A stretch of DNA of 64,000 nt from a virus. The notes beneath the pieces are model-generated. The model saw nothing but the letters and a program-made list of their open reading frames with translations, was not told where the DNA came from and searched no databases. The stretch is taken from IMG/VR virus record IMGVR_UViG_3300044712_000557, positions 29,163-93,162 of that record; one strand, given 5' to 3'. Position numbers and translations under genes: made by a program. Every line of letters begins with the position of its first letter. Within the stretch, counting starts at the first letter, position 1. Of the stretch, positions 1 through 64,000 are shown one piece after another.

Positions 1-4
1 TCTC

Positions 5-208
5 TTGCCGTCCATCGTGCTGCGCCATGATGGAGGCATCAATCCCAAGACGGGGAAGCCTGCCGTGCGATGGCTTGACGACATGCTGGCGCGCAGGATG
101 GAAGTTAGCCATGCCATGGTGCAGGCACTCTACGACAACCTTCCTGACGACCTGAAGGAGTCCGAGAAGGAGATCGTTCCTCTCATGGGGGTGAAACTGA
201 ATGTCTGA
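5..208 (+). CDS. partial C-terminus of a probable replication protein upstream of DnaB
   Basis: ORF runs off the window edge and overlaps the DnaB start. Confidence 0.4.
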   Translation: MPSIVLRHDGGINPKTGKPAVRWLDDMLARRMEVSHAMVQALYDNLPDDLKESEKEIVPLMGVKLNV

Positions 209-1550
209 AGAGGTTGTAGACCTAGATAACCCAGAGGTTCTCTTGATCGCCGGGGCCTTGATGAAGCCAGCCCTGGCGATCGAGGCGGCTCGCTACGTGA
301 CCCATGATGACTTCCAGGACCATCGTATCGGTCAGATCTGGGGGATCATCATCAAGATGGTCAACGACGGGCTCAAAGAAGACGAGATCGATATCGTAGG
401 CATTGCACATCGGTATAGTACGAACCCGAATGAGCAGCGGAATATCCGCATGCTCTGCTCTGCGATCACCGATGGGATGCCTCGTGCGACGTCCCTCGTC
501 CTGCTGGCCCAGCGAGTGCGACGTCGCGCTACGATGCGATTGGCGATGGGCGAGATCCGCAAGATCGCCGTCGAGCTTCAGTCGCAGATCACTTCCAACG
601 ATGGCGACATGCCAGACCTGGACCTGAGGCTGTCTGGGCTCTCGGTGGCCGTCCATACACGATCTGACCTAACCAAGAAGCGCACGCAGTACAAGGATCT
701 GGGCTCAGAGGTCAGTCGGTACTTCGACGGGCTCATCAGCGGGGATAAGGGACTCTACGTGCCCACGGGGCTCCCAACCCTGGACCGATACCTTGGTGGA
801 GGATTGCGCCCTGGGCAACTCCACGTCGTCCTAGGGGGCACGGGATCGGGCAAGACGGCCTTTACCTCGCAGCTATGCGATCGGGCCTCTCTGGCGGGCA
901 AGCGTGCCCTTATGTTCTCGATGGAAGTCGACCCCCTGGACGTCTACATCCGCGACGTGGAACGGGTAGCTGGGGTGAGCCGCTGGGATCTTAGGTCGAG
1001 GGTCCAGGCGGAACGTGAGGCGGCCCAGATGGCCCTCATGGAAGCCCAGAATATCATCCTCAACCAGCCTCGTGGGAAGACCGTATACGGGGAGCCGATG
1101 TCCCTGGAAGGGATCCGGCAGGCGGTCCTAACGGAGCGTGTCAGGGGCGGCAAGGTAGACATGATCGGTGTCGACCATGCCCAGGTAACTTTGCCTTCCG
1201 AGGGCGAGCTTCGTACGATGCCGCGCTATCTTCAGGTGAAGAGTACCGCTGAAGGCCTGCGCGCACTGGCTCGCCAGCTAGGCATCGCAGTCGTCTTGAC
1301 CGCTCAGTTGAATCCGCCACCGAAGGGTGAAGAGCCCACGATGGCGATGGTGCGCGAGTCCAAGGACATCAACAACGCCGCTGAAGTTGTCATGCTCATT
1401 TTCCATAAGAAGGAAGAGGAGCCGATGACAGGGCAGATGTTCATCTCAGAGTCCTGGCTCATCCTTGAGAAGGTGCGCGCTGGCCGCGAGGGGCGCATCG
1501 CTCTTAAGTATGACGGCAAGTGCTTCAGGTTTACGGAGGCTACGTTGTGA
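201..1550 (+). CDS. dnaB: replicative DNA helicase, DnaB family
   Basis: PTGLPTLD..LGGGLRPGQL, Walker A GGTGSGKT, FSMEV, VDHAQ, AQLN, EKVRAG motifs. Confidence 0.92.
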   Translation: MSEEVVDLDNPEVLLIAGALMKPALAIEAARYVTHDDFQDHRIGQIWGIIIKMVNDGLKEDEIDIVGIAHRYSTNPNEQRNIRMLCSAITDGMPRATSLVLLAQRVRRRATMRLAMGEIRKIAVELQSQITSNDGDMPDLDLRLSGLSVAVHTRSDLTKKRTQYKDLGSEVSRYFDGLISGDKGLYVPTGLPTLDRYLGGGLRPGQLHVVLGGTGSGKTAFTSQLCDRASLAGKRALMFSMEVDPLDVYIRDVERVAGVSRWDLRSRVQAEREAAQMALMEAQNIILNQPRGKTVYGEPMSLEGIRQAVLTERVRGGKVDMIGVDHAQVTLPSEGELRTMPRYLQVKSTAEGLRALARQLGIAVVLTAQLNPPPKGEEPTMAMVRESKDINNAAEVVMLIFHKKEEEPMTGQMFISESWLILEKVRAGREGRIALKYDGKCFRFTEATL

Positions 1551-2068
1551 GCATCGAAGAGAAGTTCGCCGAGGTCGTATCGGAAGGTGTAGGCCCTAGT
1601 GGAATCATCTGGCGCGATGAGGTTCGTCGCGTTGGCGATCTGCTCGAATGGCCCGACAACCCGCGTAGGATCACCGATGAGCAGGCAAAGCATCTGGCTA
1701 AGAGCATCGTCCTCTTCGGCTACGCGGATCCGATCCTCATCAACACCGACAACATGATCGTTGGTGGCCACATGCGGCTTCGCGTGATGCGTGTTGCGGG
1801 CATGGTGCATGACAACACCAAGATCGCGGTGCGAGTTCCTAGTAGGCCACTTGACCCAGAGGAATTCGAAGAGCTGGCGATCCGCCTCAACAAGAACGTG
1901 GGCACCTGGGATTTCGAGAAGCTCTCTATGAGCTTTGACCAGACCAACCTGCGCAATTGGGGCTTCAGCCCGATGGAGTTTGGTATGCAGAGTCAAGATC
2001 TGAAGCCCACCAAGCTCAAGCCTGCCCAACAGAAGACATGCCCTGAATGTGGAGCGATTCTTCCATGA
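1547..2068 (+). CDS. ParB/Srx-like nuclease-domain protein
   Basis: DNPRRI..SIVLFGYADPILIN..IVGGHMRL; C-terminal CPECG; GTG start overlaps the dnaB stop. Confidence 0.8.
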   Translation: MSIEEKFAEVVSEGVGPSGIIWRDEVRRVGDLLEWPDNPRRITDEQAKHLAKSIVLFGYADPILINTDNMIVGGHMRLRVMRVAGMVHDNTKIAVRVPSRPLDPEEFEELAIRLNKNVGTWDFEKLSMSFDQTNLRNWGFSPMEFGMQSQDLKPTKLKPAQQKTCPECGAILP

Positions 2069-2925
2069 CGCTAGAAGAGATGGCCATAGCACAGCTAGGT
2101 AGTACAATCCGTCGCTTACTTGTCAATCTCTCTCATGCCGAGGCGAAGACGGAGCAGGCACAGCAGCGGGTGGCAGAGCTGGAGCACCAGCTAGCGACCC
2201 ATCCGCAGCACGAAGCCTGCCCGAAGTGCTGGCTACGGCTACAGTCAGTACAGAAGCGCGCGGAGGCTGCGGAGGATCAAGTTCGCAAACTGTCCAAAGA
2301 GCGGGACAATCTGCTCGATCGTCTATTGGATGAGCAAACTCGAAATGAAGTGGAGCCTTCCGTTAGTGACTGTGGGCATGATTACAGTTGTGGGTTCTGT
2401 CGCGCAAGGCGCACTAGATTGGAGGCTGCGGAGCAGCGAGTGCGTAACGCCGATCAATCGGCGTCACATGCGCTAGCAGTGTCGGAGAAAGCGATAGGGC
2501 GCGCGGAGGCTGCGGAGGCTGAGGTGGAGCGGCTCAAGCGCCTGCTCGCGGAAGGGCACGAGCTGATGGCCGATCTGCACTCCACTCTGGCACAGACGCG
2601 GGCCGACCGAGAGGTGTACTTCAAGGCTGGGCAAGAGGCACAGCGTGACGTAGAGCAGGCACTGGCCGAGGTGGAGCGGCTCAAAGCCGAAGTCGGCATA
2701 GGCGCAGGCGTGAAGACGGCAGCCGAAGTGAAGGCACTGGAGCGCATCGCCAGTCTGGAGGCAGCGCTGGACAGGATCAACACCGAGGTTGAACTTCAGC
2801 TTCGCACTGCAACCGGCAAGGATGGCATGACTCACTACTTCCAAGGCGACGTTGCCGAGGTTGTGAAGCGCATCACCCAAGTTGTGCGCGAGGAGCGCAA
2901 GAAGGCGGGGGTGGGCCGTGGCTGA
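2065..2925 (+). CDS. coiled-coil hypothetical protein with repeated RAEAAE modules
   Basis: Long ORF with heptad pattern and internal DNA repeats GGAGGCTGCGGAG. Confidence 0.7.
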   Translation: MTLEEMAIAQLGSTIRRLLVNLSHAEAKTEQAQQRVAELEHQLATHPQHEACPKCWLRLQSVQKRAEAAEDQVRKLSKERDNLLDRLLDEQTRNEVEPSVSDCGHDYSCGFCRARRTRLEAAEQRVRNADQSASHALAVSEKAIGRAEAAEAEVERLKRLLAEGHELMADLHSTLAQTRADREVYFKAGQEAQRDVEQALAEVERLKAEVGIGAGVKTAAEVKALERIASLEAALDRINTEVELQLRTATGKDGMTHYFQGDVAEVVKRITQVVREERKKAGVGRG

Positions 2926-3089
2926 CGCTAAGCCAACATTGGTCGAGATCGACATTCGGCTGGAAACTCTCCAGCGAATCGCTGAGAGGCTCACGACAGG
3001 AAACGTCGCCCACGACGGGGCCGAACTCGCCGCCGCGATCCGAGCACTTCGCCGACGAATCGGAACGCGGGCGTTCAAGGAGGCCGATC

Positions 3090-3473
3090 GTGGCTGAGCC
3101 CAGCGTGTGCCCTCGCTTCGTAGTCCCGTGGGATGAGCAGCAGGGATTCAACCCAACCCGTGACGGAGATGTGTCCTGCGATGCTTGCGGTAGGCCACAC
3201 AGCGAGCACAAGGTGAAGACTCCCAAGCCAACCGCGCGCAATCTGGAGATGGCAGCGGAGTGGTATCTCGACACCATCCAGACCGTCTCGTCTTTGGCTG
3301 AAGTGATTGCCGTGGCCCGCGATGAGGTCCGCGCCGAGGAGCGGAAGCGGGCAGTGAGGATCATTCAACACGTGTTCGCTCGTGCGAAGAGAAACGAAAT
3401 TATGCTCAGCCCCCCCGTAATTGGACGCGCGATTGGGGAGATCCTGCGCCGCCTGCGGGAGGAGGGGGCGTGA
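3090..3473 (+). CDS. hypothetical protein with CxxC..H motif
   Basis: AAGGAGG RBS upstream; coupled to neighbours. Confidence 0.6.
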   Translation: MAEPSVCPRFVVPWDEQQGFNPTRDGDVSCDACGRPHSEHKVKTPKPTARNLEMAAEWYLDTIQTVSSLAEVIAVARDEVRAEERKRAVRIIQHVFARAKRNEIMLSPPVIGRAIGEILRRLREEGA

Positions 3474-3992
3474 GTCTCTGGCGAACATGGGTAGCTCCAG
3501 ATGATGGCTTGGTCACCTTCTGGAGCTACCGACGTCTTCCCGATGGAAGCTTTAAGGCTGATTTTGAGCTACAGCTCCCTTATGAGGAAGTGCTGGATCA
3601 GAATGGAAACACCCTTTCCGAGGTAGAGGTTGACGATGAGTGAGGCACTGGTCAAGAGGATCGAACAGCTAGAGGAGGCCTTGCGCTACATCAGGGACGG
3701 CTGGGACCACGACGAAGATTGTCATAGGTACTCCACTGCGTGCTTCATTTGCGTAGCCGATGAAGCTCTCAAGCCTGTGGTACTCTACGATACCAACCCA
3801 TTTACGGGGCATCCTGAATGTGTGAAGCAGTAGATACTACCGATAGCCGCTACCCTGGTTGGTACTGCTGTCGAGACAACACGTTCAACGGCGCTCGCGC
3901 CAAGGCATGCCGCGTCTGTAAGCATGCGAGGGACAACAAAGAGACTCCAGTGGTCATCCCACGTCCTCCGCGTAGGAAGAAGAGGATCGTGA

Positions 3993-4517
3993 GTGAAGCC
4001 ACGCCAGTGCAGCAAGTGCAGAAAGCCAAGCCTGTGGCGCAAGGTAAAGCCCGAAGGGTCAAACCGAAACAGATTCGAATGCGTAGAGTGCGGAAGTCCA
4101 ACAAGGCCGATTAAGGGGCTGCGCAAGAAGTCGTACATGCCGCCTGGGCTGTACGGCTATCGGCAGAAGGTGAAGGTGGCGAATGATCTTTGGCGACATC
4201 TCATCTACGCCAAGGCGAATGATGGTCGGTGCGCAGTCTGTGGAACCCAAAAAGGTCTACAGGCCATGCACCTATTCCCGAAGGGTCGCTATCCCCATTT
4301 ACGTTTCGAGCTGGACAATGGCGCTCCCGGTTGTCCAGGCTGCCACCGACGTCTCACTAACGATCACGAAGCCCATCGTGACTTTTGCATAAGGTATCTG
4401 GGCGCAGAGAAGTATGAGGCCCTCAGGCTCATGTCGATCTCGCGCGGGAAGGTAGATGTGGCGCTAGTGATTCTGCGTCTTCAGAAGTTGACCGATGAAA
4501 ACAAGCATAGCGGCTAA
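3993..4517 (+). CDS. NinG/Rap-like HNH recombination nuclease
   Basis: CAVCG..LQAMHLFPKG..LRFELDNG..CPGCH..F..YLG.EKYE.L. Confidence 0.8.
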   Translation: MKPRQCSKCRKPSLWRKVKPEGSNRNRFECVECGSPTRPIKGLRKKSYMPPGLYGYRQKVKVANDLWRHLIYAKANDGRCAVCGTQKGLQAMHLFPKGRYPHLRFELDNGAPGCPGCHRRLTNDHEAHRDFCIRYLGAEKYEALRLMSISRGKVDVALVILRLQKLTDENKHSG

Positions 4518-5064
4518 GCTATGGCAGCGCCCGCAGCCCACTGAAACGAAATTCGTTGATTGCTACGTATCGAGGCCAGCGCCGCTCATCATCAAGAAGA
4601 CTAGTGATCTCTGGAGCAATCCTAAGGTCTTAGTGGACAGCGAGATCAATCCGTACGACAAGGATCTCCTTCACTTCAAGCTGAACTATGTACTAGAGGA
4701 AACGAAGTACCAAGAGGAGATTGCCGTCTACTCAGAAGTCTCTCGCGAAGAGGCTGAGGCTGTACAGAAAGTCGTCCAGGACGAGATAGCCAAGATAGAG
4801 CGGAAGGCGGAAGAGCAGCAACAGGCGAAAATCGCCAGTCAAATGGCCGCCTTCGGCGCAGCCCAGCTTCAGAAGATGCAGGAGCAGCTAGTCGTTAAGT
4901 CGACGCAGGCGCAGCCATTCTTCGATTACTATGGAACTACGCATGGGTATCTACCCAAGCATACTGCAGTAGCTACTGCCCCTAAGATCGAGCCGCCCGT
5001 TGAGCCGAAGCCCGCATTCGAAGTGCCAGAAGAACCTAAGAGGTGGATGAAGAAAGATGGATGA
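4495..5064 (+). CDS. hypothetical protein
   Basis: 189 aa ORF overlapping both neighbours. Confidence 0.6.
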   Translation: MKTSIAAKLWQRPQPTETKFVDCYVSRPAPLIIKKTSDLWSNPKVLVDSEINPYDKDLLHFKLNYVLEETKYQEEIAVYSEVSREEAEAVQKVVQDEIAKIERKAEEQQQAKIASQMAAFGAAQLQKMQEQLVVKSTQAQPFFDYYGTTHGYLPKHTAVATAPKIEPPVEPKPAFEVPEEPKRWMKKDG

Positions 5065-5242
5065 AATGGAACGCTGGAAGGCGTACAAGACTTTCGTGGC
5101 CGAGTTGTATGACGCCCTGGAAGATGGAGAGTGGGGAATGATCGCCTGGGACGATGAGGACAAGGGTGACTTTCAGGAGGCGATCCGTACGGCTTGGGCG
5201 CGAACATTCCCGGTGGCAAATCCTAACACCAGGGAACCTTGA
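5057..5242 (+). CDS. hypothetical protein
   Basis: Last ORF before the tRNA array; coupled start. Confidence 0.55.
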   Translation: MDEMERWKAYKTFVAELYDALEDGEWGMIAWDDEDKGDFQEAIRTAWARTFPVANPNTREP

Positions 5243-5273
5243 CCCGTAGTGTAATCTGCTAGTTAAGGACGTT

Positions 5274-5345
5274 GGGAGTGGGTGCTGAGCACGGGGCAGC
5301 CTCCAAAGCTGAACCGGCAGGGTTCGATTCCTTGCACTCCCGCCA
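5274..5345 (+). tRNA. tRNA-Trp(CCA)
   Basis: GGGAGTG/CACTCCC-G-CCA; CAGC-CTCCAAA-GCTG; short D arm. Confidence 0.85.
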
Positions 5346-5454
5346 TCCTGCTCGTGCCGAGAAGGGCATGAGAGCCAGTTGGAGGATGTAGCTGGCACGG
5401 CGCGCACTGATCGCCGGGATGTCTTTGACAACGCGGATCGTAAGTAACTACTGA

Positions 5455-5528
5455 GCGGCAGTGGTGTAGCGATAGCACGCGATTCTGCCAAGTTCGCAGT
5501 GCGGGTTTAACTCCCGCCTGCCGCTCCA
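5455..5528 (+). tRNA. tRNA-Gly(GCC)
   Basis: GCGGCAG/CTGCCGC-T-CCA; loop CTGCCAA. Confidence 0.85.
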
Positions 5529-5537
5529 AATTCGTAT

Positions 5538-5628
5538 GGGGGGTTAGCCTCAATCTGGTAAGGCACCCGGCTGTAACCCGGCGGTTGGTCACCATGCCAT
5601 CGTGGTTCAAATCCACGACTCCCCACCA
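5538..5628 (+). tRNA. tRNA-Tyr(GTA)
   Basis: CCGG-CTGTAAC-CCGG; long V arm; CCA. Confidence 0.9.
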
Positions 5629-5634
5629 TTCAGC

Positions 5635-5708
5635 GCGTCCTTGGTGTAGCACTAACACGCTATCCTTCCAAGTTAGAGTCGAGGGTGGGACTCCCTCAGG
5701 ACGCTCCA
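5635..5708 (+). tRNA. tRNA-Gly(TCC)
   Basis: GCGTCCT/AGGACGC-T-CCA; loop CTTCCAA; atypical T loop. Confidence 0.8.
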
Positions 5709-5778
5709 TCACAGCTAGGGCAAGAACGCGCCTAGCTAGCCGTGCCCCCGTGGTCCAGACTGGCCAGGGGGTTCGTTC

Positions 5779-5852
5779 GCCGCCCTAGTTCAATAGCAGA
5801 ATGGATCCTTGGTAAGGATCTGACATCGGAGCGTAACCGATGGGCGGCTCCA
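5779..5852 (+). tRNA. tRNA-Thr(GGT)
   Basis: GATCC-TTGGTAA-GGATC; GCCGCCC/GGGCGGC-T-CCA. Confidence 0.88.
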
Positions 5853-5853
5853 T

Positions 5854-5928
5854 CCCTCACAGGTGTTATGGCAGCATTCCAGGCTCTTAACCTGCGCGGT
5901 CAGAGTTCAAATCTCTGGTGGGGGACCA
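5854..5928 (+). tRNA. tRNA-Lys(CTT)
   Basis: CAGG-CTCTTAA-CCTG; T arm; CCA. Confidence 0.88.
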
Positions 5929-5933
5929 AATTC

Positions 5934-6011
5934 GCGAGTGTGACGGTAACTGGCAAACCTAGCAGGTCGAGAGCCTGCTGTTTGTGGGTTCAACTCCCAC
6001 CGCTCGCACCA
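5934..6011 (+). tRNA. tRNA-Leu(GAG), short variable loop
   Basis: GCAGG-TCGAGAG-CCTGC; A73; CCA. Confidence 0.85.
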
Positions 6012-6012
6012 T

Positions 6013-6088
6013 GCCAGCGTACTCCAACAGCAGAGAGACGCGACTCAGACTCGCGACAGTGGTGGTGCGAATCCACTCGCTGGCACCA
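6013..6088 (+). tRNA. tRNA-Leu(CAG), short variable loop
   Basis: CGCGA-CTCAGAC-TCGCG. Confidence 0.88.
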
Positions 6089-6089
6089 T

Positions 6090-6165
6090 GGCGCACTATC
6101 CCAACGGCAGAGGAACGGGTCTTAGAAGCCCGCAAGTCTGGGTTCAAATCCCAGGTGCGCCACCA
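6090..6165 (+). tRNA. tRNA-Leu(TAG), short variable loop
   Basis: CGGGT-CTTAGAA-GCCCG. Confidence 0.9.
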
Positions 6166-6258
6166 ACCTGACGTGCTTTGCGCCTATGACTCGTGATCCT
6201 TGAGGGGAGGGACACGACGAGGATGCGCTCCTTAAGCAAGAGTGAAACATTCCCTCAT

Positions 6259-6334
6259 CGGCACGTAGCCCAACGGCAGAGGCAGCAGCCTTAAAACCTG
6301 CTCAGTGAGAGTTCGAATCTCTCGGTGCCGACCA
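6259..6334 (+). tRNA. tRNA-Leu(TAA), short variable loop
   Basis: GCAGC-CTTAAAA-CCTGC. Confidence 0.85.
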
Positions 6335-6335
6335 T

Positions 6336-6413
6336 CGCCGACTGATGTAACTTGGCAAACATCCTCGTCTCAAAAACGAGGTCTTCTGGGTTCAACTCCC
6401 AGGTCGGCGACCA
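6336..6413 (+). tRNA. tRNA-Leu(CAA), short variable loop
   Basis: CTCGT-CTCAAAA-ACGAG. Confidence 0.9.
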
Positions 6414-6430
6414 TCTTGATTCTTCATGAA

Positions 6431-6509
6431 GGGGTACGAGAGAGCTTGGCGTTCTCTCTGCGTTGTCAGCGCAGGTAATCGGTGGGTTCAAATCCCACGT
6501 ACCCCGCCA
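6431..6509 (+). tRNA. tRNA-Asp(GTC)
   Basis: CTGCG-TTGTCAG-CGCAG; G73; CCA. Confidence 0.9.
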
Positions 6510-6525
6510 TGAGTAATCAAGAAGC

Positions 6526-6598
6526 AGGGGCAGGAGTGGGTTCGAATCCCACCATGAATGCGGGAGCGTTCGTGTGGTGTATAGGAAGCACGTCCCCT
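6526..6598 (+). ncRNA. circularly permuted tRNA-like module 1 (YrlA-like topology)
   Basis: T arm GTGGG-TTCGAAT-CCCAC, then acceptor hairpin CATGAATGC-GGGA-GCGTTCGTG, then D arm GTGT-ATAGGAA-GCAC; closed by AGGGG/CCCCT. Confidence 0.75.
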
Positions 6599-6609
6599 TA
6601 AAAGCATAA

Positions 6610-6726
6610 GCGGGTGGAGCGGTTCGACTCCGCACTGTCGCAGTGTCCTAGGAATCACACAGAGTGGTCATGCCCACGCGAAAGGCGCTCTGACGTGACA
6701 GCTTAGTGTAACGGTAGCACACCCGC
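6610..6726 (+). ncRNA. circularly permuted tRNA-like module 2
   Basis: GCGGGT/ACCCGC closing stem; T arm GCGG-TTCGACT-CCGC; CTGTCGC/GTGACAG acceptor enclosing a 53-nt insert; D arm GTGT-AACGGTA-GCAC. Confidence 0.75.
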
Positions 6727-6878
6727 ACATACCAAAGCACACACGAATGATCTTCCGATGCGTGCGCTCTACGGCTCTGCAGGGCCGGCGATACGAAGAT
6801 CATATTAGCCCCGTGGTACGAGCGCTGTGGAGCGCCTGTGGCCACAGCAGCGCAAACGGCCACGGGGTATTACAATTC

Positions 6879-6952
6879 GGGCGACGAGTAGGACGGGAAT
6901 ACGGCTGGTTTGCACCCAGCAAGACAGGGTTCGACTCCCTGGTTGTCCACCA
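6879..6952 (+). tRNA. tRNA-Ala(TGC)
   Basis: GCTGG-TTTGCAC-CCAGC; G3:U70. Confidence 0.9.
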
Positions 6953-7125
6953 AATACTGCCAGCGGTGATGCTGGTTGTGGGGATGCCGGCTATCCCACG
7001 GCGACTTCTTTGCGTGAGTGGAGCAATAGTAGTCGCAGATTAGTCCGGCCAGCGTGAAACGCAAGGTCACTCCTTAGTGACAGGGGGATCCGGCAATGCC
7101 TGAGGCATCCAGTACTCCCCCATTT

Positions 7126-7202
7126 GGCCTCGTCTTCTAACTGGTCGAGGATACTGCCCTCTCAAGGCGGCGATACCGGTTCGATCCCGGTCGAGGCTAC
7201 CA
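7126..7202 (+). tRNA. tRNA-Glu(CTC)
   Basis: CTGCC-CTCTCAA-GGCGG. Confidence 0.9.
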
Positions 7203-7217
7203 TCCGATAGGAGACGA

Positions 7218-7568
7218 ATGTCGTACGATCATAAGTTGTACATGAGAGAGTGGTACAAGAAGAACAAGAAGAAGCACGTTGGGTACGTTTCTTCTTCCAA
7301 GTCTTCTGTATGCCTCTACATCGACAACGCAAAGAGGTGCCCATGTTCCGACTGCGGGAAGACTTACCCCACTTATGTGATGCAGTTTGATCACGTCCGT
7401 GGTCGTAAGTTGGTAGCTCTCTCAAGAGCTGCCCAAAGCGGGCTTGGGATGCAAAGAGTCAAAGACGAGATAGCAAAATGCGAGGTTGTGTGCGCGAATT
7501 GCCACGCCGAGCGAACTCATCAAAGGTTGTTGTTGCGGGGTAGGGCAGTCCCTACACAAGTCTCATAA
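7218..7568 (+). CDS. HNH endonuclease (free-standing, in tRNA array)
   Basis: CSDCG..FDHVRG..KCEVVCANCH; AGGAG RBS. Confidence 0.88.
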   Translation: MSYDHKLYMREWYKKNKKKHVGYVSSSKSSVCLYIDNAKRCPCSDCGKTYPTYVMQFDHVRGRKLVALSRAAQSGLGMQRVKDEIAKCEVVCANCHAERTHQRLLLRGRAVPTQVS

Positions 7569-7606
7569 ACTTGATGGCGAGCGTGCAACTCGCTCCTCCG
7601 CTCCCA
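7534..7606 (+). tRNA. tRNA-Met(CAT), initiator-like acceptor stem
   Basis: TGCGGGG/CTCCGCT with 1:72 mismatch; CAAGT-CTCATAA-ACTTG; CCA. Confidence 0.72.
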
Positions 7607-7607
7607 T

Positions 7608-7682
7608 GGTTCTCTAGTGAAATGGCCATCACGACAGGCTTACACCCTGTTATTCAGAGTTCGAATCTCTGGGGAACCACCA
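7608..7682 (+). tRNA. tRNA-Val(TAC)
   Basis: ACAGG-CTTACAC-CCTGT. Confidence 0.9.
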
Positions 7683-7683
7683 T

Positions 7684-7757
7684 GGCAGTCCAAGATGGAG
7701 TTTCAGGCGCGCTCATAACGCGTATCTGGGCAGGTTCGAATCCTGCGGCTGCCACCA
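7684..7757 (+). tRNA. tRNA-Met(CAT), elongator (Ile2 not excluded)
   Basis: GCGCG-CTCATAA-CGCGT; GGCAGTC/GGCTGCC. Confidence 0.85.
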
Positions 7758-7840
7758 TCTACGGTTAGAAGTAGGCCCACTCAAATGAGAGCGACCCAGC
7801 GGAATTGCTAACCGCTCATCGGTTGCGTGTGGGTCTACTT

Positions 7841-7916
7841 GTGGCCGTAGTGTTAACGGTAAGCACGGGGAGTTGTGGCCTCCCTAGTCGCAGTTCAAAT
7901 CTGCGCGGTCACCCCA
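7841..7916 (+). tRNA. tRNA-His(GTG)
   Basis: GGGAG-TTGTGGC-CTCCC; C73; no encoded G-1. Confidence 0.9.
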
Positions 7917-7929
7917 ATTGAGGAGAGAG

Positions 7930-8217
7930 ATGCCAAGCAGGGGAGCGAAGCGTACTGGGCAGTTCAAGGCGAGGTATAAGCTACGCTACGAATTGATCAA
8001 CAGGCTAAAGGACAAGCCATGCGCTGAGTGTGGAAGTACGTTCCCGACATACGTGATGGAGTTTGATCATGTACGTGGCGAGAAGAAGTGCAACGTGCCA
8101 AAGTTGTGGCATTGCAGCGAGGCGGTCTTTCTAGAGGAAGTATCGAAGTGCGACGTGGTGTGTTCCAATTGCCACAAGATTCGCACGAGGACAAGAGTTC
8201 ACGGGGATGTAGGGTAG
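7930..8217 (+). CDS. HNH endonuclease (paralog of 7218-7568)
   Basis: PCAECG..FDHVRG..KCDVVCSNCH; GAGGAG RBS before ATG 7930. Confidence 0.88.
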   Translation: MPSRGAKRTGQFKARYKLRYELINRLKDKPCAECGSTFPTYVMEFDHVRGEKKCNVPKLWHCSEAVFLEEVSKCDVVCSNCHKIRTRTRVHGDVG

Positions 8218-8278
8218 TGGATTGCCCGCGTGGTTTGGGACCACGAAAGCGCAGGTTCGAGTCCTGTCATCCCCACCA
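8203..8278 (+). tRNA. tRNA-Pro(TGG)
   Basis: CGTGG-TTTGGGA-CCACG. Confidence 0.88.
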
Positions 8279-8344
8279 TTCGGGCGAGTAGCTGCGCCCT
8301 GCGAAGATTGACGCAGAACCTACGACGTAGGGGCTACACAGAAC

Positions 8345-8423
8345 GGGGATATAGAGAAGCCTGCATTTTCTCACTCGCTTCGGAGGCGAACAAGCGCTGG
8401 TTGAAATCCAGCTATCCCCACCA
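8345..8423 (+). tRNA. tRNA-Pro(CGG)
   Basis: TCGC-TTCGGAG-GCGA; GGGGATA/TATCCCC-A-CCA. Confidence 0.8.
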
Positions 8424-8650
8424 TCTCATGAGGCGGCTCGCCCAAGGAGCCGTACGCCCGATGCGAGTGAGCAGAAGGCTGAAGGTGCGACGGCATCGCT
8501 TGGGCACAGAATGTAGCGCGGGCAGTAAGCTAGACCATGGGGACGCTAAGCGCCCCTGGGTCAAGTGCTCCTCAATCCTTCCTGGCCTACGTGCTCACAC
8601 ACGTAGTGGATCGGAGCCTGGGCTGCCCCCACTTGAATTCATAGACTTAT

Positions 8651-8726
8651 TGGGGCTTAGCATAATGGCAGTGCGGTAGGCTCTGACCCTACGCCAATAG
8701 AGGTTCGACTCCTCTAGCCCCAGCCA
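8651..8726 (+). tRNA. tRNA-Gln(CTG)
   Basis: GTAGG-CTCTGAC-CCTAC; U1:A72; G73. Confidence 0.9.
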
Positions 8727-8734
8727 ACTTCCGT

Positions 8735-8811
8735 TCCTCAGTGGTGTAACTGGTAAGACCCCCGACTGTTAATCGGTGAGATTGTAGGTTCGAATCCTAC
8801 CTGAGGAGCCA
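8735..8811 (+). tRNA. tRNA-Asn(GTT)
   Basis: CCGA-CTGTTAA-TCGG. Confidence 0.9.
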
Positions 8812-8812
8812 T

Positions 8813-8887
8813 CCCTCGCAAGTGTTACGGCAGCATAGCGGGCTTTTAACCCGACAGGTCAGAGTTCGAATCTCTGGCGAGGGACCA
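8813..8887 (+). tRNA. tRNA-Lys(TTT)
   Basis: CGGG-CTTTTAA-CCCG; similar to Lys(CTT). Confidence 0.9.
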
Positions 8888-8894
8888 TTTCTAC

Positions 8895-8968
8895 GGGCTC
8901 TTAGTGAAACAGCATAACGCCTGCCTGATTAGCGGGAGTTCGCGGTGCGAATCCGTGAGAGCCTACCA
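8895..8968 (+). tRNA. tRNA-Ile(GAT)
   Basis: CCTGC-CTGATTA-GCGGG. Confidence 0.85.
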
Positions 8969-8974
8969 CTTCGT

Positions 8975-9050
8975 GCCGGTAAGGTGTCGAAGGAGACGCG
9001 CTCGCCTCGTAAGCGAGAGATGGCGGGTTCGATCCCCGTAACCGGCTCCA
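8975..9050 (+). tRNA. tRNA-Thr(CGT)
   Basis: CTCGC-CTCGTAA-GCGAG. Confidence 0.88.
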
Positions 9051-9054
9051 TCTC

Positions 9055-9206
9055 GGTGAGGGGCTGTGTTCGGCGTCTCGACAGTAAGAGACATGTGGTG
9101 CGGACACACCTGAGTTGCCCAGAGCGGATAAACACCGCCATGTATGGTAGCTTGGCACAGCGTAAAACGAAGGCGTCACTGCACGCCAACCTCACCTTTT
9201 CTTTTT
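9055..9206 (+). ncRNA. structured ncRNA of unknown family, followed by a U-tract
   Basis: GGTGAGG/CCTCACC and GCTGTGTT/GGCACAGC long-range stems, internal hairpins, then TTTTCTTTTT. Confidence 0.5.
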
Positions 9207-9238
9207 CGAGTCACGATCCGCAGACTCAAAGACCTTAA

Positions 9239-9314
9239 GCCGACTTAGCAATGACAGTTCATGCGCCCGCCTGAAGAGCGGGATATGTTGGGGCGGCACC
9301 AACAGTCGGCACCA
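9239..9314 (+). tRNA. tRNA-Phe(GAA)
   Basis: CCCGC-CTGAAGA-GCGGG; atypical T loop GGCGGCA. Confidence 0.85.
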
Positions 9315-9320
9315 TTCTAC

Positions 9321-9668
9321 GGGCCTTGGCCCAGCATATTCTGGGATGATCGATCTCAACGCAGATACCTCTCGGTGACAATTCTGCGGGTCCACCAGTT
9401 CGCCATGTGGGATCGCGAAAGGGTGGCGGAAAACCCGGAACCGCCAGCAAGAGTAACCTTAGGCGCGTGAAAGCTTCATGCTCGATATGGATGGCTGGGG
9501 CCAATGATAGGTTGCGACGACGGCTTACTTCTAGTGCCCCACATGGCACATCTCTATGGGACAGAAGACTCGCTGTTGTGTTCGTAAGCGTCAAGGATGG
9601 TACCGTCCTGAGCTACTACGGCACGATGGAGATCAGAAGACATCGTGGGGTAGGACCACACTGTCCCT
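9321..9668 (+). ncRNA. ~350 nt structured ncRNA of unknown family
   Basis: GCCATGTGGG/CCCACATGGC and GGGACAG/CTGTCCC multibranch domains; no convincing ORF. Confidence 0.5.
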
Positions 9669-9675
9669 CAATTCT

Positions 9676-9747
9676 TGCCGGTCGAGCTAGGCTCAGAGCG
9701 GTCCTGTAAACCGCCCTTGCTCGGTGCGATACCGAGGACCGGCTCCA
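9676..9747 (+). tRNA. tRNA-Thr(TGT)
   Basis: GCGGT-CCTGTAA-ACCGC; minimal D arm. Confidence 0.8.
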
Positions 9748-9751
9748 CTTC

Positions 9752-9826
9752 GGGGTCATACGCCAACGGCTAAGCGGACTGCCTTTCAAGCAGTTGATGA
9801 GGGTTCAATTCCCTCTGACCCTACCA
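9752..9826 (+). tRNA. tRNA-Glu(TTC)
   Basis: ACTGC-CTTTCAA-GCAGT. Confidence 0.9.
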
Positions 9827-9831
9827 TCTAT

Positions 9832-9902
9832 GCCGGGAAGAGCAACGCTGGACGGCACGGCTACCGCAATGGTCGGCTGCATAGGATCCAGCCCCGGCAC
9901 CA
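9832..9902 (+). ncRNA. aberrant tRNA-like RNA with CCA end, identity unclear
   Basis: GCCGGG/CCCGGC-A-CCA plus three non-canonical arms. Confidence 0.55.
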
Positions 9903-9907
9903 TCTGT

Positions 9908-9984
9908 CCTCCCGTAGCCCTAAGGATAGGGCACCAGCCCCCGAAGCTGGAGCTTAGTGGGTTCGATTCCCACCGGGAGTACCA
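9908..9984 (+). tRNA. tRNA-Arg(CCG)
   Basis: CCAGC-CCCCGAA-GCTGG. Confidence 0.85.
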
Positions 9985-10050
9985 TCCAAAGGAGTCGCAA
10001 TGAGCAACGGAGGAACGTCATGCTTATGTAGCTAAGGAGGCTACCCAAGC

Positions 10051-10221
10051 ATGGCTGCTTCGAACGATCGTTCCGCGAAGGACAAGCAGATGGCTGCGCG
10101 TCTGAAGGCTGAAGGTGATGACCGGCACATCGGCCGCTGCTGCATCTGCTACCGTATCATCTCCAACGGCGCTGCGTGCGAGAACCACTACGGTGCTCAC
10201 GCGCGTGGTGCTAGCGACTAA
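10051..10221 (+). CDS. 56-aa Zn-finger-like small protein (not in the ORF track)
   Basis: AAGGAGG RBS; MAASNDRSAKDKQMAARLKAEGDDRHIGRCCICYRIISNGAACENHYGAH... Confidence 0.7.
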   Translation: MAASNDRSAKDKQMAARLKAEGDDRHIGRCCICYRIISNGAACENHYGAHARGASD

Positions 10222-10277
10222 GCAGTATAGCTGCGGGCGACAGCTAAGTGGGGCTCATGCCGCCACATCGCCCTCAT

Positions 10278-10354
10278 GGCCCATTCGTTCAACTGGATGA
10301 GGATACCGGGCTACGAACCCGGAGATTGCAGTTCGAATCTGCAGTGGGCCACCA
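10278..10354 (+). tRNA. tRNA-Arg(ACG)
   Basis: CCGGG-CTACGAA-CCCGG. Confidence 0.92.
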
Positions 10355-10358
10355 TCTT

Positions 10359-10433
10359 GGCGCTATAGCTCAACGGACAGAGCGCGAGTTTCCTAAACTC
10401 AAGGTCCGAGTTCGACTCTCGGTAGCGCCTCCA
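10359..10433 (+). tRNA. tRNA-Arg(CCT)
   Basis: GAGT-TTCCTAA-ACTC. Confidence 0.9.
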
Positions 10434-10445
10434 ACCTAGGAGCAT

Positions 10446-10631
10446 ATGGAACACCCAAGTGGATTCCCAATGAGTTCTTCGTTCTCCGTTGCTGTCAGAG
10501 TGCAAGATGACAATGGAGTCACCATCAAGCAAGAGCAGTTCTCGCTGACTGGCTACTTCAAGGACTCCTCCGAGATGTTAGCTAAAGCAGTCGAGTGGAC
10601 GGACAAACAGAAGAGAGAAGCTAGAGAGTAA
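10446..10631 (+). CDS. hypothetical protein
   Basis: AGGAG RBS; coupled to the next ORF. Confidence 0.6.
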   Translation: MEHPSGFPMSSSFSVAVRVQDDNGVTIKQEQFSLTGYFKDSSEMLAKAVEWTDKQKREARE

Positions 10632-11176
10632 TGGACTCAGAGACAAAGGCCGGGTTGAGCGTGATCCTTGGAACCTTCCTCGCAGTCATCCTGCTGTCGT
10701 GGGTGGTCCAGGGAAACGACTGCTGGATGTTCAAGATCTTCGCACCGAAGTACGAGCAGCAGGAGATTCTTCTAAAGGAGGCAGCCGCCCAGACCGGGAT
10801 GCCTGCTATTGCAAACTTCCGAGAGCGCAAGCTTCTCAAGGACATCATCGAGCTTCGTGACCAGAACGGGCTCGTGACCTATACGTACGTTTGGAACGAG
10901 TTCAATGGAAAGATGGTATTCTTCTGCGATAGCATCGGGTATGGAATCCCGTACGCTACGCAGTACACTTCCCCGGAGAAGATGGTCGGATACAACAGTG
11001 CGCCGGCCGTGGTTCCCCAGGCAGATCCCAACGGGCTCTTCTCCCCGGCATCAGCCGAGGGCACCTGGGTCATGTGTAAGAACCCCAACGGAAAGGAAGT
11101 GCGCCCTGTTTACGTAGAACCGCGCATCATCGTCTCCCCGTTCCCACTGACGAAACAGCCAGCGGAGCAGAACTAG
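10631..11176 (+). CDS. membrane-anchored phage protein
   Basis: N-terminal TM helix; SIGYGIPYATQYTSP..QADPNGLF..EGTWVMC..YVEP motif. Confidence 0.75.
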   Translation: MDSETKAGLSVILGTFLAVILLSWVVQGNDCWMFKIFAPKYEQQEILLKEAAAQTGMPAIANFRERKLLKDIIELRDQNGLVTYTYVWNEFNGKMVFFCDSIGYGIPYATQYTSPEKMVGYNSAPAVVPQADPNGLFSPASAEGTWVMCKNPNGKEVRPVYVEPRIIVSPFPLTKQPAEQN

Positions 11177-11260
11177 AATCAACAGGGTCTGTTGATTCAC
11201 AGCGAGTGTCGAGAAATCAACCGGTCGTGCGCTGTGACCGTACTCGCGACAGCGCGCCAT

Positions 11261-11338
11261 GGCCCCTTGGTGTAACCCGGACAAGCATACTTGGCTTCTA
11301 ACCTTGAGGCGACAGTTCGAATCTGTCAGGGGCCTCCA
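11261..11338 (+). tRNA. tRNA-Arg(TCT)
   Basis: loop CTTCTAA; GGCCCCT/AGGGGCC. Confidence 0.85.
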
Positions 11339-11344
11339 TCTTTC

Positions 11345-11438
11345 AGTGGCGTAGTGTATGGCAGCACGGGGGGACTTATAAACCCTATAGCGCCAGATTA
11401 GCGCACCGGATTGGGTTCGATTCCCAACGCCACTACCA
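11345..11438 (+). tRNA. tRNA-Ile(TAT) with long variable arm
   Basis: loop CTTATAA; V arm GCGC-CAGATTA-GCGC. Confidence 0.8.
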
Positions 11439-11439
11439 T

Positions 11440-11530
11440 GGAAGGGATGATCGAGTTGGCAGATCACCTACCTGCTAAGTAGGACAGCCCTCATAAGGCT
11501 GCGAGAGTTCGATTCTCTCCCCTTCCGCCA
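11440..11530 (+). tRNA. tRNA-Ser(GCT)
   Basis: CCTAC-CTGCTAA-GTAGG; V arm; G73. Confidence 0.9.
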
Positions 11531-11543
11531 CCTTAGTGAGACT

Positions 11544-11906
11544 ATGGAAAAACCAAGGCGTCTTCTGTTTTCGGTCACGGCGAAGGACTTAGATATCCAG
11601 ACCTTCTGTACGGGTGGCAATGGAGGCCAGCACAGGAACGCCAAGCAGAATGGCGTACGACTCATCCATCGGGCCTCAGGAGCCCGCGCAGAGCATCGGG
11701 ACGGACGGGACCAGGGGAAGAACCGCAGGGAGGCCTTCCTGAAGCTCCTAGAGACTCCAGAGTGGAAGGCGTGGTCGAAGATGGAAGTCTCCAGAAGGCT
11801 AGGACTGATCACTGCGGCTGAGAATGCTGTAGAGGAAGCCATGGCAGCTCCCAACCTACGTATCGAGGTTAAGGGAGACGACGGCACATGGCACGAGATT
11901 GAATAA
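11544..11906 (+). CDS. peptide chain release factor domain (GGQ) peptidyl-tRNA hydrolase, ArfB/PrfH-like
   Basis: GGNGGQHRNAKQNGVRLIHRASG..RDQGKNRREAF. Confidence 0.88.
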   Translation: MEKPRRLLFSVTAKDLDIQTFCTGGNGGQHRNAKQNGVRLIHRASGARAEHRDGRDQGKNRREAFLKLLETPEWKAWSKMEVSRRLGLITAAENAVEEAMAAPNLRIEVKGDDGTWHEIE

Positions 11907-11907
11907 C

Positions 11908-11981
11908 GGTAGGCATGCTTAGGGACATAGCCGAGATTCGAACCTTTGGCTAGCTGGGTTCGAATCCCAGGCCTACCGCCA
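11908..11981 (+). tRNA. atypical tRNA, anticodon CGA (Ser), extended anticodon stem, no V arm
   Basis: GGTAGGC/GCCTACC-G-CCA; AGCCGAG(A)-TTCGAAC-(C)TTTGGCT; canonical T arm. Confidence 0.7.
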
Positions 11982-11996
11982 TCTTAAGGAGAAACG

Positions 11997-12212
11997 ATGT
12001 GTTGCTGTAGATGTAGCCGTGCGCACGACGAGGCTATTGCCGACATGGTTCTGGCGGAAGCTATCCTGACGGAGCATGCCTTTCGGGCTATGCACCCAAA
12101 CCTCCACCCAGCCGTTGAGGAAAGGATGATTAGGCTGGGCAGCCTTATCTCTCCTGGCCTCAATGAGTCGATGCTGGCCTATCTTACCAAGCTGTGGAGA
12201 CTAGCTAAGTGA
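11997..12212 (+). CDS. hypothetical protein
   Basis: AAGGAG RBS. Confidence 0.6.
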   Translation: MCCCRCSRAHDEAIADMVLAEAILTEHAFRAMHPNLHPAVEERMIRLGSLISPGLNESMLAYLTKLWRLAK

Positions 12213-12493
12213 AAGACTTCCTAGGAAAAGAGATCACGGTCGGATGCCTGATCGCGTATCCGGCGCGCATGAGTTCTTCAGTCTGGATGAACGTCGCGCG
12301 AGTCGTTGGATTTAGCACACGCAAGGATACCTGGGCTAGGAAGAACGTTCCATCTCTCAAGCTGAAGCGCGTGTCTAGCACAGACAGCTACTTCAAGCCT
12401 GGGACCACCACAGAGATCTACGCCCTCGACAACGTACTCGTGCTTGAGGAGGCAGATGTCCCGAAGCAAGAAGAGGCCGTACACCAAGAGTAA
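12209..12493 (+). CDS. hypothetical protein (SH3/KOW-like)
   Basis: MKDFLGKEITVG..IAY pattern common in phage proteins. Confidence 0.6.
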   Translation: MKDFLGKEITVGCLIAYPARMSSSVWMNVARVVGFSTRKDTWARKNVPSLKLKRVSSTDSYFKPGTTTEIYALDNVLVLEEADVPKQEEAVHQE

Positions 12494-12704
12494 GCGCTTC
12501 GACGCGACATGTCGTAGCCATGGCGGTTGCCCGTACTGCCAGGGGAATCGAAAGCATTCGACCAATCGTAGGAGCTATCCATTGCGGGCAGAGGTAGCCG
12601 AAGGCGTTTGGTCATTTGAGGAGTGGCAAGCTAGTGAAGAAGGGTGCAACCGAGATTGTTGTCGTACTCGACCGTTCGGGGTCGATGCAGAGCACGAAGA
12701 CTGA
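12456..12704 (+). CDS. small basic Cys/His phage protein
   Basis: GGAGG RBS; SKRFDATCRSHGGCPYCQGNR. Confidence 0.55.
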   Translation: MSRSKKRPYTKSKRFDATCRSHGGCPYCQGNRKHSTNRRSYPLRAEVAEGVWSFEEWQASEEGCNRDCCRTRPFGVDAEHED

Positions 12705-13335
12705 CGCAGAGGGCGGCCTGAAGGCATTCGTGGAGAAGCAGCGAGAACTTCCCGGCGAGTGCGTGCTGACCCTGTATCGATTTGACGATACGATCGAGCG
12801 CGTCTTTGAGGAGAAGCCTCTGGTACGAGTCGAGCCATACGACCTCCAGTTGGTCCCTAGGGGTTCTACGGCCCTCCTAGACGCCATGGATCGAGCCATC
12901 GATGAGGTGGGATCGCGTCTCGCTCGTCGTGCCGACTATGATCGTCCAGAGTTCATCTACTTCGTGACGATCACAGATGGCTACGAGAACGCCTCCAGGA
13001 AGGCCTCTCCCGCCAGCGTCTTCGATAAGGTTACGCATCAGCGTGACAAGTACGGCTGGCAGTTCGTCTTCATCGGTGCCAACCAGGACGCTATCGCCAC
13101 GGCTTCGAAGCTGGGTATCGGGGCGCAGTACTCCCTTACATATCGTGATAGCTCCATGGGTACCAAGAGTGCTTACAACAGCATGAGCGACGGCATCCTG
13201 CGTTCTCGCCAGCTTGGCGGGCAGGCTGTGTGCTTTACCGCTCAGGAGCGCACGGAGGCCATGGCCAGCGATGACGACATCAAGGCTCTTAAGACGACCT
13301 TCGGAACATCGAGTGTGACAACTCCAAGAAAGTAA
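12634..13335 (+). CDS. von Willebrand factor A (vWA) domain protein
   Basis: MIDAS VLDRSGSM, GSTALLDA, ITDGYENAS, FVFIGANQDA. Confidence 0.9.
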   Translation: MKKGATEIVVVLDRSGSMQSTKTDAEGGLKAFVEKQRELPGECVLTLYRFDDTIERVFEEKPLVRVEPYDLQLVPRGSTALLDAMDRAIDEVGSRLARRADYDRPEFIYFVTITDGYENASRKASPASVFDKVTHQRDKYGWQFVFIGANQDAIATASKLGIGAQYSLTYRDSSMGTKSAYNSMSDGILRSRQLGGQAVCFTAQERTEAMASDDDIKALKTTFGTSSVTTPRK

Positions 13336-13336
13336 C

Positions 13337-13858
13337 GTGATGGCCTCAAAATGGAAGACTCTCAGCGGGGAGAACATCGCTGACATCGTGCAGTTCCTGA
13401 AGGACTCTAACCGCCATGGTCAGATCCTTCACGTTGGTACAGACTCGCTGCAGACTGGAAGGTACACGCAGTTTGTGACTGTCGTGGTCCTGCTGAACCC
13501 CAGGCGTGATGGGGTGGGATCTGGCGGCAGGGTCTTTTATCAGAGAGACATCGTTCCCCGCATCAACTCACTACGCGAGCGGCTTACTAAGGAAGTTTGG
13601 AAGTCGCTCGACCTTGCCATGCAACTGCCTGAGTTTGACTTGACTGTGCATATCGATGCCAACCCATCGGAGAAGCATATGTCCAGCAAGTACCTGCAGG
13701 AGCTGGTTGGGATGGTCGTAGGGCAAGGGTTCAAGGCGCTGTGGAAGCCAGATAGCTGGGCCGCAACGCATGCCGCCGACCACGTCGTACGAATCAAAGG
13801 GAGACTGCCGAGCACTGGTGCTCAACTGGGCTTGAACCCCAGGGTAGCCACTGGCTAG
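13337..13858 (+). CDS. RNase H-like YkuK (DUF458) family protein
   Basis: VGTDS..FVTVVV..RERL..EV..S..VHIDAN..KPDSWAATHAADH. Confidence 0.85.
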   Translation: MMASKWKTLSGENIADIVQFLKDSNRHGQILHVGTDSLQTGRYTQFVTVVVLLNPRRDGVGSGGRVFYQRDIVPRINSLRERLTKEVWKSLDLAMQLPEFDLTVHIDANPSEKHMSSKYLQELVGMVVGQGFKALWKPDSWAATHAADHVVRIKGRLPSTGAQLGLNPRVATG

Positions 13859-13884
13859 GGGTTCGATCCCTCCAGTCTCCGCCA
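13800..13884 (+). tRNA. tRNA-Ser(TGA), 8/4 fold
   Basis: GGAGACTG/CAGTCTCC-G-CCA; CTGGG-CTTGAAC-CCCAG; V arm TAGCC/GGCTA; 4-bp T stem. Confidence 0.85.
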
Positions 13885-14031
13885 CTCTAAGAGCGCCACA
13901 AACTATCTGGTTCCAATGGGGTCTACGTTGTGGCCCGGCGCTGAACCCTGCAATCCCCTCTAAGCGGGGAATAATGTCCGCATCCCCCTGGGAAGCTTAG
14001 CTCTGCAGGGGGCTTTCCTTACTGAGGCGTA

Positions 14032-14460
14032 ATGCTTGTTGGAATAGTCGGCGTCGAAGCAGCAAAGCTGGACGCCCCAACCAAAGAGAGAGCGCTGATC
14101 AGGCTAGAGCAGATCATCTCTAGCCCACATACATCTCTCGTCGTGAGCGGGCATTGCCATCTAGGGGGGATTGACATACTCGCCGAGGAGACAGCAGCAA
14201 GGCTAGGCAAGCCTTTCCTGATCTTCCCTCCCAAGAACTTGCAGTGGTCCACTGGCTACATGCCTCGCAATCTACAGATCGTCAAGTTCAGCGATGTCGT
14301 CATCTGCCTAACGGTCAAGGAGCTTCCTGAAGGCTACGACGGGATGCGCTTCGACCTCTGCTACCATTGCGGGACTAAGGAGCATATCAAGAGCGGGGGA
14401 TGCTGGACCGTCAAGCAGGCAATCAAGGCAGGAAAGAAGGGACGCGTAGAGGTCATATGA
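14032..14460 (+). CDS. SLOG/DprA-like (YspA-type) protein
   Basis: VGIVG..VVSG..GGIDILAE..RNLQIV..SGG.WTV..A..GK. Confidence 0.7.
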   Translation: MLVGIVGVEAAKLDAPTKERALIRLEQIISSPHTSLVVSGHCHLGGIDILAEETAARLGKPFLIFPPKNLQWSTGYMPRNLQIVKFSDVVICLTVKELPEGYDGMRFDLCYHCGTKEHIKSGGCWTVKQAIKAGKKGRVEVI

Positions 14461-14780
14461 GCGATGACTTGGATTACGAACAGTTAGACCCTGGGATCAT
14501 AGGACTCGTAGCTCTCCTGCGCGCCCATGGGTTCGAAACGACTGACTCTGGCGATGGAGTGAGCAAGAAGGCCAAGGGGATCGATGATGCATTGCCCTAC
14601 CCTCACGTCTTCTGCGTGGTCGACCCAGATAGACTCGTCATCGAGGCTAAGAGAGCTTGGCACACGTTGAACGTCTATCCAGAGTACGAAGATCTCTCTA
14701 TCGAGGCTAGCTACAGCCCCGATGACAACGCTGCGATTCTTGCCATCTATGGCAACGTCGTCTCTGGTGGGAGCTTGTAG
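14457..14780 (+). CDS. hypothetical protein
   Basis: LDPGI..LV..L...GFETTDSGDG motif; ATGA coupling to upstream gene. Confidence 0.65.
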   Translation: MSDDLDYEQLDPGIIGLVALLRAHGFETTDSGDGVSKKAKGIDDALPYPHVFCVVDPDRLVIEAKRAWHTLNVYPEYEDLSIEASYSPDDNAAILAIYGNVVSGGSL

Positions 14781-14837
14781 GACAGAGGCGGGCTTGGAAA
14801 GCTCGCCGTTCGGGTTCGACTCCCGATCCCACCGCCA
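14766..14837 (+). tRNA. atypical tRNA, anticodon GGA (Ser), 7-bp anticodon stem, no V arm
   Basis: GGTGGGA/TCCCACC-G-CCA; GGCGGGC-TTGGAAA-GCTCGCC; TCGGG-TTCGACT-CCCGA. Confidence 0.75.
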
Positions 14838-14904
14838 CTCTCGTGGCCATGATAGTTATCGTGGCCATGTTCGAAGTTACTGAACGATCCGCGAAGTTGA
14901 ACAT

Positions 14905-14981
14905 GTGGATGTCGCCAAGAGGCTCAAGGCGCTAGGCTGCAACCCTAGTATTCGGTGGTTCAAATCCACTCATCCACTCCA
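14905..14981 (+). tRNA. tRNA-Cys(GCA)
   Basis: CTAGG-CTGCAAC-CCTAG; U73. Confidence 0.92.
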
Positions 14982-14982
14982 C

Positions 14983-15057
14983 AGGGCCTTGGCCGAGAGG
15001 ACTAGGCAGCGGGCTTTGACCCCGCTAAGACAGGTTCGATTCCTGTAGGCCCTGCCA
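14983..15057 (+). tRNA. tRNA-Gln(TTG)
   Basis: GCGGG-CTTTGAC-CCCGC. Confidence 0.9.
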
Positions 15058-15243
15058 ACCTCCCAGAAAGAAGGCTATACGTGTCTGCTGTGTCTGGCCC
15101 CGTTGATATGAGGATGCGTCTCTCTGAGCTAGAGAATGAATGGATGGACCGCGATACGATCTCGCTGGGGTTCCTGGCGAGGGCGCTGTTCCTGATAGCC
15201 GCGATCCTCATCTTGATCCTAGAGTCTATGCAGGAGAAGCAGT

Positions 15244-15597
15244 ATGTGTGAAGACTGCGTCGAAGCCGATGCGGAGCGTGATCGACTGGAGTTAGAGCGT
15301 CAGCTAGTCGACCTTCTTGAGAAGTACGAAGCTGCCAACAGCAAGCTTGAATCTGCCGAGTCTAGAGCTTCTACCCTGGAGGCTGCCCTGCGAGGCGTAC
15401 ACGGGGTCGTACTTGACGATGGCTATGAGGTCAATGTAGCCGACCTAAAGGGACGCCTAGACGAGATCGCCGATCTCCATCAGCCGTTAGAGCTTCACGG
15501 GGAGATCCTCGTAGACAACTGTGGTCGGTCGAAGTGTGGGGGGTGCCTAGGAGTTTGGCCCTGCGCGACTGATAGTCTTCTCCACCGAGAGCCTTAA
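15244..15597 (+). CDS. hypothetical protein with CxxC...WPC motif
   Basis: AGGAG RBS; coiled coil then CGGCLGVWPCAT. Confidence 0.65.
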   Translation: MCEDCVEADAERDRLELERQLVDLLEKYEAANSKLESAESRASTLEAALRGVHGVVLDDGYEVNVADLKGRLDEIADLHQPLELHGEILVDNCGRSKCGGCLGVWPCATDSLLHREP

Positions 15598-15748
15598 TCC
15601 GCACCTCGCCCCCTCCTTTTCGTAGATCGATCAGGCCCGCATGATATGTGGGCCTCATTCGATAGGCGAAATCGTCTACGATACACATCCAATATCGGAG
15701 TGTACATCCTCAGCGAGGCGCATTAGCGGAGAACTCTTGCTAAGCGGC

Positions 15749-15783
15749 AAGGGGCGGGAAGAGGGATCCTCCCGCCCCTTTTT
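15749..15783 (+). terminator. intrinsic terminator between the convergent arms
   Basis: AAGGGGCGGGA/TCCCGCCCCTT + TTT. Confidence 0.75.
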
Positions 15784-15784
15784 A

Positions 15785-16018
15785 CTATCGTCGTGGACCG
15801 TTGACGATAATAGGCCCCGGTCGATGCTGGGTCTTGTCGAATGGAGATTCCTTGGGGGCATAGATTCCACCACCGCCCATCGGATTCCCATCCCTGTCCA
15901 GTAGAATCTCAGTACCCCCAGGCAACGTAACCTTGCTGCCCCTGATGGCGTCCAAGACCTTCCTGATTGGGCCGCTCTTGATGAACGCGCGCAGGATGTC
16001 GCCTAGTGGGAATCCCAT
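15785..16018 (-). CDS. hypothetical protein
   Basis: Last ORF of the virion arm. Confidence 0.55.
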   Translation of the reverse strand: MGFPLGDILRAFIKSGPIRKVLDAIRGSKVTLPGGTEILLDRDGNPMGGGGIYAPKESPFDKTQHRPGPIIVNGPRR

Positions 16019-16072
16019 CTCAGCAGCCCTTGCCCTTCTTGCCCTTGCCCTTACTCTTCTTCATCTCGCACC

Positions 16073-16267
16073 TCACCACTTCTCGATAGCCTTGAGAAGC
16101 TTCTTCTTACGCTTCTCTTTCTTGATGACCTTCTCGTCATCCTGCTCCTCATCGAGGAGCCCCATGTCGCCCGTCACTTTGGCGACCTTCTTCTTGGGCA
16201 TTGAGCTGGCCTTACCGGCTAGCTCCCCTTCCGGCCCGAAGATCTCCTCTGCTAGACTCTTTACCAT
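16073..16267 (-). CDS. small Lys-rich protein
   Basis: GAGG RBS; KKEKRKKK. Confidence 0.6.
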   Translation of the reverse strand: MVKSLAEEIFGPEGELAGKASSMPKKKVAKVTGDMGLLDEEQDDEKVIKKEKRKKKLLKAIEKW

Positions 16268-16277
16268 GTTCTAGTCC

Positions 16278-16385
16278 TCAGCACTTGCAGGACGACTTGC
16301 CACAAGAGCAGGAACGAGTCTGCCCGCCCGACTTACTGCCGCCCTTGCTTGCTGCTGCCTTGACCTTCGATGCGCCCTTGCCCAT
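16278..16385 (-). CDS. 35-aa Lys/Gly/Ser/Cys microprotein (not in track)
   Basis: GAGGAG RBS; MGKGASKVKAAASKGGSKSGGQTRSCSCGKSSCKC. Confidence 0.6.
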   Translation of the reverse strand: MGKGASKVKAAASKGGSKSGGQTRSCSCGKSSCKC

Positions 16386-16396
16386 TTTCGTCTCCT

Positions 16397-16999
16397 CTAC
16401 TGGTTAAACCGAAACGCCGAAAGCATCCTTCTGATGCTGGCATCATCGTACTGCGGTGCGACTGCCGAAGTCTGCGTAGCTGGAACCAATGGTGTCTCTT
16501 CGCGCATTAGGCCCTGGAGCATCTTCGCAATGCGGTCTTGATGGGCCGCATCTGGTACGGAGAACTCAGGGCTTAGCTCGTCAGCAAACGGCTGCCCAGG
16601 CGCAGTCACATCAGCAATTGTACCACCCACCGTGTTGACGTAGCCCTGAGCGCTAGGAGCCACTCCCCCAGCCCTGCGTGTCTTTCCAGGGCCGGCGTTG
16701 TAGGCAGACACAGCCTGCCTAGGATCCTTGAAGCTGTGTAGCATCTTGGCGATGTATCCCCCAGCCGCGTCGATAGCCTTGTCGGGATCCAGCATGTCAC
16801 GATGCGCGTAGCCCATCTCCTTAGCGGCTGCAGGATGCACCTGGAAGAGCCCCAGGGCCTTCCCCTGGTCACCAACGACACTAGGATCCCCCTGGCTCTC
16901 TCTCATGGCGATTGCGTACAGCAGAGACGCGGGAATGCCCAGGGGCTTCGCAGCCCTGCGGGCCATCTCTACGAGTTGATTCTGAGGGATCTCAGGCAT
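16397..16999 (-). CDS. soluble lytic transglycosylase (SLT) domain protein
   Basis: AIAMRES, ALGLFQV, AYNAGPG. Confidence 0.9.
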   Translation of the reverse strand: MPEIPQNQLVEMARRAAKPLGIPASLLYAIAMRESQGDPSVVGDQGKALGLFQVHPAAAKEMGYAHRDMLDPDKAIDAAGGYIAKMLHSFKDPRQAVSAYNAGPGKTRRAGGVAPSAQGYVNTVGGTIADVTAPGQPFADELSPEFSVPDAAHQDRIAKMLQGLMREETPLVPATQTSAVAPQYDDASIRRMLSAFRFNQ

Positions 17000-17002
17000 T
17001 AC

Positions 17003-17230
17003 TTACGCTCCAAAGAGGTCGGCCGCGAAGCTGTCACGTCCAACGGCCTTCGCCTTCTTCTTGCCCTTCTTCTTCGCCTTCTTCTTGTCGCTCTTCCCGG
17101 TGACCGGTGCGCTCTTGTGCTTGCTGTTGTAGATAGCAGCGGCCTTCGACTGAGCAGCATCGTACTCTGGAGAATCGACTGGCGCTCCCTGTGCGAACTT
17201 GTTCCTCATCGCCTCGTATGCCTTTGGCAT
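17003..17230 (-). CDS. small Lys-rich protein
   Basis: GGAGG RBS before MPKAYE; KKKAKKKGKKKAK. Confidence 0.6.
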   Translation of the reverse strand: MPKAYEAMRNKFAQGAPVDSPEYDAAQSKAAAIYNSKHKSAPVTGKSDKKKAKKKGKKKAKAVGRDSFAADLFGA

Positions 17231-17240
17231 CTCCGTCCTC

Positions 17241-17507
17241 CTACAAAGTGAACTTGTGCTCTCCACCATGAGCACGATTTAGGTGGCAGTAGTACTCCGA
17301 ATAGTGAGCGTTCTGGTCAGGGTTCTTCGCATCGCACTTGGCCAGAGACTCGTAGAGAGCCTTATCCTCTGCCTCTCTACGCTTGCGATCCTTGCGATCT
17401 TCCAGATACCACTTAGGAAGGTAGTACGGAAGCCCGATGGTGAGCGCGAATAGGGCCTTCCCCCACTGTTTCTTGGTTGGCGGACGGAACGTATCTAGAG
17501 ATCCCAT
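17241..17507 (-). CDS. small membrane protein
   Basis: Single hydrophobic segment ALFALTIGLPYYL. Confidence 0.55.
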   Translation of the reverse strand: MGSLDTFRPPTKKQWGKALFALTIGLPYYLPKWYLEDRKDRKRREAEDKALYESLAKCDAKNPDQNAHYSEYYCHLNRAHGGEHKFTL

Positions 17508-17885
17508 TTAGCCCTTCTTCCCTACTCTGTCCATTATAATCTTAGCTCTAGAGCTAGGTGCCTGGACTGTCTTTCCAGAGGCATCTTTACGCCAGCCTAG
17601 GCCAAAATTCCCATCTTTCCCATTGGAATACGCCTTCTTCAGCTCGTCTGGAGAGAATTGAGCAGCGGTAGGATCTACCTTCGATCCATCTGGCTTCTCT
17701 AGCCACCAATGGGTCATGTCGCGTCCCTTGGAATCCTTCCCTAGGTTCGCCACCTTTGGCTTCAGAGTGCGCCCTGTGAGCCACCACGTCGCTTCAGCGG
17801 CTGCGTAGCAGTGCCCGGCGGTTGAATGGTCATCCGGCGTGCGTAGACTCCTCCACTGAGGATTCAAGAGATCCGGGGTGAGCAC
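17508..17885 (-). CDS. minimal transglutaminase/papain-like Cys-His-Asp protein
   Basis: GHCYAAAEA..THWWL..VDPTAAQF. Confidence 0.6.
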   Translation of the reverse strand: MLTPDLLNPQWRSLRTPDDHSTAGHCYAAAEATWWLTGRTLKPKVANLGKDSKGRDMTHWWLEKPDGSKVDPTAAQFSPDELKKAYSNGKDGNFGLGWRKDASGKTVQAPSSRAKIIMDRVGKKG

Positions 17886-17908
17886 CGACTCGACCTTCTT
17901 CGCTACGG

Positions 17909-20900
17909 CTACTTCGCTTTTGGGCCGCTACCGCTTCCCTTCGGCTTCCCCAGAGCCGTACGGCTGTAGTACTTGCTCTGAGTCTCGAAGGCACCGCGAG
18001 GACGATTCGGATACGACGGCCTGTTGCGCGACACGACGGCCGTAGATACGCTACTGAGCCCGGTCTTGACGCCCGGTTCTACGGTATGGCCTGGGAAGAG
18101 AGCCTTCAGCTCGTCTACGAGTTCTCCAGGCTGATAGAACTTCTGGAACGTCCTCGTATCCTTCGCGCCATCCTTAGGTGGCGGTCCCATGAGGACGCCA
18201 TCAAAGATTGGCTCGCCGCCCATGTTCTTTTCTGCGCGCACAGCAACGTACATCTTGTCCTTCGCGCGGCCCATCGCCTCGATCCACATCGAGTGGCGCA
18301 TGTTTGGCGGGATCACGTTACCAACGAAGGTGTTCGTTACGATGTCGGCCATGCCTTCTGGCTTCGTTGGGCTGTGAGTAGGATCGTAGCCCTTCACGTT
18401 TGCCGCGCCCGCCTCCTCGTAGTGCTTGAGGTCGGCTCCCTTGCCGGATCCCCAGTCGAATACGGTCTTGCCCTTGATGGCCTCGCCGATAGCTTTCGCA
18501 TGCGACGAAGATCCAGAACGAGCCATAGCCGTACGGCCAGCGTTCGCTACAACCTGCTCCTCAGTGTACTTGCGAGGGTTCCATTCCTTGCTGTATGGCA
18601 CCGGGCGACCGTACTGCTTTGGAAGCTCAGATAGGGAAGCCTGAGAAGGAGCCTTGCGCAGTGGGATCGTCTTCTTGTCAGGCTCAGCTACGCCGAGAGA
18701 CTTCGCAGCCGCCTTGCGCATCTGAGTGAGCGTGTCCTCAGAGAATGGAGACTTGTCGGGCGCTGCCTCTGGGGCATTGCCGGCCATGAAATCTCTGACG
18801 ACATTCTTATCGGCCTGATTGGAGTCGTGCCCACCCTTATACTCAGCCATCATCTTGTTGATGTACGGCATATCGAACTTGAATTGGATCTTCTGCTGCT
18901 TAATGAACTTCCCATTCTTGTCCCAGATGCGTCGGTCGGTCAGCAGCTTCTCATAGCCGGGCCAGTTGCGCATACGTTCGAACGGGGGCTTGACGCCACG
19001 CTGCTTACATAGCGCATCCAGCTTCTTTAAGTCGCCCTGCCACTCATCGATGAAGATCTCGACTGGAGCGGTGTCGATACGCTCCTGGCGATCCTTGGCA
19101 TCCAGCTTGTCCCACGCCTCCTTGAGCAGGCGACTCTCAGCGTAGGCCTGTGGGTTCTTGGCTCCCTTCGCTGTTCCCTCGGCGATCTTAGCCGCCATCG
19201 TCTTCGCGTCGATCTTCGGGAGATGCTGCTCGCTGAACTGGTCAAAGGCAACCTTCTCAGGGTCGAGGCCGACCTTCTCGCCAGTCTTAGCGCTCCTCCA
19301 GTTCTGCTCTTCAGAGTAGTCCTTCCAGTTCTCCATGCGGTTGACTAGCTGGTGCTCCCTGCTAAGGCCAGAATCGTGATACGGAATGACGTAGTCGATA
19401 TCCTTTGAGGCCAGTAGCGCCTTGATATGCTTATCACTGATCCCGATTGCCTCGACGCCGACATTGTCGTACTTGTCACGCAGTTCATATGCACGCTTCA
19501 TGTTGCGGATGGACTCGCGCTTATTAAATCTGAGCGAGCCGTCCGGGTTGAAGCCGTCACCCTCGGGGATGACGCTGCAATTGATCATCTCGTTCGTGTC
19601 CTTCATGGACTCGACGTACTCGATCTCCTTGGTGTAAGCCTGACCCTTGAGGCCACGCAGAGCCTTGTCCATTACGGCCTGCATCTTGTCGAGTAGATGC
19701 GGAACCTCAAAGTCAGACCAAGAGTTGGAGCGAGCGCCAGAGTAGCGGTTCATCTTGTCGATCTGACTCTGCTTCATGCTGAGATACTCGCCCTTGTACT
19801 CAGCTCGTCCGATAGGCACCTTGGCGTTCAGGCCAGCAAATGCAGCAGACAGAACAGCGTACTGCTCTGGGTCATCTACGAACATCTTGTTGCGGCCTTC
19901 CTGCGTCAGGGCTAGCTTAGCGTTCTCTGCCGTAAGTTGTGCGATCTGGCCCTTGCCCTTGCCAGTCTTAATCTCGTAGCCCTCAATGGCCTTATTGATC
20001 GCCGTGTCCATCTTGATGCGACGGGACTCGACGTAGCAAGGTCCGCAGTTAACTTCGTGGCCCTTGTCCTCAAGCATGCGTCGGATCTTCAAGATGTCAT
20101 CTGCCTCAAGCATCTTGCCGCGCGCCTTCTGGATGGCGTCAACAGTGTCCGACAGCTTATAGCGGCGACGGCACATCGTCGTGTAGTCCTCGCTCACCGG
20201 GTAACGAGGATCGCCATTCTTCTTGATGCCAGTGGCACCGTTGAGTGCGACGAAATCGAGCCGATCAGGATCGGCATTGACTGCAGCCGCAACGCTACGG
20301 AGGTCAGCCTCAAATGACTGCATCTGCTTTTCCGTAAAGGCCTTGACCTTCTTATTGGCCTTGCGAGCAGCATACATCGTTTCGTTCACGGTACGAGTGG
20401 AGTACTTAGCGGGCGCTACCGCCCCTCGCGTCATGACCACGCCATTCTTCTGGACCACGCCCTCGCCCTTAGATCCAGCGTTGAACAGCGGCTCATCAGC
20501 GGGAGACTGCTTGCCCATACGAGGCTTCAAGTCCGTCTTCTGAGTCTCCAGAAGCCCCTTCTGCCCAGAGCGCGGCTGCGCAATGTTGCCAGCTCGTTCT
20601 AGCATCGACCCAGTAGAGCTGCGTAGAGGCTTCGGGCCTACGCTAGCCTTCGGTTCGATTCCATAGGCCTCGTATCCCTTCGCCTTCATGCCCGCATTCG
20701 AAGCTTCGCGCTCGAATGCCTTGCCAGTGCTCATGCTCTCAAAGATGGACTCTGGATCTGGATGAACTGCGCGCAGAGCTGTCGTGAAGAAGTCACTGAC
20801 CTTCTTGAAGTACTTGCCAATCACGCCCTGTGGCTGCCACTGTGGGTTGGCCTGACGGCGGTTGAAGTACTCACGATAAGCGTCAGAGATAACTTCGTCT

Positions 20901-23900
20901 ACGCCACGGTTGGCTGCCTCTGCAATCGGGCCATACTTCTTCTGTAGAACTGCACGCTCCTTCGGTGTTGCGAAGTGATCCAAGAAGACGTGGCCAAATT
21001 CGTGAGGGATCGAACCCTTGCGAACGACTTCGATGATTGCTTCCTTGTCGAGGACAGTCTTGAGCCCCTCTGCGACCATCTTGCCAGCGCGCACGCCTTC
21101 GATCGCCCCTGGGGAGTACTCTCCAGCAAGAGTACTTGGGTCGACCTCGATGCGATCCTTCGGGATGATGCGGATGTTTCCGCCTGGAGTCTCAATGACG
21201 AGCGACCCGTCCGTCTCATCGACGTAGGCGCTCTTCTTGAAGTTGTCAGGCAGGCTTCTGATGATCTGCGTCGGAGTTACGAGCGGACGACGAGACTCTA
21301 CGAGGTCGGAGAGCGCGTGCTCCTTAACGTTGAGTTCAAACTGACCGTTCTCTAGCCAGCGTCCCTCTCCACGAGCAGCTAGGCGATCACGCATCGCGAT
21401 AGCAGCCTTGGTGACGATACCTTCCGACACGCCGACCTTGTTAGAGCTTGGGAAGATGATCTTGTCGGCACCGTTGGCCTCGGCGAATTCACGTACGGCC
21501 TGGATCATCGCTGCGGAGTTCTCTCCCTCGCCCTTGTCTAGGTGCCACATCTCCACCTTTCCCTTGCGCAGGCGAACGGACACGGACTCTCCGTCCGGGC
21601 CATGGAGTTTGGACTTTCCTAGGTTGCCCTCCTCGACTCCGAATCCCCCAGGCAGGTAAGGTAGTTTGTCGCTATCTACGAGGTAACTCTTCGCAGTATC
21701 GCCAGCCTTACGAAGAGCCTGTTTGATGCCGCCCATAACCTTGGTAGCGGGTTCTGCCCTGAACGGCCCCTCGACTTTTGGGGGCATCCTCAGCTCAGGC
21801 TTCTCCTTCGTCTTCTGGTAGTCCTCGGCCAGGGAGTACTGCTTGCCCCCTCCTTCGACAAATTCCTTCTTAACCGATGGCCTTACTCTGCTTGGGGTTC
21901 CATCGGAGTCGATCGAGGTGATCATGGATCCGTCTGGGTGGACATATCCAATACGGTTGCCATGAATATCTTTAGCGTCTGGGTTGGGCGCAGTCTCACG
22001 GGCCAGCTTAGCGGCTGCTGCGAAGTCACGCTTGTTCACCAGGGCCTTGATCTGGTCTACCTGTTCTGGGGTGCGTGCGGTCCTAGGAGCCGTCTTTGCT
22101 TCAGGCGCAGTCTCCGGGGCCACCTCGGCCACTGGAGTAGCTTCTGGGGCCGCCTGGGCCTCCACGGGGGCCTTCTTCGGAGTCTTCTTGCCTGTCTTTT
22201 CGGCCCGAACCTTATCGTAGGCAGCCTCAGCTTGTTCACGAGTCGTCTCAATACCCTCGCGAGCCTGGGTAGCCTGGATGGTCGAGGACATCATGTCCTT
22301 GCGCTGCCCCTCGTCGGCCAGAATCTTCTTGACGTTTACCCTCTTGCTCTTCTTGGTCGGAGCCGGCGCTGGAGCTTCAGGTGGGGCTGGTGGCGGATCA
22401 GGAGCAGGCGGCTCGGAAGCCTTCCGCTCGATTACCGCGTCTACGGCCTTGATGTCTGCCTGGAGATTGGCTGCGTCAACCGGATGCTCTTCGGTCTTAG
22501 CGGCAGCCTCTAGTTGATCACGAAGGCGCGCGAGAGCCGGTAGATCGAGGGCGTCGAGGCCCTTGCTTTGAGTCTCGGCGAATTTCCCTTCGATCCCCGT
22601 TGGTCCCGTTGGCTGCTCGGCCTTCGGCTCGACCAGAGCCTTCCCCTTCTGCTCACGATAACGCTTCAGAGAGTCCTGAAGGAGAGGCTCAAAGGTGGCC
22701 TGATCAACGTGCCTCTTGATGAGTCGTGCGCGGATTGCCCCTGCGTTCCCCTGGCTCTCTGCCACGAGGGCATCCATGGCGGCCTGAGGAGACGTAGACA
22801 TTCCAGATCCAGCGATAGCGCCAGCCGTCGCGTTCTGCTTCGCGTTCTCACGCTCGGCAACGATAGCCTTAACGGCACGATCACGCGCGATAGCTCGCAT
22901 GATCTTAGAACCAGCCTCGTCCTGTGGGATTGGAACGTCCTCTACGACTCCAGTATCCTTGTTCTTCTTTCTCTGGGTAAGCTTACCAGTCCTCCACTCC
23001 TCAACGGTACGGTCGTACTCTGGGTGGAAGTCCTGCTCATTACGACCGATCCCGAGATCCTTCGCACGCTGCTCGCCCTTCGACACTTCAGGCTCAGGCA
23101 CACCAGCTTCCTTCATCGTCTTCGTAACATCAGCTAGAGGCGTGTGAGGAGTCTGCTGGAACGGATCGGCTGCGGCAACTTCGGCGGCATTGCGCTCAGG
23201 AGCACCAGGGACTACACGCGGAGACTCGCCACGTACTTCAGGCGCAAGCATGCCAAGAAGCTGTGCCTGCTCTTCTGGCGTGAACCCTCCTAATCCTCCA
23301 CGCTCAGTCTTGCTCTGCCATGGATCTGGAGCCATCAACTGAGACTGCTGCTCAGGTGTTAGCTGGATAGGCGGCTCAGAGTAAGGAGCCTGCAGTGGCT
23401 CGCCCCACTTGATCCCCTTCGCAGCTTCAGCGTTCGCGATGTTGTCTGCGATGCCTAGGTCTTCTCTTTGGCGAGCCTTGGCCATCTGAGTCTCGTAGGC
23501 CTTCATCGCAGGCTCTAGGGCCTCAGATGGATCCATGCCGTATGCCTTCGCATAGGCCTTTACCATCTTCTCTAGGCCAGGGTTCTGCTCGTACTTGTCG
23601 AGTAGGTCTAGCTCTGCTTGGGCCTTCTGCTCAGCAATCTGAGCCTTACGCTGCTTGAGAGTCTCCACTGCAGACGGAGGCGGTGCCTGGTCGGCCTGTT
23701 GCGTTGCTGCTAGCCCTTCGTTGAGGGGCGCTTCCATCGCAGCCTGATCGAACTCAGTCGCAGGACGACCAGCAAATGGATCGAGGCCAGCCCTTGCAGC
23801 GAGAAGCTGCTCTGGGCTACCAGCCATAGCTCCAGTGATGCTCTTTGGATCGACGCCCTGTGTTGCGGCTAGCTGCTCAACAATGAAGCCAACGTCTGGG

Positions 23901-25483
23901 CTTGCGTTGATCTGCTTCCAGTTCGCAGGGTCTAGGCTGTCGCGCCCCTGAAACAGCTCTGCGTCGGTAGCCATCCCCGGTCGTCCACTTTCCGGCGGGA
24001 GATAGCCCTCATTGACTGGAGCTTTACTCCCACTTACGGCTCTGGCTAGCTTGGCCCCTAGTCTTTCTCCAGCCGCACCCATGCGCTTTCGAATTGCATA
24101 TCCTAGCGCTAGTCCCATGTATGGGCTACCCGTCAGTGCGGTTCCGGTCGCAGCTCCCCCAGCATAGCCCGCCACCTCGCCGGCCATCTTTCCAGCCTTA
24201 GGCAGGAAGGACGAGGCTTCCGATGTGGCCTGCGCAGATACAGGCTTTTCACCAACCGTCTCTACCCTCATCCCCGTTAGATTTGGATCCGGCGTACCTT
24301 CTGTGGCTACTGGCTTGTTGGACTTGTAAGCCTCTAGGGCCTTCGATACTACGTCCTTTGCACCATTAACTACGTCGCCCTGTGGCCCTACTCCCTCAGC
24401 TAGATGCTTACCAGAGTGAAGGGCGAAATATGCATCGGTGCCGGACCCCACGATGGCAGGCAGCGCCTTCTTCAGGTCGCCCTCAGCCAATGCCTCGCCA
24501 GCCTGTCCTCCCTGCTCGGCAGCTCCCATTGCCATAGTTGGAGTGAAGTAGCCAGAGATCGCCTTATTGGCAGCAGAAGCCGTCTTACCCGATGCTACGC
24601 GACCCTTTAGAAATGCTTTTGTCCTAGGATCAGCGGCAGAGAAAATCTCAGACAGAGGGCCGGCAGTAGAGGCTTCAGTCTTCTTGATTCCCTCTAGAGT
24701 CTTGGCAGCATTTGCTCCCCTAGCCGCCTCAGCACCAGAGAATCCCATAGCCAACATCGTGGGATCTCCACCGGCCATGGCTACGCCAAGATCAAAAGGC
24801 TTAGACGCAGCCTGCTCAAAAGAATTCATCCATGGATTCTGCTCGGCGATAGACTCCTGCACCTCAGTAGGAGATCCAGCCTCTGACTGAGGATCGAGGG
24901 CATGCACGTTTAGCCCGATGGAAGCGCGCAATCCACGGTTGACAGCCTCTGGGAGGCTCTTCGGAGCATCAGTCCTAGCCCATTCGTTCAAGCGAGTTTG
25001 AGCGCCACCACGACCAAGCTGATAGATAGGACTACCGTTGGGATCAAGACGAGTTCCAGTAACGGCCTCCATGAGGCCTCGGCGTTCTCCAGCCACCGGC
25101 TTGATATTTCTCCCGCCGGTCTGAATGGAATCGAGCACCCTGCCAAGTACGTCCGCAGGGATACCCATCGTGTCGCCTACAGCTCCGACTGTGGTGCCAG
25201 ACGCAGCCCTTACCGCATCGAGAGTTGGACTACCAGTTGATGGAGCAGGCTCAGATGTACTAGGAGCGTTCAGCCACGGAGAATTCTTGACCCCAGACGC
25301 AGCATCTCCAAGTTGGGCCATCATTCTCGTCCCAAGGCCAACTTCAGACTTTTGCTTCATGGCGTCTTGGAATTTGGCCATGGCGATCGGCTGAGTCTGA
25401 ATGGACTTCTCTAGGTCATCATCGTCCCAAGAATCAAACTCGCCTGGGAATACTTCCCTGATCTGCTTTGCTAGGATGCCCAT
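17909..25483 (-). CDS. large polyvalent ejection/internal virion protein with zincin-like motif and C-terminal SAM methyltransferase
   Basis: 2524 aa, last of the ejection series; HEFGH; CGPCYVESRR; FDWGSGKGAD..GYDP..TFVGNVI. Confidence 0.75.
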   Translation of the reverse strand: MGILAKQIREVFPGEFDSWDDDDLEKSIQTQPIAMAKFQDAMKQKSEVGLGTRMMAQLGDAASGVKNSPWLNAPSTSEPAPSTGSPTLDAVRAASGTTVGAVGDTMGIPADVLGRVLDSIQTGGRNIKPVAGERRGLMEAVTGTRLDPNGSPIYQLGRGGAQTRLNEWARTDAPKSLPEAVNRGLRASIGLNVHALDPQSEAGSPTEVQESIAEQNPWMNSFEQAASKPFDLGVAMAGGDPTMLAMGFSGAEAARGANAAKTLEGIKKTEASTAGPLSEIFSAADPRTKAFLKGRVASGKTASAANKAISGYFTPTMAMGAAEQGGQAGEALAEGDLKKALPAIVGSGTDAYFALHSGKHLAEGVGPQGDVVNGAKDVVSKALEAYKSNKPVATEGTPDPNLTGMRVETVGEKPVSAQATSEASSFLPKAGKMAGEVAGYAGGAATGTALTGSPYMGLALGYAIRKRMGAAGERLGAKLARAVSGSKAPVNEGYLPPESGRPGMATDAELFQGRDSLDPANWKQINASPDVGFIVEQLAATQGVDPKSITGAMAGSPEQLLAARAGLDPFAGRPATEFDQAAMEAPLNEGLAATQQADQAPPPSAVETLKQRKAQIAEQKAQAELDLLDKYEQNPGLEKMVKAYAKAYGMDPSEALEPAMKAYETQMAKARQREDLGIADNIANAEAAKGIKWGEPLQAPYSEPPIQLTPEQQSQLMAPDPWQSKTERGGLGGFTPEEQAQLLGMLAPEVRGESPRVVPGAPERNAAEVAAADPFQQTPHTPLADVTKTMKEAGVPEPEVSKGEQRAKDLGIGRNEQDFHPEYDRTVEEWRTGKLTQRKKNKDTGVVEDVPIPQDEAGSKIMRAIARDRAVKAIVAERENAKQNATAGAIAGSGMSTSPQAAMDALVAESQGNAGAIRARLIKRHVDQATFEPLLQDSLKRYREQKGKALVEPKAEQPTGPTGIEGKFAETQSKGLDALDLPALARLRDQLEAAAKTEEHPVDAANLQADIKAVDAVIERKASEPPAPDPPPAPPEAPAPAPTKKSKRVNVKKILADEGQRKDMMSSTIQATQAREGIETTREQAEAAYDKVRAEKTGKKTPKKAPVEAQAAPEATPVAEVAPETAPEAKTAPRTARTPEQVDQIKALVNKRDFAAAAKLARETAPNPDAKDIHGNRIGYVHPDGSMITSIDSDGTPSRVRPSVKKEFVEGGGKQYSLAEDYQKTKEKPELRMPPKVEGPFRAEPATKVMGGIKQALRKAGDTAKSYLVDSDKLPYLPGGFGVEEGNLGKSKLHGPDGESVSVRLRKGKVEMWHLDKGEGENSAAMIQAVREFAEANGADKIIFPSSNKVGVSEGIVTKAAIAMRDRLAARGEGRWLENGQFELNVKEHALSDLVESRRPLVTPTQIIRSLPDNFKKSAYVDETDGSLVIETPGGNIRIIPKDRIEVDPSTLAGEYSPGAIEGVRAGKMVAEGLKTVLDKEAIIEVVRKGSIPHEFGHVFLDHFATPKERAVLQKKYGPIAEAANRGVDEVISDAYREYFNRRQANPQWQPQGVIGKYFKKVSDFFTTALRAVHPDPESIFESMSTGKAFEREASNAGMKAKGYEAYGIEPKASVGPKPLRSSTGSMLERAGNIAQPRSGQKGLLETQKTDLKPRMGKQSPADEPLFNAGSKGEGVVQKNGVVMTRGAVAPAKYSTRTVNETMYAARKANKKVKAFTEKQMQSFEADLRSVAAAVNADPDRLDFVALNGATGIKKNGDPRYPVSEDYTTMCRRRYKLSDTVDAIQKARGKMLEADDILKIRRMLEDKGHEVNCGPCYVESRRIKMDTAINKAIEGYEIKTGKGKGQIAQLTAENAKLALTQEGRNKMFVDDPEQYAVLSAAFAGLNAKVPIGRAEYKGEYLSMKQSQIDKMNRYSGARSNSWSDFEVPHLLDKMQAVMDKALRGLKGQAYTKEIEYVESMKDTNEMINCSVIPEGDGFNPDGSLRFNKRESIRNMKRAYELRDKYDNVGVEAIGISDKHIKALLASKDIDYVIPYHDSGLSREHQLVNRMENWKDYSEEQNWRSAKTGEKVGLDPEKVAFDQFSEQHLPKIDAKTMAAKIAEGTAKGAKNPQAYAESRLLKEAWDKLDAKDRQERIDTAPVEIFIDEWQGDLKKLDALCKQRGVKPPFERMRNWPGYEKLLTDRRIWDKNGKFIKQQKIQFKFDMPYINKMMAEYKGGHDSNQADKNVVRDFMAGNAPEAAPDKSPFSEDTLTQMRKAAAKSLGVAEPDKKTIPLRKAPSQASLSELPKQYGRPVPYSKEWNPRKYTEEQVVANAGRTAMARSGSSSHAKAIGEAIKGKTVFDWGSGKGADLKHYEEAGAANVKGYDPTHSPTKPEGMADIVTNTFVGNVIPPNMRHSMWIEAMGRAKDKMYVAVRAEKNMGGEPIFDGVLMGPPPKDGAKDTRTFQKFYQPGELVDELKALFPGHTVEPGVKTGLSSVSTAVVSRNRPSYPNRPRGAFETQSKYYSRTALGKPKGSGSGPKAK

Positions 25484-26961
25484 TACTTGCGTCCCCCAAC
25501 ACTGACTACCCCAAGAGAGTTCTTACCTTGCAGTGATTCCTTGCCCATCTTCAGCTTCCACCCAGCACTGTCGTGGTTATAGTTCCAGTTGCCACCAAAC
25601 ATCGGCGTGTCTTGAACCGATGGCACACCAAAGGCGCTCTTCCACACCTCTTCTTGGGCGTCTGCTCGCTGCTCGATAGCGGCCTTGAAGCTGTCAATGA
25701 TAGCTTGACGCTCTGCTGGTGCAGTAGTCGTATCCCTTAGAATGGCGAATGCCCTATTGTCCTCGTTTGTAGGCGCTCCACCCTTCAATGTCGCAATGTA
25801 CTCATTGATGACCGTGTTGGCCAAAGCCTCATAGGCACGCAGTGGACCCTTCTTGCCGGCACGGGTGAATCTCTGATCTAGCGAGTTGATAGTCTGCCAG
25901 TCGCTGTTGGCCAAATGCTTATTGATCTCATCGGATGCGGACTGCAATTCGTCCAAGTGCCCCGCGAACTGGTTGATTCTTGTGATCTGTCCACCACGGC
26001 TGCTCTGGGAGCCCTTAACGACGTCCTTGCGCAGGGCCTCCCTTTCTCCCACAACCTGCATATTAAGCTTGGGGTTATACTTCCAAGCCATCTGCTGTAG
26101 AAGGTTTACGTTGGTTCCAGCCCTCGGCCGAATGCCACGACCCTCAGTGAAGGCCACAACCATGTCGCGATACTGCTGAGGGATCGTACTCGGATCGCCC
26201 GGAACGATACTATCCAGCATGGCATTATCGGCGGCATCCTTCTCGGCCTTAATGTCTGATGGAGACTTCTTGTTCATCATTGCGCTGAGTCGAGCATTGG
26301 CCATACGCTCCTGAGACGCGAGGCGCTCATCGGCCTGGAGGTCGGCCATGTGCTGTCGATATAGACCCATGATCGTAGCTGGAACCACATCTTCGTAGTG
26401 GCCCAGGCCTAGCTTGTCCAAGGACGCTGTCAGCTCAGGAGTAGCAACTACTACCTGCCCGCTATCGATGCGTTCACGCTTCTTCTGAGCCTCAGCCTGC
26501 TGTCCTCCCCAGTCGGCAATCCCCGTCGACTTTCCAAACTGCTTCGTGCGAACGAGCTTCTTCTTAGTGATGGTTCCGGCCGGAATTTCCTTTCCAGTCG
26601 TGGGATCTAATCCCGGAGGCCCGGCCAGCTCTTCCGTGTAGTCCTGGGTGAACTCCGGGATTTTCATCGCCTCTTCTACAGGCAGAACCCTGGCGTTCTC
26701 TTCGAACTGCTTCGCCAGCATCGCATCCGTCTTGTCCTGACGGTCTTCCTTCATCCATTGATGCTGCTGAGCCTGCTGAGCCATCATCTCTGCGCGGATC
26801 TTGTTCTCCTGCGCCTGCTCAGCTTCGAACTTCTTCTGCTTCTGGTATTCCTGATAGTAGCCGAGAACCTGCCCTAGGCCCCTGTTGATGGCATCACCAG
26901 CAACCGACCAAGTGCTTCCGTAGTTTGGAGCGCGGCCCGCTTCAATTACATTCGTCGGCAT
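25483..26961 (-). CDS. putative ejection (internal virion) protein
   Basis: Gln/Ala-rich helical; position in podovirus gene order. Confidence 0.6.
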   Translation of the reverse strand: MPTNVIEAGRAPNYGSTWSVAGDAINRGLGQVLGYYQEYQKQKKFEAEQAQENKIRAEMMAQQAQQHQWMKEDRQDKTDAMLAKQFEENARVLPVEEAMKIPEFTQDYTEELAGPPGLDPTTGKEIPAGTITKKKLVRTKQFGKSTGIADWGGQQAEAQKKRERIDSGQVVVATPELTASLDKLGLGHYEDVVPATIMGLYRQHMADLQADERLASQERMANARLSAMMNKKSPSDIKAEKDAADNAMLDSIVPGDPSTIPQQYRDMVVAFTEGRGIRPRAGTNVNLLQQMAWKYNPKLNMQVVGEREALRKDVVKGSQSSRGGQITRINQFAGHLDELQSASDEINKHLANSDWQTINSLDQRFTRAGKKGPLRAYEALANTVINEYIATLKGGAPTNEDNRAFAILRDTTTAPAERQAIIDSFKAAIEQRADAQEEVWKSAFGVPSVQDTPMFGGNWNYNHDSAGWKLKMGKESLQGKNSLGVVSVGGRK

Positions 26962-26970
26962 AGCTACCTC

Positions 26971-27378
26971 TTACTGTCCACCATACTGGAATGTCTTGAA
27001 GGCCCCAGAGGCCTGAGGGAATAGCTGCGGGAAGCGCTGAGCAAAGACGCTAGAAAGGCCCTTCCCCATCATCATTCCGCGCTGCATTACTGGTGCTGGT
27101 GCCGAAGCCGTTACGGCGTCCATCGTAGCCTGTGGGTCACCTAGGATCCCAATAGGCATGGCCTGGGTATCTACCCCAAGATTACTCATGGGGTCGATAG
27201 GCGCAGGAGCCACTACTGGAGGAGGAGCGGCTGCCCTCTTAGCAGCATCGGCCGCACTCTTCGCAGCGAACGCCTGCCCCAGAAGGGCTCCTAGCCCCTG
27301 CAGGCCCGATCCCATGGCTCCCCAGGTACTTCCAGCGGTCGTAGATGGAGCTTGGCTTCCGATGATGTTCGTAGGCAT
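26971..27378 (-). CDS. putative small ejection protein
   Basis: N-terminus MPTNII..GSTW resembles the next gene's MPTNVI..GSTW. Confidence 0.55.
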   Translation of the reverse strand: MPTNIIGSQAPSTTAGSTWGAMGSGLQGLGALLGQAFAAKSAADAAKRAAAPPPVVAPAPIDPMSNLGVDTQAMPIGILGDPQATMDAVTASAPAPVMQRGMMMGKGLSSVFAQRFPQLFPQASGAFKTFQYGGQ

Positions 27379-28097
27379 TAGACCACCACTTCCTTGTTAA
27401 CCGGGCTACCAGCGCGAAGGGCAGCCAGCATCGTTCCGTAGTCTGGCCCGCCGGTCGTGGTGCCGCCGCCCCTGGAGTTCTGGGTCTGCTTTGTATTCGT
27501 ACGCTGATACAGATTCTTCAGTACGCTCGTTAGGTCGCCGAATGCCTGTCTACGATTATCCTGAGACTTCTGCCCAATCGCATTGTTGTTAGCCAGCCTC
27601 TGCGCGTTGAGAGCCTGGGTGGCCCCAACCTTCATCATGCTGGGGTTGACTCCCATTCGAGCCGCCTGATTGTTGATCGTGCGATTAACGTTCTGACCCT
27701 GTGATGCTAGATCTCGCTCTGCGGCAGCCTTCTGCTCGGCTAGAAGGTTGTTCACCTCAAAAGGAGCATTGCGAGCAGCCGTCAGGACATCCCCGGCCGC
27801 AGCATTCCCCTCAGGACCAAAGTCCATCGACTGCGTAGAGTCGGAGTTGGAGTTCTGCCAGCTAGAGTTGGTCGTTGTCTGTGGTCCAGAAGCTCCTGCC
27901 ATAATGCTGCTCAGGGAACCAGTGATCTGGTCCTGATAGGCTTTATTGGTAGCGTAGTTCTCATCAACTACGGCCTGGATAGCAGCCTTCCTGGCCGCAT
28001 CCGCCTTCTCCTGGGCTGACATTGCCTTGTGCTGTCCGATGGCGTTCATCCCCATTCCAACGAGGCTTACTGCGGCTGGAACTGCGACTGCTGGCAT
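27378..28097 (-). CDS. putative ejection protein
   Basis: Ala/Gly/Gln-rich, hydrophobic N-terminus. Confidence 0.6.
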   Translation of the reverse strand: MPAVAVPAAVSLVGMGMNAIGQHKAMSAQEKADAARKAAIQAVVDENYATNKAYQDQITGSLSSIMAGASGPQTTTNSSWQNSNSDSTQSMDFGPEGNAAAGDVLTAARNAPFEVNNLLAEQKAAAERDLASQGQNVNRTINNQAARMGVNPSMMKVGATQALNAQRLANNNAIGQKSQDNRRQAFGDLTSVLKNLYQRTNTKQTQNSRGGGTTTGGPDYGTMLAALRAGSPVNKEVVV

Positions 28098-28100
28098 GTG

Positions 28101-28475
28101 TTACTCCTTTGAGGCGTCCCAATAATAAAGGGTACCATCGACCTTCTTGCCACCGAACCAGTGGGCAAACTTCTTTAGAACGGGAGTGGAATCAAGCACT
28201 ACCGTGTATACGCAGGCGATGTTGGAGGCCTTAATCATGGCCTTCATGTGCTCTGCCATCCTTCTCAAGATGGTCATAGACTTACGGTAGTCTTCTCTGA
28301 CCCAGAAGGGCTCAATGTGGACCATGGCAAACATCGTCCAGGTGGCTACGACCTCTCCCTGCTCATTGAATGCAGCCAGGATTCTGGAGTTCCCCGCCTC
28401 ATATACGTCAGACCCAGGCACTTCTCTAGGAGCTAAGTGGAACTCGTCCGGCTCAAGTTCTCGATAGGTGATCAT
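28101..28475 (-). CDS. GNAT-fold acetyltransferase-like virion assembly protein
   Basis: HIEPFWVREDYRK; usual position before ejection genes. Confidence 0.6.
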   Translation of the reverse strand: MITYRELEPDEFHLAPREVPGSDVYEAGNSRILAAFNEQGEVVATWTMFAMVHIEPFWVREDYRKSMTILRRMAEHMKAMIKASNIACVYTVVLDSTPVLKKFAHWFGGKKVDGTLYYWDASKE

Positions 28476-31172
28476 CTAGAATGTCTTCCAGTCTCGACGG
28501 ATCCAATCCATGGTCCAATGGGCAACAGTAGTAGCTCCATATTGGTCTAGCTGCAGATTGAAGTGATGCACCGTCATGGTCTTAGTGTATGTCCCTACCT
28601 GGAACCATACTTCTCCGTCCAACGACCCCCACACCGACCAGACAGACCCAGTCCTCTGAAGATGGATATATGAGACATGCAGCGCTGCTACGGCCTGACT
28701 GGATCGATTGTATGTCCAGCTACTGCTATCCTTCGTTGCCAGTCTGAACCCCCATCCTCCATAGTACTGAGCGTATGCCATAACGGCATCGCTTTCATCG
28801 CTGTCATAGGCTATCAACCTAACGTTCTGATAGCTAGTAAATGGAGTGATGCCAAACTTCCACGTCAGAGAAAAGTCTCCAGCGGGGGCGTACGCCTGGG
28901 AGATTTCCCACGTAGCGTTTCCGGGCAGCTTCAGCGTAATCCTAGACGATGGAGAATTATAGGCAATCACCGGAGATCCAGTGTTGATCGTAACGCTCCA
29001 TTTGGCGTCTAGGCTGCTACCCGTAAACTCGTCATCCTGGGTATTAGGAGATCCAGGAGGAGTGTCGGGACTCCACAAGCTAGACCCTCCAGATGCGGCC
29101 ACCGTAACGTTTACTCGGTCGTTGCCCGCGTCATCGGCCACCGTTAGCGTTACGTTAGATCCCTCTACTAGGTTTACATTCTTTCGGGTACCTACAAGTG
29201 ATCCGGCCTTAGAGACTTGGATCTTCTGCGCATCGGCCAACAACCCCGAAAGCCCCGTTACTCCGATTTCGTCTGCCCCACCATCCTGATGAGACGAGGC
29301 GTGTGATGCAGGAGTTCCTGCCGCCGCTGGCTTCCAAGTAGACGTAGCTGACTCGTATGCCAGCACATTAGTGTTGGCTGCGCCAGCAGTATCAACGTCA
29401 GTCAGATCGTTTAGAGCGCTAGCTCCACCGCCGCCACCAGTGCTCCATACCACGCCACCAGCTCCATTGGGGGCCAGCCTCTTACTTGTGTCCGTCTCGG
29501 AGGCACTCATCGCCGTGATAGGGTGAGCCGGGAAGTCGCTTCGCCCACTAAGAGAATTGTGAACTGTTGCGCTCCCAGACTGAGTTATCTGAATCCCCTT
29601 GGCGTGGATGAGGGTCACTGCCACGATCCGCGACTTATGCGTTCCTGCATATGTAGATTTACAGTGAAGCGTCAACTTCGCAATCGGCACTACCTCTTCG
29701 AATGGCAACGTGCCCCAGGATAGAGTTAGGTAGTCCTCCCCCTGAGCTGACGCCAATGTTGCATGGGTAGCTTGTCCTGGAATCCACGCGAACTGTTTGG
29801 CAGCAACGTTGCATGGATGCGCCGCCAGGAACACGTTCATATAGTTCCCGCTGGATAGCCCGTCCATCTCCGTGAGCTGCCAAGCTCCACCAGTTAGCTG
29901 GTTCCACTTCGGGTATGTTGTCCCGCTGATGAACGGGAAGGTTGGAGTGTCATCCCAGACCCATTCTCCCGTGGCTCCAGTACGGTACATGACATGGTAT
30001 GGACCGCCATCAGATACGGCAGACAGGGTTCTAACTACGTCCTCGTCGGCGATGATTGCCGAAGCTACAGCGGGCGTAATCGCCGCATCGGAGTCAGTAT
30101 CCAGCGTGTACCCAGTGATTGCTGCTCCTGAGATTAACTCCGTCCCCTCAGTGAAGTGGTGAGTATAATGCTCCCAGATATCCCTCTCGGCACCATGGGC
30201 TTCGAAGTAGGAGATCCCATCAGAGAGCGTATTGGAATAATAGACCGCAGCTACTGGAATAACCGTGCGGTCCAAGATGGACCATGGGGTGGCCACGGCA
30301 CTTACGGACAATACTCCGCTTGCATTGTAGTAGAAGTAGTACATGCCCGTAGATGTGCCATGCCCAGTCCCAGCGGTTTCTGTGGTCTTGACATACTTCA
30401 CGCCATCAATCCAGATGGTGAAGTTCGCACCGGTTGGAGTAACCGTGATCTTGCGAGTAGTCTTGTCGTAAGAGATCGTTACCAGGGCCGATCCATCGGT
30501 AGCCCTCTTGAATCCATGCTTCCTCTGGTAAAGATCGTGGTCATCATCGCCTAATCCCGTTAGGGCCAATCCATGATCCAGAGTGCCGCAGTTCGCAGCA
30601 TTCTGGTGCGTGTGATCTGGCACCTCAGAAGCTAGCCCCCCAGACGCCTCTTCTTTTAGGTATTGAGTATGGTCATCATCCAGGAGTCCGGCGATATCAC
30701 TGCCGTGATCGATCTGCCTAGGCTCGCCATAGTTGGAGCTGGCATTCCAGAATACAACATCCTTATCAACAAGAGTCTCTCTATTGATATTGGAAAGCTC
30801 ATACATGGACGGCAGTACAGTGATGTTTACTGCAACATCAAAAATACCGCCACCATGCCCGTACGATACGGTGCCGATCATCACCTGTGGCGTGGGGGCT
30901 ACCGGACGAGTATTGGTTAGCACCCCACCAAGCTTGGCCCAGAGAGTGTCTCCTACGGCCCATGTGTCTCCGCTGGTCTGCGTCATAGACCTAAGTAGGC
31001 CCTTGCGCAATACCCATACCTTTTGCCCAACTGTAGAGTCGGACATCGTAACGCCGGCAATTTTGTGGCCGTTGGATAGCCCTGGCTTTTCTGCTGCGCC
31101 TGACCATACCTGGATAGTGGGAGTAGCCCCTCCCGATCCGCCATGCTGGACGACAGTTCCCCTTAGGATCAC
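28476..31172 (-). CDS. tail fibre/receptor-binding protein with C-terminal lectin-like domain
   Basis: GLLDDDHTQY repeats, LNDLTDV, HASSHQDGGADEI, DDEFTGSSLDAKW. Confidence 0.75.
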   Translation of the reverse strand: MILRGTVVQHGGSGGATPTIQVWSGAAEKPGLSNGHKIAGVTMSDSTVGQKVWVLRKGLLRSMTQTSGDTWAVGDTLWAKLGGVLTNTRPVAPTPQVMIGTVSYGHGGGIFDVAVNITVLPSMYELSNINRETLVDKDVVFWNASSNYGEPRQIDHGSDIAGLLDDDHTQYLKEEASGGLASEVPDHTHQNAANCGTLDHGLALTGLGDDDHDLYQRKHGFKRATDGSALVTISYDKTTRKITVTPTGANFTIWIDGVKYVKTTETAGTGHGTSTGMYYFYYNASGVLSVSAVATPWSILDRTVIPVAAVYYSNTLSDGISYFEAHGAERDIWEHYTHHFTEGTELISGAAITGYTLDTDSDAAITPAVASAIIADEDVVRTLSAVSDGGPYHVMYRTGATGEWVWDDTPTFPFISGTTYPKWNQLTGGAWQLTEMDGLSSGNYMNVFLAAHPCNVAAKQFAWIPGQATHATLASAQGEDYLTLSWGTLPFEEVVPIAKLTLHCKSTYAGTHKSRIVAVTLIHAKGIQITQSGSATVHNSLSGRSDFPAHPITAMSASETDTSKRLAPNGAGGVVWSTGGGGGASALNDLTDVDTAGAANTNVLAYESATSTWKPAAAGTPASHASSHQDGGADEIGVTGLSGLLADAQKIQVSKAGSLVGTRKNVNLVEGSNVTLTVADDAGNDRVNVTVAASGGSSLWSPDTPPGSPNTQDDEFTGSSLDAKWSVTINTGSPVIAYNSPSSRITLKLPGNATWEISQAYAPAGDFSLTWKFGITPFTSYQNVRLIAYDSDESDAVMAYAQYYGGWGFRLATKDSSSWTYNRSSQAVAALHVSYIHLQRTGSVWSVWGSLDGEVWFQVGTYTKTMTVHHFNLQLDQYGATTVAHWTMDWIRRDWKTF

Positions 31173-31892
31173 TTACGGCCTCCATCCGGCAAAGATATAC
31201 TCTGGCGTTCCAGCGCCCACTCTTCCTTGCCAACGATAATTAGTTCCACCATTTGGAGATGTTCCAAGCGCGGTATACCTAGCGGATGTTCCTATATTCA
31301 GAGCTGTGACGCCGCTGAAGTATGGAACCCCGGAGACATCGTATGGGTTTACGGTCTGGTTGCTGAAGACATGATCGGGCCAGTTGCTCTGAGTGATTCC
31401 GAAGGCCGTGTATAGCGGGATAGAGTAGCTGGGGAAACTGTTAGCATCAACTCCATGGATAACCGTGCCGCCAGCAAGAATAAAATCCCTCACGGAATTA
31501 TTTCCAGTTGTAATGTAGTCTGGGCCTGGGGCAATCTCTAGGTAATTAAGGCCGTTATAGATGAATACGTCATGAGTGCTCACAGATAGCGGCGTTGTTT
31601 TATTGCTAGCATTCCTATCCGTGATGGTATGACCCTGCGAGGCTAGCCAAGCCTTAAAGGTTGGGTCAATGCTCACATCGAACAAGATACGCTTAGCACC
31701 AGCCCCGGCCATTGCGGTAATGACATTCGTAGTAAGCGCCTGTATCGATGCTGCCTGCGCCTCATAGGATTCTGATCCTGGAGGCCAGTGTGTCCAGAAA
31801 AGATTGTCCCCAATTCCGAATAGGCCACCGGGCTGCTCGGAGTTCTGAGCTAAGAACGCCTCCCAACCTAGGGCCAACTTAACGTCTGTCAT
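31173..31892 (-). CDS. hypothetical tail-associated protein (DUF4350/GATase-like)
   Basis: VRDFILAGGTVI; lower GC. Confidence 0.5.
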   Translation of the reverse strand: MTDVKLALGWEAFLAQNSEQPGGLFGIGDNLFWTHWPPGSESYEAQAASIQALTTNVITAMAGAGAKRILFDVSIDPTFKAWLASQGHTITDRNASNKTTPLSVSTHDVFIYNGLNYLEIAPGPDYITTGNNSVRDFILAGGTVIHGVDANSFPSYSIPLYTAFGITQSNWPDHVFSNQTVNPYDVSGVPYFSGVTALNIGTSARYTALGTSPNGGTNYRWQGRVGAGTPEYIFAGWRP

Positions 31893-31893
31893 G

Positions 31894-32754
31894 CTATACC
31901 CCGCTTGCCACGTAGGCTACCAACGTGCCCTCTAAAGTGTCCCAGGACATTAGGCCTTCGCCCGCAGCATAATCAACCCCAGCCTCAACAGCGGAATTCC
32001 ATTCTACCCTAGATGGGTTGTCGATTACTGACTTCGTAGGCTCAGTATTGAACTGCACTCTTTCTAGCCCGTCGACTCTGGCTTCATCGTTCACATCATC
32101 CCCGGCCATATGGATAGCACGCGGATTATCAATGCGTCCTTCCCCTGTGCCAGAGACAGACATGTCGATGTGCTTAACGCCTGTTATCTCTCCATCTCCG
32201 GTCATGTAAATGGTACGAGCCTGATCGATGATGGCGTGTCCGACTCCACCAGTAAAGACTAGATCCTTAACGTCTCCGATAGCATTGCCGCCCATATCGA
32301 GGTCGCCCAGCATGTCCTGGGCTCCAGACCTAGCGAGCTTCTCGCTATCCAGCTCTTCAATGGCAGCCTTAACATTGACAGCAGATACATATCCAGACCC
32401 AACATGCGTAATCTGGTCAGATGGGTGCGTGTGTGGTCCTGGGGTGCCTCCAGAGGCCACCGACCAGCTACCATCCTCCCTGAGGAACTTCGTGGTCCCA
32501 GGGGTGACTCCGGGGTCGGGAACGTAGCCATGCATGTGGGCAGGGCCACTGCCACGGAAGACGTCATTGGGGTCTAGGTAGGTGGGAGTCTTGCCAAGGC
32601 GCACTACGGCCCCCTGAAGCTCCTCTACGGCCTTCGGAGAGGGCATGGCGGCCTTGGCGTCGGCCAGGGCCTTCTTTAGCTCCCGGATTTCGTCATTCAA
32701 CTCCCGGATTGAAACCTTGACGTCCAGCGATGCTTCCTGTGGAACGCGTGCCAT
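31894..32754 (-). CDS. tail fibre-like protein
   Basis: KFLREDGSW, HTH, NVKAAIEEL, MLGDLDMGGNAI fibre motifs. Confidence 0.65.
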   Translation of the reverse strand: MARVPQEASLDVKVSIRELNDEIRELKKALADAKAAMPSPKAVEELQGAVVRLGKTPTYLDPNDVFRGSGPAHMHGYVPDPGVTPGTTKFLREDGSWSVASGGTPGPHTHPSDQITHVGSGYVSAVNVKAAIEELDSEKLARSGAQDMLGDLDMGGNAIGDVKDLVFTGGVGHAIIDQARTIYMTGDGEITGVKHIDMSVSGTGEGRIDNPRAIHMAGDDVNDEARVDGLERVQFNTEPTKSVIDNPSRVEWNSAVEAGVDYAAGEGLMSWDTLEGTLVAYVASGV

Positions 32755-35700
32755 TACTGATCACTCCTCTGGTCCGTATCTCCTACGCTTAGCTCGGTCC
32801 AGTTGCCGGTAGACTGGTGGCGAACGCGAACCATGTATGTCTCAAATCCATGGAAGCCTTCAGAGCTGGCGTAGGAAGTACGCAACTTGACGGCCAGCCT
32901 GCGGCCCTTCGTGTCCCTTGGCAAGATGACCGTGTAGACGTCTCTAACATCTGGGTCGACCACAACAGTTTCGGTGCAGTGGAGATGGCCGTTCTTATAG
33001 ATGTCCAGATACAAATTATGCAAGCTCTGGATCTCCAACTCTACCTGATTGATCCAGGCCAAGTCGCCACCGTTGGGTGGGATGATATTACCAAGGTCCA
33101 TCGAGTACACATGCTGAGGACGGGCATTGTAGGTAACCCCGAAGCCATGGAACGACAATGCGCTCATGGCCCCAAAGATCTCTACCTGCACCCTCATAAA
33201 TGGACCCAAGTCCAGGATGTCTGCCCTCCAGATGCCCTCTCGCATCATCGAGTACGAGAGTGTTTTGTTAGGAGCAGCAGGGAACTCGGTCGCATCGGTG
33301 TACAGATTAACGGTTCCTACGGACCCTCCAGTCTTACCGTGAATCTGAAGGTCGGCAGGATCCTTTCGAGTCAACGGAGAATCGCCTTCGATATACGGAG
33401 ATAGCATCTCAATGTAGATGTCGCTCCCACTATCAAGCTCTCCGTCCTCAATCTTGATCACGTTTCCTTCGTAGCTGCCGGCGATCAGGCCCCCATCGTA
33501 TTCGCGATGAAGCGACATGATGGTGTTTACCCCATACGTGAAGCGGCACCATTCGTCTCCGTAGAACTTCCACAGGGACGTAGATGCAGTTTCGAATACC
33601 GACTCCTTAGCGTACGGGGAACTGCAGTATAGGAATAGCTTGCTCCCAGGGGTAGCTGTCAGCGTCAGAATGCCAGAGCTGGTATCGATCGTGGCAACCA
33701 CGGAAGGGTGCGCTGAGGCAACCTGATAGTCTCCAGCAACTCCTCCCGTGCCATTGATAGCGTGCATCATGTTGGTCCACGAGATGTCAGCGTCGTTACC
33801 GATCAGCACTTCTCCGTTGGCATTCACCTCGTTTGTTACGAAGCGATACGTACGGCTGTCGATGATGACCTTGTCGCCATTTCTAGGGTTCGTCGTCTCA
33901 TAGCTGATCGTAGCGATAGGGTTGGAACCCTCAGGGGCCAGCATATAAAGGTTGTGGTCGTCCATCTCATAACGGAATCGACCGTTCTTGGTATCTAGCG
34001 CCGATACTCCATAGCGATCGTAACCCTTCCAGAGCATACTGGTTCCAGCGAACGGTACCGGCTCTCCGCTAGCTCCCGTGAATACCATGGGTCCGTCTGC
34101 GGCACGGTAGTACACGCTATTCCCGTCTACGGTCACAGAGCTGTCTACGGGCGGGTTAGCCACACTGAGAGGATCTGGGTAGAGATCGGCCAAGAGATTG
34201 TCTTCTAGCACGTCTCCACTGCCGGCAATGCGTACGATGTCCTTGCTCATGCCAACGAAGATGCCAGAGGACGTCTTGACGCACCACTTTGGCTCACCAT
34301 ACATGCGCAGATCGATCGTCTGATAGAGGCTAAAGCTGGACGGAGAACGCTGCGAGGATGGGTAAAGCCACCCCTCCTTCGTAAGGGCGAAGATCCTCTT
34401 GTTCCATGGCCCCGCCACAGAGATGATGTTGTCTGGAGGCCCTACGGACCCAGCTTCGTACACCTCATTCTCGATGAGCGCCTCAAGCTCGCTCTTGTAG
34501 ATCTTGGCCACCAGATCTGGCGTCTCATCCGACTCATTGGTCGTCTCTGAAAACGCATACGAAGACAGTCTTGCCCACTCGCCTGGGTCATCTAGAAGAT
34601 TTGGTTCTGAGATGTCATCGATCGTCATCCCGCCGCCAGGAGAAGCTGGTAGAATCGCCACGCGATAGTAGGTGTCTAGCCATCCGCCATATAGGTAGAC
34701 CCATACCTGATTGACCTGGGAGTCCTTCAGGTTCATCGTTGCGGCCGGGACAGTGAACTGCAGCGTCTGCTGCTGGAGTACGATCGACTTAGAGATCGGG
34801 GACATCGGGGACAGCTCTGTGTAGACCTCCGCGCCACCTCGATCCATGAACTTGCGAGCGAATCGGTATCCTACCTGGAATGACCCAGTCAGAGCCCTAT
34901 TGCCTCCACCGGTCCAGATGGCATCGTCAAGGTAGATCTTCTCTGTAGCGCCTGGGATGCATGTGTAGACCACCTTGAACCCACGAATAGTCTTCCAGTC
35001 ACGTCCAGGCGTTCCCCCAACACGATTGAACTGACCGCGAGTCACAGTTAGGTGGCCCCAGGCTGGAGATGCTGCCGAAGTATCGGCCCTCTCCCTGGAG
35101 CGCGATCCGGCGAACCTGCCAAGCGCACGTAGCACCTTCCCCGCGTCCGAAGGGCTCTTTACGCGCGTGATGTCCTGAGGCGTCAGCACCGATAGCAGCT
35201 TCGTATTCGAGATCCCATAGGCGGCAGCCGCATTTGACGCCGCATCCTTGATGTCTACCGTGCCGGTATTCCTAATGTTGAAGTCGAAGTAGTAGTAGTC
35301 GTCCAGGAATGGGTCAGCACCGGTCGACATACCAAACATGATGGTGACCTTGTCGACCTTGCGCGGCTCTTCTAGGTGGACTCGAATGTCGAAGAGGTCC
35401 GTCTGACCTCCGATATTCCCCAGGAAGTTGAGGAAGTCTTCATTAGTCGTCCACTTCTTCTGGACCGCAGCGCGGCCAGAGCCTGGGTCTGGAGTAAGCT
35501 CCATGGCACCATTAGGAACCGATCCATCGTAGTTGTCACGGTAGATGCCAGTCCCCTCTTTGACTTCTACGGCCGGACTCTCCGTGCTACTGAAGTCGCA
35601 GGCCGCAAAAGTGATGGCGTCAATAGCGCTGAGGATAGGAGCTGACGCTGGAGCCGCTATGCCCCAGTTATTGAGCGTCTCGCCGTCCCACTTCTTCTTG

Positions 35701-36038
35701 TCGGTTCCACGCGCCATGAAGCACTGATACGAATCGTCGGCAAACATCATGTCGCCAGTTCCGTCGAAGCCGACCATCTGACGTTCGCCGTTGATGTACA
35801 GGCTGTCGCCAGCGCCCGCGATCCTGTACATATTCCCCTGCAGTTCTGCCGTATAGAGGGAATGCACAGGACCATCGAGGCCAGAGTAGAGCGCAGAGCT
35901 TCCCCTGCGCATCCTACGAGCACCAATCTCGTCAGGGATGGTGTTGTCGGCCCTTAGGAGCACTCCATCAGGGCCGTTCACCTCGTCTGCGTCAGGTACC
36001 CACTTCCATGAAGAAGATCGCTTCCAGATGTTCGCCAT
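32754..36038 (-). CDS. tail nozzle / head-stabilisation protein (beta-propeller-like)
   Basis: 1094 aa, beta-rich, ADN..D..GARRMRRG start; position. Confidence 0.6.
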   Translation of the reverse strand: MANIWKRSSSWKWVPDADEVNGPDGVLLRADNTIPDEIGARRMRRGSSALYSGLDGPVHSLYTAELQGNMYRIAGAGDSLYINGERQMVGFDGTGDMMFADDSYQCFMARGTDKKKWDGETLNNWGIAAPASAPILSAIDAITFAACDFSSTESPAVEVKEGTGIYRDNYDGSVPNGAMELTPDPGSGRAAVQKKWTTNEDFLNFLGNIGGQTDLFDIRVHLEEPRKVDKVTIMFGMSTGADPFLDDYYYFDFNIRNTGTVDIKDAASNAAAAYGISNTKLLSVLTPQDITRVKSPSDAGKVLRALGRFAGSRSRERADTSAASPAWGHLTVTRGQFNRVGGTPGRDWKTIRGFKVVYTCIPGATEKIYLDDAIWTGGGNRALTGSFQVGYRFARKFMDRGGAEVYTELSPMSPISKSIVLQQQTLQFTVPAATMNLKDSQVNQVWVYLYGGWLDTYYRVAILPASPGGGMTIDDISEPNLLDDPGEWARLSSYAFSETTNESDETPDLVAKIYKSELEALIENEVYEAGSVGPPDNIISVAGPWNKRIFALTKEGWLYPSSQRSPSSFSLYQTIDLRMYGEPKWCVKTSSGIFVGMSKDIVRIAGSGDVLEDNLLADLYPDPLSVANPPVDSSVTVDGNSVYYRAADGPMVFTGASGEPVPFAGTSMLWKGYDRYGVSALDTKNGRFRYEMDDHNLYMLAPEGSNPIATISYETTNPRNGDKVIIDSRTYRFVTNEVNANGEVLIGNDADISWTNMMHAINGTGGVAGDYQVASAHPSVVATIDTSSGILTLTATPGSKLFLYCSSPYAKESVFETASTSLWKFYGDEWCRFTYGVNTIMSLHREYDGGLIAGSYEGNVIKIEDGELDSGSDIYIEMLSPYIEGDSPLTRKDPADLQIHGKTGGSVGTVNLYTDATEFPAAPNKTLSYSMMREGIWRADILDLGPFMRVQVEIFGAMSALSFHGFGVTYNARPQHVYSMDLGNIIPPNGGDLAWINQVELEIQSLHNLYLDIYKNGHLHCTETVVVDPDVRDVYTVILPRDTKGRRLAVKLRTSYASSEGFHGFETYMVRVRHQSTGNWTELSVGDTDQRSDQ

Positions 36039-36048
36039 CTAGGCCCCC

Positions 36049-39000
36049 TTATACGTTGGCGAGAGCTTCGACGGTCTGAGTCACTCCATCGTCAGAGACT
36101 GCTCGGTCGAAGATCGCGTTGCCGGCAGAGTCGTACCACGTCTGAGCAGACGCTGTCTGGTCGATCTTGTTCGCGAAGCGCTGGAAGACAAGCTGCAGCA
36201 TCTCTCCATACCCAGCCGTTGGTCCAGGAACTGACGCCAGCTCAGCGGCAGGAGACAGATTCCATGGACGAGCACCCGCGCCCAGAGCGTAGATGGTCGT
36301 GTTGTTTGGGATTGTGCTCCATGAGGAGTCTACCGTGGCCTCGCGCTGGCCTCCATTGTAAGAAACCACCACGCGGGCCTGCCCTGCCCCATCTCCATCC
36401 AGGGTCACTACGACGCATCCGTTGTAGTAGTTGTCCGTAGGAGACGCATTGGAGTCAAGCTTGATCTTCACCCCACTCGGAGAAGACTGAGTCTGGGCGT
36501 ATCCAACACGCAGCCACATGGACGAGAGCACGGCATTGATGTCGTTTCCGTTGCCGGTACTGGTAGCGATGATTCCGTCTCCGTCACCGTTGCCGATGGC
36601 CGTGATGGCGTCAGCATTCGTTGGACCCTGCGAAGCGTCGATGTCCAGCTCGCTTAGGCGCATAGCAGTACGAACCTGTATGTGCTGATCCCTGAAGGAT
36701 GCACCAGAAGCGTCATGGATTACTAGGTCCAGCATCTCGCACTGCATTTCTGCTGCGCTTAGCGTTAGCTTATACAAGTAGGTTGAAACCTGCGTCGGAG
36801 CGTTATCTGACGTGCTGTCATAAACTCCGTCCTTGTAGATCAAGCAGTCAGCCTGTACAGGGGCCGTACTCGTGTAGAACAAGTCAGACGACGAGCCAGA
36901 TGGAGCCCTCAGCGTGAAGGTAATGGTCTTGGCTACGCCATACTGGCCGTCGAATTGAAGTGTCTGCATGAGATCCTCTTCTAGAGATGCCGCTAGCGGC
37001 TCAGTTGCGGTAGTGAAAGTCTTGTCACTACCATAAAGGGTACCACCGCCATTTGCCGTATATACGGCCTTGGCCTTGAAGAAATACGTCCTCTTGAGAG
37101 CTAGCCCAGAGACTACAGCAGAGAATGGAGTAGTCCCGTCGTTCGCATAGTTGACAGGAGTAGTTTCATTGGACCACGGAGCAGAAGTCTCTGTGGTTAG
37201 GGTGAACGTGGCCTCATCTGTCGAGAACGTCAGTGTTGGGTTCGTGTTGGTCGGGACTACTAGAGTGACGTAGTTGTCGATTGCGCTGATAGCTGCCGTC
37301 ACGTATGGATGAGCTGCGGCTGCTACGTAGTTGATTCCCTCAACCCCACCATCCTTATTGATGGCGTACTTGAGATTCAACATCGTGGCATCAGCGTTCG
37401 TGCCAATCAGTACTTGATATCCACCACCAGGAAGATCGGTTCCTCCACTCATAACTGTCGTAGTCACGGCGGCGCTGGTGTCGGATAGGTCGATCGAGTT
37501 TCCGGCAGCTCCACTGCTTAGGGCAGTGATGCTAACGGTGTTTGGACCAGAGTTGTGGACCGCTGACACCCAACTGTTCGCCCCTCCACCCCATGGGAGG
37601 TAATCGTTGCCAACTCCTGGCGTTCCACCGCTATTGTTGATGGCCCTGGTTAGGTTCAGGAACGTAGCGTCGGCGTCGGCTCCAATGAGAACGTCTCCGG
37701 CCACCTCAACCTGATCTCCGCCGCTTGGGTCGGTAATCGTGAAGCTAGACTCGTCAGACGTGAAGTCAGCGTTTCCGTAATGCCCAGCAGCCAGGGTCGT
37801 GAATGTGATCCAATCACTGCCTGCGCTATGAGTCGCAGAGAAGAGAGGATGAGCAGCAGGACCAGCTCCGAAGTTGTAGGCAATGTAATCGTTACCCACC
37901 CCAGAGGTACCACCAGAGTTGTTGATGGCACGCGACAGATTCAACATCGTAGCGTCCGCATTTGCCCCGATAAGGACATCTCCCGCGTCCTCTACCTGCG
38001 ATCCTCCAGTTGGGCTAGTAGGAGTGATCGACGCATCAGTCGTGGATATGGTGATGTTGCCTACCGACCCCACTGATAGAACGGTTAGATTGATCTCGTC
38101 GGCCCCGGCATCCTGTGCTGCAGACACGAGCGGATGAGCCGCGTTGTTCCAGGAGATGTAGTCTCCACCCGCTCCCTCTGTCCCACCGCTCTTGTTTATA
38201 GCGTGAGCTAGATTGAGCATGGTTGCGTCTGCATTTCCAGCCCTCTTGACGTCTCCAGCCTGAGCCACTGTAGATACGAACGTATATACAGCATCTGGAT
38301 TGGGCCCGCCAACCGGGATCGTAACCGTCTTTGTGATGGCTGGGTTAGTTCCGTTGATGTAGGCCAACTTACCGCCGGATGCGGCCACTTCATTCTTGAA
38401 CTTGTAGATCCCAGGAACTCCGCCAGCGGTTGGCAACGTGACAATCTTGCCGTGGGTAGGCTGTGTTCCATTCACGTAGGCGATCTTGCCGCCAGTCGAT
38501 ACCACCTCATTGACAAAGGTGTACGTAGATCCCTCGATCACGATAGTGTCGAGCGGAGAAGGTTGTCCACTGTAGGCGAACTGGCCAGTAGCAGTACTGT
38601 TAGTCAGGAACGTGTACGTGATCGCACCAATCGTCAACACCTTGCCGTTGGTTACGTTCACACCATTGTTGTAGTCTACCCTGCGGTACGCTTGGCTATT
38701 CCACAGGAATGACACATCTACTCCACTAGGGAGAGAGTTGGCATCGATGGTTCCATTTAGGACAGCCGATACGTGCGATACGGAAGAAGCATCCTCAGAA
38801 GTAACTGTCGGCGTAGCAGCCAGCGTAGAAGCCGACACGGTAGAAGACGAGGCGTTCGCTGTCGGCAGATAACCATAGGTGATGCCTCCGTACGACACGT
38901 AGGTACCCTGCCCGGCCCAAAGGTTGTTCGATACCGTACGCGACACGTAGATATAGAACTGGTACGAAGTACCGTAGTCTAGGCCAGTGATCGTCTGCGA

Positions 39001-39510
39001 GATTGCCTGCCATCCAGATCCGCTATATGGCCCGTAGGTGCCATGTAGCGTCCAAGAGACATCGGTCGTCTTCTTGTAGTAGAGGTATGCGGTGCCGGTT
39101 GACTCAGTAGTGTTGGGCTTCCACTGCCCATAGAACGCCACCGAAGTTCCATCGACCACTGTGGCCTGCACGTTCTGGAATTCGACAGCCATGGCCACAG
39201 ACTTGAAAGCCTGCATGCTCGTAACTTCCCAGACTCCGTCGCGACGGATGGCTACCCTATGGGATAGAGAGATGTCGGAGGGGATTGCAATGTCGCAGTA
39301 GAAGGTACCGTTGTCGTTGATGGACACACCAACGGTACCCTCAGGTCCATTGCTATTGGTGTACGGGATACCACCCTGTAGCAACTGAACCTGCAGCTTG
39401 ATATACGTATCCGGGGTTTCACTATACCAAGCTCCATGGTATCGGCATACCTCATTGGTACCCGAGATGTATGGATCTGGCTGGCCCCTGCCGTCTCTCT
39501 GAATGCCCAT
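36049..39510 (-). CDS. virion surface/tail protein with Fn3 domains and nested repeats
   Basis: ITGLDYGTSYQF and VSGLALKRTYFFKA Fn3 motifs; four DVLIGANADATMLNL-type repeats. Confidence 0.7.
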   Translation of the reverse strand: MGIQRDGRGQPDPYISGTNEVCRYHGAWYSETPDTYIKLQVQLLQGGIPYTNSNGPEGTVGVSINDNGTFYCDIAIPSDISLSHRVAIRRDGVWEVTSMQAFKSVAMAVEFQNVQATVVDGTSVAFYGQWKPNTTESTGTAYLYYKKTTDVSWTLHGTYGPYSGSGWQAISQTITGLDYGTSYQFYIYVSRTVSNNLWAGQGTYVSYGGITYGYLPTANASSSTVSASTLAATPTVTSEDASSVSHVSAVLNGTIDANSLPSGVDVSFLWNSQAYRRVDYNNGVNVTNGKVLTIGAITYTFLTNSTATGQFAYSGQPSPLDTIVIEGSTYTFVNEVVSTGGKIAYVNGTQPTHGKIVTLPTAGGVPGIYKFKNEVAASGGKLAYINGTNPAITKTVTIPVGGPNPDAVYTFVSTVAQAGDVKRAGNADATMLNLAHAINKSGGTEGAGGDYISWNNAAHPLVSAAQDAGADEINLTVLSVGSVGNITISTTDASITPTSPTGGSQVEDAGDVLIGANADATMLNLSRAINNSGGTSGVGNDYIAYNFGAGPAAHPLFSATHSAGSDWITFTTLAAGHYGNADFTSDESSFTITDPSGGDQVEVAGDVLIGADADATFLNLTRAINNSGGTPGVGNDYLPWGGGANSWVSAVHNSGPNTVSITALSSGAAGNSIDLSDTSAAVTTTVMSGGTDLPGGGYQVLIGTNADATMLNLKYAINKDGGVEGINYVAAAAHPYVTAAISAIDNYVTLVVPTNTNPTLTFSTDEATFTLTTETSAPWSNETTPVNYANDGTTPFSAVVSGLALKRTYFFKAKAVYTANGGGTLYGSDKTFTTATEPLAASLEEDLMQTLQFDGQYGVAKTITFTLRAPSGSSSDLFYTSTAPVQADCLIYKDGVYDSTSDNAPTQVSTYLYKLTLSAAEMQCEMLDLVIHDASGASFRDQHIQVRTAMRLSELDIDASQGPTNADAITAIGNGDGDGIIATSTGNGNDINAVLSSMWLRVGYAQTQSSPSGVKIKLDSNASPTDNYYNGCVVVTLDGDGAGQARVVVSYNGGQREATVDSSWSTIPNNTTIYALGAGARPWNLSPAAELASVPGPTAGYGEMLQLVFQRFANKIDQTASAQTWYDSAGNAIFDRAVSDDGVTQTVEALANV

Positions 39511-39519
39511 TACTACTCC

Positions 39520-39933
39520 TTACGCAGGCGTTGCGGTACGGTGGTGGAACACTACTACCGAGAGGGTTCCCGAAGCTACTGTCACAGATACTCCTGTCAG
39601 GTTCGCAAGAACAACGGTCACCTCATTGGCTTGCGATACGTGAGCAGACAGGAGAAGGGCACCTGTCCCAATCGAAGTCAGGTCGGCCATCACCTTGTCT
39701 CCCAAGGCCGCCCCAGGGGCAGCAATGGTCGTAGAGGCAACGCTACCAGAGGCAATCGTTCCAGGAGCCCAAGTGGCCGCAGGGGCCTCTCCTGCGGGGC
39801 CTGCGATAGAGAAACTGGAGATGGAGATCTGGTGGCCGTTGAGTACCCCCCCGCTGGGGTGCGTCTTCGTGGTCGCGTTGACCCCATATTCCAGATCTTC
39901 GGCCATAGCCGTCTCGATGATTACTGCCATCAC
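39520..39933 (-). CDS. small structural protein
   Basis: GAALGD.V..LSAHVS.AN.VTVVL.N motif typical of fibre/decoration proteins. Confidence 0.6.
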   Translation of the reverse strand: MMAVIIETAMAEDLEYGVNATTKTHPSGGVLNGHQISISSFSIAGPAGEAPAATWAPGTIASGSVASTTIAAPGAALGDKVMADLTSIGTGALLLSAHVSQANEVTVVLANLTGVSVTVASGTLSVVVFHHRTATPA

Positions 39934-40973
39934 TACCCCCTAAAAGGCCTGGAGTACCCGTAGTCAGCCGGGAAATGCTGCAGGTACCCATCTAGCTGCG
40001 TAGAGCGCTTCGACCCCATGGCGATCGTTCTCGCCCTCATCGTAGATCTCACGCGATTCTTAATTAGCTCCACCCCAGAGAAGAACCTCATCTGGAAGTG
40101 GTCTGCTAGCTTTTTGTTCTCGCCCTGCCCAGGCGTTGAATAGGCTCTATACATCGCCCACCACTCAACGTACTTCACGGCACGATCTGGAAGTTCAAAT
40201 GGATGCGTGTCTAGATCTCGTCCCAGCCTAAACAACTCAACGCGGGTTGCATTTTCGTCTGGTACGATCCTGCGAATGAACCCATATTGGTTGCCACTGA
40301 AGTGACGCGGAACCACACGCGCGAAACCATACGATCCAATGACGGGCTCATCCTCCATGTCGTAAGAGGTAAGCTGACGTATGCCTCCGACGGTTCCATA
40401 GATCTCCTCGCTAGGCACAATGGCCGCCGGCACATTGACTAGGCGAATGTTCTGCCATCCGTCCTGGTCCATCTGATACGAGAAGGTTCCTCCCGGAAGC
40501 GTCTGGTAATGGGAGCGAGTCTGACGATGGTACTTCTCGCTTTCAGGCTCTAGCCTTAGCCAGTTGTGCGTAACCCTGTCCACTGCCACGTAGCCATCTG
40601 GCAAGCGGCCCAAAGTGCGCGGTGTAGCCGTGTAGCCATCAGCGCTGCTGTTCATGTACTCCGCATCGGTTGGGCGAGTGTGATTGGCGACGATGGCCGT
40701 ACCGTCTACGAACTCTGCCTCAGAGTCGCGAGTTATCGTGAATCGAGATAGGATCGGCGTATCCATGAAGTCGCGTTCGAAAGGCTTGGTATAGTTGCCA
40801 GTCAGCGGACGCGGATCGTACATCTCCATGTCAAAGAGACACTGCGCCTCTCGACACAGGCGATCGTAGCCGTCCTGCAGGAAGTGGCCTAGTTGCTCGC
40901 GGCTCCAGACCTCTTCGTCTTCGTCGTCTAGTCGCCTTTGTAGGCGTGCGACAGCCTCTACCTTGGTGATCAT
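39933..40973 (-). CDS. head-tail adaptor-like protein
   Basis: RRLDDED..WS..L..FLQDG start; helical C-terminus. Confidence 0.6.
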   Translation of the reverse strand: MITKVEAVARLQRRLDDEDEEVWSREQLGHFLQDGYDRLCREAQCLFDMEMYDPRPLTGNYTKPFERDFMDTPILSRFTITRDSEAEFVDGTAIVANHTRPTDAEYMNSSADGYTATPRTLGRLPDGYVAVDRVTHNWLRLEPESEKYHRQTRSHYQTLPGGTFSYQMDQDGWQNIRLVNVPAAIVPSEEIYGTVGGIRQLTSYDMEDEPVIGSYGFARVVPRHFSGNQYGFIRRIVPDENATRVELFRLGRDLDTHPFELPDRAVKYVEWWAMYRAYSTPGQGENKKLADHFQMRFFSGVELIKNRVRSTMRARTIAMGSKRSTQLDGYLQHFPADYGYSRPFRG

Positions 40974-40974
40974 C

Positions 40975-41637
40975 CTAGCGCCTCAGTCCCATCTTGGGAG
41001 TCCTATCCCTACGCATCCTGTTCTCACCAACGTCCTTCAGTAGCGGCACCTGGGCCTGAAAGCGCTTGTAGTACTCCAGGCTCTTGTCGATCTCTTTACG
41101 CTCACCTAGGAGTTCGTACATCATGTAGTTCTCGATGGCTTCATGGAAGTCGGACGGAAGATCTGGAGAAGACGAGAGCCCCGTCACTAATCCGCCATGA
41201 GCAGCTACGTGAGGCATGAGGGCAGAGAAGTAGACCTTCAGTGGGCTGCAATCGTCGCCGGCCACCGGATAGGCCCCGAGATACCAAAGGCCACGCATGA
41301 ACCACCAGCGAGTCTGGTCGCTACGAGTCTCCCAGTGACGACCAACGGTGTCGTCTAGCTCTCTAACGGTGATGGGATCGAGCCACTTCTGAGAGTTTGG
41401 ATTCCATACTGAGGTGATCCTAAGCGCCGATGGCGGGAGAGCCCCGCGAAGATCGGTGTAGACTGCCCACTTGCGCCGCTTGACGTAAACGTTGTTCTCA
41501 TAGATCTCAGTGGCTTCACTGATCTCATCGAGAGCATCGTTGTACGCGCGCACGTAATCGTCAACCGTGAAGAACTTCTCGTCGGGGTCTTCAAGGTTGA
41601 TCTTGACGCGAGCGATCGTCTGAGCGGCTGTGGACAT
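40975..41637 (-). CDS. head-tail adaptor-like protein
   Basis: RVKINLED..YNDA..YP.P..PDLPSDFHEAIENY. Confidence 0.65.
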   Translation of the reverse strand: MSTAAQTIARVKINLEDPDEKFFTVDDYVRAYNDALDEISEATEIYENNVYVKRRKWAVYTDLRGALPPSALRITSVWNPNSQKWLDPITVRELDDTVGRHWETRSDQTRWWFMRGLWYLGAYPVAGDDCSPLKVYFSALMPHVAAHGGLVTGLSSSPDLPSDFHEAIENYMMYELLGERKEIDKSLEYYKRFQAQVPLLKDVGENRMRRDRTPKMGLRR

Positions 41638-41978
41638 TACTGGCCGCCCGCGAGAGCCCTATTCCTTGCCGCAAGCTGCTCAGGGGTCGGCTGAGCAGCC
41701 CGAGGAGCGCCCTGGGCTAGCGACTGAGTCGACGGTAGGAACCATCGCTTGATCATGTCAAGAATGCCGCCACTCTGGGCTGGGGCCGGGGCTGGAACAG
41801 GAGTGGGAACCGGAGTAGGAGATGGAACAGGCATTGGAGCCATCTGGCCTTGGGATGCCAGCTCCCTCAACGCAGCCTGCGTCTCCGGTGAAAGCCCAGA
41901 TAGCGTGCTATCAGAAACACCAGGAACACCCTGAGGCCTTGCGGCCTGCCCAAGCAGCATATTCGTTAGTCCACCCAT
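41637..41978 (-). CDS. Pro-rich hypothetical protein
   Basis: AGGAG RBS; coupled stop/start. Confidence 0.5.
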   Translation of the reverse strand: MGGLTNMLLGQAARPQGVPGVSDSTLSGLSPETQAALRELASQGQMAPMPVPSPTPVPTPVPAPAPAQSGGILDMIKRWFLPSTQSLAQGAPRAAQPTPEQLAARNRALAGGQ

Positions 41979-42062
41979 TACTTCTTCTCCTTTTTGGGCA
42001 TCGCCTTAACCACGATCGTGGCGGCAGCCGCCTTCTCTGCTCTATCGCGCTCTCTGCGCGCC

Positions 42063-42611
42063 TTACTTCTTGGCACGTACGCTTCTCCCCTGGCGGCTCA
42101 TCCTATCAAAGGCGTCAGCCAGCTTGCTTAACTCTCCGTTTGGCATCTTGTTCTCTACGGCCTCGACACGCTCAGACAATGACTTCTGGCCATTGATCAA
42201 CCCAGCGTGAGCTAACTCGTTACCCATCTTCATGTCCGAGAAGAGCTTTACCAGCTCGTCAATTTTGGCCCAGGTCGTTGTCTCTTCTTTGTGGACATGA
42301 TCCGCCAGAGATACTTCTACTCGCGTGATTGCGGCGTGAATCTCTGACGTCTCCTTGGCCCCCACAGCAACATGCGTGTCGTACCTTTTTAGCTCACTCT
42401 CTATCGTAGAGAGCCTCGCATCCTGGCTGGCGTTTTCCTTGTCAACCTGAGAGAACTTCTCGTTGATGCGCTTCTCCATGAGCCCTAGGAGAACCTTAAT
42501 GACCGCCACGAGGGTGGCGAACATTGCAGCTCCGATGGCCGCCATCACATATGGATGGCCAGCCATGTCGGTGGCAAGATCAGCAGCTATGACTGGTTGT
42601 AGCAGAAGCAT
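42063..42611 (-). CDS. membrane-anchored coiled-coil protein
   Basis: TM helix followed by heptads; lysis region. Confidence 0.6.
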   Translation of the reverse strand: MLLLQPVIAADLATDMAGHPYVMAAIGAAMFATLVAVIKVLLGLMEKRINEKFSQVDKENASQDARLSTIESELKRYDTHVAVGAKETSEIHAAITRVEVSLADHVHKEETTTWAKIDELVKLFSDMKMGNELAHAGLINGQKSLSERVEAVENKMPNGELSKLADAFDRMSRQGRSVRAKK

Positions 42612-42823
42612 TAGCGGGCCTCACTCTGCTGCTTTTCCACCGCATGCTTCATCTCGATATCCTTCAAGCGCTGGTCGAGCGCACGGATATCGGACTCTTG
42701 CCTAGCATTGATGTCCAGCACTACAAGCTGCCGAGCGCCCAAAAAGGCAACTGCGGCCGACAGGAATGCGATGAAGAACCAGATGACTGCGTCAGATGAG
42801 ACTTTTCTATCATTGCCGTTCAT
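42611..42823 (-). CDS. small membrane protein
   Basis: One TM helix; GGAGG RBS. Confidence 0.6.
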   Translation of the reverse strand: MNGNDRKVSSDAVIWFFIAFLSAAVAFLGARQLVVLDINARQESDIRALDQRLKDIEMKHAVEKQQSEAR

Positions 42824-42846
42824 GTCGGCCTCCAGAACTAAGGGTA

Positions 42847-43308
42847 CTATGGCTTAATCTGCTTGGCCGGATCTACTAGGACACTATCCTTCGGCAAGGA
42901 TAGGCGACCCATCTCGGCCTTTAGGTAGCCCTCGGTGGAGAGCAGCCCAGACATCGAAGACCCCGCCATGCGCTGCTGCTGAGCCTTGATGAGCTTGCCA
43001 ACCAATCCCAAAATGGCAACAGCACCAAGGACAGCCTTGGTCATAGCCTCGCCGGTCCACTCCCCCGGAGGAAGCCAGCCGATGGTGGTAAGCACGGACG
43101 CCAGAAACTGACCGGTGTGCCCATTGTGATAGGCATCGTAAACGCCACACGAGAAGATACCAAGGACGGCGATAACAAGCTTCCAGCCATCCAGAGCCCT
43201 CAAAACCTTACCCATACCACTCTCACTTTTCTTGCCCCGGAGATCTTCTACTTTGCCACGCAGCCATCGGAGCGCTAGCGCGCGGACAACCTTATCCTTG
43301 AGCCCCAT
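42847..43308 (-). CDS. putative holin
   Basis: 2-3 hydrophobic segments near the endolysin. Confidence 0.5.
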   Translation of the reverse strand: MGLKDKVVRALALRWLRGKVEDLRGKKSESGMGKVLRALDGWKLVIAVLGIFSCGVYDAYHNGHTGQFLASVLTTIGWLPPGEWTGEAMTKAVLGAVAILGLVGKLIKAQQQRMAGSSMSGLLSTEGYLKAEMGRLSLPKDSVLVDPAKQIKP

Positions 43309-44366
43309 TAGAACCACTCAGAGCAAACCACAGGCTCCAACGTGGAGCACAACCTGCAGCCACCACTGCCCGCGAACTGCATCGGATTACCAGTTGGCAT
43401 AGAGCATGAGGCACCATTACGAGACTCTACTCTTGTCGTGCCATACAGATAGCGTTCCCTGCATTCTCTGTCAGCATTAGCCTCTGGCCCTAACTCGCAA
43501 TTCAAGTCTCGCTTCCCAAAGACTGCCTCGCAGAAGTCTGGCTGTCCCTGGACCTTCGGCGTGCAGTCCTTGATATCTGCCGCCGCCCCTCCCCATGGCT
43601 TACACGTTAGGAACCAATGCGGGGACTGGTCAACTTCATAGACTCGCAATGGCATTGGAGGCTTGCACTCAGTAGAGGCCACGGGAGCCCTCCATACCGA
43701 CTCGGTCTTGATGGGAGACTGAATTCTGAACCCGCCATACTCTACTAGATGATAGGCCTCGACTTCGTCTCCATTCCTAACCCCAAGCTTGTCCCCGCGC
43801 TCTCCATCATTACGAATCTGGCCGCCGCAGATTGACCTACGGGCTAGAACCTCTCCCAGCCCATCATATAGCGCATCAACGGCTGCCGGCGTGTGCGTAG
43901 AAAGGCGATTCCCGTCCTCCTCAAATGCCTCTGGGTGTTCGCTGCGGTAAACATCCAGAGCCCACTGCACCCTCCATGACATGACTCCGGTGGTCGCAGA
44001 TGGGATCCAGCCCGCTTGGTCGGGTAGACAAAGTACTGGAGGTGGCGGCTTAGGAAGGCATACGGCTCCGGTAGATTCCTGCTTGCACCCATATGGGCAA
44101 GCCAGCTCATCGCAAGTCGTCGGGCACTTGCCATCGATTGGAGGCAGGCCATCCGCGCAAGTAGTCTGCGGCATCGTAGTGGTTGTCGTAGTCGTTGTGG
44201 TACACGTCTTCTCTGCCTCAGCCTTGGCCTGCTTACACTCCGTAGAGTCTACTCCCATGGCCGCGCAGGCGGCTGCGGCTGCGGATTGCATCTTCTCGCA
44301 GTCATTGCAGCCTTTTGCCCCCATAAACAAGACGCCAAGCAAAATGAACGACAGCAGCTTCTTCAT
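43308..44366 (-). CDS. Cys-rich lipoprotein
   Basis: MKKLLSFILLGVLFMGAKG-C signal and lipobox; poly-Thr linker. Confidence 0.7.
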   Translation of the reverse strand: MKKLLSFILLGVLFMGAKGCNDCEKMQSAAAAACAAMGVDSTECKQAKAEAEKTCTTTTTTTTTMPQTTCADGLPPIDGKCPTTCDELACPYGCKQESTGAVCLPKPPPPVLCLPDQAGWIPSATTGVMSWRVQWALDVYRSEHPEAFEEDGNRLSTHTPAAVDALYDGLGEVLARRSICGGQIRNDGERGDKLGVRNGDEVEAYHLVEYGGFRIQSPIKTESVWRAPVASTECKPPMPLRVYEVDQSPHWFLTCKPWGGAAADIKDCTPKVQGQPDFCEAVFGKRDLNCELGPEANADRECRERYLYGTTRVESRNGASCSMPTGNPMQFAGSGGCRLCSTLEPVVCSEWF

Positions 44367-44800
44367 AGCACTCCACTCTCTATGGCCTTGGCCATCCTCT
44401 CGGCCCTTCCTGGGGTCTGCTGCGCCCATAGGGAGCCTCGAATCCCCTGAGCCGCCTTGGCGTAATCTCCAGCGCGTAGGGCAGCTAGAGTGTTCTTGAA
44501 CTTCAGTACGCCATCTACACCCATCTGGAAGGCCATGGCCAGTACAACCGTCTGCCTTACTTGGTCAATCCCAGATATCCATGGCAGCTCCTTCTCTAGC
44601 TCCTGTCGCTTGGCCTTGATATCGTCGCGCAGAATGGAAAGAGCTTGCTCCTTAGTGATCCCTCCACCCTTGCGCTTATCGATCAGCTTTCCATAGCCAA
44701 TCGTCCAGTACCCATACTGATCCTGGTAGGCACTGGGCTCAAAGCCCTCTTCTCTCTTGAGTAGATCTTCAATGTCCATACTTCTCTTAGGATAGCCCAC
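44363..44800 (-). CDS. endolysin, T4-type lysozyme (GH24)
   Basis: REEG..AYQD..GYWTIGYG..MAFQMG..SLWAQQTPGRA. Confidence 0.92.
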   Translation of the reverse strand: MGYPKRSMDIEDLLKREEGFEPSAYQDQYGYWTIGYGKLIDKRKGGGITKEQALSILRDDIKAKRQELEKELPWISGIDQVRQTVVLAMAFQMGVDGVLKFKNTLAALRAGDYAKAAQGIRGSLWAQQTPGRAERMAKAIESGVL

Positions 44801-45020
44801 TGAAGCTCACCTTCTTGGCGTATGGAACCTGATCTACGAGCCATACCTTTTCGAAGACCTTTCCCTCGTCATCCCCGCGAGGAACGATCTCGCGCTTCTG
44901 GTCGGGGTGATCATCAACATTGAAGCGTACAAGATCAAAAGGCAGACGCCTATACGTGCCGTCTGCCTCTCTCAGGAAGATCGCCGTGTACCGATTCCCT
45001 GACTGTTCGTAGTTGCTCAC
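44787..45020 (-). CDS. hypothetical protein
   Basis: Coupled ORF. Confidence 0.5.
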   Translation of the reverse strand: MSNYEQSGNRYTAIFLREADGTYRRLPFDLVRFNVDDHPDQKREIVPRGDDEGKVFEKVWLVDQVPYAKKVSFSGLS

Positions 45021-45364
45021 TGCGTCACCTTGTTAGACGCTAGTAGCAACGATAGGTCGTAGATCCTCCAGTGGCCTCTAACCTGTGCCCATGGGGCAAT
45101 GACTCGCGCCATGATCACCTTGAAGGCGTACATGGCTACTCTCGGGTAGAACCACTGCCACCACTGAGGACGCGTCGGCGCGTAACGCAGGCTGGTGCAA
45201 TGAATGAAGAATGGCTCATCTTCACTACGCTTCGACATCTCAGCCATGCGTTCGCGCTCATACTGCTGCGTAAAGAGATATCCGCACTTATAGCAGTAGT
45301 AGAAGTCGTGTCGCTGAAGACTGGGATCCAGCCTATAGAACTCAAGAACCTTACTTTGATGCAT
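45017..45364 (-). CDS. hypothetical protein with CxxC
   Basis: Coupled ORF. Confidence 0.5.
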   Translation of the reverse strand: MHQSKVLEFYRLDPSLQRHDFYYCYKCGYLFTQQYERERMAEMSKRSEDEPFFIHCTSLRYAPTRPQWWQWFYPRVAMYAFKVIMARVIAPWAQVRGHWRIYDLSLLLASNKVTQ

Positions 45365-46082
45365 TCACAAAACCCCACTTATGGAATACGTCATTCGCCC
45401 CAAGCTGTACCTGTGGGGCCTTTCTCTTGTCTGGATAGATCACCTCTACGTCTCCAAGGTGACCAACGATAGCCGATGTGTTGACGTAAAGCTGAAACTC
45501 TGGATGTCCCAGTAGCATGACCTGACGACAGAACGATAAATCCTCTCCGTATCCAGCACTGCTCCTGTCGTCTGGAAACCACCCGCGATCTGGATCGAAG
45601 TTCTTGCTATTGGCTACGGCCTCGATCAGGCGCCTACTCGTGTAGACAAAGCCAAATCCACATCCGTCGCATGGAGCATACGAATTGGCCGGGTACGTTG
45701 CCGAAGCTCGGAAGCTCTGCCTATTGTTGCTCCACGAATAGAAGCAAGCATCGTATGGCCAGTTGCGCTGGTGGTAAACACCGGTCACAAACTCGCTATT
45801 GAAGTCTTCGACCGACTTCAGGAGAGTAGGCATGTCATGGATTGTCTGTCGGATGTCAGAATCGACCCACATGATTCCGTTGGCCTTGCTCTCCAGGAGA
45901 AACTGAGCAGAGCTGTTTCTGGCATCACTGTAGTTGGAGCGATCGGTTGACGCGTCCCCCATGAATACTACGCCACACGTAGCAGCGGCCATTATGCCCA
46001 CGCGAAGCTCCTGGGCACACCTTGGGTCTACTGGACCATAGGTTGGTACCGCCGTAATCAACTTCATCTCCTCCATCTTCAT
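45351..46082 (-). CDS. glycosyltransferase, GT-A fold
   Basis: ARN..MWVDSDI (DxD), GCGFGFV, GEDLSFC, VGH. Confidence 0.82.
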   Translation of the reverse strand: MKMEEMKLITAVPTYGPVDPRCAQELRVGIMAAATCGVVFMGDASTDRSNYSDARNSSAQFLLESKANGIMWVDSDIRQTIHDMPTLLKSVEDFNSEFVTGVYHQRNWPYDACFYSWSNNRQSFRASATYPANSYAPCDGCGFGFVYTSRRLIEAVANSKNFDPDRGWFPDDRSSAGYGEDLSFCRQVMLLGHPEFQLYVNTSAIVGHLGDVEVIYPDKRKAPQVQLGANDVFHKWGFVNASK

Positions 46083-46828
46083 GACCGTAACCTCTGTCGC
46101 AAGATTTCAAGTTGCTCAACTGTCCTATTGAGCAAGCTCTGATTGGCAAATGGGTGACTCAAGATCCCAGGCTTTTGTGCAATCTCAGCCATAGACTGGA
46201 TCTCAACGAAGCTTGGTTGGTACTGCCTTCCTATGCTTTCGCACCAATCGAGCCACTTGAATAAATGTCCGTGCTGAGCATATACGGGAACCCAGGGAGT
46301 TCGAAAGGCATCGGCCACTACTGCTCCATGTAGCGCTTCCGTTAGCACCTTGGAGGCACATAGGATCTCATCAAGAATCTTACGAACTGGCCAGCGAGGA
46401 TCTACGAGCTTGATGCCTGCCTCACGCATCTTGTGCGGCAAATCTATGTCAGCCTCTATGGTCGTCCAATGAGGAATGAAGATCACGTTTGGCTCACAGC
46501 TAATCGTCTTCGTCAACGGCAGGGTCTGAACCAAGATACCAGGGTCAGTAATCCACGGGACTCCCCCAAGGAGGCCGGACGAGTGAGGCCCGCGAACGAA
46601 CATGACCTCTACACCGTCCATCTTCGGGATCTCACCGTACCCAACCCCAGATCCGAAGACGATTAGCGGCCTCTCTTCCGGTAGGGGCTCCTTGAGCAGC
46701 GTCCCAATCCCGAATAGCAACCCTGGGCGCTCGCTAAAATAGCGAGACAGCCCCAACTCTTGCCAGAGATAGAGGTTCAGCTCATCTCCAAAATTGGTTG
46801 AAGCGCCACGATAGATAAACGGTTTCAT
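46079..46828 (-). CDS. polysaccharide pyruvyl transferase (ExoV-like)
   Basis: NFGDELN, GIGTLL, FGSGVGY, VRGP, DPGIL, FIPH, ALHGAVVADAFRTPW. Confidence 0.88.
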   Translation of the reverse strand: MKPFIYRGASTNFGDELNLYLWQELGLSRYFSERPGLLFGIGTLLKEPLPEERPLIVFGSGVGYGEIPKMDGVEVMFVRGPHSSGLLGGVPWITDPGILVQTLPLTKTISCEPNVIFIPHWTTIEADIDLPHKMREAGIKLVDPRWPVRKILDEILCASKVLTEALHGAVVADAFRTPWVPVYAQHGHLFKWLDWCESIGRQYQPSFVEIQSMAEIAQKPGILSHPFANQSLLNRTVEQLEILRQRLRS

Positions 46829-47514
46829 GCGATTCCAAAGGGCAAGGTCGCGCCCCCGTTAAGGTGAAGGAAGATCGGCCACGACTTCGTCACCGTGTTG
46901 TATAGCCTGCGCTTCTTAATTACGACCTCATTCGTCCCTATCCCGATGTGGATCTGATTCAGCTCGCACTTGGTATCGATCCTAAGACCAAGCTCGGACG
47001 GCCCGTCTAGGAAAAGGCGAGTCCAGAAGCGCTCTGGAACCTCCCCGGTTGGCTCGGATACCAGGGCCGAGTCGCCCTTGATTGGGAACCTCTCCATCCC
47101 CCACTCGATCGCCTTGGCGATATCCTTCCCTAGGCCCGCGAGGGGGCTATTATTGATGTACTGCCAAGGAGAGGCCTCAGGGCCTCTTTTGGCGAAGTAG
47201 TCGGCCCTGCGGTCGTCCGGCCAGCAGTTCTTCGCTCCTGCGAGCGTTACGTGGCCCACAAGGGCATCCTTGGCGTGTTGCTGAAGCTCCTTTTTGGTCC
47301 CCAGGAGCACCTGATCCCAGGAGTCAATTACGAGCAGCAACCTGTCAGGGAAAAGCAGCCCAGCCTCTCTGGTGGCGATCAATTGTGAAAGCCATGAGAA
47401 AGACTTCAGCGGCATGTCGAAGCGCTCAATTCCGGCTTCTTTGAGCTGGTGTTCTAGGTAGGTCTGATAGCCAGCTTTGTGGCTATAGATAAGCACCACA
47501 AGGGGATCGATCAT
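46825..47514 (-). CDS. PLOD/procollagen-type glycosyltransferase domain protein
   Basis: IDSWD, GAKNCWPD, YINN..AG, IDTKCEL.Q, PIFLHLNG. Confidence 0.72.
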   Translation of the reverse strand: MIDPLVVLIYSHKAGYQTYLEHQLKEAGIERFDMPLKSFSWLSQLIATREAGLLFPDRLLLVIDSWDQVLLGTKKELQQHAKDALVGHVTLAGAKNCWPDDRRADYFAKRGPEASPWQYINNSPLAGLGKDIAKAIEWGMERFPIKGDSALVSEPTGEVPERFWTRLFLDGPSELGLRIDTKCELNQIHIGIGTNEVVIKKRRLYNTVTKSWPIFLHLNGGATLPFGIA

Positions 47515-47528
47515 AGGGGTCCATTATA
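47515..47528 (-). promoter_or_regulatory. -10 box TATAAT, probably a near-leaderless promoter for the glycosylation genes
   Basis: TATAAT 8 nt upstream of the ATG; no SD. Confidence 0.5.
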
Positions 47529-47540
47529 GCGCACCCCAAA

Positions 47541-47578
47541 AATGAAAAGCCCCGAGAGGCAATGCCTCCCAGGGCTTA
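47541..47578 (-). terminator. intrinsic terminator after the capsid genes
   Basis: AAGCCCTGGGAGGC-ATT-GCCTCTCGGGGCTT then TTCATTTTT. Confidence 0.7.
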
Positions 47579-47604
47579 AGTGCTCGTTTACAGAGCACGG
47601 ATTC

Positions 47605-48033
47605 CTATAGGGCGCGGATGAAGACCTTCTTCGCTGCAGACGCCGGGGTCGTACCCGTTGCGAATGCCTCTGCCGCGTAGACGAATCCGCTCACTCCACC
47701 GGTTCCGTCTGCCGCACGGGCCAGATACTTGCCGGTCGAGGTGATCAGAACGTCTCCTGCTACGATTGCGGTGTTAGTCGTGTTGGTTACCTTCGCGTAG
47801 CTGTTGTATCCACCAACCTGTACCTTGCCGTACTGGCTGTCTGCGATAGCCTCGGCGACAATTCCCTTGAACAGGCTGAGGGTATTTGCCGCAGGAGCAG
47901 TAACGCGTACGCCATCCGGGGTCGCAGTGTCCCACGAAACCGAGTCGCCCGCTGCGAGGGCTCCACCGGAAACGTTGCGGACTACGGAGAAGAGAGAGTC
48001 GTCGTCTTCACGCTGGAATGCGCTGAAAATCAT
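47605..48033 (-). CDS. capsid cement/decoration protein
   Basis: VRNVSGGALAAGD..GIV.EAIA..YG.VQV.G; follows MCP. Confidence 0.7.
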   Translation of the reverse strand: MIFSAFQREDDDSLFSVVRNVSGGALAAGDSVSWDTATPDGVRVTAPAANTLSLFKGIVAEAIADSQYGKVQVGGYNSYAKVTNTTNTAIVAGDVLITSTGKYLARAADGTGGVSGFVYAAEAFATGTTPASAAKKVFIRAL

Positions 48034-48130
48034 GGTATGTCTCCTTGCTAAGACTCAGTCGCCCTATGCGGCCTATCTCAGCGTCAGTCAGCAGGGGGGC
48101 TCAGCACTATTGCCTACCCCCCTGATTCGA

Positions 48131-49195
48131 TTACGAGGTCACGTCGTTCTTGAATCCACCCAGAACGCCGTGCTTGTCGCGGCGGCTCATCCAGTGGCAA
48201 CCGTACCACTGAATGATCGAGGACTCGCCGGCTCCGTTAGGAGCACGCACGAACTCGCCAGGGGTGAAGTCCGCACCGCTGTACACGGTTACTCCCATGT
48301 ACTTGGTGTTTGCCGCGAACAGCGTCGAGTACAGACCATCACTGATGGTCGTGCTGCCAGCCTTCACGTCAGGAACGAACTGGTCGAAGACGAGCGGGCT
48401 GCCGTTCAGGCGGATAGCCTTCCACGGGAAGCCAACCTCTTCGTAGTCCACAAAGCGGAGTAGTGCGCGAAGAGCAGCCGAGATCTGCTCGTAGCCCTTA
48501 AGGTCAGCTACGAAGAGGTCGGGGCCTGGGCCTGCGCTCTGGGAGCACAGATTGATGAGGTGGTCGATCTCCTTGAGGATGCCCGCAAAGGTCGTTGCCG
48601 CGCCAGTGATCGTCTGGTTCTTCCACCACGTATTGACCGCTGGGTCGATGCTTCCAACCGAACCGGTCGACGGAGCGTACTTGATCATGAGAGGGATCGG
48701 CTCGATGAAGGTGCTGCCGTTCACTGCGCTGGTACGAGCGGTCGTAATGGAAGCGCCGTCAGTTGCGCCCTGTCCCTGCATCAGCCAGCGGCCGAAGCGG
48801 TCCTCAAGACCAGACATAGCCTGCTCAGTCTTGCTCTTGAGTAGGTCGAGAGCCGCGCCCTTGTTCTGTGCGCGCTCGAAATCTCCGATGGTCACGCTGG
48901 ATGCCATACGAGCCCAGTCGAAGAACGCAGGAGTCTGACCGTCAGTCGGCGTGATGTCGACCTGTCCAACACCGTTTGCGCCGAAGGTGTCGACCGGGGC
49001 GAATTCATACATGAGAGGAACGCGGTAGCGATCCCCAAGCTGCGAAACCGTCTTCCAGTTTCCGCTCTTCTTGTACTTGAAGTAGAACGGATTCGCGGTC
49101 GTGATCTGGTTCTGGATCACTGGGCGAATCTTGTCCAGTAGGGCCGTGAGGCGCGCGTTGTACGTGCGGCTCGTTGTGACCGGAACTCCAGCCAT
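48131..49195 (-). CDS. major capsid protein
   Basis: 354 aa from the ATG with GGAG RBS; HK97-like pattern; between scaffold and cement genes. Confidence 0.85.
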   Translation of the reverse strand: MAGVPVTTSRTYNARLTALLDKIRPVIQNQITTANPFYFKYKKSGNWKTVSQLGDRYRVPLMYEFAPVDTFGANGVGQVDITPTDGQTPAFFDWARMASSVTIGDFERAQNKGAALDLLKSKTEQAMSGLEDRFGRWLMQGQGATDGASITTARTSAVNGSTFIEPIPLMIKYAPSTGSVGSIDPAVNTWWKNQTITGAATTFAGILKEIDHLINLCSQSAGPGPDLFVADLKGYEQISAALRALLRFVDYEEVGFPWKAIRLNGSPLVFDQFVPDVKAGSTTISDGLYSTLFAANTKYMGVTVYSGADFTPGEFVRAPNGAGESSIIQWYGCHWMSRRDKHGVLGGFKNDVTS

Positions 49196-49199
49196 AGTT

Positions 49200-49458
49200 T
49201 TCGTCTCCAAGATGGACTTTCGTCCATCAATTAAGTAGTTGCTACAGGTATCAGTGAGCCATCTGCCTTGGGCTTCCTGTGGCAGCCAATGCAGAGGAAG
49301 GCTATGCGCCTTATTGGCCTCGCTGCGTGTCGTCCTGCGAGCTGGCTACTTGGCTGTGTCCGTCTGACTGTATTGTGGGCAGTGTCTTTGTGTCGCCCTA
49401 TCAGCCAGCTACTGTGTCGCCTTCGCTGTCGCGGGACCGTGCATCACGAACCCGTAAC
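49200..49458 (-). promoter_or_regulatory. long structured 5' leader of the capsid gene with GACAC repeats
   Basis: Five GACAC plus one GACAG; multiple stems; GATGGAC-GAAA-GTCCATC hairpin beside the RBS. Confidence 0.55.
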
Positions 49459-49461
49459 TAC

Positions 49462-49492
49462 AGAGTACTACACGAACATATAGAGATGTCAA
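49462..49492 (-). promoter_or_regulatory. sigma70-type promoter for the capsid operon
   Basis: TTGACA followed by TAGTACTCT. Confidence 0.55.
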
Positions 49493-49506
49493 GCTTCTCA
49501 CTCAAA

Positions 49507-49535
49507 ATGAAAAAGGCCACCCGCTAGGGTGGCCC
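49507..49535 (-). terminator. intrinsic terminator after the scaffold gene
   Basis: GGCCACCC-TAGC-GGGTGGCC-TTTTTCATTTT. Confidence 0.8.
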
Positions 49536-49553
49536 ATTGAAAGGGAGAACTAC

Positions 49554-50591
49554 TTAGCGCTCGTTCTCCATTTCCTCCATGGCGATGTCTAGGGCCTCGC
49601 TGATGTTCTTAGCCTCAGCAACACGCGAAACCTTCTTGACTGATCCACCACGGCCGGAAACGCCCGTAGGCTCCCTGTCACGACGGTTGGCCTCGATCTT
49701 GGTTACTAATTTCTTAGTAGCAGTCGTAGCCGCGCCACGAGACGCAGCGCGAGCCCTACGAGCCATCACCACGTCATAGAGCGTGTCTAGATACTCACTA
49801 GGAGTCAGCTCGCCAGGAACGATCTTCCCCGACTGGCCAAGAGCTACGATCTCCCTCTCGACCTCAGGGGTAAGATCCTTGTGGCGAGCCTTGAACTGAG
49901 CCTCCTCGTTAGCCATCCTTGCCGCTTCCGCCTGCGAGGTTACCTGACCCAGTGTCTGTTCAAGGGGTGCTACGCGAGGGCCAATACGTGCCTCGGCCCA
50001 CTTGTCGAAGACTGCACGAACCTTCGGCCCAATCTGCGGGCCAAAGAGGGCTTCAAGCTCTACGCCTGGGTCAGAGGCTGCCGGGGCTGCGGCAGGGGCG
50101 GCTGGAGTTGCAGCGGCGGGCACTACGGTCAGCCCAACAGACTTGGCGATAGCCTCAGCTACGCCCTTGGGGTCACGACGATAGGCAATGCCAAGCTGTA
50201 CGAGCTGGTTATGCTCCTGAGTCTTCGCGGAATAGCCGCGCATGAGAGACTTGCGCAGCTTATTGAGGGCCGGATCAGCCTTGATGGCCTCGATCTCTTC
50301 TGCCGTTAGTGTGTCGAATACGTCAGGCTCTGCGTCGGCCTTCTGACCATCCGTCTTTTCGGCGTCAGGATCATCGCCTACGACATCTCCAGTATGATCA
50401 CGCTCCTGCTCGCCATCTTCGGACTCGGCTTCTTCCTCTTCGGGCTCTTCAGCTTCGTCTTCGTCCAGCAGTGTCCCTTCGGACTCCTCGGAAGACTCCT
50501 CTTGCGTCTCTTCCACGTCCTCAGTGAGATCTACGTCGTCTTCCGATACAGAGTTGATCGCATCGGCAATCGTCTTCGGCGTCTCTACCAC
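49554..50591 (-). CDS. capsid scaffolding protein
   Basis: Acidic N-terminus, RGYSAKTQE, helical; upstream of MCP. Confidence 0.75.
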   Translation of the reverse strand: MVETPKTIADAINSVSEDDVDLTEDVEETQEESSEESEGTLLDEDEAEEPEEEEAESEDGEQERDHTGDVVGDDPDAEKTDGQKADAEPDVFDTLTAEEIEAIKADPALNKLRKSLMRGYSAKTQEHNQLVQLGIAYRRDPKGVAEAIAKSVGLTVVPAAATPAAPAAAPAASDPGVELEALFGPQIGPKVRAVFDKWAEARIGPRVAPLEQTLGQVTSQAEAARMANEEAQFKARHKDLTPEVEREIVALGQSGKIVPGELTPSEYLDTLYDVVMARRARAASRGAATTATKKLVTKIEANRRDREPTGVSGRGGSVKKVSRVAEAKNISEALDIAMEEMENER

Positions 50592-50600
50592 AAGGCCTCC

Positions 50601-51659
50601 TTAAAAGTAGCTCGGCTTCTTGCGTGCCGGGCTACCGAACTGATTAGTCATCATACCAGCAAGGGGTGTGACGCCTGCTGGATTTGCGTATCCGAAATTG
50701 CGCTTAGTAGCTGGGCCTCCGACATGCGCGCCCCCAGAGCGAGAGGCAACATTTCCAGCCGTCACGCCACCAACCTGAGTAGGGGCACCAGCGGAAGGGT
50801 CTACGGCTGCGGCAGGGGCCGGGGCTGCGGCCACCGGCTCAGCATTCTTCTGGCTAGCGTCAAATCCTCCAAAGGTGTCCTTGTTTTGACCCCACCATAG
50901 TCCACCACCACTTAGGGACTGAGCCTGACGATCACTCTTCGTGGCGTCCAGATTAGCCCCAGCTCCACCTGGGCGCATATCGTTCCCTAGAGCGAAGATG
51001 TTGTTCTGATAGGTGCTTGGATCTTGCCCCGTGTTGAACTGCCCAATCAGCATGTCCTGTAGGGGATTGCCAGTCATAGTCAACTGGTTGCCATTCGTTA
51101 CTGGCTTAGCTGGATCGGCCTGACCCTGCCCTTCGGTTCCACCACTATTCGGACCCTTGGGTAGGTTCTCCTCCCCAGGTCCATTGGGAACACACTTGCC
51201 GGGAGTGCCTACGACATGCATCCCATCAGGGCAGTCGTCTGGCTTCTCGGCACACTGGCCATTCCTGCCCTTGTACGGGAAGTCTGGCGGGCAGCCCGGC
51301 ATACGATCCTTCTCCCAGGCGCGGTACTGGTTGACGGCGTTCTCTGCGCTCTGGCCCAGGGGGCCACCGTCACCCCAGATCGTTCCTTTGTCTCCACCCT
51401 GCGCCTGCCAGTCATGCTGCACGCCATACAAGGCATTACGCACGATTCCTGCCGCCTTGGATGGCTCCTCGCCATCAGCGATAAGGCGGTTGTACTCCTG
51501 CGTGGCCTTAGGGTCAGTAAAGGGAGAAGACTGCTGCGGTTGAGGAGCAGGCGCTCCACCACCAGACTGAGGAGACTGCTGCTGATCGACCATCCAGTTA
51601 GCGTATGATCCCCCTGGACGTCCTTGCGCCTTCCATTCCTCGTAACTGTCAACAGCCAT
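50601..51659 (-). CDS. Gly/Pro/Gln-rich hypothetical protein with Cys module
   Basis: GAGGAG RBS; CPPDFPYKGRNGQC..CPDG..C. Confidence 0.6.
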   Translation of the reverse strand: MAVDSYEEWKAQGRPGGSYANWMVDQQQSPQSGGGAPAPQPQQSSPFTDPKATQEYNRLIADGEEPSKAAGIVRNALYGVQHDWQAQGGDKGTIWGDGGPLGQSAENAVNQYRAWEKDRMPGCPPDFPYKGRNGQCAEKPDDCPDGMHVVGTPGKCVPNGPGEENLPKGPNSGGTEGQGQADPAKPVTNGNQLTMTGNPLQDMLIGQFNTGQDPSTYQNNIFALGNDMRPGGAGANLDATKSDRQAQSLSGGGLWWGQNKDTFGGFDASQKNAEPVAAAPAPAAAVDPSAGAPTQVGGVTAGNVASRSGGAHVGGPATKRNFGYANPAGVTPLAGMMTNQFGSPARKKPSYF

Positions 51660-51662
51660 GGG

Positions 51663-51959
51663 CTACTCCTCTTCGCCTTCAATGATGGCGTTACCTAGCA
51701 ACTTTAACCAGCGAGCCTTTTCTTTCCATCCCATCTTCTTCATTCTAACCTTGGTGTAATCGCGAACCATCTGCTCTGTCCAGTCTGGATGGTTTACGTG
51801 AGTGACCTCGTGAATAAGGGTGTCTAGGATAGCGCTGCTCCTTGGATCCAGCCTGACCGTACGGCCACTTGCTGTTCCGTGTAGATACCCACCAGATTCC
51901 CTAACAGCCTTGTCTCTCAGAAAAAGGGGCGCGAAGATGATACGAATAGCTGGCTTCAA
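51663..51959 (-). CDS. small zincin-like metallopeptidase
   Basis: DTLIHEVTH. Confidence 0.6.
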   Translation of the reverse strand: MKPAIRIIFAPLFLRDKAVRESGGYLHGTASGRTVRLDPRSSAILDTLIHEVTHVNHPDWTEQMVRDYTKVRMKKMGWKEKARWLKLLGNAIIEGEEE

Positions 51960-51969
51960 TCATAAGCTC

Positions 51970-52446
51970 CTACTGTGCTACCTCTGACCATGCGTGGCTA
52001 AATGATTCTGCCTGAGGCCCGTATCCGATAGCCCGCTCGTAGATCTTGTTGGTATGCTTCATCCTGTACAAGACGGCATAACCCCTTCCTCCTGGACCAT
52101 CATAGCTGGTGACAGCCATACACACAGGAGCCTGAGCCCCTAAAGTGATCCCTCTATCGGCGAAGCGATGATTTCCCTGGGCAACACCACACTGGTCTTT
52201 TCTCCCGGCATCAGCTTGAGCGTTGTTGCACGAGTTTGGGTTGGCGGTATTGTTACATGGAGTGTCACACGACCAAGCCGTGGCGCAGTCCTCGCCTGCA
52301 GCAAGGCATGAGGCCATTGCTGTATCGATAGCGGACTGCTTGGTCGCCACCCAAGCATCAGCCTCTCCCTGAGCGGCCACTAACGTCAAAGCCAATAGTG
52401 GAGGCGCCAGAAGTAGCGACACTAACAGCAGTAATGCCTTCTTCAT
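51970..52446 (-). CDS. secreted Cys-rich protein
   Basis: Likely start MKKALLLLVSLLLA (signal peptide). Confidence 0.6.
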   Translation of the reverse strand: MKKALLLLVSLLLAPPLLALTLVAAQGEADAWVATKQSAIDTAMASCLAAGEDCATAWSCDTPCNNTANPNSCNNAQADAGRKDQCGVAQGNHRFADRGITLGAQAPVCMAVTSYDGPGGRGYAVLYRMKHTNKIYERAIGYGPQAESFSHAWSEVAQ

Positions 52447-55058
52447 CTCACCACCACCTTCTGCGAAGGGAAAAGGTACGAAGGCACGTAGACCCCAGTC
52501 TTCAACCAGATCGAGTACTGTTTGGATTCGAGGCTCTTGTCGGCCCACTGGCGCTGTGGGGTGAACAGGTCGGCGAGCGCGGTGTAGGGCCAGGGCATCC
52601 CTGCGCCTGCGTTGTAGAGGGCGGTGCGCTCGTTGGCTGTGAGGAGACGGGACCACACCGCAATCGAGTCGATGTTCGCGTTGACTCCAGCAAAGATCGG
52701 GCTGCTATAGAACTTGGCACCAACAGACGTATCCCGAACGTCCACCACGGCAGAGTCGGTTCCTGCCACATTGTTTACTGTGATAGACGCCTTACGGGAA
52801 GCTGTGCTGTATCTTCCGCACGTGAGGTACCAAGTGTTCGCTGATGTCCCAGTCTTGACCGCATTCTGTAGCGCCGAGCTATCACCAACAAACATGGACT
52901 GAGTACCGTCAACTCCATAGATGGCGAACACGGTACTTGCTGTCCATGTCGCGTACAGGGAGATGACTGGTGTGTGATAGACACCGGACACCGTTGGAGA
53001 CAGCGACCACCCGCACGCCTCAACGTCCGCCAGCTCAAATCCCAGGCTCCCCGCAGACACGAATGAGGTTGGCCCAGTGGTGGAGATAACGGCAGACAAC
53101 CCCATACCGTTCTCGACCAGCCCTGCCGTTCTGCCCGGTGCGTTGACCGCAGTGAGGTCGCAGGCAGAAGACGAGGTCACGTTGACCTTATTCGTCCATG
53201 TGGGGTAGGTGGTGCCGTTGACCTTCACTTCAATGGGGTTTGGAGAAGTCCCATCGTTGATCGAGGTGTCCACTACGTAGGGTGACGCCGAGGCCGTAGC
53301 TGCGCTCGTGTAGAAGACGGAGCCGTTCTTGAGGTAGGTGACAGTCCCATCCGAGGCCACATTGATCTTGAAGACATCTCCTGCCGCATAGACATTCCCA
53401 TCGGAACCGGTTCCGAACTTCGGCAAGTTGCTCTCGTACACGATGAAGTTCTTTCCGACACTATTGGGCTCGAAGTAGATCCCGTATTCGATCTCAGCGA
53501 CACCCTGATCCGAGTCCACGTCGTTCAAGCCATAAACGCTGTAGTGCCCAGTGTCGGCAGGAAGATAGAACTCCACGTATTGCCCACGGGAAACGGTTTG
53601 CGCGGAAGATGCACCCGCGTTATACGCTGCCCCCCCAATTGACTTCGCGAGCACCTGATCCGCGTAGCACGCACTCCGCGAATCCACAGCCCTCGTCCCG
53701 CTCTCCTCCCCCATGTCCCAGCACGCAGTCGGCGTGGGAAGGCCAGAGGATGCGACAGCGGCGCAGCTCATGCCCTTGCCGGAGTTGTAGAGGGTGGTGA
53801 TCTGATCAGCAGAAAGTCCTTGAGGGAACAGCATCCCCGTACTCACGATGTTGTCGCCGGGAATTGTTAGGCCGTCTGTAGTTGTTCCAAATGCAATGCC
53901 CGTAGCCTTGTCAGGCTTTGCCGAGCACACAGAGCCCGTCTCTGCCCCTCCGTTGCTGCTGACATATAGAGTGCCCCCCGCTCCACCGACCGCTGGGTTG
54001 TATCTCATCGTAAGCATGTAGCGCCCACCGGCCACCATCCCCGTCACGGCCGAAATCGAGCACTTAGGCGTTCCGCCTCCTGTGTGTGCTCGTCCATACA
54101 CTTGTGCCGCGTCCCGGTAGAAATCCCATCCACCCACGGCGCCTGTCTTCCCGGTAGCAATGAACTTCGTCCCTGCCGCAACAGATGGGGGGGAGTACCA
54201 GTACGCGACCGTGAAGGGAGAAGTGAAATCCACCTTCAATGGTTCGGCGCTTGTGTTGACGACATACTTCGGTCCGGCAGCCTCCGTCAGTAACGCATAG
54301 CTCCCCGCCCCGCCACCGACACCGGGGGAATTGACCGCTGTCAGGTCGCACGCGCTCGCCTGCGAGACGTTGACGAGGTTGGTCCACGTCGGCGAGGGCG
54401 CGAGTCCGGCGGTGCCGTTGATCGCCGCCACAAGCGACTGCCCCGCGTTGGAGTTGAGCGACATGTCCACCACGTAGCGCGCCCCAGCCGCAACGGTGAC
54501 CGCGCTCGTATAGCGCAGCGTCCCGTTCTGCGTGTATGTCACGGCCCCGTTCGCGTCGATCGAGATGCGCAGTCGATCGTTGACCGCAGATGTCAGATCG
54601 CCGCCCTTCTGGACACCCAGCTCGAAAGTACGCAGCGCAACGCCGCCAACAAGCGGGGAGTACCAACCGAAGTTGACCGTCGTGTAGTTTTGATCGGAGT
54701 CCGTCAGGGACAGCCCCATCAGGCGCTCGCCAGTGAGCGACGTCGGGATGAGGAACTCGACGTAATCCCCGCGACCCACAGTCTCGACACTGGAGGCACC
54801 GGCGGCCCACGAACCACCTCCAGTACGATTGAAGAACGTCACCGCCTTGCAACTCCCCGCCGTTACGTACCTCGTTCCGCTCAGCTCGTTCAGGGACCAG
54901 TTGGCAACGAGGCCATCTTGCAACGATGGATAGCCATAGCGAATCCTATTCTCACTCGTTCCAATCCTAGATGGAGCTGTGCTAGTAGGTCCATAGCTCC
55001 TGATCTGAGGCAAGAATAGAATCGGAAGAAGCATCAATGCAAAAGCGTAACGTCGCAT
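52443..55058 (-). CDS. secreted tandem LamG/concanavalin-like protein
   Basis: Signal peptide; GLVANWSLNE..FTVAYW..ITTLYNSG; IDSIAVWSRLLT..LYNAG. Confidence 0.8.
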   Translation of the reverse strand: MRRYAFALMLLPILFLPQIRSYGPTSTAPSRIGTSENRIRYGYPSLQDGLVANWSLNELSGTRYVTAGSCKAVTFFNRTGGGSWAAGASSVETVGRGDYVEFLIPTSLTGERLMGLSLTDSDQNYTTVNFGWYSPLVGGVALRTFELGVQKGGDLTSAVNDRLRISIDANGAVTYTQNGTLRYTSAVTVAAGARYVVDMSLNSNAGQSLVAAINGTAGLAPSPTWTNLVNVSQASACDLTAVNSPGVGGGAGSYALLTEAAGPKYVVNTSAEPLKVDFTSPFTVAYWYSPPSVAAGTKFIATGKTGAVGGWDFYRDAAQVYGRAHTGGGTPKCSISAVTGMVAGGRYMLTMRYNPAVGGAGGTLYVSSNGGAETGSVCSAKPDKATGIAFGTTTDGLTIPGDNIVSTGMLFPQGLSADQITTLYNSGKGMSCAAVASSGLPTPTACWDMGEESGTRAVDSRSACYADQVLAKSIGGAAYNAGASSAQTVSRGQYVEFYLPADTGHYSVYGLNDVDSDQGVAEIEYGIYFEPNSVGKNFIVYESNLPKFGTGSDGNVYAAGDVFKINVASDGTVTYLKNGSVFYTSAATASASPYVVDTSINDGTSPNPIEVKVNGTTYPTWTNKVNVTSSSACDLTAVNAPGRTAGLVENGMGLSAVISTTGPTSFVSAGSLGFELADVEACGWSLSPTVSGVYHTPVISLYATWTASTVFAIYGVDGTQSMFVGDSSALQNAVKTGTSANTWYLTCGRYSTASRKASITVNNVAGTDSAVVDVRDTSVGAKFYSSPIFAGVNANIDSIAVWSRLLTANERTALYNAGAGMPWPYTALADLFTPQRQWADKSLESKQYSIWLKTGVYVPSYLFPSQKVVVR

Positions 55059-55456
55059 TATTCACCCCTGATCGCGTGTACTGTGTTCGATGTTGCTACG
55101 GACATCTGTACTCCAAAGGCGATATATCTGAGCACGGTCGCCATTGTATGAAGTCCGTGGCGACGAAGCTCATACTCGATGATTGCTATTGTGCTGGCCA
55201 TGCCTAACTTTAGGGCCACCCGCGCTTCAGAATCCCATCCTCCAGGATTGCCCTCATAGCACGTTGGGCACCACTTGATAGCAGCGGACGTCGAAAGTAA
55301 ATCGGCGCTGATTCCAATTCCTAAGAAGGTCAAGTCAAGAGCAATGCCGTCAGCTACTTTCTTGATCTCAGCGTGCTCTGCCTCATGCTTAGCGATCCAG
55401 TCCGTTGGTGGAGGAGGGCCAGCAAGAGTAGCCGCCAAAAGCAGTACAGCTAGCAT
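55058..55456 (-). CDS. membrane protein
   Basis: ADLLST..YEGNP motif with hydrophobic helices. Confidence 0.55.
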   Translation of the reverse strand: MLAVLLLAATLAGPPPPTDWIAKHEAEHAEIKKVADGIALDLTFLGIGISADLLSTSAAIKWCPTCYEGNPGGWDSEARVALKLGMASTIAIIEYELRRHGLHTMATVLRYIAFGVQMSVATSNTVHAIRGE

Positions 55457-55836
55457 TAGCTAATTCCGCCCCAAGCACGAACAGCAGCCGTGCTAGACGC
55501 AGAGCGAACGGTCATCCCGATGAACTCTAGTCCACCACGAGAACTATCGCGAACGAAATACTCCCCAGGCTTCAGCTCTAGCCCGCCAGTGCTTTCCGTC
55601 GCCGGAATAGCTTCTCCAGCCTTGTACCACTTCACGTAAACAGACACGAGTCCGTCATTCTTTACCCACGTAGACGTGCATCGAATGGTAAACGTGATTG
55701 CGGTTCCATCCGTATCTGCGGTGACAGAGTGATTACTGTCATCCATCGCCTCCACTACGGTCGGAGCCATCACTGGCGAGGCCAGGAAGGTTGCGGTCAT
55801 CGCCAATACGACTAGGATCATCCAGAGCTTACGCAT
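55456..55836 (-). CDS. secreted beta-sandwich protein
   Basis: Signal peptide MRKLWMILVVLAM; GLELKPGE motif. Confidence 0.55.
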   Translation of the reverse strand: MRKLWMILVVLAMTATFLASPVMAPTVVEAMDDSNHSVTADTDGTAITFTIRCTSTWVKNDGLVSVYVKWYKAGEAIPATESTGGLELKPGEYFVRDSSRGGLEFIGMTVRSASSTAAVRAWGGIS

Positions 55837-56044
55837 CTTCATCCTCCACTTCCCCAAGGGTATCATCGAGATTTTCAGCCCCGATTCCTAGTAATGCCAG
55901 CATTTCAAACAGCTCTTCCTCTGTCATGTGCAACCGGCGCATGATTGGAGAATGCGAAGAGTCTGTTGTGCGAACCGTGATGTCTAGCCCTCCATCCTTA
56001 CTGGAAAACCCAAACCCACGTACGAAGAATCCAATCTCACTCAT
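55829..56044 (-). CDS. hypothetical protein
   Basis: Coupled ORF. Confidence 0.5.
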   Translation of the reverse strand: MSEIGFFVRGFGFSSKDGGLDITVRTTDSSHSPIMRRLHMTEEELFEMLALLGIGAENLDDTLGEVEDEDA

Positions 56045-56052
56045 GTCTTCAC

Positions 56053-56376
56053 CTAGATAAAGTACAGCTTCTCCCCACGTCTTTCGAACTTCTGCGAACC
56101 AAACTGTACTTCCTTCTCGCGCATGAGGGATCGACGTTCACTGCGACTGCCGATGAAGACCCCGCGCATGCCTAGTTCGTTAGTAGACGTGCAGCGTGGG
56201 TCTTGGCGATCTAGTAGTTGTACATCAACGTAGGGCTCAAATGGATCATCGAAGCCCCTGGGCTTCCCGTGATCTTCTGGGCGTCCCTTGCAGAATGGGA
56301 AGTCACCCTCAAAGTAGTCAGATCCGCACTTCTCGCAGTGAATCGTCTTGTCGTCCTTGTAGTACTGCTCTTCCAT
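56053..56376 (-). CDS. zinc-ribbon protein downstream of portal
   Basis: CEKCG..PFC; GVFIGSRSERRSLMRE. Confidence 0.6.
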   Translation of the reverse strand: MEEQYYKDDKTIHCEKCGSDYFEGDFPFCKGRPEDHGKPRGFDDPFEPYVDVQLLDRQDPRCTSTNELGMRGVFIGSRSERRSLMREKEVQFGSQKFERRGEKLYFI

Positions 56377-56381
56377 ATTCC

Positions 56382-58661
56382 TTATCCCTGTGCGTTTGGT
56401 TGAGGCCCACCAGATCCAGCGTCAGCCGGTGCGCCTCCCTGTGGAGCAGGCTGCTGCGGAGCGCTGCCCTGCTTATTTGGATTACCACCTCCAGGCATTG
56501 GAGCTACTCCGGGTGCCGGCGGTGCTCCCATTGCTGCGGCCTGCGCTTCAGCCTGAGCCTTTGCCTGCAAGGCCATGAAGATGTTCTGCTGATCGTTCGC
56601 CTGTCTGATCCCCATGTAGTTCAGGACGTTCTTGAGTAGCGGCGGGGCCATCGAAAGCAGCATGCCAATCGGAGATGCTGCCAGCATATTGAGAGCCTGC
56701 AGCAGCTTATTCCCATACTGTTCTTCAGTTACAGGAGAAAGAGACTCTACGTCAACTACGATCTCCCACTGCATCCCGTCGTCAGCTTCCTTAAGCTGTT
56801 GCGGGGTGACTTCTTGATACTGCTGCACCGATGGGTTGAAAGATGGCTGCGGAGGCTGTGGCAATCCAGGAGGAGCCTGCGGTTGCTGATCTGGCATTCC
56901 CTGCCCGCCAGGATTCTGAGGAGCTACCCCAGGCGGAACACCAGGGACCGTCAGTGGCTCGTGAGGCGGGAACTGCCCCTCAACTGCCATACTGTTGGCC
57001 GTCATCAGTTTCTTATACTGATCGGCCATCTTCATGATGTTCTCGCTCTCAAGTCCGAAGTTTGGGCCGGTCGGATCTGAGTTGACGATCACCCACTGCG
57101 GGAGCGTCATCTTTTCGAGAGCACACTTGATTAGGTTGCCGCAGACGGTACCTAGGAACTCAGCAAATTCCTGCTGCTCATAGGAGTCTCGCACATCTCC
57201 AGACTGACCCATGGCCTGTACTTCGGTTGCCGTTGGCTTTCCACCGGCCCCGCGAGTCAGTCTGTCTACCGGAGATGACGCTGCCTGCTCGGCGAATCCA
57301 GCGTCAGAAAGGGCCAGCGTACGGATGACCGCATCCGATACCTGTGGCATCTGAACGGGAGTGATCGCCTGCATGTTGTTGTTATCTACGGCGATCATCG
57401 TGAAGAACTCGTCATTCTCCAGCTTCTCTAGCTCATCGGCCGGGAAGGCGCTCTTATCGTACGTGAAGCGTGGGCGCGTTCCCTTGCGTACGATGCGAAG
57501 CCACTCTCGCGAGTCGTTGAACTCATCCTGCTCTGTGAGCTGTCCGAAGATTGGAGGGATCGGATACCACTCTCCAGGCATGACCTCAAAGCGCATCGTA
57601 CTGATCGGCAGGTAGTAATACGAGGTCTGCTTCAAGATCATGTCATGCCCTTCGGCGATGACGTAGCGGATCTTCTCACGCTGGTCCCAGATCTTCCAGA
57701 CGCGAACCATGTCTGCTGGAACGTCCTGGGTTTTGTCGGTCTGGCCAACAGGTGCCAGATCCCTATCGAAACCGCCGTCAGCCTGCTTAGCGCTAGCCTT
57801 GAGGTCTTCCGTGTTGTCGAAGGACTCGCAGCGCTTGACGTCTTCTACGTACATCCATTCCCAATATCCAAGCCAGTCCTGCGATTCAGTGGCCGACTTA
57901 TCATTGCTGGCTACATAGAACTGCCTTGCCGGAATGTGCTTGACGTAGAACGTTTCCGCCTTAGGAACCTCGTCAACCTTCGATAGCTCCTGGGAGATGA
58001 CATCGTCCTCCTCGACAGCAGGAAGCTCTCCCATCTCCTCAAGGTCGTCCTTGACGTCCTCGTTCTCAACCAGCTTTGGCTTCTGTTTGAATGGGTTCTC
58101 TACCCAGTCAGCTTCATACCCAACTTCAACGACACCGAAGGCCCAGTGGGCCTCCTTGAGTGCCAGCATGATCTCTGGCTTGAAGCGCGTCTTAGGCTGA
58201 CGGACGATCGTGTTAATCGTGTCCTGCAGAAGCTCGCATCGCTCTGAGATGGTCGATCCTACAGAGTCCCCGCGCCCTCGCGCGGGGCGCACTCTGACGT
58301 ATGGGAAGTAGTAGAAGATTGATGGCAGTCTAGTCTTTAGAGCAGCGAGTATCTTGTTGATCTGATACTTGCGCTCTCCCTGAGCGTCAAGCTCATCTCC
58401 CTCGGGTCGCTGGAATCCACGAACGTAATCGTGAGATCTATCAACCTCATAGTCCTGCTCCCACTTCTCCTTAAACTTCTTGGCCTTGGCGATGCGCTTA
58501 AAGAGGAGACGTACTTTGTCTTCCTGCTTGCGCTTTTCCTTGGCCTCATCTACTTCCTCTGTAGGAGCAGAGGCTAGGGATCCAAGTAACTGCGCTATCG
58601 GATCTCCTGGAGGCGTTAACAGCTCTGGCGGCGGCTCGATGAATCCAATTTCGTTGCTCAT
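56382..58661 (-). CDS. portal protein
   Basis: Follows TerL; FGVVEVGY, VRVWKIWD, TATEV; Gln/Pro-rich tail. Confidence 0.85.
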   Translation of the reverse strand: MSNEIGFIEPPPELLTPPGDPIAQLLGSLASAPTEEVDEAKEKRKQEDKVRLLFKRIAKAKKFKEKWEQDYEVDRSHDYVRGFQRPEGDELDAQGERKYQINKILAALKTRLPSIFYYFPYVRVRPARGRGDSVGSTISERCELLQDTINTIVRQPKTRFKPEIMLALKEAHWAFGVVEVGYEADWVENPFKQKPKLVENEDVKDDLEEMGELPAVEEDDVISQELSKVDEVPKAETFYVKHIPARQFYVASNDKSATESQDWLGYWEWMYVEDVKRCESFDNTEDLKASAKQADGGFDRDLAPVGQTDKTQDVPADMVRVWKIWDQREKIRYVIAEGHDMILKQTSYYYLPISTMRFEVMPGEWYPIPPIFGQLTEQDEFNDSREWLRIVRKGTRPRFTYDKSAFPADELEKLENDEFFTMIAVDNNNMQAITPVQMPQVSDAVIRTLALSDAGFAEQAASSPVDRLTRGAGGKPTATEVQAMGQSGDVRDSYEQQEFAEFLGTVCGNLIKCALEKMTLPQWVIVNSDPTGPNFGLESENIMKMADQYKKLMTANSMAVEGQFPPHEPLTVPGVPPGVAPQNPGGQGMPDQQPQAPPGLPQPPQPSFNPSVQQYQEVTPQQLKEADDGMQWEIVVDVESLSPVTEEQYGNKLLQALNMLAASPIGMLLSMAPPLLKNVLNYMGIRQANDQQNIFMALQAKAQAEAQAAAMGAPPAPGVAPMPGGGNPNKQGSAPQQPAPQGGAPADAGSGGPQPNAQG

Positions 58662-58676
58662 AGTTCTACTTTACCA

Positions 58677-60332
58677 TCAGTATCCGCCGCCCCTTGAGCG
58701 CCATTTGCTCTGCTCAACACGCCCCTTGGGTGGCTTTTGGGAGTGGTCAATTGGTGGCAATGTAACGATGACTCTGCCACCTCCAACTGCCTTCGCTGTT
58801 AGGATACGCTGCTCCACCGGAGCGCTCGCAGGGATCGGATGAGAGTTGACGACGTATCGCACGCAGTCGAGGGCGTGGTCTGGGATGGAAGGGTCACGCT
58901 CGTCGCTGTAAATGGGCTTGCCATCATTCTCGCCCACTTGGAGTCGCTTTGCTGATCTGATCTCTCGGATAGCGTGGTCGATACCATGTGGATGATCTTC
59001 GCTCTTCTTGATGAAGTAGATATGAGGAGCACCTATTTCTCCAGTGATGGGATGCTTGTGGAGCCCATCAATTCTGAGATACTGCGACAAGCGCTGGCGA
59101 GATAGGGCTTCGTTCTTGTCTGCTGGCGTCCAATAGATCGCCGTGTCTTCCTGGATGATCTTGCGGTCAGTGTACTCATCTGCCACAGACCAGCGCTGCT
59201 GCCTGCGCGTGAAGCCAGAGATGTTGCGCGTCTTGTCGAAGATCGAGGCGTCAGCAAGGTTGATACGGAAGGTCAATGGACGAGAGAGCGTAGTGATCGC
59301 TCTTCGATGGTCAGAGACGTTGAACTCTTTTCCATCCTCCGTCATGCCCGGCTGATAGTACTCCTGCCAGAAGAAGAGGTTGTGGGACTGGTCAACGCCG
59401 TACCAGAGGCAGCACGTAGGAGCAGAGTCTCCGTGGTCGAGAACGCGTCCGAGCATGCACGAGTTTTCGATGAACGATACCAGCTCTGGAGAGTACTCAA
59501 GAAGAGACATCTCATCCAGGCGATAGAGGTGGCCCTTGGAGCGAACCCATTCACCGCGAACGAAGCGACGAACGTAGTCTTCGTCCTGCTGGAGCAGGAT
59601 GTTGACGTTCTGCTCCCCGGCGAACTTGTTCTGAGTAGTCGGCATGAGCAACTGACGATAGCCATGCTTCGACCACTTCTCTTGCCACGCCTTTGACTCT
59701 GGGCAGAAGCGCTGCCATAGCCAATGAAGCTCAGGATCGCCGTCTTCTGTTGGGTTGGCGGTCAGGATGATGTCGATAGGCGGCACCGGCTGGCCGGACT
59801 TATTACGCCACGGCCATTCTCCATCGTAGGAGTTGAGCACCCACTTTGGTACCCGCGCCCCCTTCCATCGGCCAAGACGACCCAGGAGAACTGTGAAGGT
59901 TCTCTCTTGCATCTGCTCAGCCTGATCGAGGATAGCAGCGTTGATTTCAAGACCCTTCAAGAGGGTTGCGCTATTCGGGCTGTCAAGGTGGTGGAAGATG
60001 AACGACGATCCGTTGTCTAGCGTAACCTCGGTAGCCGAAGACTGCTTTACCCGCTTTGGATCGATCCACTGGTCGAACGATGGCCTCGTGGTCAGAGACA
60101 AATCCTTAAAGGTCTTACGAAGGACTGCCACCTTATAGCCAGGGAAGTTGTCGCAAAGTGCCAGGGCTCTTAGGATCGCCGCAGACGTCTTGCCTGAGTT
60201 GAACCCACCCATCAGCAGTAGGGGGCTGCCGGGAGGGGCTTCTACGGCCTCCTGCTGATGCGCAGAGGCCCAATCGAACGTCCTTGGGCCATCTGGTTCC
60301 GGCTCGATCAGCTTTGGCTGTTGGTTATCCAT
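58677..60332 (-). CDS. terL: terminase large subunit
   Basis: GGFNSGKT, LRKTF, ILDQAEQ, LTANP, LDHG..PT, DHALDCVRY. Confidence 0.92.
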   Translation of the reverse strand: MDNQQPKLIEPEPDGPRTFDWASAHQQEAVEAPPGSPLLLMGGFNSGKTSAAILRALALCDNFPGYKVAVLRKTFKDLSLTTRPSFDQWIDPKRVKQSSATEVTLDNGSSFIFHHLDSPNSATLLKGLEINAAILDQAEQMQERTFTVLLGRLGRWKGARVPKWVLNSYDGEWPWRNKSGQPVPPIDIILTANPTEDGDPELHWLWQRFCPESKAWQEKWSKHGYRQLLMPTTQNKFAGEQNVNILLQQDEDYVRRFVRGEWVRSKGHLYRLDEMSLLEYSPELVSFIENSCMLGRVLDHGDSAPTCCLWYGVDQSHNLFFWQEYYQPGMTEDGKEFNVSDHRRAITTLSRPLTFRINLADASIFDKTRNISGFTRRQQRWSVADEYTDRKIIQEDTAIYWTPADKNEALSRQRLSQYLRIDGLHKHPITGEIGAPHIYFIKKSEDHPHGIDHAIREIRSAKRLQVGENDGKPIYSDERDPSIPDHALDCVRYVVNSHPIPASAPVEQRILTAKAVGGGRVIVTLPPIDHSQKPPKGRVEQSKWRSRGGGY

Positions 60333-60543
60333 CTACATCCTCACCGTTAATCTTGGCGACGATGTCTGACACGCTATCTGCCACAGCGACCGAAGGCCCA
60401 CCGTCAACCAAGATCAAGCTGCGACCAAGAACTGGCGTCCTAACGCCAGAATCCATCGTGTACGCTTGATTCACAAAAACGATCTTGTCGGGGTTCACCC
60501 AGAAGTCGATCCCCTCGTCCGTTACGAGCTTAATCAGCTTCAC
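60325..60543 (-). CDS. small FlbD-like protein
   Basis: IKL..FWVNPDKI..V.DSVSDIVAKI. Confidence 0.5.
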   Translation of the reverse strand: MKLIKLVTDEGIDFWVNPDKIVFVNQAYTMDSGVRTPVLGRSLILVDGGPSVAVADSVSDIVAKINGEDVDG

Positions 60544-61030
60544 TGTCTGCTACCTCTGCAATTTCGGCATCAATAACTGGATCGCCCTCAGAGATCTCCA
60601 GTGGAATGACGGGAGCTTCTAGGCGATTCTGCCAAGGAAAACGAGTACCGGCGGGGAAGACAACAAGCGGCTGTGCGGGAGCAACATACCCCTCAACCTG
60701 GAGTTCCTTGTAGCGATTCGAAAGACGGACAGCAGAGTTGAACGCAAGCTTGACACCCTCTAGCTGACGGTCCCTGTCTTCCGTGTCGGCGATCATCTCC
60801 CCAAGTACAACAGCCGCATTGTTGGCCAGCCCCATCACGCGTGCCTCAAAGATCTGCCGCATTCTCTCCTGGGCAAGACGCAGCTCTTCTCGGAATGTTG
60901 GATCCTTAAGCCAGTCACGAATCGTGTTGGCCTTCGTCCCAACGGTAGCTGCTACCTGATCCTGAGTCTGGCCGCCCACCAAGAGCGACAGGGCGGCTAC
61001 TTGCTTAGCGGACAGATTCTTCTTGGCCAT
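60530..61030 (-). CDS. terminase small subunit-like HTH protein
   Basis: LSAKQVAALSLL..QVAATVG..TIRDWLKDPTF; upstream of terL. Confidence 0.7.
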   Translation of the reverse strand: MAKKNLSAKQVAALSLLVGGQTQDQVAATVGTKANTIRDWLKDPTFREELRLAQERMRQIFEARVMGLANNAAVVLGEMIADTEDRDRQLEGVKLAFNSAVRLSNRYKELQVEGYVAPAQPLVVFPAGTRFPWQNRLEAPVIPLEISEGDPVIDAEIAEVADSEAD

Positions 61031-61033
61031 GAG

Positions 61034-61993
61034 TTACTCCGTATCTTCACCCATGTGGGCTACTGTAGCCTCATTCCATTTTTCGAAGGGAAGCTCAGCC
61101 ACGTCGAAGCCTGCTGCTGCACGATGCCCACCGCCACCGAAGGACTTGGCAACCTCAGAGCAATCGAAGTCGCAGCCCTCGCGTACGCGTAGTGAGAACT
61201 GCCATCGACCATCACCACGACGGAAGTACCCAGCGGCGAATGGCGCGTCGGGATACTGCTGCGCGAGAGTATTGACATGATCGCTGCAGTTCATGTATGG
61301 AGTGTTGATCGTAGGCACAGCATTGCCAGCGATCAATTCCACGCGGGCCTGCTCGCATACCTTCTTCCCGAAGGTGTCGATGTAGGACTGGATTGCAGCA
61401 CCATTTTTGGCTACCGCTTCTGGACCAAGCGCCAAGATCGCATCCCAGGACTCAAAAGTCATCGGCTGAGCTGATACGTAGGCCGAGACGAGCTTAGAAT
61501 CCTTCAGCTTCCAATTCCATAGGTCGCGGTCTTCGACGTAATCAACTAGCCATAGCCCGCGCTTTCCCTGGAACCTTGGCTCTCGTACTCCGTTCTTCTG
61601 GCCCCACTCGCGTTCCATCTCATCGAAGAGGATTCCGCTTCCGCTTCGCATCATGTCGAAGACCACACGGTCCCCGTCACGCTGCAGACGATGCTTCTCG
61701 CGCAGCTCAGGAAGGATCCCATCCAATGCGGCCTGGGCCGTCTTGTGGTGATCCATGATTATCGTACGCGCGGAAGGCTTGATCACCTTCTCGATCATTA
61801 CCTCACGCGGATACGTGAAGTCAACAAGCCAGACTTCTTTCCCCTTGCAGTCTGGAGGATCCTGGCCGTAGGTGGCCGGATGGTAAACGACCGGGGCATC
61901 ATTCAGCCCCGGCCTTTGAAACTTGCTAAACACCCACGCTGCCGTGTGACCGTCGAAGCAGTTGCCGTGGTAGATGAAGATCTTCTCTCTCAT
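61034..61993 (-). CDS. DHH/DHHA1 phosphoesterase
   Basis: YHGNCFDG, VDF, DHHKT, EDRDLW, SLR, GGGGHRAAAGF. Confidence 0.92.
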   Translation of the reverse strand: MREKIFIYHGNCFDGHTAAWVFSKFQRPGLNDAPVVYHPATYGQDPPDCKGKEVWLVDFTYPREVMIEKVIKPSARTIIMDHHKTAQAALDGILPELREKHRLQRDGDRVVFDMMRSGSGILFDEMEREWGQKNGVREPRFQGKRGLWLVDYVEDRDLWNWKLKDSKLVSAYVSAQPMTFESWDAILALGPEAVAKNGAAIQSYIDTFGKKVCEQARVELIAGNAVPTINTPYMNCSDHVNTLAQQYPDAPFAAGYFRRGDGRWQFSLRVREGCDFDCSEVAKSFGGGGHRAAAGFDVAELPFEKWNEATVAHMGEDTE

Positions 61994-62175
61994 TGAATCT
62001 CCTTGCAGTGACAGTTTTTAGGTGGGCGCTCAGTTAGCCACTGCTTGAGCGCCTCATACCCGCGCCGGTAAAGGCTATATCGGCATGGCAGGCAGAAGAA
62101 ATGATCACACTTACTACAATACACCACTTCCTCATTGCCAGAGCAGATACAGCACGTCTTTACCGATTGCCCCAT
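61990..62175 (-). CDS. small Zn-finger protein
   Basis: CCIC..CSKC..FCLPC. Confidence 0.55.
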   Translation of the reverse strand: MGQSVKTCCICSGNEEVVYCSKCDHFFCLPCRYSLYRRGYEALKQWLTERPPKNCHCKEIQ

Positions 62176-62816
62176 CCCTCTCCTTTGAGGCCCATCTCAG
62201 ACTGATTAGTGAGCGCGCCGTTGCCCTCCCACTTCTCAAAGGCCTTGTCCACCTCTCGCTCAAGGTCAGGGTCGATCCCGTAGACCTTTGCCAACTCGGC
62301 CTTACGCTTCGCCTGGGCTTGCAGTGTGAAATACTGCGTGTGCTCATCCTCTGCAAGTCCAGCAAGCTCGCGATGGGCATCCTTTACGCCTTGCCTCTGC
62401 ATATCAACCATGGCCCATTCCATTGCCTCATTGATACTAGAAGCAAATCGTGGCCTATCTAGCTCGTCAGCCTTCATCGTCTCCAGGATGAACCCCTGGA
62501 TATTGAAGAGCAGGGCACAGGCGATCTCGACAGGGTCAGTCACATTTGGATCGAAGCGCGGCTTGAACCCAGTGGTCACAAGCCAGAAGTCGAAGAAGTG
62601 GCGCGTGATGGATTCGAGGTAAACCCTGATCGGGATCCCCTTCTGCCAGTTGTCCGCAGACCTAATCGTGCCGTCCGACTGGAAACGATGCTTGTGCATG
62701 TACTCGCTGAAACGATGCATCACCAGGGGCGAGATAAAGCCAAAGGGCTCCAGCTTGTTCGCGCTCGTATCCCGCGTTGCTCCCGTTTCAAACTTACGCA
62801 CAATGCCGTTGTCCAT
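62160..62816 (-). CDS. dATP/dGTP diphosphohydrolase-like protein
   Basis: FETGATRD..K..DNWQKGIP..SITRH. Confidence 0.75.
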   Translation of the reverse strand: MDNGIVRKFETGATRDTSANKLEPFGFISPLVMHRFSEYMHKHRFQSDGTIRSADNWQKGIPIRVYLESITRHFFDFWLVTTGFKPRFDPNVTDPVEIACALLFNIQGFILETMKADELDRPRFASSINEAMEWAMVDMQRQGVKDAHRELAGLAEDEHTQYFTLQAQAKRKAELAKVYGIDPDLEREVDKAFEKWEGNGALTNQSEMGLKGEGWGNR

Positions 62817-62922
62817 TTACGCGATCTCCTTAACAACCACCTTGGGCTTCAAGATTTCCGTGTCCCTCTGGCAGATCTCTTTCCAGTTTGTCTTCTCTTC
62901 CTTTAGCTTCGGCACGAAATCG

Positions 62923-63174
62923 TCAGTCATCTCCACGCGATAGGTAATCGTCGCCTGGAACGTCTTGTACTTTAACGCTGTCATCAATCAACTCCAGCGG
63001 CTTTGGCTTGGGCCATCGAACCGCGATCTTTCGGAAGCAGCTATTGCAGTAGTACTTTCCGTTGTGCCCCAAGACATACAGATGGTCGAGATCGAAGTCT
63101 CCGCAAACGTCACACCCGCGACAGGGAGGGAGACTTTCTTTGGTCGGACTATCTGACTGCTTCTTCTTGGCCAT
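62923..63174 (-). CDS. small Zn-finger protein
   Basis: CDVCG..YCNSC. Confidence 0.5.
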   Translation of the reverse strand: MAKKKQSDSPTKESLPPCRGCDVCGDFDLDHLYVLGHNGKYYCNSCFRKIAVRWPKPKPLELIDDSVKVQDVPGDDYLSRGDD

Positions 63175-63223
63175 ATCGAAGAATGGCGGGCCACATCTCT
63201 GCAGCCCGCCATATGGTTACCCT

Positions 63224-63382
63224 CTACTCGTCAGGAAGTCCGTCATGATCTTCCGGCTGATGCCTTCCAGCAGGGAAGGCGACGTGGTCATCGCAGATGA
63301 AGCTCCTGCATCCGAAGCACCACTCTGCGATCTGACCACATAGCCGGCACGAAACGTCATCGTCGTCCCTGAACTTGCCCAT
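63224..63382 (-). CDS. 52-aa Zn-finger protein (not in track)
   Basis: MGKFRDDDDVSCRLCGQIAEWCFGCRSFICDDH. Confidence 0.5.
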   Translation of the reverse strand: MGKFRDDDDVSCRLCGQIAEWCFGCRSFICDDHVAFPAGRHQPEDHDGLPDE

Positions 63383-63384
63383 GG

Positions 63385-63810
63385 CTAGAACGGGATGTCG
63401 TCGTCCAGTGCGCCGCCAACCTCGACCGGCCCCGTGCTCGTCTCGACCGTCGTACGCTGGGCCTCGCGACGAGATCCGCCGCCCTTGCCCTTCCCGCCAA
63501 GCATGATCACGTTGCCGCCGAAGCCGACCTTGACCCTAGGAGTGTTCCTCTTGTTGCCATCCTTGTCGGTCCACTCTTCGTAGACCATCTGGCCCTCGAC
63601 GTAAAGCTGCGAGCCCTTCTCGATGTAGGGCTGGATGGCCGTAGCCAACTTCCCAAAGACGCTGATCCTGTGCCACTGCGTCGTTTCGCGCTCCTTGTAC
63701 GTCTCCGATGTGGCCAGGGAGAAGCTCAGGATGTCTCCTCCGTTGGTCGACCTCAGCTCAGGCTCGCTACCGACATTACCAATCAGCGTGATCTTGTTGA
63801 GAGACTTCAT
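63385..63810 (-). CDS. ssb: single-stranded DNA-binding protein
   Basis: LNKITLIGNVG..FSLATSE..WHR..KGSQLYVEG; DDDIPF tail. Confidence 0.95.
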   Translation of the reverse strand: MKSLNKITLIGNVGSEPELRSTNGGDILSFSLATSETYKERETTQWHRISVFGKLATAIQPYIEKGSQLYVEGQMVYEEWTDKDGNKRNTPRVKVGFGGNVIMLGGKGKGGGSRREAQRTTVETSTGPVEVGGALDDDIPF

Positions 63811-63999
63811 TTACACTACCTCTTTCTTCAGAACCCAGTGATAGGTCTGACAATCGCCTACCGAGCCGTACTCGCTGTGTTCAATCGTCCACCAGCACGG
63901 CTCGACTTTATTGCGGTAGTCAGACAACGCCTGACCACCTAGTTTGTTGTAGAACTCACGGGTGAGATACAGAAACGTTGCGTCATTGATGATGCGCTT
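63811..63999 (-). CDS. partial hypothetical protein
   Basis: Open frame from the window edge ending at a TAA adjacent to the ssb ATG. Confidence 0.5.
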   Translation of the reverse strand, partial: KRIINDATFLYLTREFYNKLGGQALSDYRNKVEPCWWTIEHSEYGSVGDCQTYHWVLKKEVV

Positions 64000-64000
64000 T

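Follow-up and report, generated by a model that had tools for sequence, protein, structure and literature searches.

The window, a 64,000-nt stretch of DNA, belongs to a soil phage of ~93 kb that has phages of Tunturiibacter (Acidobacteriota) among its relatives. Its plus strand carries a long tRNA array, in which default ARAGORN found 34 tRNAs, Rfam added tRNA-Arg(CCG) at 9908-9981, and relaxed-threshold ARAGORN called further elements at 7534-7606 and 11908-11981. The array and its relevant features are as follows.

5455-15057, plus strand: tRNA array, ~37 tRNA genes or tRNA-like elements with small ORFs between them
7218-7568, plus strand: HNH1, HNH homing-endonuclease-type gene (phrog_3106, 5.1e-22)
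7534-7606, plus strand: aberrant tRNA-Met(CAT) (relaxed ARAGORN; fold)
7918-8217, plus strand: HNH2 (phrog_3106, 5.7e-21)
8203-8278, plus strand: tRNA-Pro(TGG), source of the HNH2 stop (ARAGORN; Rfam 63.8 bits)
10631-11176, plus strand: 181-aa array gene (phrog_24725), own stop 84 nt before tRNA-Arg
11544-11906, plus strand: stand-alone GGQ protein, 120 aa, release-factor domain 3 (PF00472, 2.1e-11; phrog_3122, 1.1e-20)
11908-11981, plus strand: tRNA-like element (Rfam tRNA 24.2 bits, under the cut-off of 29)
13337-13858, plus strand: YkuK-type RNase H-like gene (PF04308, 4.9e-27, residues 14-150)
13800-13884, plus strand: tRNA-Ser(TGA), overlapped over 59 nt by the YkuK gene (ARAGORN)
14032-14460, plus strand: 142-aa gene, family unassigned, ATGA-coupled to ORF 14457
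14457-14780, plus strand: ORF 14457, 107 aa, stop TAG at 14778-14780
14766-14837, plus strand: tRNA with anticodon GGA, 72 nt (ARAGORN; Rfam 28.8 bits; fold)

The preliminary description had reported four ORFs (HNH1, HNH2, YkuK and ORF 14457) whose first in-frame stop lies inside the next tRNA. All four were confirmed, and its family calls were right: two HNH genes, a YkuK/RNase H-like gene and a GGQ protein without the ArfB tail. HNH1 runs 35 nt into the tRNA-Met-like element, whose CAT anticodon loop provides its TAA (7566-7568). HNH2, which probably starts at ATG 7931, preceded by GAGGAG, ends at a TAG (8215-8217) that forms positions 13-15 of tRNA-Pro. The YkuK domain is finished by residue 150, and the final 19 codons of that gene are tRNA sequence. 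ORF 14457 also stops at positions 13-15 of the following tRNA, which lacks a long variable arm, giving a 15-nt overlap. Judged by their family matches, HNH1, HNH2 and YkuK are real genes; ORF 14457 had no family match and no relatives were found. The GGQ gene has its own TAA (11904-11906), and a tRNA-like element begins 1 nt later, as previously described; relaxed ARAGORN called this element Ser-CGA, and it has no variable arm and a weak anticodon stem.

Among the tRNAs at these junctions, two are aberrant and score under standard thresholds. The tRNA-Met-like element, missed by default ARAGORN and by Rfam, carries a 1:72 mismatch of the initiator type, and its D arm and T loop are both odd. 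Its orthologue in a related locus, L008 (positions 4156-4225), passes the Rfam tRNA model at 38.1 bits, and HNH1 is missing there at the orthologous position. By this comparison with L008, HNH1 is an inserted gene, and the tRNA that it enters is unchanged.

To place these overlaps in context, we compared gene-to-tRNA junctions within and beyond the window. Four of the eight junctions in the array overlap and one abuts at +1 nt, while the remaining three are spaced by 42, 56 and 84 nt. Overlaps of 1-4 nt also occur between adjacent genes in the window. No promoter or terminator signals in the array rose above shuffled controls. Across the window and 29 other loci with GGQ genes, ORF stops lie 0 to +12 nt from a tRNA 5' end in ~27 cases and inside the tRNA in ~22. 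Stop sharing between ORFs and tRNAs is thus common across related phage loci and not peculiar to the window. Conserved stop-like triplets (U8-A9-G10, N13-A14-R15 and the anticodon loop) are present in the 5' halves of tRNAs, and this usually limits the extension of an ORF that runs into a tRNA to a few residues. In 316 tRNAs, a stop triplet occupied positions 8-10 in 39% and positions 13-15 in 22%, against a background of 3.5% in the window overall, which explains why overlaps of 10 and 15 nt recur. Among 21 overlaps of mixed kinds, the ORF used the shortest phase in 7, no better than random for early stops, and 15 stops fell within 40 nt compared with 12.7 expected. Because phase in this set is close to random, selection on stop position is shown for the HNH family only.

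In that family the pattern is distinct. All eight HNH copies with a downstream tRNA in the GGQ loci stop inside that tRNA. Among 80 distinct IMG/VR relatives, 35 have a same-strand tRNA within the next 150 nt downstream, and the stop is inside the tRNA in 20 of 38 HNH-tRNA junctions from diverse phages, which are phylogenetically not fully independent. Every one of these 20 stops falls in the first 35 nt of the tRNA, with none read through; 13 are in phase 0 (p = 0.004). HNH-overlapped tRNAs carry a stop triplet at positions 13-15 more often than others do (11/20 versus 75/353, p = 0.0015). Roughly half of the HNH genes beside a tRNA terminate at a stop of their own, 2-10 nt short of it, and the tail past the HNH domain is of similar length whether or not a tRNA is present. 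The early position of the in-tRNA stops and their bias to positions 13-15 argue that they are read, rather than made irrelevant by processing, and thus appear to be working terminators of HNH genes.

The overlap of the YkuK gene with tRNA-Ser(TGA) is common to four phages, being kept in L008, L010 and G001, the last a complete 92.5-kb genome of a close relative with direct terminal repeats. The stops lie at differing depths (53, 59, 62 and 95 nt), and two further orthologues end at a stop of their own, in one case directly against tRNA-Cys with zero gap. That YkuK lacks its own stop in four lineages would also be expected if the stop were dispensable.

We favor, with a probability of about 0.6, the view that compaction, together with HNH genes settling beside tRNAs, explains the overlaps without a circuit tied to the GGQ protein. 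A very compact array would have been colonised by HNH homing-endonuclease genes, each directly upstream of a tRNA gene. Because a tRNA needs no preceding ribosome-binding site or spacer, gene ends could be squeezed against its 5' end, and on a gene without its own stop the ribosome would continue to the first in-frame stop in the tRNA. The HNH stops would be read on not-yet-processed transcripts, and YkuK would tolerate a junk tail of 17-31 residues. If ORFs and tRNAs share transcripts, as we infer, cleavage by RNase P would take away the stop codons of the ORFs; by analogy with the cases below, nonstop messages from the overlapping ORFs are plausible. Such cleavage would yield some stop-less copies, cleared by host rescue systems as a side effect, not a designed switch. 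Compaction, first raised only as a caveat, is the better-supported reading, with tight gaps across ~30 loci and overlaps in G001 without rescue genes.

Similar stop loss by RNA maturation has been proposed for overlaps of selB with tRNA-Sec in Alphaproteobacteria (PMC8124441) and of smpB with ssrA in Carsonella (PMC4131195), where maturation would likewise create a nonstop mRNA. As in the window, and as in mitochondrial tRNA punctuation, the ORF in these systems reaches its stop within or past a downstream tRNA-type gene, and 5'-end processing would remove that stop. The selB and smpB overlaps are single lineage-specific cases, whereas here the arrangement recurs in phage arrays and in one HNH family, whose in-tRNA stops are apparently used.

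An either/or model already put forward for selB/tRNA-Sec (PMC8124441) could be carried over without any role for the GGQ protein, although we consider this doubtful. A ribosome entering the 5' half of the tRNA would unfold it and delay processing, while a processed transcript would be a dead, stop-less message left to host rescue, so that translation and tRNA maturation would be coupled in cis. If true, ORF and tRNA would be alternative outputs, and potentially toxic homing endonucleases would be kept low. The restriction of HNH stops to the tRNA 5' half, in phase 0 and in many unrelated phages, is consistent with such coupling, as are HNH genes that fill the entire inter-tRNA spacer and carry their own Shine-Dalgarno sequence. 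However, about half of tRNA-adjacent HNH genes stop before the tRNA, and the overlap is therefore not required.

We next considered the GGQ protein. Its AlphaFold2 model has a pLDDT of 91, and its fold matches RF1, RF2, mtRF1, PrfH and mtRF-R. Like ArfB (YaeJ) and mitochondrial ICT1, it is small, has a GGQ domain and lacks the domains that recognise stop codons, and it would be expected to share their chemistry, peptidyl-tRNA hydrolysis in the peptidyl-transferase centre. ArfB and ICT1 sense the empty mRNA channel through a basic tail. The phage protein, by contrast, lacks a basic C-terminal tail: the net charge of its last 30 aa is -6, and the median across 34 homologues is -2.5. Its profile is closer to RF1, RF2 and PrfH than to ArfB, and neither ArfB nor ICT1 was among the matches in profile and PDB searches. 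The GGQ-domain rescue factors mtRF-R (C12orf65) and PrfH were among its structural matches (7a5h_C, Z 6.4; 7sa4_8, Z 6.4, in the range of common-fold matches). Both act on split large subunits or damaged ribosomes without an mRNA-channel tail. They have the partners MTRES1 and RtcB2, respectively, whereas no conserved protein neighbour adjoins the GGQ gene among the GGQ loci. The window and L008-L013 have the gene within tRNA arrays, whereas in Tunturi 4 and L011 it adjoins a permuted tmRNA. Homologues also occur in phages with few tRNAs (1-7, some with only one) and in Tunturi 3 and 4. On the reading that we favor, the GGQ gene is an independent, mobile accessory gene that belongs to the phage RF-1-domain family and has no specific link to the overlapping genes. 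Its product most likely acts as a peptidyl-tRNA hydrolase on stalled ribosomes or on large subunits, as part of a general translation-support kit with the tRNAs and, in relatives, tmRNA.

The preliminary description had instead proposed that tRNA maturation leaves four nonstop messages, whose output would depend on tmRNA versus the phage GGQ factor. In this model the array would give long precursors, and RNase P would cut at each tRNA 5' end ahead of the translating ribosomes. Host tmRNA would tag and destroy the protein products, whereas the phage GGQ factor would release them untagged, so that this factor would set nuclease output. We judge this improbable. Four ORFs without their own stop, an array without standout terminator-like sites, the unconserved YkuK stops, the placement of GGQ genes inside arrays or beside permuted tmRNA, and the logic proposed for selB and smpB are all compatible with it. 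Early, position-biased HNH stops are unexpected if processing voids them, which argues against nuclease output being set in this way, and the tail-less, release-factor-like GGQ protein also speaks against it.

The expected association with rescue genes held in part. Phages rich in tRNAs and with such overlaps frequently carry a rescue gene (RF-1 domain or tmRNA): most complete genomes with HNH/tRNA overlaps carry one (tmRNA in G012, RF-1-domain genes in G019 and G021), and another, G018, has a weak tmRNA-like match. Some functional link between tRNA arrays and rescue may exist. A tie to GGQ itself is not supported. G001 keeps the YkuK overlap and has three more, four in all, yet its complete genome has no RF-1 gene and no tmRNA; nor was tmRNA found in the genome of the window's phage. 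Some phages with 0-1 tRNA nevertheless have a GGQ homologue. Conversely, the actinophage EniyanLRS combines a tRNA array with tmRNA, HNH and RF-1 genes, but its array shows no credible ORF/tRNA overlap.

Finally, it is very improbable that the ORFs running into tRNAs are mere remnants, decaying or unexpressed, whose overlaps have no consequence, as the lack of relatives of ORF 14457 and the two aberrant tRNAs might suggest, since the HNH and YkuK ORFs are intact, with strong profile matches and 60-75% identity to relatives.

T4 SegB is a free-standing homing endonuclease in a phage tRNA region. For cluster M phages, HNH-driven change of the tRNA repertoire is attributed to Pope 2014, as cited in PMC5966550. 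Like the window, both have mobile nuclease genes between tRNA genes. We know of no description of either sharing stops with a downstream tRNA. Arrays with HNH, RF-1-domain and tmRNA genes have already been described in mycobacteria and mycobacteriophages (Morgado and Vicente 2018, PMC5966550). The mycobacteriophage arrays (cluster M/C/Wildcat-type) resemble the window in being dense, with 20-40 tRNAs and embedded HNH and RF-1-domain genes, some with tmRNA, and the GGQ protein is 35-43% identical to the mycobacteriophage 'RF-1 peptide chain release factor'. In contrast, the window comes from an Acidobacteriota-type soil phage, of another lineage and host phylum, and is packed much tighter, with frequent ORF/tRNA stop sharing and no tmRNA.

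At the position in L008 that matches the 10631-11176 gene, an ORF of equal length (181 aa) stops 15 nt into tRNA-Arg(CCT); tblastn between the two gave no match at E 1e-5. In L020 and L027, the GGQ genes have homologues of the 14032-14460 gene close by.

The window covers bases 29163-93162 of a 93,162-bp viral genome with direct terminal repeats that is rated complete, and a megablast search against 50,697 phage records returned no near-identical record for its tRNA array. The array spans 5455-15057 on the + strand and contains 34 tRNAs by ARAGORN, which missed a tRNA-Arg(CCG) at about 9908-9984 that scores 47.9 bits with Rfam. This tRNA carries C, not U, at position 33. A promoter and terminator scan of the array found fewer sites than in shuffled controls. 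The preliminary description had placed the stop codons of four ORFs inside the next tRNA and that of a fifth, the GGQ gene, immediately ahead of one; all five positions and the family assignments were confirmed.

Genes of the window array that end inside, or just ahead of, a tRNA
7218-7568, + strand: HNH1 (phrog_3106 family), TAA at 7566-7568 in the CAT anticodon loop of a tRNA-Met-like element
7918-8217, + strand: HNH2 (phrog_3106 family), TAG at positions 13-15 of tRNA-Pro
11544-11906, + strand: GGQ gene, RF-1-domain protein of 120 aa; own TAA, with a tRNA-like element beginning 1 nt later
13337-13858, + strand: YkuK-type gene (RNaseH_like), stop 59 nt into tRNA-Ser(TGA)
14457-14780, + strand: ORF 14457, TAG at positions 13-15 of the following tRNA

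The four ORFs without a stop of their own each lie upstream of a same-strand tRNA. HNH1 and HNH2 match the HNH core profile (phrog_3106/2255; 5.1e-22 and 5.7e-21, respectively), with no Pfam match above cut-off, and the YkuK-type protein, a putative nuclease, matches positions 3-143 of the 145 in PF04308 (95.1 bits, cut-off 25; 4.9e-27). No relatives of ORF 14457 were found in viral contigs or in three profile libraries. Three other ORFs with ends in tRNAs (5585-5788, 5742-6125 and 8230-8679) were rejected as spurious because each spans an upstream tRNA, as was 10115-10300, which competes with a conserved 56-aa gene at 10051-10221.

For every tRNA in the window, in 27 viral contigs encoding a GGQ homologue and in two records of Tunturiibacter (Acidobacteriota) phages, Tunturi 3 and Tunturi 4, we determined how far its 5' end lies from the stop codon of the closest upstream ORF judged credible. 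Two classes of spacing dominate: a gap of 0 to +12 nt (about 27 junctions) and an overlap of 3 to 114 nt (about 22), with a minority of junctions above 30 nt. A gene that abuts or enters the next tRNA is thus the norm in this phage group. Overlaps of 10 and 15 nt were seen repeatedly because stop triplets are frequent at tRNA positions 8-10 and 13-15 (39% and 22% of 316 distinct tRNAs; any window triplet, 3.5%). With random phases, a third to half of reading frames pass a whole tRNA without a stop, and when 21 overlaps from a mixture of gene families were compared with random phases, no phase bias appeared; a bias was confined to the set of HNH genes alone.

In four phages (the window, the related loci L008 and L010, and G001, a complete relative of 92,489 bp that has direct terminal repeats and 32 tRNAs in its array), the YkuK orthologue enters the same tRNA-Ser(TGA). 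Its stop lies 59, 95, 53 and 62 nt into the tRNA, respectively, so the stop itself is not conserved. Elsewhere the orthologue has its own stop, either a TAA directly abutting tRNA-Cys (L009) or a stop with the next tRNA 150 nt further on (L047). Because residue 150 already completes the Pfam domain of the window protein and the tRNA starts at codon 155, YkuK ends naturally at most 1-2 codons from the tRNA start; the remainder, 17-31 residues long, is a tail encoded by the tRNA.

Among the GGQ loci, eight of ten HNH family members have a downstream tRNA, and all eight terminate inside it. L008 lacks HNH1 at the orthologous site, yet both phages have the same tRNA there. A wider search recovered 80 distinct HNH relatives in diverse viral contigs, 35 of them within 150 nt upstream of a same-strand tRNA. 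We examined 38 distinct HNH-to-tRNA junctions, counting from the end of the domain alignment. The gene has its own stop in 18 of these, in ten cases merely 2-10 nt ahead of the tRNA; in the other 20 the stop lies inside the tRNA, always within the first 35 nt, and none of the 38 reads through the whole tRNA. The junctions are not wholly independent in phylogenetic terms. In 13 of the 20 overlapping ORFs the first tRNA nucleotide is also the first of a codon (binomial p = 0.004), and a stop triplet occupies positions 13-15 in 11 of the 20 overlapped tRNAs compared with 75 of 353 other tRNAs (Fisher p = 0.0015). The segment that follows the HNH core has a similar length with or without a downstream tRNA. 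These comparisons provide sequence-based evidence that HNH genes really use their in-tRNA stops, because the position of a stop would be immaterial if processing always removed it.

The best-supported explanation of the overlaps is compaction together with insertion of homing endonucleases adjoining tRNAs. The stop-rich 5' halves of tRNAs would serve as ready terminators, and HNH genes would make use of them. RNase P cleavage of the same transcripts would yield some copies that lack a stop; nonstop mRNA made by processing has been proposed for selB/tRNA-Sec (PMC8124441) and for Carsonella smpB/ssrA (PMC4131195). The checkable novelty lies in how the junctions are built: genes abut the 5' ends of tRNAs, and termination at conserved tRNA nucleotides is routine for one widespread HNH family. 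Annotation pipelines that bar overlap between coding sequences and tRNAs would truncate or miss such genes, and the junctions offer natural test cases for translation versus RNase P processing on one transcript.

The preliminary description went further, proposing that RNase P cuts turn these messages into nonstop mRNAs whose output would depend on tmRNA versus the phage GGQ factor. Co-occurrence across phages speaks against a specific tie between ORF/tRNA overlap and the GGQ factor. GGQ genes do lie within large arrays in the window and in loci L008-L013 (26-38 tRNAs in 8-12 kb). However, 11 GGQ loci lack tRNAs in the flanking DNA analysed, which reaches up to 6 kb to either side, GGQ-bearing whole contigs (G004-G008) have 1-7, and Tunturi 3 and Tunturi 4 have three and one, respectively (PMC11924767). 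Conversely, G001 has the YkuK/tRNA overlap and three further overlaps, yet neither an RF-1 gene nor a tmRNA, and in the actinophage EniyanLRS, whose array includes tmRNA and RF-1, no overlap is credible. Dedication of the GGQ protein to nonstop messages from the array is not supported by these data. Viewed more broadly, tRNA-rich phages clearly often carry rescue genes; among complete genomes with HNH/tRNA overlaps, RF-1-domain genes are present in G019 and G021.

Searches of the complete 93-kb genome with RF00023, RF04321 and ARAGORN found no tmRNA, only sub-threshold matches to tRNAs. Relatives do encode one, in two forms.

tmRNA genes in related phage loci and contigs
8344-8753 of L006 (Tunturi 4, PP885687.1): permuted tmRNA
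4783-5034 of L011/L012: permuted tmRNA
75898-76185 of G004: permuted tmRNA
99491-99778 of G005: permuted tmRNA
639-1015 of L047 (= 42623-42999 of G002): standard one-piece tmRNA, 121 bits
24045-24476 of G012: standard one-piece tmRNA, 72 bits

The permuted, two-piece tmRNAs score 79-89 bits with RF04321, carry the G3:U70 alanine identity pair and encode tags ending in ...AVAA or ...PVAA. They adjoin the GGQ gene in Tunturi 4 and L011/L012, and the Tunturi 4 tmRNA starts about 4 nt past the RF-1-domain gene; neither the Tunturi 4 GenBank record nor the Tunturi phage paper mentions a tmRNA. Phage two-piece tmRNA has a precedent in a marine methylophage (PMC9004378). The one-piece tmRNAs of L047/G002 and G012 lie in or near tRNA arrays of related soil phage contigs, and the L047 tag is AESESLPLAA. 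We also considered the tRNA-like element after the window GGQ gene as a relic of a tmRNA tRNA-like domain and rejected this, since its 3:70 pair is U-A, not G-U, and its acceptor strands are contiguous.

With at least 20 clustered tRNAs and embedded HNH and RF-1-domain genes, the window array is a tRNA array in the sense of Morgado and Vicente; some of their units contain a tmRNA, whereas the window genome has none. Because arrays with HNH, RF-1-domain, Pth and tmRNA genes are already known in mycobacteria and their phages (PMC5966550), the window mainly extends a known array type, with tRNAs, HNH and rescue genes, to phages of Acidobacteriota-type soil bacteria.

The GGQ protein itself matches PF00472 (44.2 bits, cut-off 35; 2.1e-11), with the GGQ motif at residues 27-29, and phrog_3122 over its full length (1.1e-20; residues 5-118 on profile positions 21-129 of 136). 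Its family numbers 471 homologues, about 100-135 aa long, in which the GGQ region hardly varies. The window protein shares 60% and 57% identity with the 'RF-1 domain' proteins of Tunturi 4 and Tunturi 3, and about 200 mycobacteriophages have an 'RF-1 peptide chain release factor' with 35-43% identity to it. An AlphaFold2 model (pLDDT 91) matches the fold of domain 3 of RF1, RF2 and mtRF1, and also PrfH and mtRF-R. Only RF1, RF2 and PrfH models matched in NCBIfam at E <= 0.01, and PDB sequence and fold searches returned RF1, RF2, mtRF1, PrfH and mtRF-R, with no ArfB/ICT1 among the matches listed. Matches to release factors are confined to their residues ~210-290; unlike class I RF1/RF2, the 120-aa protein lacks the codon-recognition domains 2 and 4 (PxT/SPF). 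It shares with ArfB/ICT1 a GGQ motif in an RF-1 (domain 3) fold, but lacks their basic C-terminal linker and helix, which probes the empty mRNA channel: the phage protein ends right behind its last beta-strand. The last 30 residues have a net charge of -6, and across 34 homologues the median is -2.5 (range -7 to +1). The missing ArfB-type basic tail, raised as a caveat in the preliminary description, is thus a feature of the whole family. Most likely, the GGQ protein is a general peptidyl-tRNA hydrolase for stalled ribosomes, a predicted part of the phage translation kit, and the arrays are natural test cases for the role of tail-less GGQ proteins in infected cells.

No conserved protein-coding neighbor or partner of the GGQ gene emerged from 23 loci. 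A 142-aa gene of unassigned family (window 14032-14460) recurs within about 2 kb of it in three phages, including L020 (7406-7852) and L027 (5483-5863), and in EniyanLRS a gene annotated as DprA-like is close to the RF-1 gene. In the window, the block 11544-13335 comprises the GGQ gene, the tRNA-like element, two small ORFs and a VWA-like gene (phrog_7371). The G001 array (L049, reverse strand), syntenic in other respects, lacks this block, and there tRNA-Ile(TAT) directly precedes YkuK. The block therefore behaves as an insertion/deletion cassette. In two related contigs, L033 (2181-2511) and L034 (1674-2067), the gene occupies two overlapping frames, split just after the GGQ region; possible causes are a sequencing error, decay to a frameshifted pseudogene, or programmed frameshifting of the prfB kind.

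It is improbable that these soil phages express array-embedded genes in the manner of mitochondria, with RNase P cuts as mRNA 3' ends, stops largely dispensable, and products released by a tail-less RF domain or, in relatives, tagged by phage tmRNA. If true, this would amount to a virus-encoded, stop-independent termination that sets homing-nuclease dose.

Several tRNAs of these arrays are unusual. Two aberrant elements, 7534-7606 and 11908-11981, are called by ARAGORN only under relaxed settings. The latter (CGA) and the tRNA at 14766-14837 (GGA) have serine anticodons but are only 71-74 nt long and lack the long variable arm that is the usual serine identity element; both score at or under the Rfam cut-off (11908-11978, 24.2 bits with RF00005, gathering threshold 29). 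The element at 7534-7606 is an odd tRNA-Met(CAT) conserved in the window, in L008 (4156-4225) and in the G001 array. Its 1:72 position is unpaired and initiator-like, its D stem has 6 bp and its T loop reads GTGCAAC. The window copy escapes default tRNA finders and is absent from the Rfam tRNA list of the window; its L008 orthologue scores 38.1 bits and has in common with it the unusual T loop and the 1:72 mismatch. In arrays of relatives, ARAGORN reports CUA-anticodon tRNAs of the amber-suppressor type (labeled 'Pyl') and tRNAs with the four-base anticodons TAAA and GAAA.

tRNAs with CUA or four-base anticodons in arrays of relatives (ARAGORN)
6738-6813 of L013
6933-7030 of L013
8304-8378 of L015/L018
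2975-3049 of L007

Follow-up and report, generated by a model that had tools for sequence, protein, structure and literature searches.

Serine tRNA genes of the phage array

The window analysed in this work is a 64,000-nucleotide stretch of the genome of a soil phage; the genome is complete (93 kb, with direct terminal repeats) and encodes a near-complete set of tRNAs. The serine set of this phage consists of four members, namely two compact genes with the anticodons GGA and CGA and two class II genes with the anticodons GCU and UGA (Table 1). When folded with RNAfold, the class II tRNA-Ser(UGA) exhibits an 8-bp acceptor stem and a 5-bp D stem, and its top Rfam match is tRNA-Sec, with a score of 37.3 bits that lies under the threshold. 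In the phage clade, the tRNAs for Trp, Thr and Gln are likewise compact, indicating that compaction is not specific to serine here, and the five tRNA-Leu genes of the phage are of the short type. The long-arm tRNAs that the phage retains are those for Tyr, Ser (GCU and UGA) and UAU, and their presence argues against a general avoidance of variable arms.

Table 1. Positions of the serine tRNAs, their structural elements and neighbouring features in the window
Feature	Position	Strand	Length	Remarks
Compact tRNA-Trp(CCA)	5274..5345	+	72 nt	same array
Class II tRNA-Ser(GCU)	11440..11530	+	91 nt	long variable arm; ARAGORN
Compact tRNA, Ser anticodon CGA	11908..11981	+	74 nt	sub-type b
Ser(CGA) D stem	11915-11917/11926-11928		3 bp	zero linker; 8-nt loop
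Ser(CGA) anticodon helix	11929-11935/11945-11951		7 bp	
RNaseH-like ORF (PF04308)	13337..13858	+		adjoins Ser tRNAs
Class II tRNA-Ser(UGA)	13800..13884	+	85 nt	variable arm; ARAGORN
Compact tRNA, Ser anticodon GGA	14766..14837	+	72 nt	sub-type a
Ser(GGA) acceptor stem	14766-14772/14827-14833		7 bp	
Ser(GGA) linker to D arm	14773-14774		2 nt	
Ser(GGA) D stem	14775-14778/14782-14785		4 bp	3-nt loop AGG
Ser(GGA) anticodon stem	14787-14793/14801-14807		7 bp	single unpaired A just before
Ser(GGA) anticodon loop	14794-14800			anticodon GGA at 14796-14798
Ser(GGA) T arm	14810-14826			normal; follows 2-nt variable region
Ser(GGA) discriminator G73	14834			
Ser(GGA) encoded CCA	14835-14837			

Both compact elements lie exactly where the first-pass annotation had placed them, and the 7-bp anticodon stem, the reduced D arm, the 2-nt variable region and the G73-CCA end that it had described were confirmed. 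Neither locus exhibits the canonical tRNA core, i.e., a 2-nt linker at positions 8-9, a 4-bp D stem with a 7–11-nt loop, a 5-bp anticodon stem and a variable region of either 4–5 nt or a long arm. Only 2 nt separate the anticodon and T stems, and no variable arm (>10 nt, with a stem) was found at these loci in any alternative fold examined. The two genes had also been regarded as copies of one and the same fold. This holds for the overall architecture, since the extended anticodon stem, the 2-nt variable region, the reduced D arm and the lack of a variable arm are common to both, but their D arms differ in detail; the loci represent two sub-types rather than two copies.

The Ser(GGA) gene is detected by ARAGORN, and its thermodynamic minimum free energy (MFE) structure is the compact cloverleaf. 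It scores 83.5 bits with covariance model R1 and 28.8 bits with the Rfam tRNA model RF00005, slightly below the gathering score of 29. The Ser(CGA) gene, which combines a 7-bp acceptor stem, a normal T arm, a 2-nt variable region and G73-CCA with a G·U-rich anticodon helix and an invariant A·C juxtaposition adjoining the anticodon loop, went undetected by ARAGORN and gave no match to RF00005 even at E ≤ 1. It scores 54.3 bits with R1, a model made solely from sub-type a relatives, and 100.3 bits with model R2; eight homologues were found on other contigs. The MFE structure of this second gene is a misfold in which the anticodon region pairs with the T loop.

For Ser(CGA) at 11908–11981 only, an ordinary class-I cloverleaf can also be drawn, in which the D stem starts at position 10, the anticodon stem comprises 5 bp and the variable loop 5 nt, and across the sub-type b homologues 93.1% of the cells pair under this canonical fold. 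Under the compact fold, 99.5% of the cells are paired, the pairs that extend the anticodon stem covary, and the structure is about 6 kcal/mol more stable than the canonical short-arm cloverleaf. Furthermore, the D stem of the class-I fold contains no covarying pair and four mismatched cells, its 30-38 pair is mismatched in eight of nine sequences, and in one homologue pair 11-24 is broken while the extended anticodon helix is preserved through a double change. The canonical short-arm cloverleaf fits the covariation of Ser(CGA) worse, and we consider it quite unlikely to be the structure of this tRNA. The alternative folds, which the first-pass annotation had named as a possible refutation, leave its claim of a missing variable arm standing.

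Conservation and covariation in related phages

Related phage loci were retrieved through the RNaseH-like ORF that adjoins the serine tRNAs. A megablast search of positions 11000–16000 against the phage collection returned no match; the ORF at 14400–14777 gave no match by tblastn against the same collection and, when used as a handle in IMG/VR, no relatives; and the vWA ORF matched only distant actinophage sequences of the collection, at less than 40% identity. Homologues, which the first-pass annotation had suggested seeking by covariance search, do exist: related uncultivated phage contigs yielded 38 distinct compact Ser-anticodon tRNAs, with the anticodons CGA, GGA, UGA and GCU. Exact-pattern scans for each sub-type yielded no contigs beyond those already known. 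Additionally, a geometry pattern for armless NGA tRNAs, whose fixed spacing makes it a narrow test, retrieved 52 stretches across IMG/VR. Those lying outside the clade were ordinary Gln and Arg tRNAs in a shifted register, none of which scored with R1, and they therefore provide no evidence for a compact serine design beyond the clade. A literature search for armless tRNA-Ser in phages or bacteria found nothing among open-access papers.

In a MAFFT alignment made blind to structure, RNAalifold predicted the 7-bp anticodon stem, 94.9% of the cells paired, and changes on both sides were observed at 19 of the 24 pairs; in the model-fitted alignment, the proportion of paired cells was 97.3%. Compensatory covariation is strong in every helix, the two extra anticodon-stem pairs included. 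The acceptor helix (paired in 100% of cells in sub-type a and 98% in sub-type b, with five covarying pairs) and the T helix (99–100% paired, with a 5-bp stem and a 7-nt loop of consensus TTCRANY) form an acceptor/T branch with a covariation-backed 7/5 split, and the GG of the D loop is conserved (alignment A2).

Sister phages carry ordinary long-arm tRNA-Ser genes in the slots held by compact genes in this phage. The occupant of every slot is a class II gene or a compact one, and each genome contains one tRNA per serine anticodon, which indicates that the compact genes replace class II genes. A tree gave at least 12 slot changes, a weakly supported count, derived from a single short protein, that shows only that the two states are interleaved.

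The sub-threshold or absent Rfam scores, the failure of ARAGORN to detect one of the genes, and the class II genes occupying the same slots in sister phages could be taken to mean that both loci are decaying tRNA-Ser pseudogenes whose variable arm has been deleted. Such decay is contradicted by 38 distinct sequences in which 95–99% of the cells are paired and many double compensatory changes are distributed over all four helices. Moreover, the anticodon loops, the D-loop GG, the T loop and the CCA are all undamaged, and we regard the pseudogene explanation as extremely unlikely. As judged from sequence comparison, the compact features at both loci are far beyond chance, and the loci belong to a real, conserved tRNA class rather than being decay products. 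The same proposal in the first-pass annotation is borne out by the homologues in many related phages and the compensatory changes in every helix.

Probable serine identity and the candidate host

The compact genes share with the class II tRNA-Ser genes of this phage, of its sister phages and of the candidate hosts their anticodons, their array slot and an acceptor signature (G1-C72, G2-C71, mostly A3-U70, and G73 with a minority of U73), some stems being identical, and they differ in lacking the long variable arm and in their remodelled D arm and anticodon stem. All 38 compact genes have G1-C72 and G2-C71, and 36 have G73; their 3-70 pair is always A-U, U-A or C-G, so that none carries G3·U70. 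The same profile was seen in 105 class II genes from the clade and in the candidate-host genes; 10 of the 17 compact acceptor strands are found in class II genes too, and a candidate-host tRNA-Ser(UGA) has exactly the acceptor stem of one compact gene. The remaining tRNAs of the phage obey bacterial discriminator rules. Furthermore, compact forms cover both unrelated serine codon boxes (CGA/GGA/UGA and GCU). The codons UCC, UCG and UCA align mainly with serine in homologues, no less often than AGC does, and in our reading of the sequence UCG encodes the two serines of the vWA DxSxS motif.

The long variable arm is the main determinant for bacterial SerRS, whereas the identity read by E. coli LeuRS is independent of the variable arm. 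Recognition by SerRS would be weakened without it, and another synthetase could step in, charging the compact tRNAs with a non-serine amino acid and partly recoding UCY and UCG; G73 and G1-C72 are indeed common to several identities. This recoding is very unlikely in view of the missing G3·U70, of the serines with which UCC, UCG and UCA mainly align, and of those that UCG encodes in the vWA motif. The anticodon is an identity element for most synthetases, the exceptions being AlaRS, LeuRS and SerRS, and the compact class bears both NGA and GCU anticodons. Nor does the phage supply a candidate enzyme: a search of the complete 93-kb genome for a synthetase, as recommended by the first-pass annotation, revealed neither a PF00587-type core nor a SerRS N-terminal arm. 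With no SerRS in the complete phage genome, charging must be carried out by the host.

All nine genome matches were to Acidobacteriota MAGs, and the host, assigned from MAG binning and one relative on a long chromosomal contig, is probably a member of the Acidobacteriota. The SerRS encoded by the candidate hosts is of the standard kind and includes the N-terminal arm domain, and the tRNA-Ser genes of these hosts are of class II only; the sole strong match to the compact tRNAs in these genomes lies on a phage-like contig. With a standard SerRS and only class II tRNA-Ser in the host, efficient charging of an armless tRNA would be unexpected.

The loss of the main SerRS determinant and the standard host SerRS would suit structured, expressed but non-aminoacylated RNAs that either have a regulatory role or act as decoys (sponges), for instance for nucleases, modification enzymes or tRNA-targeting toxins, with host tRNAs decoding UCN, and irregular Acidobacteria-associated tRNAs that are charged but unused, or uncharged, have been described by Mukai et al. 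(PMC5389517). Nevertheless, we hold this role to be unlikely, because a decoy needs neither a correct anticodon loop of 7 nt presenting a specific serine anticodon, nor a slot-for-slot replacement of class II genes that leaves exactly one gene per serine anticodon, nor a full acceptor-end serine signature and an encoded CCA; moreover, to lure variable-arm-reading toxins, such an RNA would have to possess the arm. The evidence leans towards ordinary serine decoding by the compact genes. The mis-decoding or decoy role envisaged in the first-pass annotation is not supported, given the one-for-one replacement of class II genes, the acceptor signature, the UCN and AGY anticodons, and the UCN codons at conserved serines.

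Proposed architecture and function of the compact tRNAs

We propose, with reasonable though not high confidence, that both loci are functional, selectively maintained serine tRNAs with a compact core, charged by the host SerRS via the acceptor end. In these tRNAs, the D stem (3–5 bp, with the D-loop GG retained) would stack directly on the 7-bp anticodon stem, next to a variable region of 2–3 nt; this stacking and the shortened variable region suggest that Watson-Crick pairs replace the tertiary layers 8-14, 15-48 and 26-44. We infer this replacement from counting stacked layers, while the helices themselves are backed by covariation. The acceptor/T branch and the elbow would remain canonical. 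The GGA and CGA slots in the four-member serine set are taken by the compact genes, which supplant the class II tRNA-Ser of sister phages. The host SerRS would serylate them through the acceptor end alone (G1-C72, G2-C71 and G73), and the serylated tRNAs would decode UCU/UCC and UCG; UCY and UCG together account for about 59% of the serine codons of the phage. Serylation without a variable arm and decoding of UCU/UCC/UCG thus appear to be the most likely function of the compact tRNAs.

The likeness to mitochondrial tRNA-Ser(UCN) and tRNA-Pyl noted in the first-pass annotation is apt (reviewed in PMC7609411). The mammalian 'type I' mt-tRNA-Ser(UCN) resembles the phage tRNAs in its serine UCN anticodon, its lack of a long arm, its extended anticodon stem, its small D loop, and its shortened acceptor-D linker and variable region; both keep G18G19 and the T-loop consensus, and the mitochondrial tRNA is L-shaped (PMC7609411). 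Its anticodon stem is 6 bp long, its variable region 3 nt and its linker 1 nt, compared with 7 bp, 2–3 nt and 0–2 nt in the phage clade, and its small D loop contrasts with the 8-nt loop of sub-type b. Furthermore, mt-tRNA-Ser(UCN) is charged by a specialised mt-SerRS that reads the T loop, whereas only a standard bacterial-type SerRS is in sight here, and the origins of this organellar tRNA and of tRNAs from a phage of soil bacteria are unrelated.

Similarly, tRNA-Pyl of the M. barkeri, D. hafniense and M. alvus types shares with the phage tRNAs a compact core, a small D loop, G73 and G1-C72, and it displays a 6-bp anticodon stem, a 3-nt variable region, an acceptor-D linker of 0–1 nt and anticodon-independent charging (PMC7609411). 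The M. barkeri type carries a CUA anticodon, lacks G18G19 and T54-Psi55-C56, and depends on PylRS, unlike the phage tRNAs with their canonical elbow and GGA or CGA anticodons. A bacterial precedent for a normally long-arm family that exists in a short-arm form charged by the single cellular synthetase is the type I tRNA-Leu from Streptomyces coelicolor (Fan et al. 2019, PMC6614811), whose core is otherwise that of an ordinary class-I tRNA, unlike the compact phage tRNAs; in E. coli, it is SerRS and not LeuRS that depends on the arm. Finally, the (8/4) tRNA-Ser and allo-tRNAs combine serine identity with longer D and anticodon stems and are reported from soil sequences related to Acidobacteria and from tRNA clusters of phages (Mukai et al., PMC5389517), but they possess an 8/4 or 9/3 acceptor/T branch and a long variable arm, whereas the compact phage tRNAs have a 7/5 branch and no such arm.

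The long arm may serve as a handle for tRNA-Ser-specific toxins of the AbiEii/MenT family, in which case a serine tRNA without it would remain usable while such a defence is active. MenT3 requires the serine variable loop (PMC11162799; PMC11541572). Four of the five candidate-host MAGs contain AbiEii genes (as many as 19 matches in a single genome), a presence that supports the toxin idea weakly because AbiEii genes are common in bacteria. Escape from variable-arm-reading toxins as the reason for the design is speculative. The complete scenario, in which class II serine tRNAs were repeatedly exchanged, in one clade of soil phages, for armless ones that are serylated by a standard bacterial SerRS via the acceptor end alone and are invisible to AbiEii/MenT-type toxins, is put forward tentatively, as a rather doubtful possibility.

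Standard annotation misses or under-scores the compact tRNAs, and phage tRNA complements are therefore under-counted. A phage clade maintains armless Ser-anticodon tRNAs under clear structural selection, in place of the normal ones, and its likely hosts possess an ordinary SerRS. If these tRNAs are serylated, bacterial SerRS would have a biologically relevant mode of recognition that is independent of the arm, and the compact tRNAs would be attractive as scaffolds in tRNA engineering. Otherwise, these phages would keep anticodon-bearing RNAs for another purpose. The link to variable-arm-reading toxins offers a concrete hypothesis of defence and counter-defence.

The tRNA array and its two compact serine tRNAs

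The virus record, 93,162 bp long with direct terminal repeats and a completeness rated at 100%, carries an array of tRNA genes on the plus strand, all with encoded CCA. ARAGORN counted 34 tRNA genes in this array, and covariance searches added Trp(CCA), Thr(UGU), Arg(CCG) and Ser(CGA).

Features of the tRNA array and their positions in the window
Feature	Position	Length	Characteristics
tRNA array	5274-15057		plus strand
Trp(CCA)	5274-5345		compact; missed by ARAGORN; 4-bp D stem, 3-nt loop; long anticodon helix with tandem G.A mismatches
tRNA-Leu (GAG, CAG, UAG, UAA, CAA)	5934-6413	76-78 nt	five genes; variable loop 4-6 nt; A73
Thr(UGU)	9677-9747	71 nt	compact; missed by ARAGORN; 8-9 linker absent, C33, odd T loop
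Arg(CCG)	about 9908-9984		missed by ARAGORN; Rfam 47.9 bits
tRNA with UAU, an Ile (AUA) anticodon	11345-11438	94 nt	class II-like; A73; long variable region
RF-1-domain (GGQ) ORF	11544-11906	120 aa	inside the array; PF00472, E=2e-11
Ser(CGA)	11908-11981	74 nt	compact; one copy
RNaseH-like ORF	13337-13858		beside Ser tRNAs; PF04308
Ser(UGA)	13800-13884	85 nt	class II; one copy
Ser(GGA)	14766-14837	72 nt	compact; one copy
Ser(GCU)		91 nt	class II; one copy

In Ser(GGA), as read from its sequence, the 7-bp acceptor stem leads through a 2-nt linker into a D stem of 4 bp that closes a 3-nt loop; one unpaired A separates this arm from an anticodon stem of 7 bp, whose 7-nt loop presents GGA. A variable region of 2 nt, a canonical T arm and G73-CCA complete the tRNA, and its minimum-free-energy fold is the same compact cloverleaf. 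It scored 28.8 bits against the Rfam tRNA model (gathering score, 29); Ser(CGA) was detected neither by ARAGORN nor by Rfam even at E<=1. Ser(CGA) shares with Ser(GGA) the acceptor, the T arm, the variable region of 2 nt and an anticodon helix of 7 bp, which in Ser(CGA) is followed by an A.C juxtaposition adjoining the loop. The D arm of Ser(CGA) is different, with position 8 already paired, a 3-bp stem and an 8-nt loop. Thus, the first-pass annotation described both genes correctly, but the single fold that it proposed resolves into two sub-types, a for Ser(GGA) and b for Ser(CGA). The palindrome TTCGAA occurs in both the anticodon loop and the T loop of Ser(CGA) (window 11937-11965), so that RNAfold favours a misfold pairing the two regions, a hazard inherent to every U33-CGA-A37 tRNA whose T loop matches the consensus.

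Covariance searches revealed the compact form in the clade for Trp, Thr and Gln tRNAs as well. The Gln-type tRNA (anticodon UUG), found at positions 8226-8298 of the related locus L102 and in locus L210, has A1-U72 and G73 and combines the mini D arm of the other compact tRNAs with an anticodon stem of 6 bp. The phage tRNA-Leu genes, like those of most related arrays, are type I rather than class II as usual in bacteria. Ser(UGA) has tRNA-Sec as its top Rfam match (37.3 bits, under threshold), and the 8-bp acceptor, 5-bp D stem and 4-nt loop given by RNAfold resemble the published (8/4) tRNA-Ser type. Related phage arrays (L006, L008, L011) include tRNAs with a CUA anticodon, labelled 'Pyl' by ARAGORN and possibly amber suppressors, and one 98-nt tRNA for which a four-base anticodon was called. 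The RF-1-domain ORF is kept in 27 viral contigs (53-75% identity) and may encode a peptidyl-tRNA hydrolase or a ribosome-rescue factor of the phage.

Homologues and covariation support for the compact fold

No close relatives were found among deposited phage genomes. Using the RF-1-domain ORF and the RNaseH-like ORF, the latter encoding the clade's best-conserved marker, as handles, about 130 loci were gathered from IMG/VR and from soil and sediment metagenomes, with arrays syntenic with the window. Covariance models were built from 27 sub-type a sequences (R1) and 5 sub-type b sequences (R2). Together with ARAGORN, they recovered 38 distinct compact Ser-anticodon tRNAs of 72-75 nt (CGA 23, GGA 9, UGA 3, GCU 3), and the same loci held 105 distinct class II tRNA-Ser. 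Separation by R1 was clean, with the compact Ser class at >=68 bits and all else at <=61 bits. When IMG/VR was scanned with a narrow pattern defined by geometry, no armless Ser tRNA turned up beyond the clade.

RNAalifold, applied to a plain MAFFT alignment, predicted stems of 7 bp for the acceptor, 7 bp for the anticodon arm and 5 bp for the T arm, with compensatory changes in 15 of the 19 pairs. The full compact structure, imposed on this same structure-blind alignment, gave 94.9% paired cells, compared with 73% when shuffled and 38-54% when partners were slid, and 19/24 pairs showed changes on both sides, including 6/7 in the anticodon stem and 4/5 in the D stem; the model-fitted alignment reached 97.3%. 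For sub-type b (n=9 sequences), the compact fold gave 99.5% paired cells, the 8-22 pair covaried (U-A, A-U, G-C) and so did the pairs extending the anticodon helix. A canonical class-I cloverleaf, the competing fold for this sub-type, achieved 93.1%, with no covarying pairs and four mismatched cells in its D stem and a loop-closing pair mismatched in 8/9 sequences; for the window Ser(CGA) sequence it was ~6 kcal/mol less stable than the compact fold. No fold brought back a variable arm in the compact Ser tRNAs, and the homologues bear out the claim of the first-pass annotation that they form a real class rather than products of decay. They represent a genuine and conserved tRNA variant that had not been annotated before.

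The compact D stem (3-5 bp) and the 7-bp anticodon stem, separated in some members by one unpaired nt, would by our own count provide 11-12 stacked layers, against about 12 in a canonical tRNA (4-bp D stem, 5-bp anticodon stem, 26-44, 8-14 and 15-48). These matching numbers suggest that the L-shape dimensions can be kept, with helix replacing the tertiary core. The same logic would apply to mt-tRNASer(UCN), tRNA-Pyl and tRNA-Sec, whose features are described in PMC7609411.

Probable serine decoding and the candidate hosts

Arrays with at least three Ser genes contain one gene per Ser anticodon, with two exceptions, one having two compact CGA genes and the other two class II CGA genes. Every Ser slot is occupied by either form, in many combinations across arrays; in one relative all three UCN decoders are compact, and in others the GCU gene has this form. 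Compact genes therefore replace class II tRNA-Ser rather than add to them, and on a weakly supported tree of a single protein the CGA slot switches state at least 12 times. Both forms share an acceptor signature (invariant G1-C72 and G2-C71, mostly A3-U70, and G73 with a minority of U73), and 10 of 17 compact acceptor strands also occur in class II genes. This signature is present in 97% of the Ser-anticodon tRNAs of the arrays; other families obey the usual bacterial discriminator rules and show it rarely or only in part. The compact class covers both the UCN and AGY boxes, which fits a synthetase that ignores the anticodon, namely SerRS. UCU and UCC together make up 38.5% of phage Ser codons and UCG 20%; codons aligned with Ser in homologues at 80% for UCC, 64% for UCG and 72% for UCA, against 51% for AGC, and both serines of a vWA DxSxS motif are encoded by UCG. 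A search of the complete genome for a phage synthetase, as advised by the first-pass annotation, found no SerRS, the class II core PF00587 and the SerRS N-arm PF02403 both being absent. Taken together, slot replacement, acceptor identity, anticodon spread, codon meaning and this lack of a phage SerRS make ordinary serine decoding the best reading, and the compact tRNAs, presumably charged with serine, very probably act as serine decoders.

Within the genome collection, all nine matches to the RNaseH-like protein lay in Acidobacteriota MAGs, mostly Vicinamibacteria, one of them on a 581-kb contig. Relatives of this kind (L137-L140, 53-57% identity) lie beside a tRNA-Leu(CAG) on long contigs of Acidobacteriota MAGs, including the one of 581 kb, and might represent prophages or some other mobile element. 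A compact Ser(CGA) gene occurs on one MAG contig. Five of these MAGs, the candidate hosts, each encode a SerRS with a normal N-terminal arm domain. All the candidate-host Ser tRNAs that were fetched, from two MAGs plus a single one from a third, belong to class II (89-94 nt); the sole strong R1 match in these MAGs was on the phage-like contig with the compact Ser(CGA) gene. The acceptor stem of one candidate-host tRNA-Ser(UGA) is identical to that of the commonest compact Ser(CGA) form. According to the review PMC9976931, tRNA-Ser carries a long arm everywhere but in animal mitochondria. With a standard SerRS in the candidate hosts and only class II forms among the Ser tRNAs fetched from them, the armless serine tRNAs pose a real puzzle.

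Known designs and a possible advantage of arm loss

Among known designs mt-tRNASer(UCN) comes nearest and tRNA-Pyl second, but the defining features of both exclude the phage tRNAs from either group. Nor are these (8/4) allo-tRNAs, in which the long arm is retained (PMC5389517). Streptomyces type I tRNA-Leu (PMC6614811) offers a characterised precedent for class II families with short-arm members, but the arm is not an identity requirement for E. coli LeuRS. No paper on armless Ser tRNAs in bacteria or phages was found in the open-access literature.

The nucleotidyltransferase toxin MenT3 belongs to the DUF1814/AbiEii family, whose discovery goes back to abortive-infection systems; the toxin picks tRNA-Ser via the long variable loop, whose deletion ends efficient modification and whose grafting transfers modification to another tRNA (PMC7450476, PMC11162799, PMC11541572). 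AbiEii-family genes were present in 4/5 candidate-host MAGs versus 3/14 control genomes, with 19 matches in the MAG holding the phage contig. Given this loop recognition and these candidate-host genes, we speculate that an armless serine tRNA could escape such a toxin and stay usable while host tRNA-Ser is inactivated, with the caveat that the phage retains long-arm tRNAs (Tyr, Ser(GCU), Ser(UGA) and UAU).

Follow-up and report, generated by a model that had tools for sequence, protein, structure and literature searches.

Four homologous alpha/beta domains predicted to be nested within one another, inside an Fn3-like domain, in a putative phage virion protein

Introduction

How does a polypeptide fold when four short repeats of one type occur in a row and are then followed by four longer repeats of a second type? 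This question is raised by an open reading frame at positions 36049..39510 (-) of the 64,000-nucleotide stretch of DNA that was analysed as a whole, referred to here as the window. Its 1153-aa product, P0001, has orthologs and contains Fn3-like domains, the repeat block and a conserved C-terminal region. The window derives from a virus record of 93,162 bp that is complete and has direct terminal repeats; the phage is uncultured. In a preliminary description, the short and the long repeats were taken to be the N- and C-terminal halves (A and B units) of one and the same domain, arranged in the order A1A2A3A4-B4B3B2B1, and it was proposed that this domain had been inserted into itself within an Fn3-like domain, building an out-and-back stalk comparable to the outer domains of flagellin. 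To our knowledge, it is rare for a domain to be inserted into its own homologue in a nested fashion, and in-depth documentation mainly concerns Si3 of cyanobacterial RNA polymerase.

The terminase, the portal and the major head protein are encoded upstream of P0001 on the same strand, and a 2524-aa protein is encoded downstream of it. Because of this gene order, we infer that P0001 is a structural protein of the virion, belonging to a structural module located downstream of the major head protein, and it is probably tail-associated. A blastn search with the P0001 gene against 50,697 phage records gave zero matches. Scans of P0001, and of the product of the next gene downstream, P0002 (32754..36038, 1094 aa), against Pfam and PHROGs assigned neither protein to a family, and a sequence search of the PDB with both returned nothing. 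In the Protein Atlas, the C-terminal region of P0001 and P0002 matched solely unnamed viral clusters and viral hypothetical proteins. P0002 had been labelled a nozzle protein in the preliminary description; these searches gave no match to nozzle or tail tubular protein B families, and the label is used here as putative.

Results

Anatomy of the repeat block

The block occupies residues 271-777 (window 37180-38700), which corresponds to about 500 aa. Its first part, residues 271-411, consists of four short N-pieces (the A units), each of them a beta hairpin ending in Y-x-F (YTF, YTF, YKF and YTF, at residues 301, 332, 371 and 411, respectively). The remaining part, residues 412-777, consists of four C-pieces (the B units) of about 92 residues each, starting at residues 412, 504, 599 and 691, which open with G-D-V-L-I-G..A-D-A-T-x-L-N-L-x-x-A-I-N and carry the ADAT.LNL..AIN helix. 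The succession of four N-halves and four C-halves is therefore as it had first been described, and the span given at the time, 37190-38690, corresponds to residues 274-774 of the block delimited here as 271-777. The wording that the domain is inserted into itself four times is correct as to the number of copies; strictly, there are three self-insertions and one insertion into the Fn3-like domain. A similar short motif stands on either side of the insert, N-E-V-x-x-x-G preceding it and Q-V-E-x-A-G following it.

At the DNA level, the sole repeat in the block is a 68-nt stretch coding for the strand-helix motif, found at window positions 37346-37413, 37625-37692 and 37910-37977. Identity of 65-71% over just 68 nt indicates that the copies are old, with no recent duplication. 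The genome contains exactly five copies of the long (C-piece) unit, and a pattern scan of IMG/VR with the B profile found one locus only.

A single contiguous copy of the domain is encoded by the neighbouring gene, at residues 711-823 of P0002 (33570..33908 (-), by BLASTP and HMM), close to the position at which an intact A+B copy had been noticed before (33645-33920). When P0001 and P0002 were compared by BLASTP, all four C-pieces of P0001 aligned to residues ~696-798 of P0002 with E-values (1e-8 to 3e-6) which argue that the repeats are not due to chance. In addition, A4+B4 aligned contiguously to residues 704-794 of P0002, which shows that A followed by B constitutes one domain; the same contiguity is seen in 48 single-domain members of the family discussed below. 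Moreover, the four N-pieces and the four C-pieces match common HMMs and the P0002 copy, i.e., the inserted and the host copies are homologous.

Predicted structure of the block

Residues 228-842 of P0001 (615 residues) were modelled as a monomer with AF2, using an input alignment of 9 sequences, eight of which were orthologs. The pLDDT values were mostly 80-95 in the repeat block and below 50 in the Fn3 flanks, and the pTM was 0.52. As a probe of nesting, the model was aligned structurally with 48,161 PDB representatives and then with the top 1000 chains from Foldseek, and the pairing of A and B units was deduced solely from where the aligned segments begin and end, together with the aligned lengths. 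Compact single domains of ~110 residues from the PDB fell on four classes of model range, in each of which 90-97 residues were aligned with an rmsd of 2.4-2.8 to single-domain structures. The ends of these ranges (276, 373, 465 and 551 in model numbering) are the ends of B4, B3, B2 and B1, and each range begins with strand three of the A unit that precedes it.

Described from the inside outwards, domain 4 is the innermost, contiguous copy (residues 380-503; 38002..38373 (-)), matched over model range 148-276, with Z up to 9.5, by outer domains of phage sheaths, residues 149-247 of T7-type nozzles, D2/D3 of FliD and FliC. The N-piece of domain 3 (residues 341-371) and linker L3 (KNEVAASG) are located at 38374..38490 (-), with ranges starting at model 107-109, and its C-piece (residues 504-598) at 37717..38001 (-); over model range 107-373, 96 residues of 9rku_BD were aligned (rmsd 2.6, Z 7.3). 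Domain 2 comprises an N-piece (residues 309-332) followed by linker L2 (VNEVVSTG), at 38491..38586 (-), with ranges starting at model 76-79, and a C-piece (residues 599-690) at 37441..37716 (-), and was matched over model range 76-465 by 9hz7_A (93 residues, rmsd 2.4, Z 7.9). The outermost copy, domain 1, comprises an N-piece (b0-b1-b2, residues 271-301) followed by linker L1, at 38587..38700 (-), with ranges starting at model 42-48, and a C-piece (residues 691-777) at 37180..37440 (-). Its model range, 42/47-546/551, was covered by 9ndy_H (47-546, Z 7.1) and by FliD, 9gnz_S (45-551, 92 residues, Z 5.5).

One sheath domain (chain residues 91-202) matched domains 4, 3 and 2 with an equal number of aligned residues, which indicates that the outer domains use both their N- and their C-pieces. 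Non-nested ranges, such as 107-465, were absent among the structure-alignment matches. The AF2 model, a check that the preliminary description had itself proposed, thus pairs A1 with B1 through A4 with B4, in ranges that coincide with the unit boundaries, and folding of the A and B units as independent tandem domains was not seen. In this prediction, the outer domains are discontinuous, with N- and C-pieces that flank a complete inserted domain, and nesting goes to at least three levels, the depth being four in P0001. The model therefore supports the view that four copies of one alpha/beta domain are nested in the predicted structure. Weak Ig-like or sandwich matches to the model spanned residues 14-610 (Z~3), and these would fit a fifth, outermost level, namely the host sandwich. 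A Foldseek search of the PDB with the 615-residue model gave no match at E<=0.001, and weak rows were obtained for FliD, Si3, sheath and Thermus beta'.

The order of elements in the predicted domain is b0-b1-b2-linker-b3-helix-b4..b7, and the point of insertion is the b2-b3 linker, between strands 2 and 3. The layout of A and B units in the preliminary description was retained, and its A-unit register was corrected: in structural terms, the third strand (e.g. GKIAYVNG) is part of the domain one level further in. That this strand might be a duplicate of b3 was also considered, and rejected, the structure alignments making it b0 of the next inner domain.

The similarities among the units provide a view of the pairing that is based on sequence. 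Firstly, mean identities over the nine four-unit orthologs were tabulated among the N-pieces, in the corrected register, and likewise among the C-pieces; comparison of the two matrices gave r=0.91 under the nested map and r=-0.80 under the parallel map. The sole map that did better than the nested one exchanges the sister domains 3 and 4, and it is these two that resemble each other most, in their A units (0.57 for A3 and A4) as well as in their B units (0.57 for B3 and B4). Secondly, in P0013, an unrelated three-deep protein, the inner A hairpins are 90% identical and the inner B units 69%, so that the two halves co-vary. Across other lineages, the congruence between A and B units within single proteins is noisy, being clear in P0013 and P0029 while P0116 and P0085 point in the opposite direction.

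The host domain and the ortholog series

Ten orthologs, 636-683 aa long and 39-52% identical, were retrieved when the C-terminal region of P0001 served as the query. These ten short orthologs are without P0001 residues ~271-778, the flanks ..V-S-F-x-W and ..N-E-T.. being joined by 6-13 residues. One of them, the insert-free P0162, was modelled with AF2 as three consecutive beta sandwiches, the third of which (residues 244-351) is the host domain. Residues 138-347 of this model align with two-domain FnIII pairs (Z 11.7, 186/193 residues) and residues 1-347 with three-domain FnIII fragments; FnIII matches had Z-scores of 11-13 and a Foldseek probability of 1.00, and the viral matches were Fn3-bearing minor tail proteins. 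In P0001, the N-terminal half of the host domain, delimited by alignment with the insert-free orthologs and by the ortholog model, lies at 38701..38814 (-) (residues 233-270, ending ..VSFLW), and the C-terminal half, delimited by the ortholog alignment and the model, at 36985..37179 (-) (residues 778-842, ..SGLALKRTYFFKAKAVY..). The earlier claim that the block splits an Fn3-like domain is thus borne out by orthologs in which the flanks are joined and the host domain models as an Fn3 sandwich. Over the host domain, the threshold of the Pfam fn3 clan was missed, with PhoD_N at 21.9 bits and Pur_ac_phosph_N at 19 bits, both sub-threshold. Because of this, the host domain is, according to the model, Fn3-like by fold and not a member of Pfam fn3.

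Within this lineage, the number of domain copies (n) forms a series of n=0 (the ten short proteins), n=3 (one protein, P0011) and n=4 (nine proteins, i.e., P0001 and eight orthologs), and no orthologs with n=1 or n=2 were seen in it. When the three units of P0011 were compared with the four classes of P0001, the outermost domain alone was clearly orthologous.

A domain family with bracket-like architectures

A profile built from the five C-pieces was used to search 1.84 billion proteins and retrieved 584 cluster representatives, with one to eight copies each. No Pfam or PHROG model for the C-piece family was found in the proteins scanned. The order of units was written as a word of A's and B's, by means of A and B HMMs, for 152 proteins, namely the best 150 of the 584 and earlier homologs. 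Among these 152, the word AB was found 48 times, AABB 26 times, ABAB 17 times and AAABBB six times, and AAAABBBB occurred in five lineages; mixed words included AABBAB, ABAABB, AABABB and AABBAABB. Where the numbers of A and B units were equal, with at least two of each, 65 of 66 proteins had a balanced-bracket order, compared with 19 expected at random. After refinement, 121 of the 152 words were balanced and 31 were unbalanced, mostly lacking weakly detected A units; in P0015, unbalanced according to the HMM, four hairpins could be recognized by eye. Depth 4 was reached in the P0001 lineage and in four other lineages, and depth 3 in at least six proteins, among the 152 examined. The survey of nesting depth that had been suggested at the outset therefore gives depths of 0-4 for the P0001 lineage and family, with most words being balanced brackets.

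Several members of the family show further arrangements. P0044, P0079, P0098, P0025 and P0069 have words of the types A(AB)(AB)B, A(AB)(AB)(AB)(AB)B or (AABB)(AABB), that is, tandem insertions in one host copy or tandem nests, from which it follows that linear nesting is accompanied by branching in this family. P0026 (991 aa, NCBI source) has five C-pieces after four detected hairpins and, judged from these counts, may possibly be a five-deep nest with one undetected hairpin. P0012 (637 aa) has a two-deep AABB after a signal-peptide-like N-terminus and short repeats of the NVTG type, and has a different C-terminal domain, so that the nest occurs outside an Fn3 host too.

One member, P0064, is a flagellar hook protein, FlgE, of 1182 aa (Pfam: Flg_bb_rod, FlgE D1, FlgE_D2 and Flg_bbr_C), which was found with the C-piece profile at E 1.9e-14. 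Between its D1 and D2, at residues 189-925, six copies of the family's domain follow each other in tandem. These copies would link outer domains of phage virion proteins and of a flagellar hook protein at the sequence level. Matches to PF05354 (Phage_attach) were obtained with P0058, P0060, P0064 and P0074. They are weak, only partly above threshold and confined to the hairpin (profile ~56-85), and were rejected as a sign of homology; they probably reflect the resemblance of a short beta hairpin.

Discussion

How the chain may run

Starting from these computational observations, we propose that P0001 is a virion protein, probably tail-associated, built on a string of Fn3-like sandwiches, the third of which would carry in a loop a module of ~500 residues made of four homologous alpha/beta domains of ~115 residues. 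Each domain would be inserted into the b2-b3 linker of the next outer one, and the chain would run out via the four N-pieces, complete the innermost domain, and return via three C-pieces, by which domains 3, 2 and 1 are closed. The nest may accordingly form a two-stranded, out-and-back projection from the surface of the virion, whose reach would grow with depth. The projection is suggested because the module is absent in orthologs and all its structural analogues are exposed. Likewise, because some orthologs have no copy and one has three, the module would seem to be a dispensable accessory, exposed at the surface and probably serving contact with the host surface, with reach or valency growing with depth. 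As to how the nest grew, either whole copies were inserted with duplication of a linker, or N- and C-pieces were duplicated in tandem in a paired manner; each of these modes would give the seven linkers observed. For the explanation as a whole, i.e., nested domains in an Fn3 loop that form an accessory projection, we estimate a probability of roughly 0.78.

Alternative readings

It is conceivable, albeit unlikely, that the nest is real but compact, with the domains lying side by side on the Fn3 domain in a cluster of globular or fan-like shape instead of an extended rod, so that depth would add bulk or binding sites and not length. On the one hand, the pTM of the model is just 0.52 despite high per-residue confidence, so that the inter-domain geometry is not fixed by it, and branching does occur, some family members having two to four insertions in tandem within a single host domain (AABABB, AABABABABB). 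On the other hand, each inserted domain has to keep its termini as well as its own insertion loop accessible, and the closest solved analogues (D2-D3 of FliD, the outer domains of flagellin, and Si3) are extended.

A swap between subunits, in which the A hairpins of one chain complete the B units of a neighbouring chain and the counts reflect assembly, appears improbable. Tail proteins of virions are oligomeric while the AF2 model is that of a monomer, and equal numbers of A and B units would be expected in this case too. However, all four domains are already closed in the model of the monomer, where confidence is high and the superpositions are native-like, the innermost copy and the single-copy members of the family are contiguous and need no partner, and a swap does not require the bracket order seen in 65 of the 66 proteins. 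Finally, the idea that there is no pairing, the A run being a separate array of beta hairpins and the B units independent tandem domains, would account for each run being tandem in sequence, since two independent expansions could create both, but it has very little left in its favour given that the hairpin is always part of the domain in contiguous family members, that the counts are balanced and bracket-ordered across lineages, that the model ranges are nested and that the similarity matrices of A and B co-vary.

Relation to known folds and nests

The domain of the predicted nest shares its fold with the outer domains of phage sheath proteins, with residues ~149-247 of the T7-type nozzle, and with T4 gp11, D2/D3 of FliD, FlgK and the outer domains of flagellin; the matches are to many independent members (Z 6-9.5, rmsd 2.1-3.2, 82-102 residues), with moderate scores that indicate similarity at the level of fold only. 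The best matches were the outer domains of sheath proteins, i.e., those of A-1(L) (Z 9.5), PhiTE (8.9), Mu (8.0), and Milano and 7-7-1 (7.3-7.9), and the gp12-type nozzles of T7, Kp7 and Kp9 (~149-247) matched the nested domains at Z 7.1-7.8. Like the proposed projection, the sheath outer domains and the nozzle domain are surface-exposed additions, in their case to tube-forming proteins. However, the sheath and nozzle proteins align as one contiguous copy in the matched regions whereas the copies in P0001 are nested, and their sequences have no similarity detectable by the PDB sequence search, the Z-scores of 7-9 being only moderately above the background of the search.

Preliminary comparison with flagellin has gained in substance, both through the fold matches to FliD D2/D3 and flagellin outer domains and through the FlgE hook protein that carries the sequence family. 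D2-D3 of FliD belong to the same fold class (Z 6-7, ~100 residues aligned), and 97 residues of the flagellin of Geovibrio thiophilus (9au6_A) were aligned, drawn discontinuously from chain positions 177..592. According to PMC11532411, D5 of this flagellin is a duplicate of D4 that sits in one of the loops of D4, and D4 is related to D2 of FliD. The depth of that nest is two, compared with four in P0001, and its host is the flagellin D1 core rather than Fn3. The similarity of the P0001 domain to FliD and flagellin is one of fold only, with no sequence match to FliD, flagellin or any PDB chain.

In the case of Si3 of cyanobacterial RpoC2, hybrid-motif (SBHM/HABAS) domains are reported to be nested up to six levels (PMC13114784). 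As in the nest predicted here, small homologous domains are inserted recursively and the chain runs out and back within a loop of the domain that hosts them. Si3 differs in that its domain is a beta sandwich-barrel hybrid and not alpha/beta, and in that it is part of a cellular, essential protein (RNA polymerase beta') and not of a phage virion; it has no sequence relation to the P0001 domain. A literature search on nested domains in phage tails found nothing relevant. The phenomenon of self-nesting and the fold are thus known already, and the novelty lies in the depth, in the occurrence in a phage, and in an unannotated sequence family whose words follow a regular grammar.

Implications

We tentatively suggest, while giving it somewhat less than even odds, that the domain is a dedicated self-nesting block whose b2-b3 linker is a permissive socket, and that the resulting projections are graded or branched, with depths of 0-4 (possibly 5) tuned to the envelope of the host. 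If this were so, virion proteins of phages and at least one flagellar hook protein could evolve rigid two-stranded projections by adding bracket levels. The orthologs with n = 0, 3 and 4 in one phage lineage offer a clean system in which to study the folding of discontinuous domains, the growth of nests and the possible tuning of projection length on a virion, and the family could be a natural scaffold for length-adjustable display.

Neighbouring genes

Just upstream of P0001, two genes at window positions 39933-40973 and 40975-41637 (-) both match PHROG 399 ('structural protein'), the match of the 346-aa product being confined to its C-terminal part. These adjacent genes look like a paralogous pair.
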